The notes under the pieces: model-generated | Database searches by the model: none | Told to the model about the DNA's origin: nothing | What the model saw: the letters and a program-made list of their open reading frames with translations, nothing else | In this document: in pieces, positions 1 through 64,000 of the stretch | How positions within the stretch are numbered: position 1 is the stretch's first letter | Layout of the letters: every line of letters begins with the position of its first letter | Program-made: the position numbers and the translations under genes | Source of the DNA: an uncultured Candidatus Saccharibacteria bacterium | Lineage (GTDB): Bacteria; Patescibacteriota; Minisyncoccia; Phycocordibacterales; UBA9973 | Assembly: GCA_964502615.1 (NCBI GenBank) | Contig: CAZCXF010000001.1 | Span: 50,722-114,721 of the forward strand | Length of the DNA stretch: 64,000 nt | Direction of reading: 5' to 3'

Positions 1-93
1 TATTGTGCCCAATTGGGTTGTTCAGTACAAAATACGAATTTTTGGAGCGACTTTTCAATTCGTAAAGATATGCAAAGATGGTAAAATTTGTTT

Positions 94-633
94 CTAAATA
101 AGTTTTAGAAACTCTTCTTCAGTTTCTTTGTCTATCTTGTCTGTTACTACTATCATCATCTCTGTTGTAAGACCGAGGTCTTTTTTTATATTTGTAAATA
201 GATTCTCGTATGGGTACATTGAAATCCAAACAGAATTTTTGATACACATAAATCCGGCTTTCTTAAGTAAATAGCGAAGAGCTTCGCGTTCACTTTTCCG
301 ATCTTCTGGAAGATCAAGTAGTATCATTCTCCAATAACCATCCCAATGTGTAGATACAAGGCTACCTTCAGCTTCAAGAGTTATGTTGTTTAATTTTTGT
401 TTACCTAAAGATGTTAAACGGAAATATTGACTATGTTCTGAGTTAAAAGTTTCAACTAGGCCATCTGAAATCATGTTTTTAATAGATCTGTTGATAGCAT
501 AGTCGGGATTTTTACCCTCATATTCGCGTAAAATAGCCTTCTCAGCGGCCTTTTTTACTATATCTACACTAACAGGCTTATTTTCAGAAAAAGCCTTCAA
601 AATAGCCTTTTTTATTGATGTCTTCTTAAACAT
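94..633 (-). CDS. PaaX-like winged-helix transcriptional regulator
   Basis: C-terminal region has the motif WDGYWRMILLDLPEDRKSEREALRYLLKKAGFMCIKNSVWISMYP, which resembles the PaaX C-terminal domain. The N-terminus is a wHTH-like basic region. Confidence 0.5.
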   Translation of the reverse strand: MFKKTSIKKAILKAFSENKPVSVDIVKKAAEKAILREYEGKNPDYAINRSIKNMISDGLVETFNSEHSQYFRLTSLGKQKLNNITLEAEGSLVSTHWDGYWRMILLDLPEDRKSEREALRYLLKKAGFMCIKNSVWISMYPYENLFTNIKKDLGLTTEMMIVVTDKIDKETEEEFLKLI

Positions 634-729
634 ATTGACATTATAACACCTATAAATATAATATCAACATATATTTAGTGACCGCTAAATACTTGTCAAA
701 ATAATATCGTGAGTATATAATGAAAACGT

Positions 730-1248
730 ATGAGGAGATTTTATATAACAGGAGTTTCTGGGACTGGTAAATCTAGCGTTATAGAGGAATTAAATAAAAA
801 AGGAATTTCTGCGATAGATATAGATAGTGTTCCGGATCTGTGCCATTGGATGAACAAAGAAACGAAAGAAAGAGCTAGCTGGCATCCAGGAATAGATGAT
901 GAATGGCACGAAGCACATGGTTGGATATGTGATAAAGATAGATTGATAGATTTGATGAATGAATCAAAAGACGTAGTAGTTGTTGCAGGTGTTGCTGCTA
1001 ATCAATACGAATTCCTAGATTTATTTGATTCAATTTTTATCCTTACTTGTAGCCCTGAAGTTTTTATTGAGCGTATTAATAAAAGAACAAACAATGACTA
1101 TGGTAAGCATGAAGTTGAACAAAAAAGAATTTTGAGTTGGCATGAGAGTTATAAAAAAGAGATGTTAGATCGAGGTGCTATACAAATAGATGCCGAAAAG
1201 CCACTCCATGATGTAGTAGATGAGATTATTAGAAATATTAAAAGTTAA
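730..1248 (+). CDS. P-loop NTPase / nucleotide-kinase-like (AAA_33-type)
   Basis: Walker A motif GVSGTGKSS at the N-terminus. The 172 aa size is typical of small nucleoside/nucleotide kinases. Confidence 0.55.
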   Translation: MRRFYITGVSGTGKSSVIEELNKKGISAIDIDSVPDLCHWMNKETKERASWHPGIDDEWHEAHGWICDKDRLIDLMNESKDVVVVAGVAANQYEFLDLFDSIFILTCSPEVFIERINKRTNNDYGKHEVEQKRILSWHESYKKEMLDRGAIQIDAEKPLHDVVDEIIRNIKS

Positions 1249-1262
1249 TTAAATAAAAATAT

Positions 1263-1529
1263 ATGATAGACCCACAAAAAGTAGATTTCAATCAGTTACC
1301 AAAGAAGTTCGCAGACGGTGCACTAGGTGCATATAGTAAGGGGGCAATAATGTTTGCTGTAACGTCCGGAAATACTTTGGATTCTTTTGCAACAACTCCA
1401 CAAGTAGCTAAAAGTATTGCAATATTCTTCAATCAGCAAATCGAAAAATATGAAAAAGACTATGGAGTTATAGATATGAATGTTCCGCCAATTCCTAGTC
1501 CAATGCAGTCGTCGGATTTAAATAAGTAA
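1263..1529 (+). CDS. hypothetical small protein
   Basis: 88-aa ORF between the kinase-like gene and dnaK. No recognisable motif. Confidence 0.3.
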
Positions 1530-1560
1530 ATTATTATTAATTAATTTTTTAAAAAATAAT

Positions 1561-3450
1561 ATGTCAAAAATAATAGGTATAGATTTAGGTACAACAAATA
1601 GTGCAGTAGCAATTATCGAAGGTGGTCAACCAAAGATCATTGAAAACGTTGAGGGTGCAAGAACAACACCATCAATAGTTGCCATTGGTAAAAATGGTGA
1701 TCGTTTGGTAGGTCTACTTGCGAAGCGTCAAGCTGTTACAAATCCACAAAATACAATCTATGGTATCAAGCGCTTCATGGGCCACATGTTTGAAGATCCT
1801 GAAATCCAGAAATCACAAAAAACAGCTCCATTTAAAATACAAAAAGGTAAAGATGGTGGAGTTGAAGTAAATATTGGTGACAAATGGAACCGTCCAGAAG
1901 AAATTTCTGCGATGATTCTTGCAAAAATAAAAGCAGATGTAGAAGCAAAACTAGGTGAGAAAATCACAGAGGCGATTATTACTGTACCTGCATATTTCAA
2001 TGATGCGCAGAGAAAAGCTACAAAAGATGCGGGTGCAATCGCAGGTCTTGATGTAAAACGTATTATCAATGAGCCGACAGCTGCAGCCCTTGCATATGGA
2101 TTCAATACTAAAAAAGATGAGAAGATTGTAGTGTATGACTTCGGAGGTGGAACCTTCGACGTATCAGTGCTTGAAGTTTCAAACGATGTTATCGAAGTTA
2201 AATCTACTGATGGTGACTCACACATGGGAGGTCGTGATATTGATCAGAAAATTATTTCTTGGATTGCAGATGAATTCAAGAAAAGTTCAGGTGTAGATAT
2301 TACTAAAGACCCACTTGCACTTCAGCGTCTAGATGAAGCAGCTGAAAAAGCAAAGATCGAGCTCTCAACTACCCCAGAAACTGAAATCAACATTCCATTT
2401 ATCACTTCAACAGACGCAGGTCCTCAGCACTTATTGATCAAAATGACTCGCGCAACACTTGAGAGTTTAGCTCAAGAATATATTGATCGTTCTATCGAGA
2501 TCACAAAGCGCGCAATGGAAGCATCACCATTTAAGATGAGTGAAATAAATGAAATCATAATGGTAGGAGGTCAAACTCGTATGCCTGCGATAGTTGAAGC
2601 AGTAAAGAAACTTTTCAATAAAGAACCAAACCGCTCAATCAATCCAGATGAAGTCGTAGCTCTTGGTGCAGCAGTACAAGCTGGAGTACTTCAAGGTGAT
2701 GTTAAGGATGTATTGCTTCTAGATGTTATTCCTCTATCTCTTGGAATTGAAACTCTTGGAGGAGTGGCTACAAAGCTTGTAGAGCGTAATACGACAATAC
2801 CTAGCTCAAAGAGCCAAGTATTCTCAACAGCTGCTGACAATCAGACATCTGTTGAAATCCATATTACTCAAGGTGAACGTCCAATGGCATCTGACAACAA
2901 ATCTCTTGGAAGATTTATCTTAGACGGAATTCCACCTGCTCCACGAGGTATGCCACAAATTGAAGTTACATTTGATGTGGATGCAAATGGAATCCTAAAT
3001 GTGAAAGCTAAAGATAAAGCGTCTGGTAAAGAGCAATCAATTCGTATCGAAGCATCATCTGGACTTACTGATGCTGATATAAAGAAAATGCAAGCAGATG
3101 CAGAAGCTCATGCTGAAGAAGATGCTAAAAAGAAAGCACTTGTAGATGAAAAAAATACTGCAGAAATGATGATATTCTCTGCAGAAAAATCTTTGAAAGA
3201 ATATGGCGACAAGATTGACGCATCACTTAAAACAAGTGTGGAAGAAAAGATTGCTGCTGTAAAAACAGCAAAAGATGGATCAGATATTGAAGCTATCAAA
3301 TCTGCACTCGAAGCTCTTACAACAGAAGTTTCAAAAATAGGTGAAGCTATGTCTAAACAAGGTGATGCAGGTGCAACAAACACAACAGCTGAACCACAAA
3401 GTGAAGAAATAAAGGATGCAGAAACAAAGGAGAATACAGATAATAAATAA
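1561..3450 (+). CDS. dnaK: molecular chaperone DnaK (Hsp70)
   Basis: [13 protein letters not shown] and [10 protein letters not shown] motifs. Full-length 629 aa Hsp70. Confidence 0.97.
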
Positions 3451-3470
3451 AATTATGATAATATAATTTT

Positions 3471-4556
3471 ATGGCAAAAGATTACTACGAAACATTAGGA
3501 GTATCAAAAAATGCTTCTAAAGATGAAATAAAAAAAGCCTTCCACAAGATGGCGCATAAATACCACCCAGATAAAAATAAGGGTGATGATTCGAAGTTCA
3601 AGGAAGTGAACCAAGCCTATCAAACACTCTCAGACGACCAAAAACGGGCTCAATACGATCGTTTTGGAGCAGATGGACCTCAGGGATTCAATCCTGGAGC
3701 GGGAGGTGGATTTGGAGGTTTCGATTTCTCAGGGTTCCAAAATGGAAACGGAGTAGAATTTGATATGGGAGATCTTGGAGATATATTTGGAGATTTCTTT
3801 GGAGGTGGAATGGGTCGCGGTGGAAGCAAGGCTCGCAGAGGAAGAGATATTTCAACAGAAATAGATCTATCATTTGAAGATTCAATCTTCGGAGTTACTC
3901 GCACCATTTTACTTTCTAAGCAATCCATCTGTGATATCTGTAAAGGTTCAGGTGGAAAACCTGGGACAAAGATGGACACTTGTAAGACTTGTAACGGCAA
4001 CGGACAAATTCGCGAAATGAAGCGCTCAATACTTGGAACATTTCAAACAACCAAAACTTGTGATACTTGTCATGGTCAAGGAAAAATTCCAAGTGAAAAA
4101 TGTACTGAGTGTAATGGCAAAGGTGTTCGCAATAAACAGGAAGAAATCGAACTCAAAATTCCAGCAGGTATAAATGCAGGTGAGATGCTCCGAATGACAG
4201 GCGCGGGTGAGGCTATTCAAGGAGGACAGGCTGGAGATCTATATATCAAAGTAAATGTTAAATCTCATCCATTGTTTAAGCGTGATGGGCTAAATCTAAA
4301 TCTAGATATAAAGATAAATCTAAGTGATGCATTACTTGGAATGAATTACAATCTAAAAACTCTTGAGGGCAACACTCTTGAAGTCAAAATCCCAGAGGGG
4401 ATAAATCATGGAGAATTGCTAAGAGTAAAAGGTAAGGGCGTACCATCTAGTCGTGGACGTGGAGATATTATTATCCGAGTACTTATCAAGATGCCAACCA
4501 AGCTTTCTAAAAAATCTAAAGAATTAATCGAGAAATTAAAACAAGAGGGAATATAA
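3471..4556 (+). CDS. dnaJ: co-chaperone DnaJ
   Basis: J-domain with HPD (KYHPDKN), a G/F-rich linker and four CxxCxGxG zinc-finger repeats. It follows dnaK. Confidence 0.95.
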   Translation: MAKDYYETLGVSKNASKDEIKKAFHKMAHKYHPDKNKGDDSKFKEVNQAYQTLSDDQKRAQYDRFGADGPQGFNPGAGGGFGGFDFSGFQNGNGVEFDMGDLGDIFGDFFGGGMGRGGSKARRGRDISTEIDLSFEDSIFGVTRTILLSKQSICDICKGSGGKPGTKMDTCKTCNGNGQIREMKRSILGTFQTTKTCDTCHGQGKIPSEKCTECNGKGVRNKQEEIELKIPAGINAGEMLRMTGAGEAIQGGQAGDLYIKVNVKSHPLFKRDGLNLNLDIKINLSDALLGMNYNLKTLEGNTLEVKIPEGINHGELLRVKGKGVPSSRGRGDIIIRVLIKMPTKLSKKSKELIEKLKQEGI

Positions 4557-4564
4557 GTTTCCAC

Positions 4565-4592
4565 GAAAACACCCTATCGGGTGTTTTCTGTT
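4565..4592 (+). terminator. hairpin after dnaJ (gaaaacaccc/gggtgttttc)
   Basis: Inverted repeat with a weak T-tract immediately after the dnaJ stop. Confidence 0.5.
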
Positions 4593-4603
4593 GATAAAGT
4601 ATT

Positions 4604-5257
4604 GTGTTATTTTCTGTAGGTGATACTATTCATCTTAAATTTCTAACCCATTATCTAATCATTAAATTCTTTGAAATGGCCAAAAAAATATGCCCCGATT
4701 CTATCAGATATCGTCTGGTAACTGATTTTACAAAAGAAAGCATTACAGACCATCTAATAACTTGGTCGGATGCAATACGTAGTAATAGTCAGCATATGAA
4801 ACCCGAAACACCTGAATCATTGCGTAATAACCTAATTTTCGCTGTACTTGCTTTCCATAATGGAATCTTAGTTGGCGCTGGTGGAATTATGTATCCACCT
4901 GAAAAAAAATTATTTTATAACAAACGCAAAGTTGTGGAGTTTCGTTCAGTGTATCATGATCCAAACTACAAGAAATGTGGAATTGCTACCGGCTTGGTTT
5001 TAAGAAGGCTAAAATTCGTTAAGGATAAAAAATTCTTTCCGATAACTCTGACACAGCAACCCGATATGGAACCTATACTTAGGAAAACTGGTTGGGTTTT
5101 AATAGAGGAGCTATTTAGCAAGAAATTAGTCCCTATAAAAAACGGATTGAGAGCCTGCGACTGCCATAGCAACAAAAGACTGCCTTTTGTAGGGGATAGG
5201 TGTTCAGTATGCCCAATGAGAAACAGATTCATATGGATCCATCCTGAATCACTCTAA
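4604..5257 (+). CDS. hypothetical protein, possibly GNAT-family acetyltransferase
   Basis: Central segment VVEFRSVYHDPNYKKCGIATGLVLRRL resembles GNAT motif A. An alternative start is at 4676 (MAKKICPD). The gene sits just upstream of the polyamine genes. Confidence 0.35.
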   Translation: MLFSVGDTIHLKFLTHYLIIKFFEMAKKICPDSIRYRLVTDFTKESITDHLITWSDAIRSNSQHMKPETPESLRNNLIFAVLAFHNGILVGAGGIMYPPEKKLFYNKRKVVEFRSVYHDPNYKKCGIATGLVLRRLKFVKDKKFFPITLTQQPDMEPILRKTGWVLIEELFSKKLVPIKNGLRACDCHSNKRLPFVGDRCSVCPMRNRFIWIHPESL

Positions 5258-5263
5258 GGTTTT

Positions 5264-5311
5264 GCCCAGACATTCACATATTTTATTATTGTGAATGTCT
5301 GGGCTTTTTTA
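5264..5311 (+). terminator. rho-independent terminator
   Basis: 15-bp perfect inverted repeat gcccagacattcaca/tgtgaatgtctgggc followed by a TTTTTT run. Confidence 0.75.
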
Positions 5312-5399
5312 TTAAAAGCTATTTACATATCTCTCTAATCTGCTATTATATTCATATTATTATTTTATTACAGACGCGAGATTCGTCTGGTAAAAAGAA

Positions 5400-6779
5400 A
5401 TGACTAAACGTTCTGTTGCTTCAAAGAAGCTCTGGAAAATTGGTGCCAAAGATTTTAATACTCAATATTTCGATTTCAATAAAGACGGTGACCTAATTAT
5501 TAAAGAAGGTCACAATATTTATAATGTACGATACTTAGCAGATAAGATGGGTACTTCTCTTGAAATACTAATGCCTTTTGTTATTGAAGAGAGACTTGAA
5601 GATCTACTAGATACAGCCCAAGCACTTTCCAAGAAAACTGGATACAAGGGTAAATTTATTTACCATTTTCCAATGAAGGTAAATCAGAATAAAGAGGCCA
5701 TAATGTCTATTGTTGGCGAAGGGGCTCACCTTGAGACTTCCTCATACAATGATCTTTATTTGATAAAAAAGATGCTAGAGCAAGAGTCTTTTAACCCAAA
5801 CATTCGCATACTTTGTAATGGTCCAAAAACTGATAAATACATGAATCTTATCGACGAGCTTCAACACAAAGGAACAAAAATTTTCCCAATTATTGAAGGT
5901 CCAAATGAGTTAAAGCTTCTTCAATATTCAAAATACGATGTAGGTATCCGCCTCGACATGCCAATCAAGGCAGACTCATACTGGAACAAACCAATCGATC
6001 GCTTCGGATTTTCTTCTAAAGAAATTCTAAATATGGGTAAATTTAAGAATCTAAAAATTCTTCATTACCATATTGGTTCTCAAATTGAGAAACTCTCTGA
6101 CGTGATTGTGCCTATAAAATATGCTCTTGATGTTTACTTTAAATTAAAAGAAAAAAATCCATCACTAGATACTCTTGATATTGGTGGAGGAATGCCAATA
6201 CCTTATGAGAGAACAAAAAGTTACCCAGTAGACAAACTTCTTGAAAAAATATTCGAAGTAGTTAAAAAAGAATCAGAGAAGCGTGAAATGCCACATCCAA
6301 ATATTGTCTGTGAATGGGGTCGCTACATTGCTGCACCGGCACAAATAAATATTTATAAAATCATAGATACAAAGAAAATTCATAGCAAAAAAGCTGATGC
6401 TAAGAAATGGTATGTGCTCGACGGTAGTTTTATGAATGATCTTTGTGATACTTGGGCTATAAAACAAAATTGGGCGATTGTTCCTGTAAACAGTAGTAAT
6501 GATAAAAATCTTACAGACGTTTGGCTTGCAGGATCAACTTGTGATTCAGACGATGTTTACAATGGGGTAAATGGTTCTATAACACTTCCTGATTATGAGA
6601 TGGATGAAGGTCATCCAATGTATATAGCAGTATTAGACACAGGAGCTTATGAAGACGCGCTGGTTATGCATCATTGCTTGCTTTCTTCGCCTCTTAAAAT
6701 AATCGTTGAGAACGGTCACGTTGTTATTGCTCGCAAAAGAGAAACCCCTGAAGAAGTTGGTAAAATGTTCGGTTGGTAA
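5400..6779 (+). CDS. PLP-dependent fold-III decarboxylase, SpeA-like arginine decarboxylase
   Basis: FPMKVNQ (PLP-lysine region, matches SpeA YPIKVNQ). A GGG loop and a C-terminal CDSDD-like segment typical of Orn/Arg/DAP decarboxylases. Neighbouring agmatinase supports an ADC assignment. Confidence 0.7.
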   Translation: MTKRSVASKKLWKIGAKDFNTQYFDFNKDGDLIIKEGHNIYNVRYLADKMGTSLEILMPFVIEERLEDLLDTAQALSKKTGYKGKFIYHFPMKVNQNKEAIMSIVGEGAHLETSSYNDLYLIKKMLEQESFNPNIRILCNGPKTDKYMNLIDELQHKGTKIFPIIEGPNELKLLQYSKYDVGIRLDMPIKADSYWNKPIDRFGFSSKEILNMGKFKNLKILHYHIGSQIEKLSDVIVPIKYALDVYFKLKEKNPSLDTLDIGGGMPIPYERTKSYPVDKLLEKIFEVVKKESEKREMPHPNIVCEWGRYIAAPAQINIYKIIDTKKIHSKKADAKKWYVLDGSFMNDLCDTWAIKQNWAIVPVNSSNDKNLTDVWLAGSTCDSDDVYNGVNGSITLPDYEMDEGHPMYIAVLDTGAYEDALVMHHCLLSSPLKIIVENGHVVIARKRETPEEVGKMFGW

Positions 6780-6801
6780 TTATAAGTTAATAAAAAATCA
6801 T

Positions 6802-7821
6802 ATGAATAACAATCTTCCTACATTAGAATTCATTCTAAAAAATTATAAGAACTTCAATGCTCGTGCTACTCGCGACGCTTTAATTGCGTATTGGAGGCAT
6901 ACAGAGAAAGGTGGCAAGATGTTCTGGGCTCTTGCTGGAGCTATGTCTTCAGCACAGTTAGGTATAGTTCTTGCTCCTGCCATTCGTGCTGGACTTATCT
7001 CTGGTATTTCTTCGACTGGTGCAAATATTGAAGAATCACTTTTCCGTCTTGTTGCACATAACTCCTATAAAGATTTCCCAGATTACAGATATTTTACAAA
7101 AGAAGATGACACAAAGATTCTTGAAGACAGAATGCGTCGCGTGACCGATACAAGCATCCCAGAAGACGAAGCATTTAGAGCAGTTGAAAAGCACATTGTT
7201 CCGACATGGAAAGAAGCAACTGAAAAAGGGACACGAATGTTTTGGCATGAATATTTCTATGATCTAATTAAAAAAATAGATAAAGAAGCACACGAAGGGA
7301 AAGCTGAAGAATGTTGGCTTCTCGCAGCAGCTGAGAATAATATCCCAATCGTTGTTCCAGGATATGAAGACTCAACATTCGGTAATATTTTTGCATCTCA
7401 TGTGAAAACTGGTGAATGCAGTGCAAGTATTGTGAAATCTGGTATTGAATATATGGCAACTTGGTATGATCAATATAAAAAACTCTCTGAAGGGGAAGGA
7501 GTGGGATTCTTCCAAATTGGTGGAGGCATAGCAGGGGATTTCCCAATTTGCGTAGTTCCATCTATCAAGTATGACCTTGGTGAAGAAGTAAAACCTTGGG
7601 CTTACTTCTGTCAGATTTCTGACTCTACAACTTCATACGGCTCATATTCAGGTGCTACTCCAAATGAAAAAATCACTTGGGATAAACTCACTAAAGATAC
7701 TCCAATGTTTGTCATTGAATCTGATGCGACAATTGTTGCCCCGCTTATGCTTACAGCGCTCCTTGAAATGAAAGCAAATCCAAAAGAAGCAAATGCTATA
7801 ATAGAAAAATATTCATATTAA
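6802..7821 (+). CDS. deoxyhypusine synthase-like protein (probable homospermidine synthase)
   Basis: DHS-family signature: TAG..GGI.EDL-like region (SSTGANIEESL), QIGGGIAGDFP, and a C-terminus YFCQISDSTTSYGSYSGATPNEKITWDKL that parallels DHS [26 protein letters not shown]. The start was chosen at the Met after the upstream stop (the ORF-track start at 6706 overlaps the previous gene). Confidence 0.8.
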   Translation: MNNNLPTLEFILKNYKNFNARATRDALIAYWRHTEKGGKMFWALAGAMSSAQLGIVLAPAIRAGLISGISSTGANIEESLFRLVAHNSYKDFPDYRYFTKEDDTKILEDRMRRVTDTSIPEDEAFRAVEKHIVPTWKEATEKGTRMFWHEYFYDLIKKIDKEAHEGKAEECWLLAAAENNIPIVVPGYEDSTFGNIFASHVKTGECSASIVKSGIEYMATWYDQYKKLSEGEGVGFFQIGGGIAGDFPICVVPSIKYDLGEEVKPWAYFCQISDSTTSYGSYSGATPNEKITWDKLTKDTPMFVIESDATIVAPLMLTALLEMKANPKEANAIIEKYSY

Positions 7822-7824
7822 TAT

Positions 7825-8013
7825 ATGAAACTTGTTTTTAAAATTATATTTTTCCTTGCATTAACCTATGTTTTTTTCTGGATTATAAATTTTCTAATTT
7901 TTGGTAATAGTCCAATTATTGAGTTTCCACAGATATGTGATGGTCTTAATGTTGGCTACCAATCCTGTGCTCAATATAAGTTTGATAAAATATTACATTT
8001 CAATTTTTTCTAA
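7825..8013 (+). CDS. hypothetical small hydrophobic protein
   Basis: 62-aa ORF. May be spurious. Confidence 0.2.
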   Translation: MKLVFKIIFFLALTYVFFWIINFLIFGNSPIIEFPQICDGLNVGYQSCAQYKFDKILHFNFF

Positions 8014-8017
8014 AAAT

Positions 8018-8047
8018 TAAAATCCCCTATAACGTAGGGGATTTTAA
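8018..8047. terminator. bidirectional hairpin (aaatcccctat/taggggattt)
   Basis: Inverted repeat lying between the convergent DHS-like gene and the agmatinase gene. Confidence 0.6.
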
Positions 8048-8953
8048 TTACTTTAATCTATCTTTAAATTTATTTGCAATAATACTGTAACAAAGTTGCG
8101 CTGCGCCGTATTCGGTCAGAACTGAATCTTTCATAGGGGAGACTTCTACAATATCTGCACCAATAAGATTTTTTTCTTTTACAAGACGAGTTATCAGTTC
8201 CATACCATACCACCATTCAAGTCCGCCTTGCACAGGTGTACCAGTTCCAGGCATATGCGCAGGGTCAAATCCATCAACATCAATAGTTAAATAGACATTT
8301 TTAGTAGTTACTGAGGCAAGTATCTCGTCAATGCTTGGAACTTTATTTCCATTGCCCCATTCAAATACTTTTATATTATTCTTAGGATCAGAGAAATAAT
8401 TATACTCATCAATTGAATATGTACGAATTCCAACTTGAACTAATTTGTAGCCGAGCTCATTACCTCTATGAAGGACACATGAGTGAGCGTATTTTGATGG
8501 GTGAGTGTTATAATCGCCGTCGTTGTCTCGTAGGTCACAGTGGGCGTCGATGTGAAGTATAGTGGTATCTTTAGGATCTACATGCTTCGCAAGAGCTTGG
8601 AATAATCCAAGTGATACTGAATGTTCTCCACCCAATAGAAATACAAATTTACCATCGTTTACTAATTTTTCACATTCCGCTGTGATTTTATTTAGAGCTT
8701 TTTCAGGAGTTAACTTATTTATATTGCCTAAATCTTTTTGAGCAATTTTAACAAAATCATTAACTTCTTTTTTATATGTTCTGTCAAAAAATTCTAACTT
8801 ATTATCTAAGCATTTAAGTATAGCCTTAGGCCCATTTATTGTACCCTTACGGCTAGATGCTGTTTTTTCATATGGAGCAGATACTATTACGACATCTGCT
8901 TTTTCTATATTTTTTTCATTTAAAATTGAATTCATATAAAAACTATAATACAA
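8048..8953 (-). CDS. speB: agmatinase (arginase/ureohydrolase family)
   Basis: Mn-binding motifs HIDAHCDL, DVDGFDP and SGGLEWW of the arginase/agmatinase fold. Confidence 0.85.
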   Translation of the reverse strand: MYYSFYMNSILNEKNIEKADVVIVSAPYEKTASSRKGTINGPKAILKCLDNKLEFFDRTYKKEVNDFVKIAQKDLGNINKLTPEKALNKITAECEKLVNDGKFVFLLGGEHSVSLGLFQALAKHVDPKDTTILHIDAHCDLRDNDGDYNTHPSKYAHSCVLHRGNELGYKLVQVGIRTYSIDEYNYFSDPKNNIKVFEWGNGNKVPSIDEILASVTTKNVYLTIDVDGFDPAHMPGTGTPVQGGLEWWYGMELITRLVKEKNLIGADIVEVSPMKDSVLTEYGAAQLCYSIIANKFKDRLK

Positions 8954-9151
8954 GAATAAGTCGCCTAATGCAATAAAATTATGGCCATGTTACAATATAC
9001 TCATATGGATAGGAAATCCTCAATAATGCTTTTTTTGTTAGTCATTGCAACAATGATATCAATCTATTTTTTGTACCAAAGATCTTACGTTACAAAAGAT
9101 TTTGAAATAATTAATGATAATCTAGATATAGATCAAAGTAACTCTTAATAT

Positions 9152-10087
9152 ATGCATAATAACTGGTTTTTTATAGCTTTAATACCGCCTATTCTCTGGA
9201 GTATTGTTAACCACATAGATAAATATTTACTATCAAAATATTTTAAAGGCAATGGAATTGGTAGTATATTTTTGTTCTCATCACTTTTTTCAATAGTTGT
9301 ATTGCCTTGCATCATAATATTTTCCCCAATATCTTTTTTAGGTATTTCTTTCGGTAAGGCAATTTTCTTATTAATTGTTGGAGTTATAAATGCTCTAGCA
9401 TTTTATTTGTATCTAAAAGCATTGAATGAAGAAGAGACATCTGTTGTTATTCCTCTTTTACAAATGATTCCAGTTTTCGGATACTTCCTAGCATATCCAA
9501 TCTTAGGTGAAGTACTATCTACACAACAAGTTCTGTTTGCTATGGTAGTGTTGCTTGGAATATCAATACTTTCACTTGATTTTGACCTAGATAATCGTAG
9601 AGTTTCAGTGCGTAAAAAAGTTTTATTGTTGGTATTTGCATCCTCATTCCTTTTTGCTCTTCATGATGTCCTCTTCAAAAAAGTAACAAATGAAAGTAGT
9701 TTTTTTGTTTCAGCATTTTGGCAACATGCTGGACTTACTGCTACCGGTATCTTCATGTTTGTTTTTCATAAAAAATACAGACATCAATTTTTGGAGACAT
9801 TTAAAATTAATAAAACCAGAGGTATATCTTTAAATATTATTTCAGAACTTCTTTATATTCTCGGTAATTTAGCTAATAGTTTTGCAACACTTCTTGCTCC
9901 AGTTGCGTTAGTGTTAGTAGTAAGTAGCTATCAACCTTTATTTGTATTTATACTCGGTATATTAATTAGTATTTTATTGCCAAGTGTAAGTACTGAAAAG
10001 ATGGCATTAAAACACTTAATCCAGAAAATATTATCAATAATTATTATAATAATTGGAAGTTACTTCCTATATTCATCATCAAATTAA
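9152..10087 (+). CDS. EamA/DMT-family membrane transporter
   Basis: About 10 predicted TM helices and a two-repeat architecture typical of EamA. Confidence 0.6.
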   Translation: MHNNWFFIALIPPILWSIVNHIDKYLLSKYFKGNGIGSIFLFSSLFSIVVLPCIIIFSPISFLGISFGKAIFLLIVGVINALAFYLYLKALNEEETSVVIPLLQMIPVFGYFLAYPILGEVLSTQQVLFAMVVLLGISILSLDFDLDNRRVSVRKKVLLLVFASSFLFALHDVLFKKVTNESSFFVSAFWQHAGLTATGIFMFVFHKKYRHQFLETFKINKTRGISLNIISELLYILGNLANSFATLLAPVALVLVVSSYQPLFVFILGILISILLPSVSTEKMALKHLIQKILSIIIIIIGSYFLYSSSN

Positions 10088-10090
10088 TAT

Positions 10091-11761
10091 ATGTTATTCT
10101 GCCCATGGGAAAAAGCTTTATATTTTGTTTACTCTAGCAATATACCAACATTATTTTTCTATTCACATATACCTGCGATAATTATTGCTCTGATTTTAGG
10201 TATTTTCATACTGCGTAGTGGGCATAGATCACCCATAAGCATAGCCCTATTTTCTATTACAATATTATTTTCTATTTGGTGTATTTTTGACCTAATATTG
10301 TGGGCTACAAATGACCCAAGGAATGTAATGTTCTTTTGGTCGCTACAAGTTCTAATAGAACCATTGATCTATGCGACATGCATATATATCACTTTTTTAT
10401 TTATAAAAGGCAGAGATATGTTGTTCTTAGGGAAATTATTGATGAGTGTTTTACTACTACCTTTTATTATTTTTCTATCAAATAAGCTAAATCTACTAGG
10501 AGTAAACCTTTCTGATTGTACTGCTGTAGAAGGGCCAGTATCGTTATATTATGCTTATATTTATGAAATAATAAGCGTTATAGTTATCTTAGAAATATTT
10601 GTGAGTGCTTATACAAAAATTACAGATAGTTCTAGAAAAAAAGAAATCACTTACTTTATTATAGGTATGATTATGTTTTTGCTTGCTTTCTCTTGGGGCA
10701 ATTTAATTGGTAGTTTTACAGAGAACTGGACAATAGCTCAAGCAGGATTAATCGGTATGCCAATATTCTTTGCATTTCTTGCATACATTAGTGTAAAATT
10801 TAAAACTTTCAATCTAAAAATATTGGGAGCACAAGTTTTAGTTTTTGCTTTAGGATTTTTAGTGCTGTCCATGTCTTTTGTTAGAAGTATACAAAACATA
10901 AAGATAATAATATTCTTTACACTCGCTTTTGTTATTGCCCTGGGCTATCAACTTATTCGTGGAGTAAAGACTGAAGTAAAACAAAGAGAAAGGCTTGAAG
11001 TTCTAAGACTTAAGCTTGAAGAAACAAATATAAAATTAGAAGACGCAAACGATAAATTGAAAGATTTAGATAAATTGAAAACCGAATTCTTGTCTCTTGC
11101 TTCACACCAACTTCGCTCACCACTAACTGCTATAAAGGGATATACATCAATGGTTCTCGAGGGTGATTTCGGTGAACTTAATGATAAAGCAAAAGAAGCA
11201 ATTGAAAGAGTATTTCAATCAACCATGAATTTAACAAAAGTCGTGGAAGATCTTCTTAATGTTTCTAAAATTGAACAAGGTGGTATGAAATTCGTTATGG
11301 AAGATTTTAGTCTTGTTGAAATTGCAAGAGATATGTCTAAAGACTTATCAATAAGTGCAGAGAAAAAAGGATTGAAACTTACTTTTGAGGGAGATAAAGA
11401 TGAAGATTGTATGGTAAACGGAGACAAGGAGAAACTTCGCCAAGTTGTATTAAACCTTATTGATAACTCTATAAAATATACTAAAGAAGGTAGCGTGAAT
11501 GTTTCGGTTAAAAGAGTCAGTGATAAAGTTGTTTTCTCTGTAAAAGATACTGGTATGGGTATGACTCCCGAAATCAAGGCAACGTTATTCCAAAAATTCT
11601 CAAGAGGGGAAGGATCTCGAATGAATACTGGTGGTTCAGGACTAGGACTCTATCTTGCAAAAGAAATTATGGAAGCTCACAAAGGTACTATTGATGTTGA
11701 TTCAGAAGGTATGGGTAAAGGATCTAATTTCCATTTTGAATTAAATGCTATAAAAAAATAA
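10091..11761 (+). CDS. sensor histidine kinase with polytopic N-terminal membrane domain
   Basis: About 8 N-terminal TM helices, a coiled-coil linker, an H-box FLSLASHQLRSPLTAIKGY, and a HATPase_c G-box GGSGLGLYLAKEI. No response regulator is adjacent. Confidence 0.85.
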   Translation: MLFCPWEKALYFVYSSNIPTLFFYSHIPAIIIALILGIFILRSGHRSPISIALFSITILFSIWCIFDLILWATNDPRNVMFFWSLQVLIEPLIYATCIYITFLFIKGRDMLFLGKLLMSVLLLPFIIFLSNKLNLLGVNLSDCTAVEGPVSLYYAYIYEIISVIVILEIFVSAYTKITDSSRKKEITYFIIGMIMFLLAFSWGNLIGSFTENWTIAQAGLIGMPIFFAFLAYISVKFKTFNLKILGAQVLVFALGFLVLSMSFVRSIQNIKIIIFFTLAFVIALGYQLIRGVKTEVKQRERLEVLRLKLEETNIKLEDANDKLKDLDKLKTEFLSLASHQLRSPLTAIKGYTSMVLEGDFGELNDKAKEAIERVFQSTMNLTKVVEDLLNVSKIEQGGMKFVMEDFSLVEIARDMSKDLSISAEKKGLKLTFEGDKDEDCMVNGDKEKLRQVVLNLIDNSIKYTKEGSVNVSVKRVSDKVVFSVKDTGMGMTPEIKATLFQKFSRGEGSRMNTGGSGLGLYLAKEIMEAHKGTIDVDSEGMGKGSNFHFELNAIKK

Positions 11762-11782
11762 AACCCTATCACGGGGTTTTAT
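11758..11782. terminator. bidirectional hairpin (aaaaccc...ggggtttt)
   Basis: Lies between the convergent histidine kinase gene and cysS. Confidence 0.6.
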
Positions 11783-13137
11783 AATTTAGATATTTTGCTT
11801 CCTCCTTCAATATCTTTAACTTCATAACCAAGTGATTTTATTTTATCTCGCAACTCATCACTTTTTGACCAGTCTTTGTCAATTCTAGCTTGTTCACGTT
11901 CACTAGATAACATTTGTACTTCTTTTGGAATTATTTCTTCTTTTATGTTTTCTAAACCAAATCCAAAAATCTTGTCAAAATCAAGCATTGTAGCTTTCTT
12001 ATTATTTGCTTCTATTTGTGGATTGTGAACTAACTCCCACAACAAGGCTAAGGCTTTAGGTGTATCTAAGTCATCATCCATGTATTCTATTAATCTTTCC
12101 TTATAACTCTCATCAACTATTCCAGTATCAGAATTCATAATAGCCCTATAAGCTTCATAGAGTCTTTTTAAAGCTACCTGGCTTCCATTTACAGCATCTA
12201 GAGTGAAATTAGTCTTAGTTCTATAATGAGCTGTATATATCCAAAGTCTAAAAGCCAACGGTTCTATATCTTTTTCTATTAAATCTCTTAAGGTGTAAAA
12301 ATTACCAGAAGATTTAGCCATCTTTATGCCATCTACCATTAAATGCTCATTATGCATAAAGTATTTAGTAAACGTCTTACCAGTCGCGCATTCTGACTGA
12401 GCTATTTCATTTTCATGGTGAGGAAATATATTATCTACTCCACCAGTATGAAGATCGAAAGTCTCACCAAGTTCGTGCATACTCATAGCGGAGCACTCTA
12501 TATGCCAACCCGGACGCCCTTTTCCAAGAGATGTTTCCCAAAATACATCGCCATCACTTTCATCCCATGCTTTCCATAAAGCAAAATCCTCTGCACTGTC
12601 TTTATCATATTCATCTTTTGCCATTCTCCCTTTTGCGTTTTCTTTTAGATCAGAAATTTTAAAATGGGAAAGCTTGCCGTAGTCTGGGTCTTTATGAATA
12701 TTAAAATACACTGATCCATCTTCTGTTTTATAAGCAAAATCTTTTTCTACTAACGTTTCTATAATTTTAACCATTTCATTTATAAAGTCAGTTGCCTTAG
12801 TGTATTTTTCTGCAGGAACAATGTTTAGCGCATCTCGATCTTTATAAAATTCTTCTGTGTAAAACTCTGTAAGATCACTCAATTTTTTACCTTGTGCTTG
12901 TGAGTCGCGAATAGTTTTGTCATCAACATCAGTTATATTCATGATGTGCTTAACTTTGTATCCACGATATACTAGATATCTTTTTAAAATATCTCCAAAA
13001 ATATAGGCTCTGTAATTTCCAATATGAGGATAGTTGTATACCGTAGGCCCACAAGTATAAAGACCAACCTTATTTTCAGAAATAGGTTTAAACTCTTCTT
13101 TTGCACGGGATAAGGTATTGAATATATTTAGAGCCAT
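11779..13137 (-). CDS. cysS: cysteinyl-tRNA synthetase
   Basis: HIGH motif (CGPTVYNYPHIGN) and a KMSKS-like KMAKSSGN motif. Confidence 0.95.
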   Translation of the reverse strand: MALNIFNTLSRAKEEFKPISENKVGLYTCGPTVYNYPHIGNYRAYIFGDILKRYLVYRGYKVKHIMNITDVDDKTIRDSQAQGKKLSDLTEFYTEEFYKDRDALNIVPAEKYTKATDFINEMVKIIETLVEKDFAYKTEDGSVYFNIHKDPDYGKLSHFKISDLKENAKGRMAKDEYDKDSAEDFALWKAWDESDGDVFWETSLGKGRPGWHIECSAMSMHELGETFDLHTGGVDNIFPHHENEIAQSECATGKTFTKYFMHNEHLMVDGIKMAKSSGNFYTLRDLIEKDIEPLAFRLWIYTAHYRTKTNFTLDAVNGSQVALKRLYEAYRAIMNSDTGIVDESYKERLIEYMDDDLDTPKALALLWELVHNPQIEANNKKATMLDFDKIFGFGLENIKEEIIPKEVQMLSSEREQARIDKDWSKSDELRDKIKSLGYEVKDIEGGSKISKL

Positions 13138-14036
13138 TTTTTATACTTTGAGTAGATAAAAGCTAAGATACTTAGGGCAATCATAACTCCAATTATTGAA
13201 TAGAATTCTCTAGGTTCATGTTTTATAAAACTTGTATCCATTACGAAAATACTTGAAATCAATATAATTGGAGAGGTTAAGAATGTTATAAGTGTAAGCA
13301 ATGTAATAGTTTGAGTACTTTTACTTGCAAGTAGTGAGTCATTTGTATCACGAAGATCATCTAATATTTCCTTATGACTATCTAAAATATCTTGAGTTTT
13401 AGAATACTCACTTATTATAGAAGATAGGTAATAACTAAAGTTTTCACCAAAGAATTTTTTCGCTACAAATTCAAATTGATTCAAGGCTTCTTTATGGAAG
13501 CGCAAAGCTTGGCGGAAATCGATCAGTGTTCGATTTATATTTGATATAGTTATCACCATTTTACTCTCTTGTCCGTCAAAAATATTTTTTTCAGTTTCTC
13601 TGAGGAGAGAATTCATATCATTTAGTTCATATCTTGAGTGTACATATAGAGTCTTTATTAGGTGATAGAACAAAAATCCAGCATGATCAACATCGATTCT
13701 TTTTTCCAGTATTGCATCGACTTCAAATGTCTTTGAAAACTCATGGAGAGATTCAATAAATTCATAATGAGTAGTGATTATGAATTTATTACCAACTATG
13801 AAATCGATTTCTTGCTCCACACCTTTATTTCTGTGGTGTGATATACGAGGGAAATGCATTATCAAGTATATAAAGTTAGGGTACAAATCAACACGAGATT
13901 GTGGGCTTCTATTATGTAGTTCTTCTGAGACTAAAACCGGTATTGAGTATTCTTCCATTATATGGAGCAATTCTTCTTCTGTCGGTGATTCTAAATCAAT
14001 CCATGTTAAACCTTTATAAGTGTACTTTGATATCAT
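13128..14036 (-). CDS. CorA-like divalent cation transporter (non-canonical pore motif)
   Basis: Cytoplasmic N-domain plus two C-terminal TM helices. The loop reads VMD where canonical CorA has GMN. The gene overlaps the cysS start by 10 nt. Confidence 0.55.
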   Translation of the reverse strand: MISKYTYKGLTWIDLESPTEEELLHIMEEYSIPVLVSEELHNRSPQSRVDLYPNFIYLIMHFPRISHHRNKGVEQEIDFIVGNKFIITTHYEFIESLHEFSKTFEVDAILEKRIDVDHAGFLFYHLIKTLYVHSRYELNDMNSLLRETEKNIFDGQESKMVITISNINRTLIDFRQALRFHKEALNQFEFVAKKFFGENFSYYLSSIISEYSKTQDILDSHKEILDDLRDTNDSLLASKSTQTITLLTLITFLTSPIILISSIFVMDTSFIKHEPREFYSIIGVMIALSILAFIYSKYKKWL

Positions 14037-14133
14037 ATACAGCTATTATAGCGTCAGACTTGCTTTTTTCAAAGGTTTTGTGTAATATATGACCTGTGGA
14101 AACTCTGTAATTATAGAGTTTTTTATATAGATT

Positions 14134-14496
14134 ATGGCAACAGCTAAAAAAACAACAAAAAAAGAAAACCCAGAAAATACAGAATTTGCTGTAATTTTTA
14201 CAGGTGGTAAACAGTATAAAGTTGCTGTTGGTGATGTATTGAAAGTTGAAAAAATGGATGGGGAATTCAAAGCAGGAGATAAGATAGTTTTTGACAAAGT
14301 TCTCCTTGTTGATAATGGTACAGATACTACAATCGGTTCACCTTATATCGAGAATGCTAAAGTTGAATCACTATTCCAAAAGGCAGGTAAAGGTAAAACT
14401 GTAAAAGTTGTTAAATTTAAACAGAAGAGTCGCTACCTAAAGCGCAATGGTCACAGACAACCATTTATAGAAGTTAAAATATCAGCAATAAAATAA
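14134..14496 (+). CDS. rplU: 50S ribosomal protein L21
   Basis: FAVIFTGGKQYKVAVGDVLKVEK matches the L21 core. There is a Lys-rich N-terminal extension. Confidence 0.9.
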   Translation: MATAKKTTKKENPENTEFAVIFTGGKQYKVAVGDVLKVEKMDGEFKAGDKIVFDKVLLVDNGTDTTIGSPYIENAKVESLFQKAGKGKTVKVVKFKQKSRYLKRNGHRQPFIEVKISAIK

Positions 14497-14527
14497 AACT
14501 CCTGAAATTCAGGAGTTTTATTTTTTC
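14497..14527 (+). terminator. rho-independent terminator
   Basis: aaactcctgaa/ttcaggagttt hairpin followed by a T-run. Confidence 0.7.
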
Positions 14528-15141
14528 TAAGATCTATTCTTTAATGCATTTTTAATCGTCTCACTGTCTGAGTACTCAAGTTCAGTACCGGTTGAAAGTC
14601 CACGACCTAGTGACACGATATTAAAATTATATTTTTTCTGGAGAGGGAATAATATTTCTCTTAAATATGTATCTGTATGTTCACCTTGAGGATTTAGAGA
14701 TAGAGCAATGATTATTTCTTTTAAGTCATCTTTTTTTGCAGAATTATCTACCTTACTAATTAATTCCTTTGTCCTTACAAAAGTAGGTGTATCCTTAGTA
14801 ACTATTGGCACCAATCCTCCTAAAATAAAATACAAACCACTATAATTTTTACTCCTCCTTATACTTTCAAAGTCAGCATCTTTTTCTACTATCATGATAC
14901 TTGATCTATCTGTCTTTGAATTGCTACATGTATCACACATAGAACCTTTCGTACCTTGGAAAAATAGGAAACAAGAAGGGCATTGGTTGATAGAATTACG
15001 CAGAGCAATAATTTCATCACCAAGTTCTTTTACATAACTTGGATTTTTATGAAGTAAGAAATATACAAAACGCTTTGCTTGGCGTTCACCAATACCTGGG
15101 AACTCTTTAAACATTTCTGCTAATTTTTCAATTGGATTCAT
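14527..15141 (-). CDS. recR: recombination protein RecR
   Basis: HhH N-terminus, a C4 zinc finger (CPSC...CDTC) and a Toprim domain. Confidence 0.93.
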   Translation of the reverse strand: MNPIEKLAEMFKEFPGIGERQAKRFVYFLLHKNPSYVKELGDEIIALRNSINQCPSCFLFFQGTKGSMCDTCSNSKTDRSSIMIVEKDADFESIRRSKNYSGLYFILGGLVPIVTKDTPTFVRTKELISKVDNSAKKDDLKEIIIALSLNPQGEHTDTYLREILFPLQKKYNFNIVSLGRGLSTGTELEYSDSETIKNALKNRS

Positions 15142-16544
15142 TAGAATTGGTCAATATCTCCAACTTCTCGCGCTGAAGATGAGAAATTATTAATATTACT
15201 CTTCTCAATACTCATAAATGTTGTTAACTTTTCATCGAAATACAATTCAACTTTTCCAACTGGACCATTTCTATGTTTTTCAATTAATATTTCTGCTATG
15301 TTTGTTCTTTCTGATTCATCTTTACCCTTATCTTCACGATGGATGAACATAACTACGTCTGCATCTTGTTCGATAGATCCCGAGTCACGAAGATCAGATA
15401 GTCTAGGGCGTCCACCACGGCTCTCTACGGCACGAGAAAGCTGGGAAAGAGCTATTACGGGTACATTAAATTCCTTAGCTAAACCTTTTAAAGAACGTGA
15501 TATTTCGGTAACTTGGTTTACCATACTGTCATAATTTTTAGCAGTAGACATAAGTTGTAAGTAGTCAACAATAATCATACCTATTCCATGCTCTGCTTTT
15601 ATTCTTCTACATACAGATCGCATTCTTACTATAGAGTTACCAGCCATATCATCTACAAAGATTGGAGCGCGAGAAAGTTTGTCCAGTGAGTCTCTAATTT
15701 TTGAGAATTCATTTTCAGCTGATAAGTTACCAGTTCTCAAATTCCAAGCATTAACACGAGATTGAGCAGCGAGCATTCTGTCTACTAGTTGTTGAGTACT
15801 CATTTCGAGTGAAAATATAACTGTTGGAGTTCCATGATTTAATGCTGCCTGACGAGCAATATCAAGAGCAAGGGTAGTTTTTCCCATAGAAGGACGAGCA
15901 GCAAGTATTATAAGATCAGATTTTTGAAGTCCTGATAGGTATTGATCAAGATCATGAAACCCTGTTGGTACACCGCGGAGTTCACCCTTACTTTCATGAA
16001 GTCTCTCAAGGCGTTCCCAAGCTTCAGGTAAACTATCTTTGAGTGATTGAAAAGCATGACCACTAGTACTATTGTTACTAATACCCATCATTCTTTTTTC
16101 TGCTTGGTCTAATATTTCAAAAACGTCCTCTACTTCTTCTTTAAATCCAAGTTCTGATATATCAACTCCAGCTTCGATAATGTTTCTCAGGATATTTTTC
16201 TTAGCAACAATGTCAGCGTAGTGCTTTATGTTTGTTGATGCTGGGACAGAGTTTGTAAGTTCACTTAAATAACTAGTTCCACCCATCTGATCAAGTATTC
16301 CTTTTTCTTTTAATTTATGCGAAACAGATAAAATATCTATAGGTTCACCCTTGCTTGATAACTCAAGCATAGTGCTATAAATCTGACCATGTTTAGTAGT
16401 ATAAAAAGAGTCCACGCTTAAAATATCGCTAACTTCATGAATAGCTTGAGGTCTGAGCATTATTGATCCTAGAACTGCTTTCTCAGAATCTATACTCTGT
16501 GGAGGTATACGAAGATTGTTTTTTCTATCTGCCATGTGAACCAT
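15141..16544 (-). CDS. dnaB: replicative DNA helicase DnaB
   Basis: DnaB N-domain, Walker A GKTTLALDIA, and the IIVDYLQLM motif. Confidence 0.95.
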   Translation of the reverse strand: MVHMADRKNNLRIPPQSIDSEKAVLGSIMLRPQAIHEVSDILSVDSFYTTKHGQIYSTMLELSSKGEPIDILSVSHKLKEKGILDQMGGTSYLSELTNSVPASTNIKHYADIVAKKNILRNIIEAGVDISELGFKEEVEDVFEILDQAEKRMMGISNNSTSGHAFQSLKDSLPEAWERLERLHESKGELRGVPTGFHDLDQYLSGLQKSDLIILAARPSMGKTTLALDIARQAALNHGTPTVIFSLEMSTQQLVDRMLAAQSRVNAWNLRTGNLSAENEFSKIRDSLDKLSRAPIFVDDMAGNSIVRMRSVCRRIKAEHGIGMIIVDYLQLMSTAKNYDSMVNQVTEISRSLKGLAKEFNVPVIALSQLSRAVESRGGRPRLSDLRDSGSIEQDADVVMFIHREDKGKDESERTNIAEILIEKHRNGPVGKVELYFDEKLTTFMSIEKSNINNFSSSAREVGDIDQF

Positions 16545-16639
16545 TGTAGCATAGTTGTAAAATGCTCAAATCTTAATTTTTGGAATAAATATGTGGGTAA
16601 TATGTGCAAAACTAATAGTTTTTTGTTATTATTAAAGCT

Positions 16640-17611
16640 ATGAAAAAACGTTTGCTTTCAGGTGTCAAACCTACCGGAGCTCCACATATTGGAAACTATT
16701 TTGGTGCTATGCGCCAATTTGTTGATCTACAAAAGGATTATGAGGCATTTATAATGATTGCTGACTATCATGCACTCAACTTTATCCAAAATAAGAAAGA
16801 AATGGAGGAAAATATATTGGGAGTAACACTTGATTACTTAGGTATAGGACTTGATCCAAAGAAAGTTGTTATATTCAAGCAATCAGATATTAGTGCTCAT
16901 ACTGAGCTTGCTTGGATTTTCGATACCATAACAACAATGCCTTATCTTATGCGCGCTCATGCTTACAAAGATGCTGAAGCAAAAAATAAAGAAATAAATG
17001 TAGGAACCTTCAATTATCCTATGCTCATGGCTGCTGATATTTTGTTATATGATCCAGAAATAGTTCCGGTTGGTTCAGATCAAAAACAACATGTTGAATA
17101 TGCCCGTGATACTGCACAAAAATTCAATAATCTTTATGGTGAAACTTTTATCATGCCAAAAGAACTAATTATGAAAGAAGTTGCGACTGTCACTGGAACT
17201 GATGGACAAAAAATGAGTAAAAGTTATAAAAATACAATTCCACTTTTTGGGACAGATGAAGAAATAAAAAAAGCAGTTATGAGTATTGTCACAGATTCAA
17301 AGACACCAGAGGAACCAAAAGATCCTGAGACTTGCAATATTTTTGCTTTGCATAAACTTTTCCTAAATCAAGAAAATTTAAATAAACTATCCGATAGGTA
17401 TAAAAAGGGTGGTATTGGTTACAAAGAATCTAAAGATATGCTCCTCCAAGAAATTTTGGAGCTAATAAAACCTATGAGAGCTCGTCGTGAAAAATATGCA
17501 AAGAATCTAAAAAAAGTAAAACAGATATTAAAAAATGGAGGCAAGAAAGCATCTAAAATAGCCGAAAAGAAAATGAAATTAGTACGTAGTAATATCGGAG
17601 TAAATATATAA
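16640..17611 (+). CDS. trpS: tryptophanyl-tRNA synthetase
   Basis: PTGAPHIGNY (HIGH) and KMSKS motifs. Confidence 0.95.
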   Translation: MKKRLLSGVKPTGAPHIGNYFGAMRQFVDLQKDYEAFIMIADYHALNFIQNKKEMEENILGVTLDYLGIGLDPKKVVIFKQSDISAHTELAWIFDTITTMPYLMRAHAYKDAEAKNKEINVGTFNYPMLMAADILLYDPEIVPVGSDQKQHVEYARDTAQKFNNLYGETFIMPKELIMKEVATVTGTDGQKMSKSYKNTIPLFGTDEEIKKAVMSIVTDSKTPEEPKDPETCNIFALHKLFLNQENLNKLSDRYKKGGIGYKESKDMLLQEILELIKPMRARREKYAKNLKKVKQILKNGGKKASKIAEKKMKLVRSNIGVNI

Positions 17612-17614
17612 ATT

Positions 17615-17893
17615 ATGTTTTATCTAATTTTAAGATGGATAATAATTATTGTAGCAATTCTTTTAATTATAAAGAGTGTTAAATTTATACGTGTGATTCT
17701 CACTGTTGCTCTAGGAATAATTTATATACCTATAAACAATTTGAATCTAGCTGTCCAGAAATGGTATTTCGGTATTAGACACAAAGATAAAATACTCTAC
17801 TATCTATTCACACCATTTTACTGGATTATTGTTGGTATAACTTTCCTAATATCTATACCTTATGAGTTTGTTATAGCAATGGATATCCATTAG
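17615..17893 (+). CDS. hypothetical small membrane protein
   Basis: 92 aa with 2-3 TM helices. Confidence 0.3.
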   Translation: MFYLILRWIIIIVAILLIIKSVKFIRVILTVALGIIYIPINNLNLAVQKWYFGIRHKDKILYYLFTPFYWIIVGITFLISIPYEFVIAMDIH

Positions 17894-17904
17894 ACTCTGC
17901 ATTT

Positions 17905-18098
17905 TTTTTGTGATATTATGGATTTACGCCTTTGAACCAGCCGACACTGGGGAGGTAGGGAAAGAAAGCATAAAATGCAAATAGACTCCCTCGTATAAGC
18001 TACGATACAGTTTTAAATGAGTCGAAAAGTAGGGTGGCACCGCGACAAAGATCGCCCCTGCAAATGTATTATTATTAATACGTTTGGAGAGGCGATTT
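17905..18098 (+). promoter_or_regulatory. T-box riboswitch leader (Asp specifier GAC) with intrinsic terminator, upstream of aspS
   Basis: Conserved T-box sequence AGGGTGGCACCGCG at 18021-18034. The variable base C would pair with the G73 discriminator of tRNA-Asp. A terminator helix (atcgcc.../...ggcgat) is followed by TTTTTGTTTT. A candidate GAC-A specifier lies in the 5' stem region (ccgacact). Confidence 0.6.
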
Positions 18099-18123
18099 TT
18101 GTTTTCTCTAAACTCATATAAAT

Positions 18124-19419
18124 ATGAAAAATAGAATTTATATAAAGGATTTAAGTGAGAATATTGGTAAAGAAGTAGTTATCAAAGGTTTTGCTCATAC
18201 AATAAGAGCACAAAGTAAAATTATCTTTTTACTAGTTCGTGATATTACTGGAATTATTCAAACAGTAATTGAGATTTCTAGTGAAGCATTTGAGATTGGC
18301 AAAAATTTATCTACTGAGTCTGTTATATCTTTAACTGGTATTGTTAAAAGTGCACCTCAAGCACCTGGTGGTATTGAGGTTGGAGTTTCAAAAATTGAAG
18401 TTCTGTCAGCTTCAAGTCCAGAACTTCCTATTCCAGTTATTAGTCAAAAAGGTGGTGAGGAAACTGAAGCACCAATACGTTTTGACTATCGTTGGATTGA
18501 TCTAAGAAAACCAGAGAAAGCTAAAATTTTTAAAGTTTGGACTGAACTAGAAAAAGGATTCCGAAAATACTGGGATGAAAATAATTTTATACAACTATAT
18601 CCGCCTAATTTCCTTGAAACTCAATCGGAATCTGGTGCTGAAGTTTTTACGGTGAACTACTTTGATCGAAAAGCATTCTTACCTCAATCGCCTCAATTTT
18701 ATAAGCAAATGGGTATTGCGTCGGGATTTGAGAAAGTTTTCATGGTCGCTCCTGTATTTAGAGCTGAACTTTCCTTTACGACTCGCCACCTAACAGAATT
18801 TACTGGATGGGATTTCGAAATGGGATACGTAGAATCGCATCATGATGTTATGGATGCTGAAGAAGGAATGATTATATCTGGGTTCGAAAGAGTTAAAGAA
18901 AAGTTTCCAGAATTGAATATTAATATACCAACTTCTCCATTTCCTAGAATCACAATGATTAAAGCCAAGGAAATTTTAAAAAATCTTGGAGTAGAAAGTG
19001 GAGAAGAGCATGACCTCTCACCAGAAGAAGAGCGAGCAATTTCCGATTATGTAATGAAAGAAATGAATCATGAATTTGTCTTTATTACTGAATATCACAA
19101 ATCGAAAAGCGCTTTTTACCATATGAGGCTTGAAGAAGGGAGTGATAGATCACGCCGAGCAGATCTTTTATTTAAAGGTCTTGAGATTACAACACTTGCT
19201 CAGCGTGAACATAGGGTTGATAAACTAGAGAAACAAGCTCTTGAAAAAGGAATGTCACTTGAGTCTCTTAAGGATTATATTAATTTCTTCCGCTATGGAT
19301 GCCCTCCTCACGGTGGAGCAGGGATCGGTCCTGGACGTCTAATTATGAAGCTTCTTGATCTTCCAAATGTTCGTGAAGCGACATACTTACCACGTGATGT
19401 TAAAAGATTAAACCCATAA
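18124..19419 (+). CDS. aspS: aspartyl-tRNA synthetase, archaeal/eukaryotic type (likely non-discriminating)
   Basis: Class IIb motifs FRAE, TEFTGWDFEMGY and GGAGIGPGRL. The 431 aa size fits the archaeal-type enzyme. gatB is present in the window. Confidence 0.93.
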   Translation: MKNRIYIKDLSENIGKEVVIKGFAHTIRAQSKIIFLLVRDITGIIQTVIEISSEAFEIGKNLSTESVISLTGIVKSAPQAPGGIEVGVSKIEVLSASSPELPIPVISQKGGEETEAPIRFDYRWIDLRKPEKAKIFKVWTELEKGFRKYWDENNFIQLYPPNFLETQSESGAEVFTVNYFDRKAFLPQSPQFYKQMGIASGFEKVFMVAPVFRAELSFTTRHLTEFTGWDFEMGYVESHHDVMDAEEGMIISGFERVKEKFPELNINIPTSPFPRITMIKAKEILKNLGVESGEEHDLSPEEERAISDYVMKEMNHEFVFITEYHKSKSAFYHMRLEEGSDRSRRADLLFKGLEITTLAQREHRVDKLEKQALEKGMSLESLKDYINFFRYGCPPHGGAGIGPGRLIMKLLDLPNVREATYLPRDVKRLNP

Positions 19420-19421
19420 TT

Positions 19422-19811
19422 ATGGATAATTGTATTTTTTGTAAAATTGTAAAAGGAGATATTCCGGCGTCAAAAGTTTATGAGGACTCTGACTTCGTTG
19501 CTTTCTTAGATATTCACCCAGTATCAAAAGGTCATACTTTAGTTGTTCCTAAAAACCATTTTGAATCGATCGAAAAAACTCCTGACGAAGTGATCATGAA
19601 AACTTTTGTGCTTGCGAAAAAGCTCATTATTAAATTAAAAGAGAGCTTAGGGAGTGATTTTGTTAACTTGGATATTGAAGGTATACAAGTTCCGCATTTA
19701 CATGTGCATCTTATTCCAAGAATGCTAAATGACGGTGTAGTGAAATGGGAGCATACTTCTTATGCGTCGGATGCTGAAAGAAATGAATTCATAAATAAAA
19801 TTAAAATGTAA
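19422..19811 (+). CDS. HIT-family hydrolase
   Basis: Histidine triad HLHVHLIP. Confidence 0.85.
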   Translation: MDNCIFCKIVKGDIPASKVYEDSDFVAFLDIHPVSKGHTLVVPKNHFESIEKTPDEVIMKTFVLAKKLIIKLKESLGSDFVNLDIEGIQVPHLHVHLIPRMLNDGVVKWEHTSYASDAERNEFINKIKM

Positions 19812-20596
19812 TGGATGTAGAACAAAAACAAAATCAATACAAGGTAAAAACTGGTACTTTCGAAGGCCCACTAGAATTACTCATATCTTTGATAGAGCAA
19901 AGGAAACTTTTTGTGAATGATGTTTCAATAGCTCAAGTGACTGATGACTACATTAAATATGTTAGAAGTATACCTGATAGGTCAAATGATACTCACATTG
20001 CAGATGTCTCAAGTTTTTTACTTACTGCTGCAACTTTGATACTTATTAAGTCAAAATCTTTGCTACCTAATCTAACTCTAACAGAAGATGAAGAAGAAAA
20101 AATATCTGACCTAGAAAATCGTTTAAAACTTTATCAAATCATTAAGAATGCAAGTATAGACATTAAGGCAAACTTTGGAACACGCATAATATTTAGACCC
20201 CTTGAAAAAACCTGGAATGAACCTTTATTTTCTCCAGATGAAGCTATTACAATTGAATCGATGCATTCTTGTATTAACGATGTCTTAGCTCATCTTCCTA
20301 AAAAACAAGAAAAATTACCAGAAGTAGAAGTTAGGAAAGTTATAAATATAGAAGAGATTATAAACAGTCTTACTGATCGAATTCAAGATGCGATTAATCT
20401 ATCATTTAAAGATTTTGCTAAAAGTCATAATCCAGAAAGTGAAGTAGAAGCAAAAGTTCATGTTATAGTTTCGTTTCTAGCTATGTTAGAATTAGTTCGT
20501 GAAGGTATTATTGATGTAGTACAGAACAACACATTTGAAGATATAAATATAACTAAACAATCAGTCGAAAAAGGTGGTGAAGAAGAAAATAAATAA
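19811..20596 (+). CDS. scpA: segregation and condensation protein A
   Basis: Kleisin N-terminus FEGPLELLISLIEQRKL. Confidence 0.85.
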   Translation: MDVEQKQNQYKVKTGTFEGPLELLISLIEQRKLFVNDVSIAQVTDDYIKYVRSIPDRSNDTHIADVSSFLLTAATLILIKSKSLLPNLTLTEDEEEKISDLENRLKLYQIIKNASIDIKANFGTRIIFRPLEKTWNEPLFSPDEAITIESMHSCINDVLAHLPKKQEKLPEVEVRKVINIEEIINSLTDRIQDAINLSFKDFAKSHNPESEVEAKVHVIVSFLAMLELVREGIIDVVQNNTFEDINITKQSVEKGGEEENK

Positions 20597-20597
20597 T

Positions 20598-21137
20598 ATG
20601 GAACTGGAATCAAAAATTGAAGGACTTCTTTTTTATAAAGGTGAAGAAATGAGCTCAGCTAAAATTGCTGACGCTTTAAAAGTAAGTGAACCTGAAGTAA
20701 TCGAAGCAATCGGCAGGCTTGAGCAAAATCTAACTCAAAGAGGGTTAGTACTTATAAAAAAAGAAAACTCTATCATGCTTGGTGTCGCCCCTGAACTTGC
20801 ACCAATAATTGAATCTATTAGAAAAGAGGAATTAGTAAAAGATCTTTCAAAAGCTTCTTTAGATACTCTTTCTATTATTCTATATAAGAATGGAGTTTCA
20901 AGAAGTGAAATCGACTATATTAGAGGAGTCAATTCTAGCTTTATTATAAGAAATCTATTAGTTCGAGGTTTAATAGAAAAGGTAATTGATGAAAAAGATA
21001 CTAGGAGAAACCTATATAGACCTTCATTTGATGCTTTATCGTACATGGGAGTTACATCTGTAGAGAATTTACCTAATTTTGAAAATGTAAGGAACGAGTT
21101 AGATAATGTTCTAAAACAAGAAGACAAAAATGATTAA
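20598..21137 (+). CDS. scpB: segregation and condensation protein B
   Basis: ScpB wHTH tandem with IEGLLFYKGEEMS. An alternative upstream start is at 20574. Confidence 0.85.
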   Translation: MELESKIEGLLFYKGEEMSSAKIADALKVSEPEVIEAIGRLEQNLTQRGLVLIKKENSIMLGVAPELAPIIESIRKEELVKDLSKASLDTLSIILYKNGVSRSEIDYIRGVNSSFIIRNLLVRGLIEKVIDEKDTRRNLYRPSFDALSYMGVTSVENLPNFENVRNELDNVLKQEDKND

Positions 21138-22179
21138 TGCATTAAAAATATTACTTCCAGCAGCTATAAGTTTTTTGGTGGGTATAATACTCACGCCTGT
21201 TGCTACGCATTATTTTTATAAATATAAATTATGGCGTCGAGTTTCTCGCTTAGAAAATGTTCCTCAAAGTGAGTTTGCAAAAATAAATGATGGTATTAGT
21301 GAAACTTCAACACCTAGAACAGGAGGAATGATAGTCTGGATTTCTGTTATTATTACAATTTTCATATTCTGGCTAATAAATGTTTTTCTTAATAGCGATT
21401 TTAGCCACAAAATGTATTTTATAAGTCGAGGGCAAACATTACTACCGCTCTTTACTCTTATAACAGCATCAATAATTGGACTTGGAGATGATTTTGTACA
21501 AATATTTGGACAAGGAAAATGGACAACAGATCCTATAAAACTACGTTATATAAAAATATCTATCATAGTTTGTCTTGGGATTATTATCGGATGGTGGTTC
21601 TTTGTTAAATTAGGAATATCAAGTTTATATATACCATGGTTTGGATTAGTAGATCTTGGTTATATTTTTATTCCATTCTTTATTCTGATCATGCTTGGAG
21701 TTTGGTCTACTAGTGTTATCGACGGCATAGATGGTTTATCTGGAGGTGTCTTATCCTCTATATTTGCAAGTTACACTCTAATAGCTTTTTTCCATAATCA
21801 ATTAGACTTAGCTGCATTTTGTGCTGTTATTTCTGGTGGTATACTTGCTTTTCTGTGGTTCAATATACCTCCAGCACGTTTTTATATGGGAGAAACTGGT
21901 ATGATCGGTCTTACTGTGACATTATCGGTCATAGCCTTTTTAACCAACACTGTTTTATTGTTGCCAATAATTGCTTTTCCACTTTTCATAACATCACTCT
22001 CTAGTATTATTCAAATGCTCTCTAGAAGATTTAGGAATGGTAAGAAAGTTTTCCTATTTGCTCCACTACATCATCACTTTGAAGCGCTTGGTTGGCCTAA
22101 ATATAAAGTCACAATGCGTTATTGGATAGTAGGTATTATAACTTCCATGATAGGAGTTATAATATCCCTTATAGATTAA
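21130..22179 (+). CDS. mraY: phospho-N-acetylmuramoyl-pentapeptide transferase
   Basis: Motifs DDFVQIFG, VIDGIDGLSGG and NIPPARFYMGETG. Confidence 0.93.
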   Translation: MINALKILLPAAISFLVGIILTPVATHYFYKYKLWRRVSRLENVPQSEFAKINDGISETSTPRTGGMIVWISVIITIFIFWLINVFLNSDFSHKMYFISRGQTLLPLFTLITASIIGLGDDFVQIFGQGKWTTDPIKLRYIKISIIVCLGIIIGWWFFVKLGISSLYIPWFGLVDLGYIFIPFFILIMLGVWSTSVIDGIDGLSGGVLSSIFASYTLIAFFHNQLDLAAFCAVISGGILAFLWFNIPPARFYMGETGMIGLTVTLSVIAFLTNTVLLLPIIAFPLFITSLSSIIQMLSRRFRNGKKVFLFAPLHHHFEALGWPKYKVTMRYWIVGIITSMIGVIISLID

Positions 22180-23283
22180 ATGAAAAAGGGTAATATTGAT
22201 AGAATTTTTTTAGGTATAGTTATTACACTTATTATTATAGGTGTGATTATGTTTACCTCTGCATCTTTAGGAATTTTAGCCAGAAGTGAAACAAAATTTT
22301 ATAGTGTTATATTTGCTCAATTTGTCTTCGGACTATTTGGAGGTCTTGTTGCTTTGTATGCAGGATTAAAGATACCTTACAAATTTTGGAGAGATTACTC
22401 ATTACCACTTTTTATTATATCAATTGCTCTGACGCTACTTGTTTTCGTACCACAGTTTGGAACCTATCACGGAGGGGCAAGGAGATGGGTAAATATTTTC
22501 GGTTTCTCATTTCAACCAGTTGAGTTCTTAAAAATTGGTTTTATTTTATATTTTGCTGCTTGGCTTTCTTGGGCTAAAAATAGAATAAATGATTTACGGT
22601 TTAGCTTATTGCCTTTAGTGGTGATGCTAGGAGTAATTGCAGTAATACTACTAAAACAACCTGATACAAAAAGTATTATTTTAATAACTGTAACTGGCAT
22701 AACTATGCTATTTGTATCTGGTGTGTCTTGGAAATATATTTTAGGTTTCTTGGGTGTAAGTATTATCGGATTTATAATATTAGTCTCTTTTAAACCATAT
22801 CTTAGAGAGAGAATCGAGACATTTTTTCATCCAAGTCAAAATGGTAGTAGTACTTCATATCAACTTCAACAATCATTGATTGCTGTTGGTTCGGGGGGGA
22901 CTTTCGGTAGAGGTTTGGGTCAGAGTATCCAAAAATTTAATTATCTCCCAGAGCCACAAGGAGACTCTATATTTGCTGTTGTAGGAGAAGAGCTAGGTTT
23001 CTTAGGAGCGACTATTTTGATATTGCTTTATGTAGCTTTCGCTCTTAGGGGTTATCGAATAGCATATCAAGCCCCAGATTCTTTTAGCAAATTACTAGTT
23101 ATTGGTACTATAACGATTATTACAGCTCAATCTTTTATGAATATAGCATCTATAATTGGAGTTTTTCCATTGACTGGAGTACCTCTTGTTTTCATTAGTC
23201 ATGGAGGTACAGCGCTATTTCTTTCTATTGGAATGATGGGCATAGTCCTAAATATATCTAGGAATTATAAAAAGCAACACTAG
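22180..23283 (+). CDS. ftsW: SEDS-family peptidoglycan polymerase FtsW/RodA
   Basis: 10-TM SEDS architecture with a conserved C-terminus GGTALFLSIGMMG. Confidence 0.9.
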   Translation: MKKGNIDRIFLGIVITLIIIGVIMFTSASLGILARSETKFYSVIFAQFVFGLFGGLVALYAGLKIPYKFWRDYSLPLFIISIALTLLVFVPQFGTYHGGARRWVNIFGFSFQPVEFLKIGFILYFAAWLSWAKNRINDLRFSLLPLVVMLGVIAVILLKQPDTKSIILITVTGITMLFVSGVSWKYILGFLGVSIIGFIILVSFKPYLRERIETFFHPSQNGSSTSYQLQQSLIAVGSGGTFGRGLGQSIQKFNYLPEPQGDSIFAVVGEELGFLGATILILLYVAFALRGYRIAYQAPDSFSKLLVIGTITIITAQSFMNIASIIGVFPLTGVPLVFISHGGTALFLSIGMMGIVLNISRNYKKQH

Positions 23284-23318
23284 AATATATAAATAAAATA
23301 CGGTAGAATAAGCTCTAT

Positions 23319-24446
23319 ATGAAGATATTGCTTACAGGAGGTGGCACAGGTGGACATTTTTATCCATTAATAGCCATAGCAGAAGAATTAAACAACTTAG
23401 CTGAGAAAGAAAAAATTATCGATTTAAAGTTGTATTACATGTCCGATGATCCATATGACAAACATATGCTTTTTGAGAATAGAATTACATATGTCCAAGT
23501 ACCTGCTGGCAAAATGCGCACCTATTTTTCAATTAGAAATTTTCTTGATATTTTTCCAACAGCTATAGGAGCATTTTATGGACTCCTTAGTATGTTTTTT
23601 ATTTATCCAGATGTGGTTGTTTCAAAAGGTGGCTATGCAGCATTTCCGGCTTGCTTTGCCGCAAAATTACTTAGAATTCCAGTTATTATTCATGAATCAG
23701 ATTCAAGTCCTGGTAGATTAAACCTATGGGTTGCTAAATTTGCCAAACGTATTGCTGTGTCTTGGGGTGAAGCAGGAGAAAAGTTTCCAAAAGATAAAGT
23801 GGCATTAACTGGCCAACCTATAAGAAAAGCTATAATTCAATCCAATCCTGAAGGTGCGCATGATTTTTTCAAACTCGCTTCAGATTTACCAGTTATATTT
23901 ATATATTGTGGCTCCCAAGGTGCTGACATTATAAATAACACCCTTATCCAAATACTTCCAGAATTACTTTCAAAATACCAAGTAATCCATCAGACTGGTC
24001 CTAAACTCTACGAAGAAGTTTTGGCTCGATCAAAACTTGTACTTGAAAATAACCCAAACATTAGCAGATATAGACCTATTGGTTATTTAAACAATCTAAC
24101 GATTAGAATGGCTTCGGGGGCAGCAAATTTAATTATAGGTAGAGCAGGATCAACAATATTTGAAATCGCTTCTTGGGGTGTTCCATCAATTATAATTCCT
24201 ATAACAAATTCTAATGGTGATCATCAAAGGAAAAATGCTTATTCATATGCCAGAAGTGGTTCGTGTGAAGTTGTCGAAGAGGGTAATCTATCTCCTCATG
24301 TTTTAATGTCTGAGATCGATCGCTTAATGTCAGACCAAAATAAATTAAATGAGATGAAGAAAAATGCTCTAGCTTTTGCAAACCCCAAAGCTGCAGAAAA
24401 AATCGCTCAAGAAGCTATCGATATTGCTCTAACACACGAATCATAA
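23319..24446 (+). CDS. murG: UDP-GlcNAc:lipid I N-acetylglucosaminyltransferase
   Basis: N-terminus LTGGGTGGHFYPLIAIAEEL and a GT28 C-domain. Confidence 0.93.
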   Translation: MKILLTGGGTGGHFYPLIAIAEELNNLAEKEKIIDLKLYYMSDDPYDKHMLFENRITYVQVPAGKMRTYFSIRNFLDIFPTAIGAFYGLLSMFFIYPDVVVSKGGYAAFPACFAAKLLRIPVIIHESDSSPGRLNLWVAKFAKRIAVSWGEAGEKFPKDKVALTGQPIRKAIIQSNPEGAHDFFKLASDLPVIFIYCGSQGADIINNTLIQILPELLSKYQVIHQTGPKLYEEVLARSKLVLENNPNISRYRPIGYLNNLTIRMASGAANLIIGRAGSTIFEIASWGVPSIIIPITNSNGDHQRKNAYSYARSGSCEVVEEGNLSPHVLMSEIDRLMSDQNKLNEMKKNALAFANPKAAEKIAQEAIDIALTHES

Positions 24447-24448
24447 TT

Positions 24449-25930
24449 ATGGATAATAAAAACAAAAAAATTGTTACTCGCTTTGCTCCAAGCCCAACTG
24501 GATATTTACATATTGGTGGAGTTAGAACTGCATTATATGCGTGGGCATATGCTAGGAAACACAATGGTACTTTTATTTTAAGAATCGAAGACACTGATAA
24601 AGAAAGAGAAGTTCCAGGTTCTATTGAACATATAATCGAATCTTTGAAGTGGTTAGGTATTTCGTGGGACGAGGGTCCAGATATTGGTGGTCCAAATGCT
24701 CCATACAAACAATCAGAAAGATTAGATTTGTATAAAAAATATGCACAGATATTAATAGATAAAGGGCTAGCTTATGCTGATCCGTATTCTACAGAAGAAC
24801 TTGAAGAATTTAGGAAAAAAGCTGAGGCAGAAAAAAAACCATTCCTATATAGAAACCATAGACCAGAAAACCCTCCAAAATGGGATGGAACTATGCCGCT
24901 ACGTTTAAAGATAGTAGATATAAAACAAACTGAATGGTTTGATGAAGTTCGTGGAAAACTTACTGCAGGAGAAGAAGCACTGGACGATTTTATACTTATA
25001 AAAAGTGATGGTTATCCTACTTACAACTTTTGTCACATTGTTGATGATTTAGAAATGGGAGTTACACATATTATGCGTTCAGATGAGTTTATTTCATCTA
25101 CACCGAAGTTTTTAGCATTATACGACGCTCTAGGAATTGAAAGACCTCACTTCGCGACATTACCTCCTATAATGGCACCTGATGGGAAAAAGAAGCTTGG
25201 AAAGCGGGATGGAGCAAAAGATATTTTAGATTATAGAGCAGACGGGTATCTACCAGAAGCGATGTTTAATTTTCTGGCATATATCGGTTGGAGTCCAGAA
25301 GACAATAAAGAAATACTGACACCTGAAGAATTCATAAAAGTATTCGAGTTAAATAGAATTCATAAATCTGGTGGTGGTTTTAATGTTGAAAAACTCGATT
25401 GGATAAACAGAGAGTATTTAAAGAAACTTTCTTATGAAGAACAAGAAGAGTATGTAGTTAAATTTATACCTAGTTATATAAAGAATCTTCCAGGATATTC
25501 AAATAGTATAATTCATAATATTACTCCTATAATAATGGAGCGCATAACGAAAGGTGTAGATATAGTAAAGATGGCAGAAGATAAAGAGTTAGATTATTTT
25601 TTCACTAAACCTACTTATGATAAAAATTCTCTTTTCTTTAAATCAAGCAAAATTCCAGAAGAAAATAAATACAAAATTTTATCTGAATATTTAAACAAGG
25701 TTCTACTTATATTAAGTAGTATTGAGGACATAAACTTCAATAAAGAAGTCGTAAAAGAAAAAATCTGGCCTTACACAGAGGAAGTTGGTAGAGGTGATAT
25801 ATTGTGGCCTATGCGATATGCATTATCGGGCTTAGATAAATCTCCGGATCCATTCTTACTTGCAGAAGTTTTAGGAAAGAAAGAAGTTCTTGATAGATTA
25901 ACTAGTGCAATTTTAATATTAGAAAAATAA
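24449..25930 (+). CDS. gltX: glutamyl-tRNA synthetase
   Basis: RFAPSPTGYLHIGGVRTALY (HIGH region) and a KLGKRDG KMSKS-like motif. Confidence 0.95.
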   Translation: MDNKNKKIVTRFAPSPTGYLHIGGVRTALYAWAYARKHNGTFILRIEDTDKEREVPGSIEHIIESLKWLGISWDEGPDIGGPNAPYKQSERLDLYKKYAQILIDKGLAYADPYSTEELEEFRKKAEAEKKPFLYRNHRPENPPKWDGTMPLRLKIVDIKQTEWFDEVRGKLTAGEEALDDFILIKSDGYPTYNFCHIVDDLEMGVTHIMRSDEFISSTPKFLALYDALGIERPHFATLPPIMAPDGKKKLGKRDGAKDILDYRADGYLPEAMFNFLAYIGWSPEDNKEILTPEEFIKVFELNRIHKSGGGFNVEKLDWINREYLKKLSYEEQEEYVVKFIPSYIKNLPGYSNSIIHNITPIIMERITKGVDIVKMAEDKELDYFFTKPTYDKNSLFFKSSKIPEENKYKILSEYLNKVLLILSSIEDINFNKEVVKEKIWPYTEEVGRGDILWPMRYALSGLDKSPDPFLLAEVLGKKEVLDRLTSAILILEK

Positions 25931-25944
25931 GCTATAATAATCTT

Positions 25945-27258
25945 GTGAGAACAAAGATTACTTATATACTTCTATTAATTTTGTTTTGTGGTTCTTTTAT
26001 GCCACAGACGGTATTGGGGCTGACTGCTGAGAGTGTCAACGAAAAGATCAAAGATGTGAATGCTCAGATCGAAGCATTAAATAAAGAAATACAACAATAC
26101 CAAAGTCAGATTTCTGAGACGAACCAACAAGGTAACACCTTAGCTAACTTAATCAAAGAATTAACCCTAACTCGGGATAAACTCTTAAAAGAAACAAAAC
26201 AAACCGAGAAAAAAATTACTGCGACTAATATTGTAATCAATACCTTATCAGATGATATAGCTGAAAAAGAAAAATCAATAAATGTAGGTGAAGATGCTAT
26301 AAATAAAATGATTCGAGATTTACAGTTAAAAGATAGTGACACACTAGTAGAGAAAATTTTATCTAAAAATAATTTAAATGATGCAAATCGTGAATATAAT
26401 AACATCATAACAGTCAACGAGAAATTAAGAACTTTTATTATAGATATAAAAAAACAAAAAGAAGAATTAGAAAATTCTAAAAACCAAAAGCAGACTGAAC
26501 AACAAAAACTTTCTAAATTGAAGAAAAGTTTAATTGAAAAAAAACTAGCAGTTGATATATCAAAAAAAGAAAAAGATACTCTTCTAATAGAGACTAAGAA
26601 TAAAGAATCTAACTACAAAAAGCTTTTAGCGGATAGGATTAAGAAGAGAGATGCGTTCGAAAAAGATTTGGAAAATTACGAAGCCCAATTAAAATTTATA
26701 CTAAATCCAAATCTATTACCAACAGAAGGTTCAGGAATACTTTCTTGGCCACTAGATAACGTATTTGTTACTCAGCTTTTCGGCAAAACAATTTCAGCAA
26801 AAAGGCTATATGTTTCAGGATCTCATAGTGGGGTTGATTTTCGAGCATCTATAGGAACCCAAGTTAAATCTATGGCTGATGGAGTTATAGTTGGTAGTGG
26901 TGATACAGATTTGTATTGTAAGGGTGCATCATTTGGAAAATGGATATTTATAAAATATGACAATGGACTCTCAAGTACATACGGTCACTTGTCTTATATT
27001 TCAGGAGCAACTGGTCAGAAAGTAAGAGCAGGTGATGTTGTAGCACTGTCTGGGAATACAGGACATTCTACGGGCCCACATTTACACGTTACTGTATATG
27101 CTTCTCAGGGAGCAGATGTTAAGACAGTACCATCACTATCTTGTAATGGAAAGACATTTATTATGCCTATTGCTCCAACGAAGGCATATCTCGATCCAAT
27201 GCTTTATTTGCCTAAGTTAGGTACTGGTATGATAAAAAATGACAGCCCCCGTGACTAG
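25945..27258 (+). CDS. secreted coiled-coil M23 metallopeptidase (EnvC-like architecture, catalytic residues intact)
   Basis: N-terminal signal/TM, a ~220-aa coiled coil, and a C-terminal M23 domain with HSGVD and HLH zinc-binding motifs. Confidence 0.85.
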   Translation: MRTKITYILLLILFCGSFMPQTVLGLTAESVNEKIKDVNAQIEALNKEIQQYQSQISETNQQGNTLANLIKELTLTRDKLLKETKQTEKKITATNIVINTLSDDIAEKEKSINVGEDAINKMIRDLQLKDSDTLVEKILSKNNLNDANREYNNIITVNEKLRTFIIDIKKQKEELENSKNQKQTEQQKLSKLKKSLIEKKLAVDISKKEKDTLLIETKNKESNYKKLLADRIKKRDAFEKDLENYEAQLKFILNPNLLPTEGSGILSWPLDNVFVTQLFGKTISAKRLYVSGSHSGVDFRASIGTQVKSMADGVIVGSGDTDLYCKGASFGKWIFIKYDNGLSSTYGHLSYISGATGQKVRAGDVVALSGNTGHSTGPHLHVTVYASQGADVKTVPSLSCNGKTFIMPIAPTKAYLDPMLYLPKLGTGMIKNDSPRD

Positions 27259-27273
27259 TGCTATAATTTATCC

Positions 27274-27696
27274 ATGAACGAAGAAGTCAAAAAAGACTCG
27301 ACGGAACATAAGCATCATAAGATTCGCATAGGTGCTTTGATTGTTGTCGTCCTTCTAGTGTTTATACTTTTTAAGGTTAACTTACGTAAAGCAGTTAATT
27401 CTCCACAATTTAATGACAATGTTTCGTTTATCGAACAAAAAGTAAAAGGTTGGTACGAAAGAGCAACCAAACTTTTTGACGGTATGTTTAAGAACACTTT
27501 AAACAATGGAGTAAATCAACTAAAAACTGGAGGTGGTTTAAATTTTAATGCACCAGTACTTGTCGATCCAAATATCATTGAGAATAAAATTGGCGCAGAC
27601 AGAATCAGGGGATACTTCAATGCTCCGAATGATGAGAATATCGACAAAAAATTTAATGAAGTATATAACCCTATAAGTACTCCTGTATCCAATTAA
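27274..27696 (+). CDS. hypothetical membrane-anchored protein
   Basis: 140 aa with a single N-terminal TM helix. Confidence 0.4.
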   Translation: MNEEVKKDSTEHKHHKIRIGALIVVVLLVFILFKVNLRKAVNSPQFNDNVSFIEQKVKGWYERATKLFDGMFKNTLNNGVNQLKTGGGLNFNAPVLVDPNIIENKIGADRIRGYFNAPNDENIDKKFNEVYNPISTPVSN

Positions 27697-27752
27697 TATC
27701 AATTGTAAAAATTGAAAAAATATGTAATTATAGAACATCGCCCTTTTATTAT

Positions 27753-27837
27753 GCCCGAGTGGCGGAACTGGTATACGCGCACGACTTAAAATCGTGTCTC
27801 GCAAGGGATGTGGGTTCGACCCCCACCTCGGGCACCA
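27753..27837 (+). tRNA. tRNA-Leu (anticodon UAA), type II with long variable arm, CCA encoded
   Basis: Acceptor GCCCGAG/CTCGGGC, anticodon stem-loop CACGA-CTTAAAA-TCGTG, T-arm GTGGG-TTCGACC-CCCAC, and a 13-nt variable arm. Confidence 0.85.
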
Positions 27838-27840
27838 AAT

Positions 27841-29256
27841 ATGTCAAAACAATATTACACAACAATAGGACTTGAAATACACGCAGAACTAAAGACAAAC
27901 TCAAAGATGTTTTGTGGTTGTGTAAATAACCCTGATGAAGAGAAACCGAACGTAAATATATGTCCAATCTGTATGGCTCATCCTGGAACACTCCCAGTTA
28001 TAAACAAAAAGGCTGTTGAGAGTGTTATTAAAGTAGGCCTTGCACTAGGAGCAAATATTGCTGACTTTACAGAATTTGACCGTAAGAATTATTTCTATCC
28101 AGATATCCCAAAAGCTTATCAGATATCTCAATATAAATATCCAATAGTCTCTGGTGGATCTCTCAATGGTGTAGATATTACTCGTATTCATTTAGAGGAA
28201 GACACTGCAAATAATAAACACGATAGGGGTAATTACTCATTAGTAGACTTCAATCGTGCGGGTGTGCCTCTTATGGAACTAGTAACAGAACCAGTAATTC
28301 ACTCTGCGAAACAAGCAGGGGATTTTGGTCGCGAATTACAACTTCTACTACGATACCTAGATGTATCTGAAGCAAATATGGAGAAAGGTGAGATGCGTGT
28401 TGAGCTCAATATTTCAATATCTGAAGACCCAAATAAATTTGGTACTAAAGTCGAAGTAAAAAATATTAACTCATTTAAAGCGGTAGAACGTGCTGCAGAG
28501 TACGAAATCAAACGTATGTCAGCATTACTCGACGAAGGTCGTGGCGCAGAAATAGTCCAGGAGACTCGTGGTTGGGATGAAAACAAACAATCCACTTTCT
28601 CACAGCGCTCAAAAGAAAATGCAAATGATTATCGTTATTTTCCAGATCCAGATTTACCAAAACTATATTTAAGTAGAGCGTTTGATATAGAAAAATTAAA
28701 GTCAGAGTTACCTGAACTTCCTCAAACTAAACGAGCAAGATATAAGAGCGAGTACGGTATTAAAGATGAAGATATAGAGAGTTATGTTGTAGATATTGAA
28801 CTTGGTAAATGGTTTGAACAGGTAGCAAAAGAATTAAAAGATAAAGAAAAGATAAAGGTTGCATCAAACTACATTACTTCAGACTATATAGGCATTAAGA
28901 AATCAAACGAAAAAGCAAATCTACCTTCAGTATCAAATTTTACTGAGCTTATAAATATGCTAACAGATGGCCAAATTTCATCTCGTACAGCGAAAGATAT
29001 ACTTGCTATGATTGTTATTGAAGATGCTTCACCAATGAAAATTGCAACCGAAAAAGATTTAATTCAGAAAAACGATGAAGGAGCTCTAAAAGAAATCGTA
29101 CAGAAAGTTATAGACGCAAATCCTCAGGTTATTACTACTTATAAAGGTGGTAAGGAAAATGCATTAATGTCACTTGTTGGTCAAATAATGAAAGAAACAA
29201 AAGGTTCAGCAAATCCTGGTCTTGTTCAAAAACTTTTGAAAGAATTGATAGGGTAG
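27841..29256 (+). CDS. gatB: Asp-tRNA(Asn)/Glu-tRNA(Gln) amidotransferase subunit B
   Basis: YYTTIGLEIHAELKTNSKMFCGC at the N-terminus. The ORF-track start at 27808 runs into the tRNA, so the start was set at the MSKQYY Met. Confidence 0.93.
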   Translation: MSKQYYTTIGLEIHAELKTNSKMFCGCVNNPDEEKPNVNICPICMAHPGTLPVINKKAVESVIKVGLALGANIADFTEFDRKNYFYPDIPKAYQISQYKYPIVSGGSLNGVDITRIHLEEDTANNKHDRGNYSLVDFNRAGVPLMELVTEPVIHSAKQAGDFGRELQLLLRYLDVSEANMEKGEMRVELNISISEDPNKFGTKVEVKNINSFKAVERAAEYEIKRMSALLDEGRGAEIVQETRGWDENKQSTFSQRSKENANDYRYFPDPDLPKLYLSRAFDIEKLKSELPELPQTKRARYKSEYGIKDEDIESYVVDIELGKWFEQVAKELKDKEKIKVASNYITSDYIGIKKSNEKANLPSVSNFTELINMLTDGQISSRTAKDILAMIVIEDASPMKIATEKDLIQKNDEGALKEIVQKVIDANPQVITTYKGGKENALMSLVGQIMKETKGSANPGLVQKLLKELIG

Positions 29257-29360
29257 AGAATTGACCGCCTAAATAGTTTTTGTTATATTGAAATTAATAC
29301 AAGATATTTCGTCTCTTTTTGAGACACAATCATATTTTTCATATGGCAAGCAATCGTTAA

Positions 29361-29402
29361 GGGGACCCGTTGATTTCTATCAGCTCGTGGGTCCTATTTT
29401 TT
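29361..29402 (+). terminator. hairpin ggggaccc...gggtcct followed by T-run, after gatB
   Basis: Inverted repeat with TATTTTTTA. It lies inside the 5' part of the ORF-track ORF 29288..29647, which argues for the downstream start. Confidence 0.55.
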
Positions 29403-29419
29403 ATGTTAAAATATTAAAT

Positions 29420-29647
29420 ATGGAGACAAATATAAAACCGGGTAAATATAGACATTTTAAAGGAGTAATTCACGAAATTTTGGGTGTCGCAAAACACACA
29501 GAAGATCATAATAAAGAATTTGTAGTATATTATCATCCAGATGAAAATGGAAAGAACCAGCTCTGGGTTAGACCAAAGGAAATGTTTCTAGAACACATAG
29601 ATAGAGATGGCTACAAAGGTCCTAGATTTGAGTATATTGGTGAATAA
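29420..29647 (+). CDS. DUF1653-like small protein
   Basis: GKYRHFKG...VYYHP...WVRP pattern typical of DUF1653. The start was set at METNIK, downstream of the terminator hairpin. Confidence 0.5.
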   Translation: METNIKPGKYRHFKGVIHEILGVAKHTEDHNKEFVVYYHPDENGKNQLWVRPKEMFLEHIDRDGYKGPRFEYIGE

Positions 29648-29663
29648 ATGATATAATTTTCCT

Positions 29664-30707
29664 ATGAAATTATTTAAAAAGGATTCAAAAAAGATTCGAG
29701 TTGCTATTAATGGATTTGGTCGTATAGGTCGCGCTTTTGTAAAAATTGCATGGGATAGACCAGAGCTTGAGATAGTTGCTGTAAATGATCTGGGAACACT
29801 TGATAGTCTTACATATTTACTTAAACACGACACTGTATATCGCAACTGGAACCATGATGTAAAACATGATGGTAAAGATATTTGGATAGATGGCAAGCAA
29901 GTTCACTTTGTATTAGAGAAAGATACTACAAAACTTCCTTGGAAAGATTTAGATATCGATGTTGTAGTTGAGTCTACTGGTTTATTTACTGCATTTGAAA
30001 AAGCAAAATTCCATATAGATGATGGAGCTAAAAAAGTTGTCATTTCTGCGCCTAGTAAAGGTGACGGCAGTGTGCACGGAGAGACAATACTTCTAGGTAT
30101 AAACGAGGAAAAATTTGGTACTTGTGATATAACTTCAAATGCATCTTGCACTACAAATGCAGCTTCACCTTTAATCGGAATCTTGCACGAAGCACTTGGT
30201 ATAGAAAAGGCTGTGCTTTCAACTACTCATGGTTATACTGCAAGTCAATCACTTGTAGATGGGCCTAGCAAAAAAGATCTTCGTGAAGGTCGTGCTGCTG
30301 CTTGTAATATTGTTCCAAGCTCAACAGGTGCGGCTATTGCAGTAACAGAAGCCTTTCCAGACCTTAAAGGACTATTTGATGGTATATCATTACGCGTACC
30401 AGTACCGGCAGGATCTATTGTTGATGTAACATTTATATCCAAGAAAAATACTACAGCTGAAGAAGTAAATGAAATCTTAAAGAAAGCAGCAGGAAGCGAA
30501 AAATGGAGTAAGATTTTTGCAGTTACTGAAGAACCACTTGTATCTAGCGATATTCTCGGTGAATCTCATGGTTCAATAGCTGACCTTGCAATGACTCGAG
30601 TTATCGGTGGCAATCTTGTGAAAGTTCTAGGTTGGTATGACAATGAAATGTCATATACTCACACACTTGTAGATCACGTTATCAAAACTGGGCAAACTAT
30701 AAAGTAA
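29664..30707 (+). CDS. gap: glyceraldehyde-3-phosphate dehydrogenase
   Basis: INGFGRIGR and SNASCTTN motifs. Confidence 0.95.
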   Translation: MKLFKKDSKKIRVAINGFGRIGRAFVKIAWDRPELEIVAVNDLGTLDSLTYLLKHDTVYRNWNHDVKHDGKDIWIDGKQVHFVLEKDTTKLPWKDLDIDVVVESTGLFTAFEKAKFHIDDGAKKVVISAPSKGDGSVHGETILLGINEEKFGTCDITSNASCTTNAASPLIGILHEALGIEKAVLSTTHGYTASQSLVDGPSKKDLREGRAAACNIVPSSTGAAIAVTEAFPDLKGLFDGISLRVPVPAGSIVDVTFISKKNTTAEEVNEILKKAAGSEKWSKIFAVTEEPLVSSDILGESHGSIADLAMTRVIGGNLVKVLGWYDNEMSYTHTLVDHVIKTGQTIK

Positions 30708-30902
30708 ATGAAAGAACAATACATTTTAATATTGATTTTTACATTGCTAATTATTTCTTTATTACCAATAATCCCGAGTGGTATAAAATCAAATGCATAT
30801 CCACCACCAATGTCTGGGTCAGATAACAGACCAGAAATTCGTTGGAATTTATACCAATTTTTTGAATATAAAATTTTAGGCAAAGCTACACCTCTAACTT
30901 AG

Positions 30903-31679
30903 TTATCTAAACTCTCCTTTGAATACACACTTAGCTTCACCTATAAGCCAGATATTTTGATATGTGCCATCTTCTGCTTTCTTAAACATTATAGTCAGAT
31001 CTCCACCAGGCATTTTGATATTACAAATATTGGCTTTTAGTTTACCAAGAGAGTGACAAGCGATAGCAACAGATGTTGCTCCAGTTCCACATGCCCAAGT
31101 TTCATCTTCAACTCCGCGCTCGTATGTACGCACATGATATACTCCATCAATTTCTTCAACAAAGTTTACATTTACTCCATCAGGATCAGCGTTTCTGATC
31201 TTTCTACCAGCTTCAACAACTGGAAAGTTTTTAATATCTGTTATGAAGAAAATATTATGAGGTGTAGTGCCTTGGCAAATAAACGGTAAGTTGTTACGAG
31301 TAGATATTTCTTTTATATCTTGCATTTTAAGCCTAACTTCATCTCCTTTTATTTCTGCTTCATGTTCGCCATCTACTGCAATAAATTTTACTTTACTAGG
31401 ATCCTTAACCATCTTAAGTATATGATGTGCAAAGTGAACAATGCATCTTCCACCATTTCCACACATAGAACCCATACTTCCGTCGTTGTTTATAAAAACC
31501 ATTTTAAAATCATAACCTTTAGCTTCCTTAGCTAAGATCACGCCGTCCGCACCAATACCAAAACGCCTATGGCATAGTAACTTTATCTGCTCCACATCTT
31601 TTACATCAAAATTGCCATTACGATTATCTATCATAATAAAGTCATTCCCAGTACCATGGTATTTATAGAATTTAAGCAT
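30903..31679 (-). CDS. dapF: diaminopimelate epimerase
   Basis: YHGTGNDFIMID and the two catalytic Cys motifs (GSMCGNGGRC, WACGTGATS). Confidence 0.9.
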   Translation of the reverse strand: MLKFYKYHGTGNDFIMIDNRNGNFDVKDVEQIKLLCHRRFGIGADGVILAKEAKGYDFKMVFINNDGSMGSMCGNGGRCIVHFAHHILKMVKDPSKVKFIAVDGEHEAEIKGDEVRLKMQDIKEISTRNNLPFICQGTTPHNIFFITDIKNFPVVEAGRKIRNADPDGVNVNFVEEIDGVYHVRTYERGVEDETWACGTGATSVAIACHSLGKLKANICNIKMPGGDLTIMFKKAEDGTYQNIWLIGEAKCVFKGEFR

Positions 31680-31728
31680 ATGGGCCTATTATAATATGTT
31701 TTAATAAAATGGTATAATTCTCCTACAT

Positions 31729-32166
31729 ATGCATAAGGTATATATCGGATCTGATCACGCAGGATACGAGCTCAAAGAAAAGCTAAGGGTTTATTTAAGT
31801 AGCCTTGGTTATGAAGTTGAAGATAAAGGCGCTTTTTCTTTAAATCCAAACGATGACTATCCTGATTTTATTAAACCAGTAGCTATATCAGTTGTTAATG
31901 ATAAAAATAGTTTTGGGGTAATTCTAGGTGGTTCTGGAGAAGGAGAACAGATGGTTGCAAACAAAGTAGAGGGTGTTCGAGCTGCAGAATATTATGGAGG
32001 GGATTTAGAAATAGTAAGGCTTGCAAGAGAACACAATGATGCAAATATATTATCTTTAGGTGCTCGATTTTTAAAAGAAGATGAAGCAAAAAGCGCGGTG
32101 AAGATATTTTTAGAGACTCCATTTTCAAGAGAAGTTAGACATGAGCGTCGTATAAATAAAATGTAA
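31729..32166 (+). CDS. rpiB: ribose-5-phosphate isomerase B
   Basis: IGSDHAGYELKE. RpiB/LacAB family. Confidence 0.9.
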   Translation: MHKVYIGSDHAGYELKEKLRVYLSSLGYEVEDKGAFSLNPNDDYPDFIKPVAISVVNDKNSFGVILGGSGEGEQMVANKVEGVRAAEYYGGDLEIVRLAREHNDANILSLGARFLKEDEAKSAVKIFLETPFSREVRHERRINKM

Positions 32167-32168
32167 TT

Positions 32169-32858
32169 ATGACAGAAGTAATCCCGGCAATATTAGTTGA
32201 TAATTTTATAGAATTAAAAGAAAGATTGGCTCGAGTTGCTAATCTTGTTAAAACTGTCCAAATTGATATCTGTGATGGTAAATTTGTTCCTACAACATCT
32301 TGGCCTATTGGTAATAACAATATAGATAGTGTTGAATCAATACTAAATGAAGAAGATGGGTTGCCTTTTTGGGATTCAGTTGATTTTGAGTTTGATTTAA
32401 TGGTCACAAATGCTCATTTACAATTTGAATTCTTTACTAGACTCGGTGCAAAAAGAATAATTTTCCATTTAGAAGCAGAAGGGAATATTGATGAGTTCCG
32501 CGAATTTCTAGAAGGTATAGATATGTACACTAGAGAAAATATTGATATCGGTGTAGCTATAAACACAACAACAGATGTGAGCAACTTAGATAGTGTTATT
32601 CGTAACATTGATTTTGTTCAATGCATGGGTATCGAAAAGATTGGACATCAAGGAGAGCCTTTTGATGTGCGAGTCATAAATCAGATAGAAACATTGCGGG
32701 AGAAGTATCCTGAGCTTATAATAAGCGTAGATGGTAGCGTAAACGAAGCTACTGCACCAAGCTTAGTAGAAGCTGGAGCAAACAGACTTGTAGTTGGATC
32801 TGCTTTAATGAACAACTACGATGTCCGTGGAATGATAAAAGAATTAGAAAATTTATAA
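32169..32858 (+). CDS. rpe: ribulose-phosphate 3-epimerase-like TIM barrel
   Basis: IDICDGKFVPTTS, HLE and VDGSVN motifs resemble Rpe metal and phosphate binding sites. Confidence 0.7.
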   Translation: MTEVIPAILVDNFIELKERLARVANLVKTVQIDICDGKFVPTTSWPIGNNNIDSVESILNEEDGLPFWDSVDFEFDLMVTNAHLQFEFFTRLGAKRIIFHLEAEGNIDEFREFLEGIDMYTRENIDIGVAINTTTDVSNLDSVIRNIDFVQCMGIEKIGHQGEPFDVRVINQIETLREKYPELIISVDGSVNEATAPSLVEAGANRLVVGSALMNNYDVRGMIKELENL

Positions 32859-32859
32859 T

Positions 32860-33729
32860 ATGGAAAATCTTACAGATCAAAAAATTAGAGAATTAGAAAT
32901 CAAAGCAAATGATATTCGTGAGAGTATTATAGAAATGCTTCTCGAAGCAAAATCTGGCCATACAGCAGGACCTTTAGGCATGACAGATATTTTTACGCTA
33001 CTTTATTTTCACGCAATGAGACATGATCCTAATAGACCGGATTGGAAGGATCGAGACAGACTAGTACTCTCAAATGGTCATATAGCACCAGTATTGTACG
33101 CAACCATGGCTCATGCTGGGTATATGCCTGTTAAAGAGCTCTTATCTCTACGTAAATTTGGCTCTAGACTCCAAGGACACCCACATCGTGAATTTATGCC
33201 GTGGCTTGAGACATCATCAGGACCGCTTGGTTCAGGACTTTCTCAAGCAGTTGGAATGGCGCTTGCAGACCGAATAGATTACGGTGCAGGTACAGATAAA
33301 ACTATATATGCATTACTTTCTGATGGTGAACATGACGAAGGTAACACTTGGGAAGCTGTAATGCTTGCTGGAAAAGAGAAATTAAGAAATTTGGTAGCAA
33401 TTGTAGACAGAAACAATATTCAAATCGATGGCTATACAGAAAATGTTATGCCACTCGGTGATATGACAAGAAAATACGAAGAGTTCGGTTGGCATGCTCA
33501 AGAAATAGACGGACACAACTTTAGAGATATAAATGATGCGATACAAAAAGCAAAAGCTGTGTACGATAAACCATCAGTAATAATTGCACGCACTATACCA
33601 GGACGTGGAGTAAAAGAATTTGAGCGTGATTATCGCTGGCACGGAAAGGCTCCAAATAAAGAGGAGGCTGAGATGGCGCTTAAAGAACTACGAACACTTG
33701 GAGGAAAAATTAAAAGTGAGCACGAGTAA
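32860..33729 (+). CDS. transketolase, N-terminal (TPP-binding) subunit
   Basis: GHTAGPLGMTDIFTLLYFH and GDGE..EG motifs. Split-type transketolase. Confidence 0.9.
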   Translation: MENLTDQKIRELEIKANDIRESIIEMLLEAKSGHTAGPLGMTDIFTLLYFHAMRHDPNRPDWKDRDRLVLSNGHIAPVLYATMAHAGYMPVKELLSLRKFGSRLQGHPHREFMPWLETSSGPLGSGLSQAVGMALADRIDYGAGTDKTIYALLSDGEHDEGNTWEAVMLAGKEKLRNLVAIVDRNNIQIDGYTENVMPLGDMTRKYEEFGWHAQEIDGHNFRDINDAIQKAKAVYDKPSVIIARTIPGRGVKEFERDYRWHGKAPNKEEAEMALKELRTLGGKIKSEHE

Positions 33730-33734
33730 TTTGT

Positions 33735-34037
33735 ATGGAAAAAGTAGAAATATCAATACCAACAGCAGAGCAATTTGTTGAAAATATAAAGGAGACAGAT
33801 GCTAAAGATATAAAAACTGAGTTCATTGGCCGTATTGTTCTTATTATTATAGCAGGACTTGGTCTTATATCAGTTCTTGCCTGGGATGAAGCAATCAAAG
33901 ATCTATACAAGCACATCGTAGAAGATGCCGAATCTTTATCTGGTAAATTTGGTTATGCAATACTTATAACTCTAATTGGTGTAATCATCTCTATAATACT
34001 TGGAAGAATATTCATAAAACGTAAAACAAAAATTTAG
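33735..34037 (+). CDS. hypothetical small membrane protein (2 TM)
   Basis: 100 aa. Lies between the two transketolase halves. Confidence 0.4.
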   Translation: MEKVEISIPTAEQFVENIKETDAKDIKTEFIGRIVLIIIAGLGLISVLAWDEAIKDLYKHIVEDAESLSGKFGYAILITLIGVIISIILGRIFIKRKTKI

Positions 34038-34038
34038 T

Positions 34039-34314
34039 ATGCAACTATTAGTTGGAATAATAATTGGTTTCATAATTTCAGAAATAATCTCAGGCAGAAC
34101 ACCTGGAAAAAATCGGTTTTATAAAAGTCTTAAATTTAACTTCAAAAATTACTCATTTCATATACATCACTGGATGTGGTCAATTGTTCTTCTTTTGATT
34201 ATAAACTATAATGGATATGTAAATTTTCTTATTGATGGGGTGCTCCTCGGTATATGTATACAAGGTTTAACATACAAAGATTATTCAGAATATTTTAAAA
34301 TCATTAAGAAATAA
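34039..34314 (+). CDS. hypothetical small membrane protein (2 TM)
   Basis: 91 aa. Directly precedes the transketolase C-terminal subunit. Confidence 0.4.
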   Translation: MQLLVGIIIGFIISEIISGRTPGKNRFYKSLKFNFKNYSFHIHHWMWSIVLLLIINYNGYVNFLIDGVLLGICIQGLTYKDYSEYFKIIKK

Positions 34315-34322
34315 ATTAACCC

Positions 34323-35321
34323 ATGCTAAACGATAAATACAAATTAAATCCTAAAATTTTCAATGACGATGTTGAGCAAGTGCCGATTCGCCAAGGTTTT
34401 GGTGATGGACTGCTTCAAGCTGGGATTGAAAATGATAATATCGTAGCACTTTGTGCAGATCTAACTGAATCCACAAAGATGAATATGTTCGCTGAAAAAT
34501 TCCCTAATAGATTCATTGAAATAGGAGTTGCAGAACAAAACCTTGCAACAGTAGCATCTGGTATGGCAGCTATGGGGAAGATCCCATTTATATCTTCATA
34601 TGCTATGTTTTCACCTGGAAGAAACTGGGAACAAATTCGTACTACAATTTGCTACAATGACCGCCCTGTTAAAATCGCAGGTTCACATGCTGGTATTTCA
34701 GTTGGTCCTGATGGAGGAACACACCAAGCTGTGGAAGATATAGCAATTACTCGTGTTATACCTAAAATGGTAGTTATATCTCCATGCGATAGTATTGAAG
34801 CTAAGAAAGCTACTCTTCTATGTGCTAAAACTACAGATCCTACTTACTTACGCCTTGCTCGTGAAAAAACTCCAATTATGACCACAGAAGAAACTCCGTT
34901 TGAAATAGGCAAGGCACAAATTGTATTTATTCCAGAAAACGGTTTAGCTGAGGTGGGAATAATAGCTACAGGTGCGCTACTTTATAGAGCATTAATCGTT
35001 GCAAAAGAATTAGAAAAGAAGGGAACTAAGGTTAAAGTTATGAATCTTTCAACTATAAAACCTCTAGATATTGAATCAATAGTTGCACTTGCAAAAGAAA
35101 CTAGGTGTATAGTTACTGTGGAAGAACACCAAATTAGTGGCGGTATGGGTTCTGCAGTTGCTGAGTGCTTATCTCTATATTATCCAACGCCGATAGAGTT
35201 TGTAGGTGTAAATGACGAATTTGGCCAATCCGGGACGCCAGATGAACTTATAGAAAGATATGGTATGGGTGAAGATGGTATAAAAAAAGCTATAGAAAAA
35301 GTGTTGAAGAGGAAGATATAA
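34323..35321 (+). CDS. transketolase, C-terminal (pyrimidine-binding) subunit
   Basis: GVAEQNLATVASGMA and the transketolase C-domain. Confidence 0.9.
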   Translation: MLNDKYKLNPKIFNDDVEQVPIRQGFGDGLLQAGIENDNIVALCADLTESTKMNMFAEKFPNRFIEIGVAEQNLATVASGMAAMGKIPFISSYAMFSPGRNWEQIRTTICYNDRPVKIAGSHAGISVGPDGGTHQAVEDIAITRVIPKMVVISPCDSIEAKKATLLCAKTTDPTYLRLAREKTPIMTTEETPFEIGKAQIVFIPENGLAEVGIIATGALLYRALIVAKELEKKGTKVKVMNLSTIKPLDIESIVALAKETRCIVTVEEHQISGGMGSAVAECLSLYYPTPIEFVGVNDEFGQSGTPDELIERYGMGEDGIKKAIEKVLKRKI

Positions 35322-35356
35322 AAAAAGCCCGTCGCATCATGACGGGCTTTCAAAAT
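35322..35356. terminator. bidirectional hairpin gcccgtcgcatcatgacgggc
   Basis: Perfect 8-bp stem with flanking A/T runs. Confidence 0.7.
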
Positions 35357-35374
35357 AAATATTCTGCTGGTCAA

Positions 35375-35683
35375 TTACATTGAAAAAAGTTTCTCCTCAA
35401 AAAGACGATCGGCAGGCAATTGGGTTGCAATTCTGTTCTTACAGTAATCTCTTTTTGTGAAATTTCTTTTTAGTTGTTCTTCAACCCGGAGCAAGGGTAT
35501 TTCAGGGCGAACACCTTTTTCCCAGTATGCAGACCAAATTTTAGTCAGCGCATTTATTTGGGTTTCAAAGTAACTTTGCCAATTTTTTAGAACAGAGTAA
35601 TCTCTTGTTCCTTCATAGTTGTTTTGGAGCTGATGATTCTGATTCATAAAAGAAGAATTTTGGGTTAATAAATCTAGACTCAA
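35375..35683 (-). CDS. hypothetical protein
   Basis: 102 aa with no recognisable motif. Confidence 0.3.
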   Translation of the reverse strand: MSLDLLTQNSSFMNQNHQLQNNYEGTRDYSVLKNWQSYFETQINALTKIWSAYWEKGVRPEIPLLRVEEQLKRNFTKRDYCKNRIATQLPADRLFEEKLFSM

Positions 35684-35765
35684 TTTGTTTAGGGTATTAT
35701 AGCAAATAAATTACATAAAGTCAAGTAAAAAGAGCTTACCATATAAGCTCTTTTTACTGTTATAT

Positions 35766-36755
35766 TTATATTTTCTGAATTTTGTAATCTTCCGGTGCTT
35801 TTTGCAAATATTCTTCAATTTTTTCAGAAGTCAGTAGTCCTTTTTGTGCACCTACAAATTGAGTTACAGACATTGCATTGATCGGAGCCCAAGTCAGTGC
35901 TTCAGCTAAAGTTTTTCCCATGGCTAAACATGCAGTTATTGTAGACTCATATGCATCTCCAGCTCCAGTTCGCTCAATAGGAGTGTGGGGGTAAACTGGC
36001 ATAAACCACATATCGCCATTTTCCTCACGAGCATATGCACCCTTTATACCATCTGTCATAACTATAGTCTTTGGACCAAGTGCGTGAAGCATGTCCATTA
36101 ATTTTTTAGGATCCATTTCCGAAGAAGAAAGAATGCGTTGTGCTTCTTCTAGGTTACAATAAAATATCTCAGTTTGAGCATAAATATCTTTTAATTTTTC
36201 AGTTCCAAGTTTTATTTGAAAAGTTCCAGGTTGAAAAGCAAGCTTAGTCTCAGGGTGAGCTTTAAGCCACTCTGCTATTTCATGATGAAAATCTTCAGTA
36301 TTTTCTCCAAGAGAAGATAAGTAAATCCATTTTGGAGGTTTAATATCTTTAAAATGTCTTTCAAATGGTGCGTGATTTACTAAGATAGTTCTCTCTGGCC
36401 CATACCAAAGTACATAATGATAATTTGTAGGGAGTTTTGGATCTGTTTCAATATAATCTAGACTTACATTATTATCAGCTAGTGCTTTCATGCACTCTTT
36501 TCCATAGCTATCATTACCAACCACACCAGAAAGAGCTGAATTTAGACCTAATCTACTTGCAGAAACAGCAGCATTGGCACTATTTCCAACGGCGTAAATT
36601 ATCTCATGAAATTCATAGGGTACTTTATCTCCAAAACGAACACAGAGTTTGCAGTGCTCTTGGTCAAGATCGCAAGTTGCCTCAGCATCCTTTATTCTTA
36701 TAAAATCATCGACAACCAAGTCGCCGATAGCTAAAAAATCAATTTGTTTATCCAT
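35766..36755 (-). CDS. PfkB-family carbohydrate kinase
   Basis: Ribokinase-like fold with a C-terminal GAGDAY anion hole. Confidence 0.8.
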   Translation of the reverse strand: MDKQIDFLAIGDLVVDDFIRIKDAEATCDLDQEHCKLCVRFGDKVPYEFHEIIYAVGNSANAAVSASRLGLNSALSGVVGNDSYGKECMKALADNNVSLDYIETDPKLPTNYHYVLWYGPERTILVNHAPFERHFKDIKPPKWIYLSSLGENTEDFHHEIAEWLKAHPETKLAFQPGTFQIKLGTEKLKDIYAQTEIFYCNLEEAQRILSSSEMDPKKLMDMLHALGPKTIVMTDGIKGAYAREENGDMWFMPVYPHTPIERTGAGDAYESTITACLAMGKTLAEALTWAPINAMSVTQFVGAQKGLLTSEKIEEYLQKAPEDYKIQKI

Positions 36756-36794
36756 ACTACGTGGATTATATCACACTATGATATAATCCTAAAT

Positions 36795-37661
36795 ATGAAA
36801 ACACTGCGGGAAATCATAAAAGAGGCATCAGATAAAAGAGTTGCTGTTGGGCATTTTAATATCTCAAATTTAGAAGGCTTACATGGTATATATCAGGCGG
36901 CAAAAAAACTTGGACTTCCAGTTATTATTGGTGTATCTGAAGGAGAAGAAAAATTTGTTGGACGCGAAGAAGTGGTAGCTCTAATACGCACACTAAGAGA
37001 AAGAGATAATTATCCAATATATTTAAATGCTGATCACCATTCATCATTTGAAAGTGTAAAAGCTTGTATCGATGCCGGTTTTGATATGGCAATAATAGAT
37101 TGTGCAAAATTACCTTTTGAAGACAATGTAAAAATAACAAGAGAATGCGTAGAATATGCAAGAAAAATTACAAAAGAAACAGGGCGAGATATTTTAATAG
37201 AAGCTGAACTTGGGTTCATTGGTTCTGGTTCTGATATTAAAGATACAATACCAGAAGGCGCTGGAATATTAACTACACCAGAAGATGCAAAAAAATATGT
37301 TGAACAAACTGGTATAGATATGTTTGCGCCTTCAGTTGGATCTATACATGGGCTCATTAAAAGTGGTAAACCACATATTGATACAGACAGGGTCAGAGAA
37401 ATAAAAAATGCAGTAGGTATTCCGCTTGTGCTTCACGGTGGATCTGGTCTTCGCGATGAGGATTTTACAAATGCAATTTCTGCTGGAATTTCAGTAATTC
37501 ATATAAATTCAGAGCTTAGACTTGCATATGAGCAAGCTGTTGGAAAATTCATAAAGGAAAATCCAGAAGAGATTGTTCCTGCAAAAATTTTAGCAGGTGC
37601 GGTAGAGGCAATAGAGCAGATAGTAGAGAATAGATTAAAACTTTTTAACAACATTAAATAA
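36795..37661 (+). CDS. fba: class II fructose/tagatose-bisphosphate aldolase
   Basis: HFNISNLEG, DHH and LHGGSG motifs. Confidence 0.9.
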   Translation: MKTLREIIKEASDKRVAVGHFNISNLEGLHGIYQAAKKLGLPVIIGVSEGEEKFVGREEVVALIRTLRERDNYPIYLNADHHSSFESVKACIDAGFDMAIIDCAKLPFEDNVKITRECVEYARKITKETGRDILIEAELGFIGSGSDIKDTIPEGAGILTTPEDAKKYVEQTGIDMFAPSVGSIHGLIKSGKPHIDTDRVREIKNAVGIPLVLHGGSGLRDEDFTNAISAGISVIHINSELRLAYEQAVGKFIKENPEEIVPAKILAGAVEAIEQIVENRLKLFNNIK

Positions 37662-37662
37662 T

Positions 37663-37983
37663 ATGCTGATTTGGATAGCACCATTATCTCTACTAATAGT
37701 TTTTGAAATAGTGGCTGATATTTTTGCAAAAGAGTACTCTTTAAAAGGTAATTGGTTATTTTGGGCTTTATCCATAACGGGCTATATATTGGCAAATATT
37801 TTTTGGCTCTCCGCTATCAAAAATGGTTCCGGTCTTGCAAGAGGTGCTATTATATTTTCAGTGGCATCTGCATTAATTGCAACAATATTAGGTATTTACT
37901 TTTACAACGAGAGTACAAATAAAATCCAAATGATAGGTATGCTTTTAGGAGTTGTTTCTTTAATATTAATTTTTTGGGAATAA
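37663..37983 (+). CDS. SMR (small multidrug resistance)-family 4-TM transporter
   Basis: 106 aa, 4 TM, with a conserved Glu in TM1 (FEIVAD). Confidence 0.7.
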   Translation: MLIWIAPLSLLIVFEIVADIFAKEYSLKGNWLFWALSITGYILANIFWLSAIKNGSGLARGAIIFSVASALIATILGIYFYNESTNKIQMIGMLLGVVSLILIFWE

Positions 37984-38002
37984 ATAATATATAATAATCT
38001 AT

Positions 38003-39721
38003 ATGAAAGATGAGATATTAAAATTTTTTAAGGGGGAAGTAGAAGACAACGAGGAAACACTTCTAAAGTATTCAAAAGATGCGTCACTTCTTGAAGTTAA
38101 ACCAGAACTTGTAGTTTTCCCAAAAAACTCTGAAGATGTAAGGGCTTTAGTTAAATGGGCAGGGGACAATAAAGAAAAATTTCCGAAATTATCTCTAACT
38201 TCAAGATCAGCCGGTACTTGCATGTCAGGTGGTGCTATTGGGGAGTCGATAATTATCGATTTCACTAGGCACATGAATGCTATTGAAAAAATTGAAAATG
38301 TATCACCATTTCAAATAACTCCCAAATATCCAAACGCACACGAGATCACAATCACAGGAGAAGCTATCGTTATGCCGGGTTGCTATTATCGAGATTTTGA
38401 ACCAAAAACATTAGAAAAAGGGCTGCTTTTGCCTTGTTATACTGCATCAAAGAGTCTAAATGCACTTGGAGGTATGGTTGGCAACAATTCTGGAGGTGAG
38501 AAGACTTTAAACTACGGAAAGATGGAAGATTATATAAAAGAATTATCTGTTGTGTTTGCTGACGGCAGAGAATATGTGGTTAAACCATTAACTAAAAAAG
38601 AGTTGTACAGTAAAATTGCTCAAGGTGATTTTGAAGGTGAAATATATAAAAATATTTTTGCATTAATCAATGAGAACAAGGAAGAAATAAAAAAAGCAAA
38701 ACCAAACGTTTCCAAAAATTCTGCGGGTTACTATTTGTGGAATGTCTGGGACGAAGAAAAAGAAATTTTTGATTTAACAAAGTTGATCGTTGGCTCTCAA
38801 GGAACACTAGGAATTGTTACCAAGATAACTCTACATCTAGTTAATGTGAAAAAATCTTCAAAACTCGTAGTTGTTTTTATGAAAGATATAGGAAGACTTG
38901 GTGAATTAGTGGACACCATACTTCCGCATCACCCTGAGAGTCTAGAATCATACGACGATGCTACTATGAAACTTGCCATCAAATTCTTCCCGGATTTTTT
39001 AAAAAAGAAAGGTGTATGGGGAATGATAAAATTTATGTGGAGTTTCTGGCCTGAAGTAATAATGATGAGTACATTTGGCATACCAAAACTCATTTTATTG
39101 GTTGAGTTTGCGGGTGATAGTGAAAAAGAAATAGATAGTAAAGCTCGTGCATTACTCCCTGATCTTAAAAAATTCCCATTTAAAGTCCGCACTACTACAT
39201 CTCAAACAGAATCTGAGAAATATTGGGATATTAGACGCGAAAGTTTTGCTCTCTTACGTAAACATGTCAAAGACAAGCATACTGCACCATTTATAGATGA
39301 CATCATAGTTCGTCCAGAATTTCTGCCTGAATTTTTACCAAAATTAAATAAAATATTAAATAAATATCCAATTACTTATACCATAGCAGGTCATGCTGGA
39401 AATGGAAATTTTCATATAATTCCACTCATGGATTTTGCTGATACTAAAACTGCTCCAATAATAGTAGACCTGTCGAAAGAAGTTTATGATCTAGTGTTTG
39501 AATATAGAGGTTCAACAACTGGAGAACACAATGACGGTATAATCCGTTCGCCATTTTTAGCTCAAATGTTTGGTGACAAGATTTATGCGCTGTTTGAAAA
39601 AACTAAAGAGTTGTTTGATGCTAAAAACATCCTAAACCCAGGTAAAAAAGTGGGTGGAACTATTGAGTACTTAAAATCTCACATAATAAAGGAAGCTCAC
39701 GAACATTCTCATAAGGTATAA
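38003..39721 (+). CDS. FAD-linked oxidase (GlcD / D-lactate dehydrogenase-like)
   Basis: PCMH-type FAD-binding domain (RSAGTCMSGGAIG, GTLGIVTKITL) plus a C-terminal oxidase domain. Confidence 0.85.
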   Translation: MKDEILKFFKGEVEDNEETLLKYSKDASLLEVKPELVVFPKNSEDVRALVKWAGDNKEKFPKLSLTSRSAGTCMSGGAIGESIIIDFTRHMNAIEKIENVSPFQITPKYPNAHEITITGEAIVMPGCYYRDFEPKTLEKGLLLPCYTASKSLNALGGMVGNNSGGEKTLNYGKMEDYIKELSVVFADGREYVVKPLTKKELYSKIAQGDFEGEIYKNIFALINENKEEIKKAKPNVSKNSAGYYLWNVWDEEKEIFDLTKLIVGSQGTLGIVTKITLHLVNVKKSSKLVVVFMKDIGRLGELVDTILPHHPESLESYDDATMKLAIKFFPDFLKKKGVWGMIKFMWSFWPEVIMMSTFGIPKLILLVEFAGDSEKEIDSKARALLPDLKKFPFKVRTTTSQTESEKYWDIRRESFALLRKHVKDKHTAPFIDDIIVRPEFLPEFLPKLNKILNKYPITYTIAGHAGNGNFHIIPLMDFADTKTAPIIVDLSKEVYDLVFEYRGSTTGEHNDGIIRSPFLAQMFGDKIYALFEKTKELFDAKNILNPGKKVGGTIEYLKSHIIKEAHEHSHKV

Positions 39722-39723
39722 GT

Positions 39724-40410
39724 TTGTCAAAAAGTAAATATTATGCTATTATTGCGCCTATGCAAACATTAACATTAACCGCAACAAAGCGAAGTAAGGC
39801 AGACAGGCTAGAAGCTATACGAATTAAAGGTATGATTCCAGCTGTTGTCTATGGCGCTCGAGTGGAAAATACATCTATTTCCGTACCGAGTGTTTCTTTT
39901 GAAAAGACCTTAAAGATGGCCGGAGAATCAAGTACTATAGTGCTTGATATTGAAGGAAGTAAAGTAGATGTACTTATTCATGATGTTCAAGTTGACCCAA
40001 TCAAGGGTTTTCCTATACATATAGACTTTTTAGCTGTCGATATGAACAAACCTGTTGAAGTCGCAGTTCCTCTTGAATTCACAGGAGTATCTCAAGCTGA
40101 AAAAGATGGCCTAGGCTCTCTAGTAAAGGTTCTTCACGAAGTAGAAATAAGAGCCCTTCCAAAAGACCTTCCACATTCAATCATAGTTGATATATCACCA
40201 CTTGTAACATTGGCTGACCAAATACATGTGAAAGATTTGACTGTAGCAAAAGAAATTACTGTTATAACTGATTCAGATGAAGTAGTAGCACTTGTTGCTC
40301 CAGCTAAAGCTGAAAAGGTTGAAGAAGAAGCTCCAGTTGATCTATCAAGCATAGAAGTGGAAAAGAAAGGTAAGAAAGAGGAAGAAGGTGAAGCTACAGA
40401 AGAAAAATAA
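39724..40410 (+). CDS. rplY: 50S ribosomal protein L25 / general stress protein Ctc
   Basis: L25 N-domain (RIKGMIPAVVYG) with the Ctc-type C-terminal extension and an acidic tail. Confidence 0.85.
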   Translation: MSKSKYYAIIAPMQTLTLTATKRSKADRLEAIRIKGMIPAVVYGARVENTSISVPSVSFEKTLKMAGESSTIVLDIEGSKVDVLIHDVQVDPIKGFPIHIDFLAVDMNKPVEVAVPLEFTGVSQAEKDGLGSLVKVLHEVEIRALPKDLPHSIIVDISPLVTLADQIHVKDLTVAKEITVITDSDEVVALVAPAKAEKVEEEAPVDLSSIEVEKKGKKEEEGEATEEK

Positions 40411-40420
40411 ATTTTATATA

Positions 40421-40450
40421 AAAACCCTAGATCACAATTCTAGGGTTTTT
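40421..40450 (+). terminator. rho-independent terminator aaaaccctag...ctagggtttt
   Basis: 10-bp stem followed by a T-run. Confidence 0.7.
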
Positions 40451-40470
40451 ATATGTTATAATAGACCAGT

Positions 40471-41838
40471 ATGGAACGATTGATTCGATATTATTTTCTT
40501 TTTATTCTAGTTTTAGTATTTGTATTTGGTGGATTTGCTCAAAAAACATTATTCGTAGAAGCAGATCAGGCCCTACAAAATGCCCAAGCTGACAAAGCAC
40601 GTCTTGAGAGTGAATTGAGCTCTCTTGAGCAAGAAATAGCTCAAAAACAACAAGAACTAGCAAGTCAAAAAGGTCAATCAGTATCTCTTTCAAGGGATAT
40701 TGCTATTTTGACGACTCAGATAAAAAAATCAAAACTAGATATTCAAGCTAAGAATTTAATTATTAAAAAACTGGGAGGAGAAATAGTTCAAAAAAATAAA
40801 CAAATTGAAACCCTATCAACTAGAATAGAGACAGAAAAAGAAACTTTGGCACAACTAATAAGGAAAGATAGAGAGATTGACGAGAAAACAGTTTTATCTT
40901 TTCTTTTATCAAAAGACAAACTATCTCTTGCATATGGCGATATTGAAACTTTTGCTTCTTTAAAAACAGGTATTAAAAAATCAGTAGATGAGATAAGGGG
41001 TGTTAAAAAAGAGACAGAATCTGAAAAGAAAACACTTGAACAAAAAAAGAACCAGGAAACAGATGTAAAAGTTCAATTAGAAAAAGCAAAGAAAGAGGTG
41101 GAAACAAGTGAGAAGAATAAACAAGAATTATTGTCTATAAGTAAGGACAAAGAAAAAGCTTATCAAAAAATACTTGCAGACAAAGCTAAAAGACGTGCTG
41201 AAATATTGGCTGTATTGTTTAATCTTCGTGACGCATCAGCGATTCCTTTTGGAAAGGCTTTAGAGTTTGCAAAAGAAGCATCAAAATCAACTGGAGTTGA
41301 TGTTGCATTTATACTCGCTATTATTACCCAAGAAAGTAATCTCGGTACTGATCAAGGATCCTGTTATGTAACAAACATGAATACAGGGGAAGGTATAAGC
41401 TCAAAGAGCAATAAGACCTTTAGAAATGTAATGAAACCTGTCCGTGATACACCTATATTTATGGATATAACTCTAGCTCTTGGACGTGATCCTTATAAAA
41501 CTCTAGTATCTTGTCCAATAGCATCAGCTGGAAGTTCAAGTTGGGGAGGAGCTATGGGTCCTGCTCAATTCATACCATCTACATGGAAAGGGATAGCTAA
41601 AAAGGTAGCGAGTTCCTTGGGAGTACAAACTCCAGATCCATGGAATCCTAGAGACGCTTTTACTGCTTCTGCTATGTTTTTAGCTGATTTAGGTGCTGTT
41701 GGTAATAGCTATACGAGCCAGATAAGGGCTGCTTGTAAATACTATGGTTCAGGAGGTTCTACTTGTGCTTATGGAAGAAATGTAATGGCGAAAGCAGCAA
41801 ATATTCAAAAGAACATGCTAGATCCTTTGCAAAATTAG
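40471..41838 (+). CDS. secreted coiled-coil protein with C-terminal MltB/Slt-like lytic transglycosylase domain
   Basis: N-terminal TM, ~230 aa coiled coil, then AIITQESN (catalytic Glu-Ser) and GAMGPAQFIPSTW (GH103/MltB-like motif). Confidence 0.65.
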   Translation: MERLIRYYFLFILVLVFVFGGFAQKTLFVEADQALQNAQADKARLESELSSLEQEIAQKQQELASQKGQSVSLSRDIAILTTQIKKSKLDIQAKNLIIKKLGGEIVQKNKQIETLSTRIETEKETLAQLIRKDREIDEKTVLSFLLSKDKLSLAYGDIETFASLKTGIKKSVDEIRGVKKETESEKKTLEQKKNQETDVKVQLEKAKKEVETSEKNKQELLSISKDKEKAYQKILADKAKRRAEILAVLFNLRDASAIPFGKALEFAKEASKSTGVDVAFILAIITQESNLGTDQGSCYVTNMNTGEGISSKSNKTFRNVMKPVRDTPIFMDITLALGRDPYKTLVSCPIASAGSSSWGGAMGPAQFIPSTWKGIAKKVASSLGVQTPDPWNPRDAFTASAMFLADLGAVGNSYTSQIRAACKYYGSGGSTCAYGRNVMAKAANIQKNMLDPLQN

Positions 41839-41866
41839 CACATGTATGTTAATATAACCCAACATT

Positions 41867-42082
41867 ATGAAAAAAGACATTCACCCAAAATATAATAACA
41901 ATACAGCAGTTACTTGCGCTTGCGGGGCTACTTTTGCTGTTGGTTCTACTATGGACTCTATGAATATTGAAATTTGCAGTCAATGTCACCCTTTCTATAC
42001 AGGTAACGATAAAGTTCTAGATACTGCAGGACGTGTAGATCGCTTTAAGAAACGCGCAGCGGTTGCAAAAGCAAAGAAATAA
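41867..42082 (+). CDS. rpmE: 50S ribosomal protein L31
   Basis: MKKDIHPKY with CxC...CxxCHP zinc-ribbon. Confidence 0.9.
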
Positions 42083-42087
42083 CTCAA

Positions 42088-42117
42088 CCCAAAAAACGCT
42101 CTCACTGGGCGTTTTTT
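42088..42117 (+). terminator. putative terminator hairpin (aacgc...gcgtttttt)
   Basis: Short stem followed by TTTTTT. Confidence 0.45.
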
Positions 42118-43075
42118 GCTGTATAATAAAAACATGAAATTCGATTTAGAAGAATTAAAAAAAGATCACAAGACTAGCTATTTTGCAGGAGAATACGAGA
42201 GGCTTCTTGGTGAAGAAAACAAAGTAAATGAGATGGTTGCTCAAGATGAGTCACTACGCGATTTAGCAGATGAAGAATTACAAAATATCAAACTACAAAA
42301 AGAAGCTATTGAAAGACAACTCGAAGAAATATTAAAGGCAGGTGTTGAGGAAGAAGAATTCCCAAATGAAATCATCCTTGAAGCTCGCGCAGGAGCAGGT
42401 GGAGACGAAGCTTCTTTATTTGCCCAAGAACTCGTACTTATGTATGAAAGATTTGCTGATACAAAGGGTTGGTCTAGTAAGCATTTAGATGAATACACGC
42501 TTGAGATAAAAGGAAAGGATGTATACAAACTTCTCCGATACGAGACGGGTGTTCATCGTGTACAGCGAATACCAGCAACAGAAAAAAATGGACGTATACA
42601 CACTTCTACTGCATCAATCGCAATATTACCAATTCGAAAGAAAAGTAAAATTGAGATCAATCCTGCAGATCTTGATATGGAATATTCACGTTCAGGTGGA
42701 GCTGGAGGGCAAAACGTAAACAAAGTTGAAACCGCAGTTCGACTCATTCACAAACCAACAGGTATAGATGTACGTTCCACTTCAGAGAGAAGCCAGCTGG
42801 GTAATAGAGAAAAAGCTATGAGTATTTTGATTGCAAAACTACAAATGCTAAAAGATGAAGAAGAAGCTAAAAAATATTCAGGGGATAGAAAAGCTCAGAT
42901 AGGTACAGCGGATCGAAGTGAAAAAATCCGTACTTACAACTTTCCCCAAGACAGAGTTACTGATCACCGCATAAAGCAGTCTTGGTCTAACATCCCAGGT
43001 ATTATGGATGGAAATTTAAATAAGATTATTGATGCTATGCAAGCAGGTGTAGTAGGGGATGCAGAAGAGGAATAA
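42116..43075 (+). CDS. prfA: peptide chain release factor 1
   Basis: GGQ motif ([11 protein letters not shown]) and a PAT tripeptide (RF1-type). An alternative start is at 42134 (MKFDL). Confidence 0.93.
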
Positions 43076-43264
43076 TTGCTTATTTGACATAGCTGTGTTA
43101 TCATTTTGGCTAGTAGTTGTCACACGTTTTGGTTATTAGTTTCATATTCGTGCTTTTAAACATTGAGTATGTAAATGAAATCAGGCAGTAAGCGATTACA
43201 TTTATAAATTAGTTTTCTTCAAGTAGGAGTATGAAAGTACCTTACAAGAAGCACATTGTCATAT

Positions 43265-43552
43265 ATGGCAAAAAAGTTATACGTCGGAGGTCTTCCTTAT
43301 AAGACGACTAACGATGAGCTCAAGGCACATTTTGAGCAAGCAGGTCCTGTTGCATCAGCAACTATTATCATGGATAAGATGACTGGTCGCTCAAAAGGCT
43401 TCGGTTTCGTAGAAATGGAAAACGATGCAGATGCCGACAAAGCTATCTCAATGTTTGATGGCAAGGATTACGAAGGTCGTAACCTTACAGTGAACGAAGC
43501 TCGCCCTATGGAAGCTCGCCCACAAAGTGGTGGTTTCCGTGGAAACAGATAG
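43265..43552 (+). CDS. RRM-domain RNA-binding protein with RGG-like tail
   Basis: RNP-2 LYVGGL and RNP-1 KGFGFVEM motifs. Confidence 0.85.
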   Translation: MAKKLYVGGLPYKTTNDELKAHFEQAGPVASATIIMDKMTGRSKGFGFVEMENDADADKAISMFDGKDYEGRNLTVNEARPMEARPQSGGFRGNR

Positions 43553-43679
43553 TTCTCTAGCTTAATTAACAAAAATACTCCTAGAAATAGGGGTATTTTT
43601 GTTTGCAAAATAGAGGTTTTTTTGGTATAGTTTCGGTGACGCTTCGTAAGCGCCTGTTTTTTATTAAGTGAGTATTATG

Positions 43680-43751
43680 CGTGTGTAGTTCAGTGGTAGA
43701 ACGCTGTCCTGATAAGACAGAGGTCGAAGGTTCGATTCCTTCCACACGCAC
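43680..43751 (+). tRNA. tRNA-Ile (anticodon GAU), CCA not encoded
   Basis: Acceptor GCGTGTG/CACACGC, anticodon stem-loop CTGTC-CTGATAA-GACAG, and T-arm GAAGG-TTCGATT-CCTTC. Confidence 0.85.
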
Positions 43752-43775
43752 ACTTCATCATAGTTATGAAGTAAT

Positions 43776-44042
43776 ATGGAAAATAAAGAAAAAGAAGCAT
43801 GGTGGCAAGAAGCGGTAGTTATGTTTGCCAAAGTTTCAGCTTGGGTAGCTATACCTATAGTTGCCGCTTTATTTGTAGGTAAATATTTTGATAAAAAATA
43901 CGACACCTCACCTTGGATATTCATAGGAGCAACAATTATTGCATTTATAATATCTATGATTGCGCTGGGTAAAATTTCACTAGATTATATTCATAAAATA
44001 GATAAAGAATCAAAAGATAAAAAAAATGGAGAATCAAATTAA
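43776..44042 (+). CDS. ATP synthase protein I-like (AtpZ/AtpI) small membrane protein
   Basis: 88 aa, 2 TM, directly upstream of and overlapping atpB. Confidence 0.5.
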   Translation: MENKEKEAWWQEAVVMFAKVSAWVAIPIVAALFVGKYFDKKYDTSPWIFIGATIIAFIISMIALGKISLDYIHKIDKESKDKKNGESN

Positions 44043-44895
44043 TCAACCTCATACTGAAGTAAATCACGAAGTTACACTTTATGCAGAACAAATAACTCAT
44101 ATTGGTCCACTTCCAGTTACAAATTCTTTAATTACTAGTTGGGTAGCAGTTTTCGTTATTGTAGTAATCGCAATAACACTACGCTTAAAGATAAAACAAA
44201 TCCCTAAGGGTATACAAAACTTTTTTGAAATAATGTTAAGCGGAGCCTTATCTCTTTGTGATCAAGTTACGGGTAATCGTAAAATTTCTCAAAAAGTATT
44301 CCCACTTGCGTTTACAATTTTTATGTTTGTCCTTGTAAACAATTGGCTTGGAATACTACCTTTAGGAGGTTTTGGTTTGATTGAGAAGGGAAGTGAAGGT
44401 TCTGCTTTCATACCATTTATACGCTCTGGTACTGCAGATATAAATACAACTCTCGCTCTTTCTCTTATGGCTGTTATAGGAGCAAATATATTTGGAATAA
44501 TATCAATAGGTGTTTGGAAAACTTTTAACAAGTATGTTAATCTAAAATCGCTCGGCAGTATGGTAACTAAAGTTCGCAAAGAACCTACCGTCCTAGTTGT
44601 AGCACCAGTTACATTTTTTGTGGGAGTACTTGAGCTAATCGGTGAATTTGCAAAGATAGCTTCACTTTCTTTCCGTTTATTCGGAAATGTCTTTGCTGGT
44701 GAAGTGTTACTTTTATCTATGAGCGCGTTACTTGCTTACGGTCTTCCAATCCCATTTTTATTCTTAGAAATATTTGTTGGGGTAATTCAGGCTTTTATCT
44801 TTGCAATCTTGGTACTTGTTTACTTTACGATAGCAAGTCAAGATCATGATGAACACGAAGAACATCATAGTGAAGATAAATTAGTAACAGCATAG
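44026..44895 (+). CDS. atpB: F0 ATP synthase subunit a
   Basis: LSFRLFGNVFAGEVLL with the essential Arg. Confidence 0.93.
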   Translation: MENQINQPHTEVNHEVTLYAEQITHIGPLPVTNSLITSWVAVFVIVVIAITLRLKIKQIPKGIQNFFEIMLSGALSLCDQVTGNRKISQKVFPLAFTIFMFVLVNNWLGILPLGGFGLIEKGSEGSAFIPFIRSGTADINTTLALSLMAVIGANIFGIISIGVWKTFNKYVNLKSLGSMVTKVRKEPTVLVVAPVTFFVGVLELIGEFAKIASLSFRLFGNVFAGEVLLLSMSALLAYGLPIPFLFLEIFVGVIQAFIFAILVLVYFTIASQDHDEHEEHHSEDKLVTA

Positions 44896-44987
44896 CGGAA
44901 AATTCCTTTTGCAAATGTCACTTCTGAGACGTTTACAAAAGAAACTTTCTGGTAAAGTTTATTTAAAAAGAAGTCGAAAATTATTAG

Positions 44988-45218
<231 letters not shown>

Positions 45219-45315
45219 CATTTGCTATTTACATCTAGTCAATTGTCTCTATCACAAGTGGCTAGGAGTAAGGAGCTAAAGCCCTTATATTAATTTATAA
45301 TTTATTAAATTTAAA

Positions 45316-45807
45316 ATGGATTCACTAATAACTACATTTCATATAGATTGGAAAATAATTATCGCTCAGGCTATAAACTTTCTTATTGTTTTCTTGGTAT
45401 TGTATTTCTTTGCTCTAAAACCTCTTGGTAAATTAATGAAAGAGCGTGAAAATAAAATAGAGGCAGGACTAGATGACGCAAAAAATAATGCAAAACTCCT
45501 AGAACAAACAAAAAAAGAATATGATGAAGTTTTAGTAAAAGCTCGCAAGGAGGCTAGTGAAATATTCAATAATGTAAAGGCTGAAGCAGAGAACAATCGA
45601 AAAGATATTTTGGCAAAAGCTCAAACTGAAGTTGAATCTATGATAGAGAGCGGTAAGAAAACTCTTGAATCAGAAAAGATAAAAATGGTAGAAGAAGCAA
45701 AAGGAGAAATAGTTTCTTTGGTTGTTAAAGCAACGGAGAAGTTACTAGAATCTCATGATAAAGGTGATTACGAAAGTAAAGTAATAAAGCAGATAAAGAA
45801 AATGTAA
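45316..45807 (+). CDS. atpF: F0 ATP synthase subunit b
   Basis: N-terminal TM plus a long charged helix. Position in the operon. Confidence 0.8.
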   Translation: MDSLITTFHIDWKIIIAQAINFLIVFLVLYFFALKPLGKLMKERENKIEAGLDDAKNNAKLLEQTKKEYDEVLVKARKEASEIFNNVKAEAENNRKDILAKAQTEVESMIESGKKTLESEKIKMVEEAKGEIVSLVVKATEKLLESHDKGDYESKVIKQIKKM

Positions 45808-45816
45808 TTAAATTAT

Positions 45817-46224
45817 ATGGCTAATATTTCAATTAAAAACATAGCAGAAGCAATATACGAATCCGGAAAAGATAAATCTGGGATAGATCTTGCTAATACT
45901 ATGAAAAACGCAACGAAAATACTAGCCGATAAACACCTCCTAGGAAAAACCCCTCAGATACTCGAAAAATTAGAACAAATAATAGACAGTAAAGAAAGTA
46001 TTGTTAGAGCAAAAATAACTTCTGTAAACATATTGTCAAAAAAGGATGCAGAAGAAATAGAGGAACTAATAAAGAAAAGATATAGAGCAAAAGAAGTTGA
46101 GATGAATTTTAGAGAAGATAAAGAATTGCTAGGCGGGATAAAAATTGAAGTCGGAGATGAAGTGATAAATATGACTCTGAGGAACAGGTTAAACAAATTA
46201 CAAGATTATTTAATTAAAAACTAA
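45817..46224 (+). CDS. atpH: F1 ATP synthase subunit delta (short)
   Basis: Position between atpF and atpA and the OSCP-like C-terminus. At 135 aa it is shorter than is typical. Confidence 0.65.
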
Positions 46225-46225
46225 T

Positions 46226-47728
46226 ATGACTAAAAACCACATTGTAGAAAATTTAAGAAAGCAGATTGAAAAATTCCAGGATGACTTGAAAGCCGAAAAG
46301 GTTGGTCATGTCGTAGAAGTTTTCGACGGTATTGCTCGTGTATCTGGTCTCTCTGATTTAAAAGCATCAGAAATGGTTAGTTTTGCATCTGGTGCACAGG
46401 GTGTAGCATTGAACCTTGAAGAAGATTCTGTGGGAGTTATTGTCCTTGGAGATTTCTTTAATATTAAAGAAGGTGACGAAGTTAAAGCGACAGGACAGAT
46501 TCTTTCTGTGCCTGTTTCAGACAAACAAATTGGTAGAGTGCTAAACGCTATCGGTATGCCAATCGACGGTAAGGGCGATATCAAAACAGACAAGAGAAAC
46601 CCTATTGAAAAAGTTGCCTCTGGTGTTATGAGTCGTCAGTCTGTTGACCAACCTATGCAGACTGGTATTAAAGCAATCGATGCTCTTATTCCAATCGGCC
46701 GTGGACAACGTGAACTTATTATCGGTGACCGTCAGACTGGTAAGACTGCAATTGCAATAGACACAATCCTAAACCAAAAAGGTCAAAATATGATCTGTGT
46801 TTATGTTTCAATCGGTCAAAAAGATTCAAAACTTCGTAAACTACAAACTCGTCTCGAAGAAGGTGGAGCGATGGAATATACTGTCATAGTATCTGCTGGT
46901 TCATCAGAACCTGCTTCAATGTCATATATCGCACCTTATACTGGAGTTTCAATTGCTGAATACTTCATGGATCAAGGTAAAGATGTTTTAATTATCTACG
47001 ATGATCTTTCAAAGCATGCTGTAGCGTACCGTGAAATTTCACTTCTTCTTCGCCGTCCACCAGGTCGTGAAGCTTATCCTGGAGATGTTTTCTACTTGCA
47101 CTCAAGACTTCTTGAACGTGCATGTCGTAAAAATCAAGACTACGGTGGTGGATCAATCACAGCTCTTCCAATCATTGAAACTCAAGCTGGAGATATCTCT
47201 GCATATATTCCTACAAACGTTATCTCTATTACTGATGGACAGATATTCCTTGAAACAGATCTTTTCTATAAAGGTGTTCGCCCTGCAGTAAACGTTGGGT
47301 TCTCAGTTTCTCGTGTGGGAGGAAGTGCTCAGATTAAAGCTATGAAGAAAGTTGCAGGTACTTTGAAACTTGACCTTGCGCAATTCCGTGAACTCGAAGC
47401 TTTCTCACAATTCGGATCAGACCTAGATGAATCTACAAAACGTCAACTTGAGCGTGGTAAGCGTGCTGTTGAAATCCTTAAACAACCTCAGTACTCTCCA
47501 GTATCTACTGTTCACCAAGTTGTGACACTTTATGCTCTAGTTAAAGGTTATACAGACGAGGTGCCACTAGATAAAATAAAAGAATTCGAAAAGGGTCTAG
47601 TAGAATACACAGAGAGAAATGCAAAAGATTTCTACAAAGATGTAGAAGAAAAGAAAATGTGGACAGATGAATCTGAGGCAAGTCTAAAGAAAGCAATCGA
47701 GGATTTCAAAAATACATTCGTTAAATAA
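46226..47728 (+). CDS. atpA: F1 ATP synthase subunit alpha
   Basis: Walker A GDRQTGKT. Confidence 0.97.
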
Positions 47729-47733
47729 ATTAT

Positions 47734-48651
47734 ATGGCTGGTACAAAAGAAATTAAACAAAGAATAAAGAGTGTGAAGAACACAAAGAAGATCACAAAAG
47801 CGATGGAGCTTGTGGCTGCTTCGAAGATGAAGCGTGCAGTGTCTCGTGCTCTTTCTTCTCGTCTTTATGCTAGCTATTCTTGGGATTTACTTACATCATT
47901 ATCTAGTCGTCTAGATGAAGTATCACACCCATTCTTTATAGAACAAAAGGGCGATAGGACTCTTCTTGTGCTTATTACCGCAAATGGAGGCCTTTGTGGT
48001 GCATACAATGCTCAGGCTATTAAAAAAGCTTTAAGTTTACTCAAAGAAAAAGGAGCTTCTGAAGTTATAGACATAGTCACTGTGGGTAAAAAGGGTGATG
48101 TCGCAATGCGACGCATCGGGCAAAATATTATTGCTTCATTTACTGAAGTTCCAGACAATAATATTTCTTTAAATGACATTGTTCCATTATCAAAATTAAT
48201 AATGGATGAATATAAAAAATCAAACTATCAACATATTCATGTGATTTATACAGATTTCATTTCAGCACTTACTCAAAAAGCAAATCTAAAAAAACTTCTA
48301 CCAATATCCAAAACTGAAATCAAAGAATTAATAGAAGAAGTAAAGCACATGAGCAAGGAAAGTGGAGAAGAGATCCAAGAAAAAACTACAGATGTCCCTT
48401 ATGTGTTTGATGGAAATATAGAAAGACTCGTTGAATTATTAGCAGAGAAATTAGTCAGGATGCAAATATACCAAATGATCCTCGAATCGAGTGCTTCCGA
48501 ACAATCCTCTCGAATGTTAGCCATGAAAAATGCAAGCGAGGCAGCTGGGGAGATGATAGACGATCTGACTTTAGTATTCAATAAAGCTCGTCAAGCAGGC
48601 ATCACTCAAGAGATATCAGAAATAAGTGCGGGTATGGCAAGTATAAGTTAA
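47734..48651 (+). CDS. atpG: F1 ATP synthase subunit gamma
   Basis: N-terminus IKSVKNTKKITKAMELVAASKM. Confidence 0.9.
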   Translation: MAGTKEIKQRIKSVKNTKKITKAMELVAASKMKRAVSRALSSRLYASYSWDLLTSLSSRLDEVSHPFFIEQKGDRTLLVLITANGGLCGAYNAQAIKKALSLLKEKGASEVIDIVTVGKKGDVAMRRIGQNIIASFTEVPDNNISLNDIVPLSKLIMDEYKKSNYQHIHVIYTDFISALTQKANLKKLLPISKTEIKELIEEVKHMSKESGEEIQEKTTDVPYVFDGNIERLVELLAEKLVRMQIYQMILESSASEQSSRMLAMKNASEAAGEMIDDLTLVFNKARQAGITQEISEISAGMASIS

Positions 48652-48676
48652 AACATTATTAGAAATTATTAATTAA

Positions 48677-50041
<1,365 letters not shown>

Positions 50042-50047
50042 TAAATT

Positions 50048-50491
50048 ATGGCAAAACAATTACAACTTAAAATTGTCACACCAGAGAAACTAATCTTAGA
50101 AGATTTAGTTGAATATGTAGTTGTACCTACGACAGAGGGAGAGATTACAATTCTCCCAGATCATGTACCACTAATATCAGCACTTTCATCTGGTGATATT
50201 GTTGCATATGAAGGCGGTGAACATATTCCGATGGCTGTCGTTGGAGGATTTGTTGAAGTAAAAAATGTTGATGGGAAAACAGAAGTAGCAATCTTGGCAG
50301 ACTTTGCAGAACATGTAAAAGATATAACTGATGATGCTATTAATGTTGCCCGTGCTCGTGCAGAAGAACTAAAAAAACAAGCAGAGAACAAAGAAGTTGT
50401 TGACTTTGAACATTTTGCGACAGAACTTGAAAGATCACTAACTCGTGTAAAAATAGCTGATAAGTGGAAAACAAGAAAATATAGGAAATAA
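50048..50491 (+). CDS. atpC: F1 ATP synthase subunit epsilon
   Basis: Beta-sandwich N-domain followed by a helical C-terminus. Last gene of the operon. Confidence 0.85.
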   Translation: MAKQLQLKIVTPEKLILEDLVEYVVVPTTEGEITILPDHVPLISALSSGDIVAYEGGEHIPMAVVGGFVEVKNVDGKTEVAILADFAEHVKDITDDAINVARARAEELKKQAENKEVVDFEHFATELERSLTRVKIADKWKTRKYRK

Positions 50492-50492
50492 A

Positions 50493-50520
50493 AAAGGTGG
50501 TCAAAACATTGACCACCCAT
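50493..50520. terminator. bidirectional hairpin ggtggtcaa...ttgaccacc
   Basis: 9-bp stem after atpC. It also serves the convergent minus-strand genes. Confidence 0.7.
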
Positions 50521-50550
50521 CTAAACAAATTACATTTTTAGTGATAGAAC

Positions 50551-50925
50551 CTATTTATACAATCTATTGCGTCTTTCTCGTATCTCTCTCATAACCTTGA
50601 GGTTTTTGTGTATAGATACTATGTAAAAAATTGCGGTAATTGCAATCCATACAATGGGCACCACACCAGTAAAACCAGATGAAAAACTTACTATCCATAA
50701 AAAGATTGATAATTTTCCAAGAAAGTCTATTGATGTAAATTCCCGATCGTTTATCCGTACAATACACCACTGAAGTATTGCAACAACAACAGAAAACTTT
50801 AACGCAGACAGGACATCGTCCTTACCTATGAGTACCCATGACCAACATATTATCCCGATAATAATAAAGATAATTACAGGGACCAAAATGTTTTTGGCCT
50901 TTATTTTCATTTCTTTCTCTTTCAT
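50551..50925 (-). CDS. hypothetical 4-TM membrane protein
   Basis: 124 aa. Overlaps its upstream partner by 4 nt. Confidence 0.4.
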   Translation of the reverse strand: MKEKEMKIKAKNILVPVIIFIIIGIICWSWVLIGKDDVLSALKFSVVVAILQWCIVRINDREFTSIDFLGKLSIFLWIVSFSSGFTGVVPIVWIAITAIFYIVSIHKNLKVMREIRERRNRLYK

Positions 50926-51257
50926 AACGAACCAATTTTTTGTTGAATATAATTAGATTTTAAAGCAATGAATATGAATAGCATAAATAAGATCATGGAA
51001 ATTATTTCAGTAAGAATTATTTCCCATTTTTTTATACTATCACTTGAATAGCCAGGCAATTGAGGTATTAAGTCAATTATTGAGAGTGTGATAAGCACTG
51101 GTATCATAAAAATGAATAGTGCCATTACTAACCAGCCAATAAATAAACTATTTAATATTTTTGCCGTATAAAATCCAGTAACAGGTAAGGCTATTGATAG
51201 GAATATAATAATAATCCCTCCAATAAAGCCATTTCTAAGAATTATTTTCCAATTCAT
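50922..51257 (-). CDS. hypothetical 3-4-TM membrane protein
   Basis: 111 aa. Translationally coupled to 50551..50925. Confidence 0.4.
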   Translation of the reverse strand: MNWKIILRNGFIGGIIIIFLSIALPVTGFYTAKILNSLFIGWLVMALFIFMIPVLITLSIIDLIPQLPGYSSDSIKKWEIILTEIISMILFMLFIFIALKSNYIQQKIGSL

Positions 51258-51271
51258 GGTTTTTTATTTTA

Positions 51272-51329
51272 GAGGGTTAAAAAATATCAAAACGTTCAAT
51301 TTTTAAACACTTTGATATTCTTTAACCCT
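51272..51329. repeat. long inverted repeat (18-19 nt arms, 1 mismatch, ~19-nt loop)
   Basis: gagggttaaaaaatatcaaa ... tttgatattctttaaccct. Confidence 0.55.
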
Positions 51330-51410
51330 AACAGAATTTAAACAAAATATATCATAATTTCTCTATCTGTCAACTAAAAAATTAATGCAAAATAAGCTAT
51401 ATTAGTACTT

Positions 51411-52367
51411 ATGCAAGGAGAATACAAAGTAATACTTTTCTACAAATACGTACATATAGACGACCCTAAGGCTGAGCGTGACGCTCAGTTTGAACTTGCA
51501 AAACGACTAAATATGAAGGGTCGTATGATTATCGCTCATGAGGGTATAAATGGCACGTTTGAGGGCACCAAAGAAGCATGTGATGAATATATGAAGATTA
51601 TGAAAGCTGATCCTCGTTTTTTTGATATTCATTGGAAGGTTAGCAATGGTACAAGTGACGGTACTGCTTTCCCGAGGCTTTCAGTAAAAAATAGGAAAGA
51701 AATAGTGTCATTACACTTAGGTGATGAAGCAGATATAGACCCAAATCAAATAACTGGAGTTCATCTCAAACCTGAAGAACTTAGAAAATGGTATGAAGAG
51801 GGCAAGAAATTCCACATCGTAGATATGAGAAATGATTATGAACTTCGTGTGGGAAAATTTGAGGGTACAGTTTTTCCAGATTTAAATAACTTCCGTGATC
51901 TAAAACAAAATATTAAGAAAATTGAAGATTTAAAAGATACTACTGTTCTTACTGTATGTACTGGTGGAGTAAGATGTGAGAAAGCATCAGGACTTCTCGT
52001 ACGAGAAGGATTCAAAGATGTGTATCAGTTAGATGGTGGAATAGTTAGCTATATGGAAAAATACCCTAGTAAAGATTTCAAGGGTTCTCTTTATGTTTTC
52101 GACAAGCGTATAGTTATGAATTTTGATGATCCTGACAAGCACGAAATCATTGGTCGCTGTAGCAAATGCGACAAACCGAGCGAACACTATGTAAACTGTG
52201 CTAATCTCATGTGTCACGAGCATTTTATTTGCTGCGTTGATTGTCTAAAGACAAATGCCGAAGAACACCCACCATATGGCGAAGCATATTGCAATATCTG
52301 GTGCAATCTAAAATGGAAGTGGTACAAATTTAGGAAGGGAATCAAACTTAACTTAGCTAGTAAATAA
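51411..52367 (+). CDS. trhO: rhodanese-domain tRNA U34 hydroxylase TrhO/YceA (UPF0176)
   Basis: FYKY N-terminus, rhodanese active site CTGGVRCEKAS, and a C-terminal Cys-rich zinc finger. Confidence 0.8.
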   Translation: MQGEYKVILFYKYVHIDDPKAERDAQFELAKRLNMKGRMIIAHEGINGTFEGTKEACDEYMKIMKADPRFFDIHWKVSNGTSDGTAFPRLSVKNRKEIVSLHLGDEADIDPNQITGVHLKPEELRKWYEEGKKFHIVDMRNDYELRVGKFEGTVFPDLNNFRDLKQNIKKIEDLKDTTVLTVCTGGVRCEKASGLLVREGFKDVYQLDGGIVSYMEKYPSKDFKGSLYVFDKRIVMNFDDPDKHEIIGRCSKCDKPSEHYVNCANLMCHEHFICCVDCLKTNAEEHPPYGEAYCNIWCNLKWKWYKFRKGIKLNLASK

Positions 52368-52429
52368 ATTGACACAAATCTATCCTCAAAGTACTATTAA
52401 AGTATTAATATTTTATAATTCGAAGTTAT

Positions 52430-52993
52430 ATGGATCCAATAAATCAAAAAAGTGGCGGTTCAAATAAAATGCTTTACATTATTATCGGTATTCTAGTCGT
52501 TATTATCATTGCCTTCTTAATGAGAGGATCATTTGGATCACGTAGTGTGAATATAAACGGCATGAATTTAGATGTAGATAAAAAGATAGATGGTTCTACA
52601 ACTATAAAAAGTGATTATGGCACAACAACTGTAAATCAAAACAAATTACCAGATAATTGGCCAACAGACGTTCCTGCATACGCAAGTGCAACAATCACAA
52701 CAGCAGGATCTACAAACGCTCAAGCCGGGGTAGAAGGTATGGAAGTAATGTTCAATACTAAAGATAGTGCACAATCTGTTCTTAATTTTTATAAATCTGG
52801 ACTAACATCTTCAGGTTGGGCTTCTCTATATCCTGGTAAACCAATCACAGGAACTCAAGTCGGTGCAAACATAAGCCTAATGGCAAAAAAGGACAAGAGA
52901 ACATTAACAGTAAGTATAAGTGACATGGGTATTGAAGGATCAAGAGTAGTGCTAATTGTAGCCTCAATGCCAACTGTCAAAACTGGATTATAA
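52430..52993 (+). CDS. hypothetical secreted/membrane-anchored protein
   Basis: N-terminal TM followed by a Thr/Ser-rich soluble domain. Confidence 0.45.
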   Translation: MDPINQKSGGSNKMLYIIIGILVVIIIAFLMRGSFGSRSVNINGMNLDVDKKIDGSTTIKSDYGTTTVNQNKLPDNWPTDVPAYASATITTAGSTNAQAGVEGMEVMFNTKDSAQSVLNFYKSGLTSSGWASLYPGKPITGTQVGANISLMAKKDKRTLTVSISDMGIEGSRVVLIVASMPTVKTGL

Positions 52994-53000
52994 TTTTAAA

Positions 53001-53038
53001 TAAGAAGCCCCTTATATATAAGGGGCTTCTTATTTTCT
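53001..53038 (+). terminator. rho-independent terminator aagaagcccctta...taaggggcttctt
   Basis: 13-bp perfect stem followed by a T-run. Confidence 0.75.
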
Positions 53039-53058
53039 AGTTATCCACAGATTTTTTC

Positions 53059-53087
53059 TTGACTGTGAACGCTCGTTCACATATACT
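53059..53087 (+). promoter_or_regulatory. sigma70-type promoter TTGACT-N17-TATACT with LexA (Cheo-type) box GAACGCTCGTTC in the spacer
   Basis: -35 TTGACT at 53059-53064 and -10 TATACT at 53082-53087 with a 17-nt spacer. GAAC-N4-GTTC at 53067-53078 sits within the palindrome tgtgaacgctcgttcaca. Confidence 0.65.
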
Positions 53088-53126
53088 ATTTATATAAGTA
53101 ATTAGTAGTAATTTATTAGTAAATAT

Positions 53127-53333
53127 ATGAATAGAGAACAATACATAAAGATAATAGAGAGAGAGCTACAAGCTCTAAATAAGAGGATCGATATGAAGAT
53201 TCTCCAAGGTGTCGAATACAAGCGTGAGGCTCGTGACCACAAAATACTACAAAAGAAAATGATGCAACACTCACGCAAGGGTTTCTTCAATAAATTTCTA
53301 ACCGCAGTGCCTCAATTTATGATATTCTTTTAA
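53127..53333 (+). CDS. small basic protein (68 aa) between the SOS promoter and lexA
   Basis: The ORF occupies the entire gap between the LexA-box promoter and lexA. It has a helical, charged N-terminus and a hydrophobic C-terminal tail. Confidence 0.35.
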   Translation: MNREQYIKIIERELQALNKRIDMKILQGVEYKREARDHKILQKKMMQHSRKGFFNKFLTAVPQFMIFF

Positions 53334-53336
53334 TAT

Positions 53337-53903
53337 ATGCAAAACGATTACAAAGCAAAACTCCAATCTTTCTATGAGCGTGAGAAACGTATGCCTACAT
53401 ACACAGAGATGATGAAACTTTTTGGATTCAAATCCAAAAATGCTGTCGCTCGACTTGTAGATAAATTCATTGATGCTGGTATCGCAACAAAAGACCATCT
53501 TGGTAGACTTATCCCAAGTGGCTCTTTTGATAATATACCTCTCCTTGGTTCTGTTACTGCAGGTTTTCCTGTGGATGTTGAAGAAGAAATGAAAGAAGTA
53601 GTAAATCTAGATAATTACTTAGTAGGCAAGAAAGAAAATACTTTCATGCTTGAAGTGGATGGCAATTCCATGATCGATGCTCATATAGCAGATGGTGACA
53701 TGGTGCTTGTTGAAAAAACAGATAGAGCTCAAGACGGGGACATAGTTATCGCGAATGTAGATGGAGAATTCACTATGAAATATTTTAAAAAAGATGGTAA
53801 CAAAGTTTGGTTAGAACCAGCTAATAAAGACTTCAAGCCAATACATCCTAAACAATATCTACACATCAATGCAGTTGTGAAAGCTGTCATACGAAAGTAT
53901 TAA
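53337..53903 (+). CDS. lexA: LexA repressor (S24 peptidase)
   Basis: N-terminal wHTH, the cleavage-site region, Ser nucleophile GNSM and Lys in TMKYF. Confidence 0.9.
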   Translation: MQNDYKAKLQSFYEREKRMPTYTEMMKLFGFKSKNAVARLVDKFIDAGIATKDHLGRLIPSGSFDNIPLLGSVTAGFPVDVEEEMKEVVNLDNYLVGKKENTFMLEVDGNSMIDAHIADGDMVLVEKTDRAQDGDIVIANVDGEFTMKYFKKDGNKVWLEPANKDFKPIHPKQYLHINAVVKAVIRKY

Positions 53904-53915
53904 GAATTTTGAGTT

Positions 53916-54779
53916 ATGGAAGAAATCGAATATAATAAAATTATGCCAGTCTATATTAAACAACAAAAGCCAAGCAAAATTTTAGCTGATGTTGAACTTA
54001 AACCTTACTTTAAAGACAAAGAATTTGTTTTGTATAATGGGGATTCATTACTACTTTTAGAACAATTACCAGAAAATTCTGTAGATATGATATTCGCAGA
54101 TCCACCCTATAACCTTTCTAATGGTGGTTTTACTGTACATGCTGGGCGTATGGTTAGTGTAAATAAAGGTATTTGGGACATAAGTAATGGATTTGAAAAT
54201 GATTATGCTTTCCATTATAAGTGGCTTGAAGCTTGTAAAAGAGTATTAAAACCAGGAGGTACATTGTGGGTTAGTGGAACATATCATTCGATTTATCAGT
54301 GTGGACATGCGCTCCAGGCACTTAATTATCACATATTAAACGATATTTCATGGTTTAAACCTAATGCATCACCAAATTTAAGTTGCCGATTTTTTACAGC
54401 AAGTCACGAAACAATAATTTGGGCTAGAAAAGAAAAGAAAGCAAAACATACTTTTAATTACAAAGAAATGAAAGAGGGTAATTGGCCAGAGGATAAACTA
54501 AAAAAACCAGGTTTGCAAATGAGATCTGTTTGGTCAATAGGAACTCCAAAACCTAATGAAAAAAAATTTGGTAAACACCCTACACAAAAACCAATAGACC
54601 TACTTAAGAGAATTATTCTTGCAAGTACTAATAAGGGTGATGTGATTATCGATCCATTCACAGGAAGCTCAACTACAGGTATAGTAGCTGCCATGCATGG
54701 AAGGAAATTCATTGGGATAGATACTGATAAGAAATTCCTTGATCTCTCTATTAAAAGATTTAAGAACTTAAATAAATAA
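53916..54779 (+). CDS. beta-class N6-adenine/N4-cytosine DNA methyltransferase
   Basis: Motif IV DPPY (FADPPYN) lies N-terminal to motif I (IIDPFTGSSTTG), the beta-class order. ParB-like/N6_N4_Mtase family. Confidence 0.88.
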   Translation: MEEIEYNKIMPVYIKQQKPSKILADVELKPYFKDKEFVLYNGDSLLLLEQLPENSVDMIFADPPYNLSNGGFTVHAGRMVSVNKGIWDISNGFENDYAFHYKWLEACKRVLKPGGTLWVSGTYHSIYQCGHALQALNYHILNDISWFKPNASPNLSCRFFTASHETIIWARKEKKAKHTFNYKEMKEGNWPEDKLKKPGLQMRSVWSIGTPKPNEKKFGKHPTQKPIDLLKRIILASTNKGDVIIDPFTGSSTTGIVAAMHGRKFIGIDTDKKFLDLSIKRFKNLNK

Positions 54780-54780
54780 A

Positions 54781-55305
54781 ATGAAAGAAAAAGGTATAGG
54801 TGGTGCAAATACTCAAACTGGTATAAAATTTGAAAGAAAAATTAATCTTCTTAGATTTATATCGAGTTTAAAAGGGTATAAAGTTAAGAAAAATAAAATA
54901 TTTTACGAAAATAAAGAAGTTGCTAGAAGTTACGCAAAAAATAGTTTATATAATTACTTAAAAGAAAGTGGTGTAGATTACACAAAAGTACTTTCAAAAA
55001 AACTACTACCTGATGAAGCTATATATGTCATTGTTAATAACACATTGTTTGTAATTGAAATGAAATTTCAAAAAGTTGCTGGTTCTGTGGATGAAAAATT
55101 GCAAACTTGCGATTTCAAGAAAAAACAATATCAAAAACTTATGTCACAAATTAATATAGATGTGCATTATATTTACATACTAAGTGACTGGTTTAAAAAA
55201 CCTCAATATAAAGATACCTTGGACTATATTATTTCTGTTGGGTGTCAATATTACTTTGAATATCTACCATTAAAACAAATAGGTATGCCCGTACCAAAAA
55301 AATAA
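54781..55305 (+). CDS. candidate type II restriction endonuclease (PD-ExK-like)
   Basis: The start abuts the MTase stop by 1 nt. A possible PD...ExK catalytic motif occurs (LPDEAIYVI...VIEMKFQK). Confidence 0.4.
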   Translation: MKEKGIGGANTQTGIKFERKINLLRFISSLKGYKVKKNKIFYENKEVARSYAKNSLYNYLKESGVDYTKVLSKKLLPDEAIYVIVNNTLFVIEMKFQKVAGSVDEKLQTCDFKKKQYQKLMSQINIDVHYIYILSDWFKKPQYKDTLDYIISVGCQYYFEYLPLKQIGMPVPKK

Positions 55306-55333
55306 TTATATAATTTTTGTTAAATTAATTTAC

Positions 55334-55609
55334 ATGAAAAAAGTTAAGGAACTCAGTTTATTTACAGAGAGAGTTTTAAATATAGTTTCTAGTATTAAAA
55401 AAGGGGAGACTATGACCTATAAAGAAGTCGCTACTCGTGCAGGTAGCCCAGGGGCAGCTCGTGCTGTTGGATCTATAATGAAAGCCAATTACAGGCCTAA
55501 TGTCCCATGTCATAGGGTTATTCGCAGTGACGGTGTAATAGGACAGTACAATCGTGGTGGACAAAACGAAAAATACAGAAAGTTGAAAAGAGAAGGTGCT
55601 ATTTTGTAG
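55334..55609 (+). CDS. ogt: minimal O6-methylguanine-DNA methyltransferase (Ogt/MGMT DNA-binding domain only)
   Basis: Active-site PCHRV and HTH TYKEVATRAG. The N-terminal domain is absent. Confidence 0.85.
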   Translation: MKKVKELSLFTERVLNIVSSIKKGETMTYKEVATRAGSPGAARAVGSIMKANYRPNVPCHRVIRSDGVIGQYNRGGQNEKYRKLKREGAIL

Positions 55610-55633
55610 CAAAATGTTTATAATGTATTTGTT

Positions 55634-56182
55634 ATGAAAACAAAATTAATTTCAATCATTATAGGCCTAGTTTTAGTAGCTGGTGTTGGGACACTAGTAT
55701 ACAAAACAAAGCAACCAGTTGTATTGCCTTCTGAAGATATTACAAATAGTGGATCTACTCTAAACAACAATACAAATGACACACAAAATCAATTACCAGT
55801 AAAAAGTACTACCCCAACAACATCTGTTAAAAAATCTTGGTTTGATGACGACGATGATGACGATGAAGAAGATGGTGGTGGTACTGTTAGCACTCCAGTA
55901 GTAACCCCAAAATCTACTACAACTACCACTACAACTACAACAAGCGGTGGTATAACTCTTGCTACTATTGCAAAGCATAACAGTAGATCTAGTTGTTGGT
56001 CAGCCGTAAATGGTGGTGTATATGACCTTACAAGTTGGATTCCAAACCACCCAGGAGGTGAGCAAGCAATACTTTCCATGTGTGGAGTAGATGGCTCAAG
56101 TGGATACAATGGTCAACATGGAAGTAGTAGTAAGCCAGCTAGAATGCTTGCAGGATTTAAAATAGGTACACTTGCAAAATAA
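55634..56182 (+). CDS. membrane-anchored secreted protein with poly-Asp and poly-Thr linkers and C-terminal cytochrome b5-like heme-binding domain
   Basis: N-terminal TM, DDDDDDDEED and TTTTTTTTT low-complexity runs, then HNSRSSCWSAVNGGVYDLTSWIPNHPGG (cyt b5 HPGG motif) and a second His in GQHGSS. Confidence 0.65.
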   Translation: MKTKLISIIIGLVLVAGVGTLVYKTKQPVVLPSEDITNSGSTLNNNTNDTQNQLPVKSTTPTTSVKKSWFDDDDDDDEEDGGGTVSTPVVTPKSTTTTTTTTTSGGITLATIAKHNSRSSCWSAVNGGVYDLTSWIPNHPGGEQAILSMCGVDGSSGYNGQHGSSSKPARMLAGFKIGTLAK

Positions 56183-56579
56183 TATGAAAATAAATCTAAC
56201 AAGACAAGAATTCGGTCTCCACTTACTACGACTAGGACTCGCAGGAGTATTCCTTTGGTTTGGATTCTCTCAATTGATGGATAGTCTACGATGGGTAAGC
56301 ATAGTCCCAGATTGGGCTGTAAGCTTCCTACATCTTCCTCCAGCGATGATTGTCATGGCAAATGGAACATTTGAAGTGGTTATGGCAACACTTCTTGCTA
56401 TGGGCTTTTTTGTACGAATTACTTCATTTGTACTAGGACTCCACTTGCTAGTCATAGCTTTTGATTTCGGCTTCACAGCTACAGGCATCCGTGACTTGGG
56501 TCTTGTCATAGCATCTCTTGCGCTTTCATTTATATTTACTAAACCAAGCACAGAAATAAAAACAATATCTTCTATCTAA
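56172..56579 (+). CDS. DoxX-family membrane protein
   Basis: 4 TM with LLRLGLAGVFLWFGFSQL. Overlaps the preceding gene by 11 nt. Confidence 0.65.
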   Translation: MQNNMKINLTRQEFGLHLLRLGLAGVFLWFGFSQLMDSLRWVSIVPDWAVSFLHLPPAMIVMANGTFEVVMATLLAMGFFVRITSFVLGLHLLVIAFDFGFTATGIRDLGLVIASLALSFIFTKPSTEIKTISSI

Positions 56580-56581
56580 AC

Positions 56582-56809
56582 ATGTTTGTTCATGTGAAAG
56601 TAAGTGCTGGTAGTAAAAAAGAAGAACTCAATCAAAAGAGCGATGACCATTTTGAAGTATCAGTTCGTGAGAAAGCTGAGCGTAATCTTGCAAACAATCG
56701 CGTCATAGAACTCATAGCCAACCACTTTAAACTTCCCAAATCTCACATCCGTATAATCAACGGTCATCATAGCCCCACAAAACTTTTATCTATAAAAGAT
56801 GCCGAGTAA
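56582..56809 (+). CDS. DUF167/YggU (UPF0235)-family protein
   Basis: VHVKVSAGSKKEEL...FEVSVRE...NRVIELIANHFKLPKSHIRIINGHHSPTKLLSI follows the YggU pattern. Confidence 0.6.
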   Translation: MFVHVKVSAGSKKEELNQKSDDHFEVSVREKAERNLANNRVIELIANHFKLPKSHIRIINGHHSPTKLLSIKDAE

Positions 56810-57080
56810 AGAATACAAATTTAAAGCAAAAGTCTGGAAGTGGCCAGGGGATGGACCATGGCATTTTGTTACTTTGGACAAAAAGATGTCAGAGGAGATA
56901 AGAAATAAATACGGCAAGGGTATGATAAAAATTCGCACAACGGTAGGCAAGACTACTTGGGACAATGCTCTTTTTCCACACAAACTTTCTCAATCCTACC
57001 TTCTTGCAATCAAAAAAATAGTCCGCAAAAATGAAGGTATTTTTGAAGGTGATGAGATAAAAATTAGTTTTAAAATATAG
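56799..57080 (+). CDS. DUF1905-like protein
   Basis: WKWPGDGPWHFVTL matches the DUF1905 core. Overlaps the preceding gene by 11 nt. Confidence 0.45.
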   Translation: MPSKEYKFKAKVWKWPGDGPWHFVTLDKKMSEEIRNKYGKGMIKIRTTVGKTTWDNALFPHKLSQSYLLAIKKIVRKNEGIFEGDEIKISFKI

Positions 57081-57127
57081 ATTTGATTTTTCTTCATTTT
57101 ATGGTAAAGTAGCAAAAAAAATTACAC

Positions 57128-57742
57128 ATGAAAAAGAAAGCACAGACTCCTAAGAAGAGTGAACTTACTGCAACACTGCAGTTCCGAAACAAAGTAGATG
57201 GATTAAAGTACAAAGCCATACCGCTTGATGATGTAACCGCTGATATCGTGGAAAAGCGTCGTGTAAGGCCCAAACGAGCCAGCATAGACAACGTTCTGCA
57301 AAATCAATACCAGTACAAATCAAAAACGAAATACTCCAGCAAGATCCTGACCGCAACCAAGGATGGCGTACTCAATGCAACCGGCACCGCCTGGGTCCAT
57401 GTTGTAAATGAAAGAGACGAACTGGTGTGGACCAGGGAGTTTTACAAAAAGGATCTGAAGGGTGTTTTAAAACGTACAGCCATCTATGGCCAGGTTGCAA
57501 AGAACATTGCTGACAACCGGCCAAGCGGAGCCAAACTCGTGGCATTATCAGAAACTGAATATGCCTGGGTGAGCAAGAATGGTAAAAAATACACTGAATT
57601 CAATCTCAACGATTATTTGTACGGATTAACTGATGCCGAAAAAGCATTCGTGCAGAAGCACGAATACGCCCGTGACTACTACCTCATCAACAGCGAAGGT
57701 AAAGTGGTGAACCGTCAGCGGGAAATTCAGAAAAAATGGTAA
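57128..57742 (+). CDS. hypothetical protein encoded by compositionally atypical (higher-GC) DNA
   Basis: 204 aa with no recognisable motif. Local GC is clearly higher (~45%) than the flanks, with ctg/ccg/gcc/acc-type codons. Confidence 0.5.
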   Translation: MKKKAQTPKKSELTATLQFRNKVDGLKYKAIPLDDVTADIVEKRRVRPKRASIDNVLQNQYQYKSKTKYSSKILTATKDGVLNATGTAWVHVVNERDELVWTREFYKKDLKGVLKRTAIYGQVAKNIADNRPSGAKLVALSETEYAWVSKNGKKYTEFNLNDYLYGLTDAEKAFVQKHEYARDYYLINSEGKVVNRQREIQKKW

Positions 57743-57782
57743 TATGATCTTTCAATAAATGGTTGGTTTAGTTTTGGACAAC

Positions 57783-57811
57783 GCCCGGAGTAACATCCGG
57801 GCTATTTTTTT
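57783..57811 (+). terminator. GC-rich rho-independent terminator gcccgga...tccgggc + T8
   Basis: 7-bp GC stem followed by TATTTTTTT. Confidence 0.75.
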
Positions 57812-57829
57812 ACATGCTACAATAGGTAT

Positions 57830-58741
57830 ATGAAAAAACTGCTCATGATTATTGTTGGAATCGCTATTATTTCAGGAATTATTTACATATCTAAACCAAA
57901 GGAGGCACAAGTAAATATTCCTTTGCCTATTGTTGAGAAGCCAACACCAAATCCCTTGAAGCTCTGCTTCTATAGAGATAAAATCGCAGGAAGTGGATAT
58001 CACGATATTTCATGGATCTCAATTAATATCTTGGGTGACAAAGTTAATGGAGAATTCCAAACTCTTCCAGCCGAGAAAGATAAAAAGATTGGTACATATG
58101 AAGGGACAGTTGGTCCAGTCGATAGAGTCGCTATGGCCCGTACAGCAAATGTCTGGTGGAGTTCTATGGCTGAAGGTATGAACAATAAAGAACAACTCAA
58201 AATAGTATTTGGTGAAGGAACAGCGCAAGCAGCATTTGGTGAAATGGTAGATCGCGGTGATGGAGTATATATTTACAAAGATGAGAGCAAGCTCAAGTTC
58301 GGAGAACCAATGACAGATACAAACTGCGATGATATCCCAAGTATGCTTGCTGTTGCAAACATACAAGGAAATACTTGCTATGCATATCATCAAGTAGCCA
58401 CTCCCGATGCACCATACAAAGCTGATGAATACATAAAGCTTACAGTGGCAGGTGATAAAGTAACAGGCACAAAGAAGGGTACGCAATCAGGCCCAGACCT
58501 TACAAACGGCTATACAGGCACTTTAAAAGGGATGATAGATAAAAAGACACTTAGCGTACTATTTTCATACACTGTTGAAGGAGCAAAGAATACTGAGAGA
58601 GAAATCTATACAGTTCTTCCAGCTGGTTTACAAAAAGAGCGGTACCCGTTGATTGAAAATAAAAATGTTCTTGAACCAGATACCAGCAAAACATCTAAAC
58701 CTCAGCTTTATGAAAACGTAGACTGTGGTACTATAAGATAA
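57830..58741 (+). CDS. hypothetical secreted protein with internal tandem duplication
   Basis: N-terminal TM/signal, then two ~90-aa repeats (ILGDKVNGEF...GTYEGTVGPVD versus VAGDKVTGTK...GYTGTLKGMID). Confidence 0.5.
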   Translation: MKKLLMIIVGIAIISGIIYISKPKEAQVNIPLPIVEKPTPNPLKLCFYRDKIAGSGYHDISWISINILGDKVNGEFQTLPAEKDKKIGTYEGTVGPVDRVAMARTANVWWSSMAEGMNNKEQLKIVFGEGTAQAAFGEMVDRGDGVYIYKDESKLKFGEPMTDTNCDDIPSMLAVANIQGNTCYAYHQVATPDAPYKADEYIKLTVAGDKVTGTKKGTQSGPDLTNGYTGTLKGMIDKKTLSVLFSYTVEGAKNTEREIYTVLPAGLQKERYPLIENKNVLEPDTSKTSKPQLYENVDCGTIR

Positions 58742-58808
58742 TGGTTTTAGTTTTAAAAGATAAAAAATTAGGAGTATGAAGAATTTTATAAATAAATAAT
58801 TTGTTTAT

Positions 58809-59027
58809 ATGAGAAATATAAAAAATTCAACTGGAGGATTTATTGGAATACTCATGATACTGATTACTGTTACTGTAATAATATTCATAATGTTTAGAAC
58901 AGATATGTTTGGCGGTAAGAAGGGAAGTAAGAGTGTAATCGAGCAGGATTTAAACGCAGTACAGCAAGCCAAAGATGTAAAAGCTTTACTCGAGAAAAAT
59001 AGTGCTCAATCAATAGACATTAACTAA
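58809..59027 (+). CDS. hypothetical small membrane protein
   Basis: 72 aa with a single TM. Confidence 0.35.
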   Translation: MRNIKNSTGGFIGILMILITVTVIIFIMFRTDMFGGKKGSKSVIEQDLNAVQQAKDVKALLEKNSAQSIDIN

Positions 59028-59195
59028 ATGTTTGACAATAGTATTGATTTGTATCATAAAATTAAACTGTGGATAACTTACTATCTTTAATCCTAAATAG
59101 GAGTACTATGTGTAATGAGTCTCGTAAGTATGACGGATGCGATCGTAAGAGAGTATCTTCAATAGCAATATTGATAGCACTTGTGAGTCTCATAA

Positions 59196-59226
59196 AGAAA
59201 ACCCCGTCAGGGGCTTTTTTTATGCC
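59196..59226 (+). terminator. plus-strand terminator aaaacccc-gtca-ggggcttttttt
   Basis: Short GC stem followed by T7. Confidence 0.5.
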
Positions 59227-59236
59227 TATTTTTAAA

Positions 59237-59275
59237 ATAAAAAACGGTCGCCTTTGAAAGACGACCTTGTAATGC
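59237..59275 (-). terminator. minus-strand terminator for 59297..59668 (ggtcgtctttcaaaggcgacc + T-run on minus strand)
   Basis: Inverted repeat ggtcgcc...gacgacc with a downstream A-run on the plus strand (a T-run on the minus strand). Confidence 0.5.
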
Positions 59276-59296
59276 GCTTGTATGGAGGATTCAATA

Positions 59297-59668
59297 TCAA
59301 TAATTGAAATGGATTGCTTTTCCTTCCAGATGTCCTGTAAAAAGCCACTTAATACAATCCATCTTCAAATGGAGAAATCCTTTTTCAAACCTGCTTTTGA
59401 TTATTTCGTAGAGCGGGTGCTCAACCTTGATATCAATCACCGAGCCACCACTTTCTAACGAAACATGATAGCTCTCAGGTATATAACTTGATTGACCGTC
59501 TGTAGCTATACATGGGGGTATGGAAATAGGAGGGGTTATTTCCAGGGATTTTATATTTCCCTCTACGATTTCTTCTTTGGTGGCGTAGAAACTTGCCAAG
59601 ATTTTAAAGTAAACATAAGCAGCAATGAAGATGGATGGTATTCCAATCCAATAATATAAAGGATTCAT
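59297..59668 (-). CDS. hypothetical membrane-anchored protein
   Basis: 123 aa with an N-terminal TM. Confidence 0.4.
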   Translation of the reverse strand: MNPLYYWIGIPSIFIAAYVYFKILASFYATKEEIVEGNIKSLEITPPISIPPCIATDGQSSYIPESYHVSLESGGSVIDIKVEHPLYEIIKSRFEKGFLHLKMDCIKWLFTGHLEGKAIHFNY

Positions 59669-59775
59669 AAAATGTGCATTTAAATGTGAATAATCCTACT
59701 TGTTACTACTATTTAAGTCCTTTTATTAAACTTTGTCAATGCGATCTAAATATTTGTTATGTTAGAATAGAAACT

Positions 59776-60321
59776 ATGGATATATTGGCACACATGCTTT
59801 GGGCAAATTATGGAGCTCGAGGTTTAAATAAAAAATTAGAAAAAAAGAAGAATAGAACTATCAACCTAAAATGGGTTACATTTTGGGGAGTGTTCCCAGA
59901 CTTATTTGCATTTACAATACCTTTTTGTATAGCTTTCTTCAGCGTTATATTTGGCGGGCAGTCTCTTGGAGCTTTACGCAACCATCACGGTCTTGCAAGC
60001 GGCTTCGATATCGCAAGCTTCTTATATCAGTTTAGTCATAGTCTTGTTATATGGGCGCTTGTATTCATAGTCATATGGATAATATCCAAAAGGCCTAGAC
60101 TCGAGTTATTAGGCTGGTTGCTACACATACTGATCGATATACCATCTCATGCTGCATCTTTTTATCCAACACCATTCTTATTCCCATTATCAGATTATAG
60201 ATTCCTACATGGAGTATCTTGGGGCAATAAGTGGTATATGATAATAAATTACTCATTGCTACTAATTACATCCCTGTATTTCTTCTCTAGGAAAAAGAAG
60301 GTAAACCCTTTACAGAAATAG
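59776..60321 (+). CDS. DUF457/YdjM-like membrane-bound metal-dependent hydrolase
   Basis: FPDL, FSHSLV and LHILIDIPSH parallel E. coli YdjM LPDIDH, FTHSLL and SHILADMLT. The start was set at MDILAH. Confidence 0.55.
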   Translation: MDILAHMLWANYGARGLNKKLEKKKNRTINLKWVTFWGVFPDLFAFTIPFCIAFFSVIFGGQSLGALRNHHGLASGFDIASFLYQFSHSLVIWALVFIVIWIISKRPRLELLGWLLHILIDIPSHAASFYPTPFLFPLSDYRFLHGVSWGNKWYMIINYSLLLITSLYFFSRKKKVNPLQK

Positions 60322-60389
60322 GCATAATTGTGGTATAATAGAGGCATTACTAGTAAACACTTTAACGCTCTAAAAAGGAGCAAAAAATT

Positions 60390-60647
60390 ATGCCAGCAAC
60401 AAAAACATCCGCATTTATGAAGCCAATGACTATCAGTGCTGATTTAGCAGCTGTAGTAGGCAAGGGGCCTATGCCTCGTTCAGAAGTCGTAAAAGCTCTA
60501 TGGGTTTACATCAAGAAGAACAATCTTCAAGACCCAAAGAACAAGCGTAATATAAATGCAGACGACAACCTAAAGAAAGTATTCGGTGGTAAAGGAGTGG
60601 TAAATATGTTCGAAATGACAAAGCTCGTTTCAAAACATCTTTCATAA
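60390..60647 (+). CDS. SWIB/MDM2-domain protein
   Basis: 85 aa. The segment ISADLAAVVGKGPMPRSEVVKALWVYIKKNNLQDPKNKRNINADDNLKKVFG is a typical SWIB fold. A TGn-extended -10 (tgtggtataat) and an AAAGGAG RBS lie upstream. Confidence 0.8.
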   Translation: MPATKTSAFMKPMTISADLAAVVGKGPMPRSEVVKALWVYIKKNNLQDPKNKRNINADDNLKKVFGGKGVVNMFEMTKLVSKHLS

Positions 60648-60671
60648 ATATAAATTAAATTCTATCAACAT

Positions 60672-60702
60672 AAAGACCGCATTCATGCGGTCTTTATGTT
60701 TT
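60672..60702 (+). terminator. rho-independent terminator aaagaccgcat...atgcggtcttt
   Basis: 11-bp stem followed by a T-run. The TTGACA -35 of the next gene overlaps its 3' end. Confidence 0.65.
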
Positions 60703-60759
60703 GACATTAGTAATTACGAAAGTTATTATTAGCTTATATCAATAAGTATAAAGAAGCCT

Positions 60760-61293
60760 ATGGATAGCAACCAAATAGACAACTTTCTTTTACTAAAAAA
60801 TACGGATCATAAGGAGAATCATAAGGAAAAATATATTGATCACTACTTAGAGCAATACCGTATCTACATTCATGTATTCAATAGTCTAAGTGATCGCAGG
60901 CAGAAATCAAATGAATTTTTCCTAGGCTTAAATACAGCTATCATAGGAATGCTCGGATATCTAGAGACTAAAAGTATTAGTCACAACGAATCTATAATAT
61001 TCCTAGTTGCACCATTTGTAGGGATGGGGATATGTCTATGCTGGTATAGACTTATACTTTCATACAAACAATTAAACCAAGCAAAATTTAAAGTGATACA
61101 TCGGTTAGAAACAAGGCTTCCTGCAGCACTATTTGAGACAGAGTGGGAACTTCTAGGTAGAGGTAAGGATATGAAAAAATATAGACCCTTATCTTCAATT
61201 GAAAAAAATATCCCAGCTATATTTATTGTTTTATATATACTGATATTCGTAACTAATTTTGCATTTGATTTTAGTATGATTTTAGACAAATAG
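60760..61293 (+). CDS. hypothetical 2-TM protein (SLATT/DUF4231-like architecture, unverified)
   Basis: A charged helical N-terminus, two central TM helices, a soluble segment and a C-terminal TM. Its own TTGACA-N17-TATTAT promoter is at 60701-60729. Confidence 0.45.
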   Translation: MDSNQIDNFLLLKNTDHKENHKEKYIDHYLEQYRIYIHVFNSLSDRRQKSNEFFLGLNTAIIGMLGYLETKSISHNESIIFLVAPFVGMGICLCWYRLILSYKQLNQAKFKVIHRLETRLPAALFETEWELLGRGKDMKKYRPLSSIEKNIPAIFIVLYILIFVTNFAFDFSMILDK

Positions 61294-61301
61294 ACAAAAT
61301 G

Positions 61302-61332
61302 AAAACGCGAACTCAAGGAGGACGCGTTTTTC
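61302..61332 (+). terminator. terminator aaaacgcg...cgcgttttt
   Basis: Short stem with a large loop, followed by TTTTT. Confidence 0.45.
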
Positions 61333-61359
61333 ATAAAATAAATTGGGATTTTGTGATAA

Positions 61360-61764
61360 CTAAAACAGGAATCTGGTTTTAAATTTGATAAGAAACCAAT
61401 TCTCTATTTTCTTACCTTCCAATTTGTGAGCTGTGATCCCGCCCACGAGGATGCCAATAAGTAATCCGAAGACACTTATGAAGAATGGAATGTAATCCGC
61501 AGAGGTGCCAAAGTAGCCACCTAAGAAGATAGAAATCGCAAAAAGTGCGAACACTCCAACGATGCAATCATTAAACTTGGCTGGTTTAATGATGTGCGAT
61601 TGCAAATCAGAATGGTGTGCGACTATTGAAAGATAGCCAGCTACAACAAAGTGATAAACAAACGCTGTTACCAAAAGCAAAGTATTACTCTCTTTTACTT
61701 TTGATAAAAAGAAACTTGCTGTTAACACAACAGCCAATGTAAAGAACATAGGTACTTTTTTCAT
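61360..61764 (-). CDS. hypothetical 4-TM membrane protein
   Basis: 134 aa, four TM helices. Confidence 0.45.
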   Translation of the reverse strand: MKKVPMFFTLAVVLTASFFLSKVKESNTLLLVTAFVYHFVVAGYLSIVAHHSDLQSHIIKPAKFNDCIVGVFALFAISIFLGGYFGTSADYIPFFISVFGLLIGILVGGITAHKLEGKKIENWFLIKFKTRFLF

Positions 61765-61885
61765 AAAAAGGGTTTTGTGAACAATTACTTATATTATAGC
61801 ATACTATATGCCTATTTGTCAATTAAAATAACCTTATTCTATAAGGGTTTTTTAACTAAAATCATATAAATGCTATAATTACCCC

Positions 61886-62500
61886 ATGAGTAAGCAAACT
61901 AAAAATATAATAAGTGCTATTTGTTTTTTAATATTTATCGGTCTTTTAGTTAGAGGATATATACTAACTAATAACAAAAAGAAAGAATTCGAGAATCTAA
62001 ATAAAAAAACTGAGAGCTACCAAACAACTACAATAGAAAGAATCTCAAAACCAGTTATCAGTCTTCCAGATGATAATAATATTTTAGTTGGGGTGAATAA
62101 TAATATAGGAACTTACAAAATACCAGCACTGAAAAAAGAAGGTATTATCAAGATAAATAACGAATTACTTAAAACAAATTTTATAAGAGGGATAGATGGA
62201 AAAGTTAATCCTAGAGTTGATGCAATAGTACCAATGACAGTAAGCTCAGATTCACTAGGTGGTTCGACATATATACTTCTGTTCTATGATAGGGGAGATG
62301 AAGTTATTGAAAAATCTTATGCTCGTATTGGAAACCTTGATATTAAAATAGGAAGTATTGAAATAATCCCAAAAGATGCATCAGTAAAAGATCAAGAATA
62401 TAAAGTTTCTATAAAATACATATCAAACAACATAGAAAAAGAAACTACTATACCAGTAGTGGATGGACATTTTGATCCTAAGAATACAGTTTCTAAATAA
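61886..62500 (+). CDS. hypothetical secreted/membrane-anchored protein
   Basis: N-terminal TM followed by a beta-rich soluble domain. Confidence 0.45.
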   Translation: MSKQTKNIISAICFLIFIGLLVRGYILTNNKKKEFENLNKKTESYQTTTIERISKPVISLPDDNNILVGVNNNIGTYKIPALKKEGIIKINNELLKTNFIRGIDGKVNPRVDAIVPMTVSSDSLGGSTYILLFYDRGDEVIEKSYARIGNLDIKIGSIEIIPKDASVKDQEYKVSIKYISNNIEKETTIPVVDGHFDPKNTVSK

Positions 62501-62505
62501 ATCGT

Positions 62506-62664
62506 TTATCTTTTCTTCTCCCGCCAATCGTATTCTTCATCTTCATCATCATTTTTATCTACAATTGGAGTTCCACAATTTGCACACGCTTCATCGTATG
62601 AGCGAAGGCCACATCTAGGGCAAATTGGGTCTTTTTTTTCTTGTTGTTCTAATTCTTCTTCCAT
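62506..62664 (-). CDS. 52-aa zinc-ribbon miniprotein (not in ORF track)
   Basis: Minus-strand translation gives MEEELEQQEKKDPICPRCGLRSYDEACANCGTPIVDKNDDEDEEYDWREKKR, which contains CPRC...CANC. Confidence 0.4.
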   Translation of the reverse strand: MEEELEQQEKKDPICPRCGLRSYDEACANCGTPIVDKNDDEDEEYDWREKKR

Positions 62665-62744
62665 AAAAAATATTATACTATATTAATTTATAATAGAAAA
62701 AGTGATACAATAAAAGTATATTATTAATAAAAAATAAAAAACGT

Positions 62745-62807
62745 ATGGCAAAAGGAATGTCTCACAAGAAAGAAGCAAAGAAACCGAAAAAAGCAAAGAA
62801 GAAGTAA
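62745..62807 (+). CDS. 20-aa lysine-rich peptide (speculative)
   Basis: MAKGMSHKKEAKKPKKAKKK, immediately followed by a strong terminator. Confidence 0.2.
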   Translation: MAKGMSHKKEAKKPKKAKKK

Positions 62808-62810
62808 ATA

Positions 62811-62845
62811 CAAAATACCCTCGACCGAAGTCGAGGGTATTTTGT
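62811..62845. terminator. bidirectional terminator aataccctcgac...gtcgagggtatt
   Basis: 12-bp perfect stem. It serves cspA on the minus strand and the upstream plus-strand unit. Confidence 0.7.
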
Positions 62846-62853
62846 TAAGTCGC

Positions 62854-63051
62854 CTATGCGCGCTGTACGTTTACAGCACTAGGTCCCTTTGCAGTTTCTT
62901 CTGTATCGAAAGTAACAGCGTCACCTTCACGTAGTTCGTCGAACTGAACGTTTACAAGAGAGTTACTGTGGAAGAATAAATCCTTCGCAAGTCCTTCTGC
63001 TGTGATGAAACCGAAACCTTTGTCAGTAAGCTTTTTGATTGAGCCAGTCAT
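62854..63051 (-). CDS. cspA: cold-shock protein (CSD)
   Basis: RNP1 KGFGFI and RNP2-like VTFD motifs. A long 5' UTR lies upstream. Confidence 0.93.
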   Translation of the reverse strand: MTGSIKKLTDKGFGFITAEGLAKDLFFHSNSLVNVQFDELREGDAVTFDTEETAKGPSAVNVQRA

Positions 63052-63320
63052 TGATTTTGATTGTTATAAATTGCTAAAAATAAGATAAATGTGTAAAAAA
63101 TCGACTCTTTTCTCGATAGACCTTATGTGCTTACATACTACAATATCTATAATTATTTGTCAAAGTTTATTTAAATAAAACATTGAAAATATTGACAAAA
63201 TAACGGATAGATGCTATTCTTTATTAGTTGAAATACTCCTAAGTGCGTGTATATAAGTGTTTCAATTTTTCGCCTAATCTAAGGCGAATCATTTATTTTT
63301 GAAACACGTAAAATTTAATC

Positions 63321-64000
63321 ATGCCTACATATAGCAAACCAAGCTCTAAGAGAGCTTCATATTCATCTGGTCCTAAAAAGACTAATTCTAGTCGTCCACA
63401 TAGTGGAGGTGCTCATTCTTCGGCTCGCACTTCAAGTTATAAACCTGGAGGAAGACCGAGTTCTAGTGCATCACATAAACCTTCATTTGGAGGAAAACCT
63501 TCATACAATAGTCACCGTCCACACGGAGGAGCCGCACGACCAGCATTTGGTGGTGCTAATCGTAGTAGAAGCGGAGGCGGTAGAAAGAAGAGAGGATCAT
63601 TTGAAAGAATAGATGTTTCTCGATTTATTAGCAAAGCAACAATTATAGAAAAAGAAGAGATATATCTTCCAACTCACACATTTTCTGACTTTGCGATAGA
63701 CGAGCGACTAAAGACTTCAATCGCAAACAAACAATATATTTATCCAAGTCCAATCCAAGACAAATCAATTCCTCATGCACTCGAAGGGCGTGATATTTTA
63801 GGTATTGCAAATACTGGTACTGGTAAAACTGCAGCATTCTTAATACCTATAATTAATAAAATTTTAAAAGATAGTAAGGAAACTGCGATAATAATTGCAC
63901 CTACTCGTGAACTTGCTCTTCAGATTGAAAAAGAGTTTATCGAATTCACAAAGGGTATGAAGATGTGGTCAGTATCTTGTGTGGGTGGTGCTCCAATATT
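63321..64000 (+). CDS. DEAD-box RNA helicase (3'-partial; runs off window) with ~110-aa Ser/Gly/Arg-rich N-terminal extension
   Basis: Q-motif region FSDFAIDERLKTSIANKQYIYPSPIQ, motif I ANTGTGKT and motif Ia PTRELA. The gene is absent from the ORF track because no stop lies within the window. Confidence 0.9.
   Translation, partial: MPTYSKPSSKRASYSSGPKKTNSSRPHSGGAHSSARTSSYKPGGRPSSSASHKPSFGGKPSYNSHRPHGGAARPAFGGANRSRSGGGRKKRGSFERIDVSRFISKATIIEKEEIYLPTHTFSDFAIDERLKTSIANKQYIYPSPIQDKSIPHALEGRDILGIANTGTGKTAAFLIPIINKILKDSKETAIIIAPTRELALQIEKEFIEFTKGMKMWSVSCVGGAPI

Follow-up and report, generated by a model that had tools for sequence, protein, structure and literature searches.

A compositionally anomalous gene in a hypervariable slot at the end of a lexA-headed gene string of a Candidatus Saccharibacteria bacterium

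Xenologous, or in situ, gene displacement is the replacement of an allele by homologous recombination within conserved flanking sequences, and it affects variable loci in many bacteria. The locus described here resembles such cases in several respects. Its position and flanks are conserved, a resident gene gives way to a distant homolog, and sequence identity drops sharply over the gene itself. Gene-tree conflict, foreign composition and a lack of mobile-element scars at the slot are likewise shared with these cases. Unlike a typical displacement, however, the slot is sometimes empty. We consider the event likely to be a xenologous replacement in a variable slot, and hence of a known kind, that involves an unannotated protein family of CPR genomes.

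A second point of comparison is the LexA/SOS regulon of Patescibacteria, which has reportedly been described. At our locus, the promoter-like site that precedes lexA overlaps a GAAC-N4-GTTC motif, which is kept in the relative L004, and the gene of interest ends the lexA-headed string, which also holds repair genes. No LexA box was found in the spacer directly upstream of this gene, which has a promoter-like element of its own, so the gene is at most a candidate member of such a regulon.

Horizontal gene transfer has been reported as common in Patescibacteria (Gios et al. 2025, mSystems, PMC12455944), with most single-gene transfers originating in other Patescibacteria and with functions in DNA replication, recombination and repair among those transferred. 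Our case fits this pattern of exchange within the Patescibacteria. It differs from that survey in being confined to a single uncharacterised family and to a slot whose content has been exchanged repeatedly, and in that it was found by codon usage rather than by genome-wide methods. Gene exchange among Patescibacteria is already documented, and neither the cassette swap nor the family discussed below overturns existing knowledge.

Composition of the ORF and integrity of the assembly

The window examined in this study is the whole stretch of 64,000 nucleotides of Candidatus Saccharibacteria DNA that was analysed. A first-pass annotation of this window had described a 615-bp ORF with a GC-rich terminator, and both are present where it placed them (Table 1). 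The ORF was also said to be richer in GC than its surroundings, which is correct (0.444 versus 0.347 for the window). Its GC1 and GC2 values are ordinary, and the excess sits at third codon positions. The GC3 of the ORF is 0.498 compared with a mean of 0.252 (sd 0.064), which corresponds to z = 3.85 and is the highest value among the 74 ORFs of at least 80 amino acids in the window. When random 204-codon chunks of the other window genes were evaluated, none of 5,000 exceeded a GC3 of 0.324, and the ORF lies 0.17 above the largest value in any such chunk. In synonymous-codon log-likelihood, calculated by a leave-one-out procedure, it ranks lowest of the window ORFs (z = -3.70). A plot of GC3 and codon usage had been proposed as the check on this claim, and the ORF proves to be the most extreme one by these measures. 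The background for all of these comparisons is the 64-kb window, and relative to this background the compositional anomaly is real and far beyond chance.

The codon choices that had been singled out are mostly borne out, with CTG (a share of 0.31 versus 0.03 in other genes), GCC (0.47 versus 0.07) and ACC (0.43 versus 0.07) all enriched. CCG had been named with them, but it occurs once in the ORF and carries no weight. Several-fold enrichment is further evident for GTG (0.41 versus 0.11), CAG (0.78 versus 0.19) and, likewise, AGC, and TAC, AAC, TTC and ATC are also enriched. Both G3 (0.215) and C3 (0.283) of the ORF rank first among 75 window ORFs. As a side observation, the cold-shock and RRM genes of the window have an expression-linked bias that is similar to some of the C3 excess, but not to the G3 excess.

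The high-GC3 segment that best fits the data spans positions 57247–57847, with its left edge supported anywhere in 57071–57310 and its right edge in 57712–57868. Codons 1–60 have a GC3 of 0.40 compared with 0.54 for codons 61–205. A mosaic ORF with a junction between these two parts was considered and rejected, because the boundary is loose and the left edge fits anywhere within the range given above. A structured RNA or antisense element was also rejected as the source of the GC excess, since a scan against Rfam gave no match near the gathering score.

Table 1. Coordinates of features discussed in the text (positions in the window).
Feature	Position	Strand	Description	Basis or remarks
Promoter-like site	53059–53087	+	TTGACT-17-TATACT enclosing the LexA-box-like palindrome TGTGAACGCTCGTTCACA (53064–53081)	Heads the string
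DUF1905 gene	56799–57080	+	Pfam PF08922, E = 6e-23	Conserved left anchor of the variable slot
Block absent from L026/L027	57081–58794	+	Spacer, focal ORF, terminator and 303-aa gene (57830–58741)	Bounds approximate, from junction sequences
Promoter-like element	57083–57110	+	TTGATT (57083–57088), 16-nt spacer, TAAAGT (57105–57110); 17 nt 5' of the ATG	Read from sequence
Focal ORF	57128–57742	+	ATG to TAA, 615 bp, 204 aa	ORF listing
Intrinsic-terminator-like hairpin	57783–57802, T-run to 57811	+	Hairpin GCCCGGAGTAACATCCGGGC, then TATTTTTTT	Closes the lexA-headed same-strand string
72-aa gene	58809–59027		Homolog follows DUF1905 in L026/L027	
RRM gene	43265–43552		Probably highly expressed	
Cold-shock gene	62854–63051		Probably highly expressed	

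An anomaly of this kind could also arise if a chimeric assembly or a contaminant had been joined into the contig. This is extremely improbable. The exact protein is encoded on at least 11 contigs, the longest of which is 224,604 bp. Ten contigs, which derive from different JGI and Logan samples, are 99.98–100% identical to the window, and eight of these (L012 through L019) cross both junctions of the ORF; contigs that span its junctions cover up to 12.6 kb. In addition, the gene order of the window agrees with synteny in relatives. Two short contigs with unrelated 5' ends are the observations that favour an artefact. In the first of these, L001, the match to the window breaks off within the ORF at position 57309, and the adjoining sequence is GC-rich (GC 0.47) and carries a GyrI-like gene. 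The second, L020, departs at position 56992 into an AT-rich fragment resembling a pseudouridine synthase gene. However, the two ends are unlike each other, and neither was encountered more than once, as expected of contig-end chimeras, and they are treated here as such chimeras or as rare variants. L001 was likewise set aside as a clue to the donor, because its odd end has no match in the window, the end of L020 is different, and eight contigs support the junctions found in the window.

A hypervariable slot downstream of DUF1905

Members of the family to which the focal protein belongs lie immediately 3' of the DUF1905 gene in the relatives L002, L004, L005 and L006, and one or two genes beyond it in L003 and L022. 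The string in L002 and in L004 through L006 consists of lexA, ATL (DNA_binding_1), TspO, DUF167 and DUF1905, followed by the homolog. The GC3 values of the homologs in L002 (0.36), L003 (0.345), L004 (0.352) and L022 (0.350) are typical of their own genomes. Because these orthologs have normal GC3, the bias is a property of the window copy and not of the family.

Closer relatives of the window organism were found by using the DUF1905 protein as a probe. In the closest of these, L026/L027 (DUF1905 92% identical; ~82–95% nucleotide identity), a block that includes both the focal ORF and the adjacent 303-aa gene is absent (Table 1), and DUF1905 is followed by ~14 nt and then by a homolog of the 72-aa gene of the window. 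An unrelated membrane protein is encoded next after DUF1905 in L024 (DUF1905 81%), and an unrelated 231-aa gene is found in L025 (DUF1905 75%), where the family member is absent from the slot. In L022/L023 (DUF1905 80%), the order is DUF1905, a glyoxalase gene, a 219-aa member of a Zn-ribbon subfamily and an ortholog of the 303-aa gene. The 219-aa member in L022 is recognized by a profile (E = 3e-11) and has no BLAST match to the window protein, and the 303-aa ortholog is 71% identical to the corresponding window protein, which itself has no match in family libraries.

The slot is hypervariable. Among close relatives, the presence of the focal gene is patchy: it is found in L002, L003 and L004, occurs in divergent form in L022, and is missing from L026/L027 and L025. 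The first-pass annotation had held that orthologs at the same locus in all relatives would refute its claim of acquisition, and this is in part what we observe, as some relatives have the ortholog and others do not.

A direct view of turnover in this slot comes from a comparison of L002 with L004. Their DUF1905 proteins are 96.8% identical (dS 0.10), and dS for the TspO gene is 0.16. In contrast, the two copies of the focal protein are 48% identical, with a saturated pS of 0.79 and a dN of 0.45. DNA identity is 95–100% up to the DUF1905 stop codon, falls to ~40–65% over the focal ORF, and recovers to ~80–86% at its stop codon. Positive selection acting in place was considered as the cause of this divergence and rejected, given synonymous sites that are saturated against a dS of 0.10–0.16 in the flank. 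These findings indicate that the difference between L002 and L004 is due to allele replacement.

Trees agree with this interpretation in that the focal gene and its neighbours have conflicting histories. A neighbour-joining tree of the neighbouring DUF1905 and ATL proteins places L002 with L004 (100% bootstrap). In the corresponding tree of the focal protein, the window copy, L002, L003 and P0005 group together with L004 outside (100%), and the place of the window copy within this tree is weakly resolved (64.5%).

The sequences that surround the ORF are also of note. The 47-nt spacer after DUF1905 contains a promoter-like element (Table 1), which scores 8/12 and thereby falls under the threshold of the consensus scan. 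This element may serve as a promoter, and in L002, L003 and L004 a TTGAYT-N16/17-TAnAnn counterpart is present in the spacer that precedes the homolog, despite the different upstream gene of L003. On the other side of the ORF, 41 nt past its stop codon, is a G+C-rich hairpin with a 7-bp stem (6 G-C pairs) and a 6-nt loop that is immediately followed by a T-run, an arrangement that characterizes Rho-independent terminators. The homologs in L002, L003 and L004 each have their own G+C-containing hairpin and T-run at the same place. The hairpins of L002 and L004 exhibit a compensatory change in the stem, and none of the relatives shares the hairpin sequence of the window. Since a promoter-like spacer and a hairpin with T-run accompany the gene in all of these relatives, the unit looks like an autonomous promoter-ORF-terminator cassette.

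Origin of the window copy

We hypothesize that the window copy is a divergent allele or cassette from a GC-richer relative that was swapped into the habitual slot of the family, either by replacement or by refilling, with no signature of a mobile element. This explanation is reasonably probable in our judgement. According to this model, the ORF would be a functional member of the family. In this clade the family habitually takes the position behind DUF1905 that closes the lexA string, where it forms a unit with a promoter-like element and a terminator of its own. Turnover in this slot is fast, with divergent alleles and even subfamilies taking each other's place and some genomes lacking the gene, whereas the genes on either side persist. 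The window copy would have come from an unsampled relative whose genome is richer in GC, with a donor GC3 of at least ~0.5. The likeliest route would be homologous recombination in the conserved flanks, which would either replace a resident allele or refill an empty slot, and the imported copy would have yet to drift to the host GC3 of 0.25. Allele replacement is seen directly between L002 and L004 and between the window and L022. For the import of the window's own copy, composition and patchy presence point to the same process.

Horizontal acquisition was the central proposal of the first-pass annotation. It is upheld to the extent that the copy is foreign by composition, that its orthologs are unbiased, that its presence is patchy, and that its tree conflicts with that of its neighbours. 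This kind of gene is not new to the locus, though, because family members are found at or near the slot in L002, L003, L004 and L022. The acquisition would therefore have brought a divergent allele or cassette into a slot that the family regularly occupies, and not a novel type of gene. The GC-rich terminator, which had been offered as a further sign of foreignness, loses this meaning, as the relatives have comparable structures of their own and 5–7 G-C pairs are also present at other terminator-like sites of the window. Terminator stems rich in G+C are to be expected whatever the genome and are not diagnostic of origin.

Suggested searches for flanking direct repeats and for a donor lineage were also carried out. 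The only direct repeats that flank the gene are short ones of chance size. No integrase, transposase or other mobile-element genes border it, its neighbours being the DUF1905 and 303-aa genes, and the family has no match in the IMG/VR and INPHARED phage collections. These results fit homologous replacement or refilling better than element-mediated insertion. With regard to the donor, single-sequence and profile searches of a 5.8-billion-protein collection returned nothing above 58% identity, and neither did searches of 1.84 billion representative proteins, GTDB genomes and two metagenome pattern scans. The best non-self homolog in the 5.8 billion- and 1.84 billion-sequence searches is thus 58% identical, and no near-identical copy was found elsewhere in these collections to indicate a donor lineage.

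The acquisition had further been called recent, a description that our data do not bear out. The strain-level contigs are all clonal, and a dS of ~1–1.4 for most flanking genes separates the window from the nearest relative without the gene, so the timing is weakly constrained. Recency is unproven, and the sole argument for it is a GC3 that has yet to drift toward the host value.

Two other explanations for the window copy deserve consideration. The gene could be new to the lineage, as a recent insertion that came from a GC-rich donor outside it, perhaps on a mobile element, together with its own GC-rich terminator. Such an event could account for the GC3 and codon anomaly, for the fact that neither L026/L027, the closest relatives, nor L024 has the gene after DUF1905, and for a terminator hairpin whose sequence is unlike those of the relatives. 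We nevertheless regard it as unlikely, given that homologs occupy the same slot in L002, L003, L004 and L022, and that both the promoter-like spacer and the position of the terminator are conserved among relatives. Moreover, the family was found only in small CPR-like genomes, with Saccharibacteria as its sole genome match. Direct repeats, integrase and transposase genes, and matches to phages or IMG/VR are all absent, and a recent date is not constrained by a nearest relative at a dS of ~1.

Less likely again is an origin by vertical inheritance, whereby the closest relatives lost the gene and the bias developed in situ, from translational selection that favours codons ending in C in a highly expressed gene, from GC-biased gene conversion at a recombination hot spot, or from both. 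The strong enrichment of codons that end in G (CTG, GTG and CAG) runs counter to this proposal, as does the G3 of the ORF, which at 0.215 is the highest and exceeds both the value for the cold-shock gene (0.121) and the range spanned by the cold-shock and RRM genes (0.12–0.17). In favour of the proposal, these two genes, which are probably highly expressed, have a raised C3 of 0.22–0.26, and TAC, AAC, TTC and ATC are enriched in the focal ORF. Mosaicism and recombination are also apparent across the region in relatives, but the orthologs in four other genomes are unbiased even though recombination affects their slot as well. For the adjacent 303-aa gene, vertical inheritance is suggested by its 71% identity to the L022 ortholog and its normal GC3. 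Against this, the distance of 0.17 between the GC3 of the focal ORF and the maximum for 204-codon chunks of other genes is difficult to reconcile with a bias that developed in place.

If the exchange of a divergent cassette is indeed the correct explanation, the locus would offer a small, clean example of gene renewal in streamlined CPR genomes that needs no mobile element, in which whole promoter-ORF-terminator cassettes are swapped into a fixed slot between conserved anchors.

The protein family and its gene neighbourhood

The focal protein is basic (pI 9.8), and the median pI of its family is also 9.8. An exhaustive profile search of 1.84 billion representative proteins defined a family of 43 representative clusters, with members of ~200–250 aa. 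A search of GTDB genomes yielded one named genome with a family member, which is a Candidatus Saccharibacteria MAG, and wherever the genomic context of members was readable the genome looked small and CPR-like. As the first-pass annotation had stated, the protein carries no recognisable motif, in that no significant match was obtained in Pfam, NCBIfam, PHROGs, PADLOC or PDB sequences. When 37 aligned members were compared with family libraries, only scattered weak matches were returned, each in one member. Assignment to a defence-system or phage family was rejected, because PADLOC and PHROGs scans of the 37 members gave no consistent match.

Across these 37 members, W147 alone is invariant, and P48, Q58, F105 and L137 are conserved in at least 90%. 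The family also has a conserved loop, PxRAxxxNxxQxQ[YF], and one subfamily is marked by a Zn-ribbon insertion. A constellation of catalytic D, E, H, K, S or C residues was sought in the alignment and none is conserved, which lends no support to a nuclease, such as one of the PD-(D/E)XK type, or to another enzyme as the identity of the protein.

An AF2 model of the protein (pLDDT 78.8, pTM 0.79) was compared with known structures. Partial resemblance was noted to several small alpha+beta inhibitor or immunity proteins, namely the T7 Gp1.2 dGTPase inhibitor (7u65/7u66), TriTu (7zhm), CdiI (6cp9) and PsiB (3nct), with query-normalised TM values of 0.21–0.24 that are below significance. These matches cover part of the 204-aa model, have identities of at most ~10%, and are unaccompanied by sequence similarity. 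A fold like that of T7 Gp1.2 or of an immunity protein is accordingly put forward as a lead and not as a classification.

We tentatively suggest, with low confidence, that the focal protein has no enzymatic activity and instead binds nucleic acid or another protein as part of the DNA-damage response. This suggestion draws on the basic character of the protein, on an alignment in which no catalytic residues are conserved, on the conserved loop and the Zn-ribbon insertion, and on the occurrence of DNA-repair neighbours in two unrelated gene orders. A more specific and rather doubtful proposal is that the family constitutes a 'conflict' module, in which a non-enzymatic protein of the inhibitor, immunity or adaptor type is tied to the CPR DNA-damage response. 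Ancient allelic lineages, including the Zn-ribbon form, might then be kept by balancing or frequency-dependent selection and shuffled between Saccharibacteria by recombination into the one fixed slot that ends the lexA string. If this were true, selection might act, for example, against phages, hosts or competing strains, and the GC-rich copy in the window could represent a freshly imported allele in an arms race.

The gene neighbourhood of the focal gene is relevant to both of these ideas. From the promoter-like site that heads the string (Table 1), the order in the window is a 68-aa ORF, lexA, a restriction-modification (R-M) pair, ATL, cyt-b5, DoxX, DUF167, DUF1905 and the focal gene. The GAAC-N4-GTTC motif in this site recurs at the same relative position in L004, and its consensus is of the Gram-positive type, which may not be that of this lineage. 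A scan for terminator-like sites on the + strand between 53081 and 57783 returned none. The focal gene may therefore be co-transcribed with lexA and under the control of this upstream site, as far as the arrangement of sequence elements can indicate.

Should the link with DNA repair be correct, an unannotated family of 43 clusters that repeatedly occurs beside DNA-repair genes would be a candidate accessory factor of the CPR DNA-damage response. The window string includes lexA and the ATL-like DNA_binding_1 gene, and the strings of relatives add Pif1, DinB or DNA_alkylation genes. A different order is conserved in another clade that carries the Zn-ribbon subfamily, where a gene with a DNA_pol_B_exo2 domain is followed by an uncharacterised gene for 247–251 aa, the family member and an HhH-GPD/Ogg glycosylase gene. 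The DNA_pol_B_exo2 exonuclease gene is seen in L008 and in L028, the latter of which has a small minus-strand gene before the glycosylase.

Head and variable interior of the lexA string

At the head of the lexA string, the -35 element (TTGACT) and -10 element (TATACT) of a promoter-like site enclose a perfect palindrome that resembles a LexA box, TGTGAACGCTCGTTCACA (GAAC-N4-GTTC). This site is located upstream of a conserved 68-aa ORF that is directly followed by lexA. The GAAC-N4-GTTC motif occurs again, at the same relative position as in the window, in L004, a related contig carrying a member of the family of the GC-rich 204-aa ORF. The 68-aa ORF yields no match in Pfam, and exhibits 91-94% identity in three related contigs (L022, L024 and L027).

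The interval between lexA and ATL is a second variable cargo slot of the string. In the window it holds a restriction-modification (R-M) pair with a GC content of 0.26-0.33, comprising an N4/N6 DNA methylase and a 174-aa protein that weakly matches PD-(D/E)XK; among the relatives compared, the pair is found at this location only in the window lineage. A Pif1 helicase precedes ATL in L004 and L022, DinB resides just 3' of ATL in the related contig L002, and no cargo genes are present at the position of the R-M pair in L024, L026 and L027. Between ATL and DUF167, the window encodes a cytochrome-b5-domain protein, which carries poly-Asp/Glu and poly-Thr tracts, together with a DoxX protein. This second pair is shared with L024 and is absent from L026 and L027 (the closest relative); other relatives carry TspO at this position.

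Comparison of L002 (a contig with a coverage of just 2.9x) with L004 yields a mosaic across the entire lexA string, in which DNA identity switches from block to block between 95-100% and 60-77%, the lower-identity blocks being the 3' half of ATL and the 5' half of DUF167. Whole-gene indels also distinguish the two contigs, with DinB and DM13 present in L002 and a 149-aa gene in L004.

Coordinates of the features described
Feature	Contig	Position	Strand
LexA-box-like palindrome	window	53064-53081	
Promoter-like site	window	53059-53087	
68-aa ORF	window	53127-53333	
GAAC-N4-GTTC	L004	5326-5337	
R-M pair	window	53916-55305	
Cytochrome-b5/DoxX pair	window	55634-56579	
Mosaic region	L002	200-4371	
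Mosaic region	L004	7870-10760	
Antisense hairpin	window	57644-57667	-
TGGTTT(T)AGTTTT, copy after 204-aa ORF	window	57764-57775	
303-aa gene	window	57830-58741	
TGGTTT(T)AGTTTT, copy after 303-aa gene	window	58742-58754	
Unrelated 5' end	L001	1-598	
Unrelated 5' end	L020	1-264	
Zn-ribbon neighbourhood	L008	6112-9442	
Zn-ribbon neighbourhood	L011	986-3273	
Zn-ribbon neighbourhood	L028	28-3548	
RRM-domain gene	window	43265-43552	+
Cold-shock gene	window	62854-63051	-
SWIB-domain gene	window	60390-60647	
SWIB-domain gene	L026	2036-2293	

The 204-aa ORF and its 3' side

The gene downstream of the 204-aa ORF encodes a 303-aa protein that has no family match and travels with the variable slot. Its L022 ortholog is 71% identical, a 174-aa gene upstream of the 204-aa ORF's relative in the contig L003 is 47% identical to part of it, and L026 and L027 lack both it and the 204-aa ORF. 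The only two copies of TGGTTT(T)AGTTTT in the 64-kb window lie shortly after the stop codons of these two genes, forming a direct repeat around the terminator and the 303-aa gene; the relatives searched yielded no copy.

Within the 204-aa ORF, the opposite strand carries GTATTCGTGCTTCTGCACGAATGC, a 10-bp hairpin that precedes TTTTTCGG; this element was scored as terminator-like and may have arisen by chance. Two short metagenome contigs, L001 and L020, match the window at 100% identity except for their unrelated 5' ends. The L001 end carries a GC-rich GyrI-like gene and cuts the 204-aa ORF at about codon 60, and the L020 end is an AT-rich pseudouridine-synthase-like fragment joined inside DUF1905. 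Both ends are probably assembly chimeras.

Distant family members and other genes of the window

The Zn-ribbon subfamily occupies a conserved neighbourhood (L008, L011 and L028) in which a gene with a DNA_pol_B_exo2 (RNase H-like exonuclease) domain, a likewise unannotated gene of 247-251 aa, the family member and an HhH-GPD/Ogg glycosylase occur in this order.

The cold-shock and RRM-domain genes of the window have raised C3 (0.22-0.26) with ordinary G3, a codon pattern that indicates that codons ending in C are preferred in an expression-linked manner in this AT-rich genome. The SWIB-domain proteins of the window and L026 are 100% identical. The value of dS is 0.16 for this gene versus 1-1.7 for the genes flanking it, and the comparison suggests either recent exchange or unusual constraint on this short gene.
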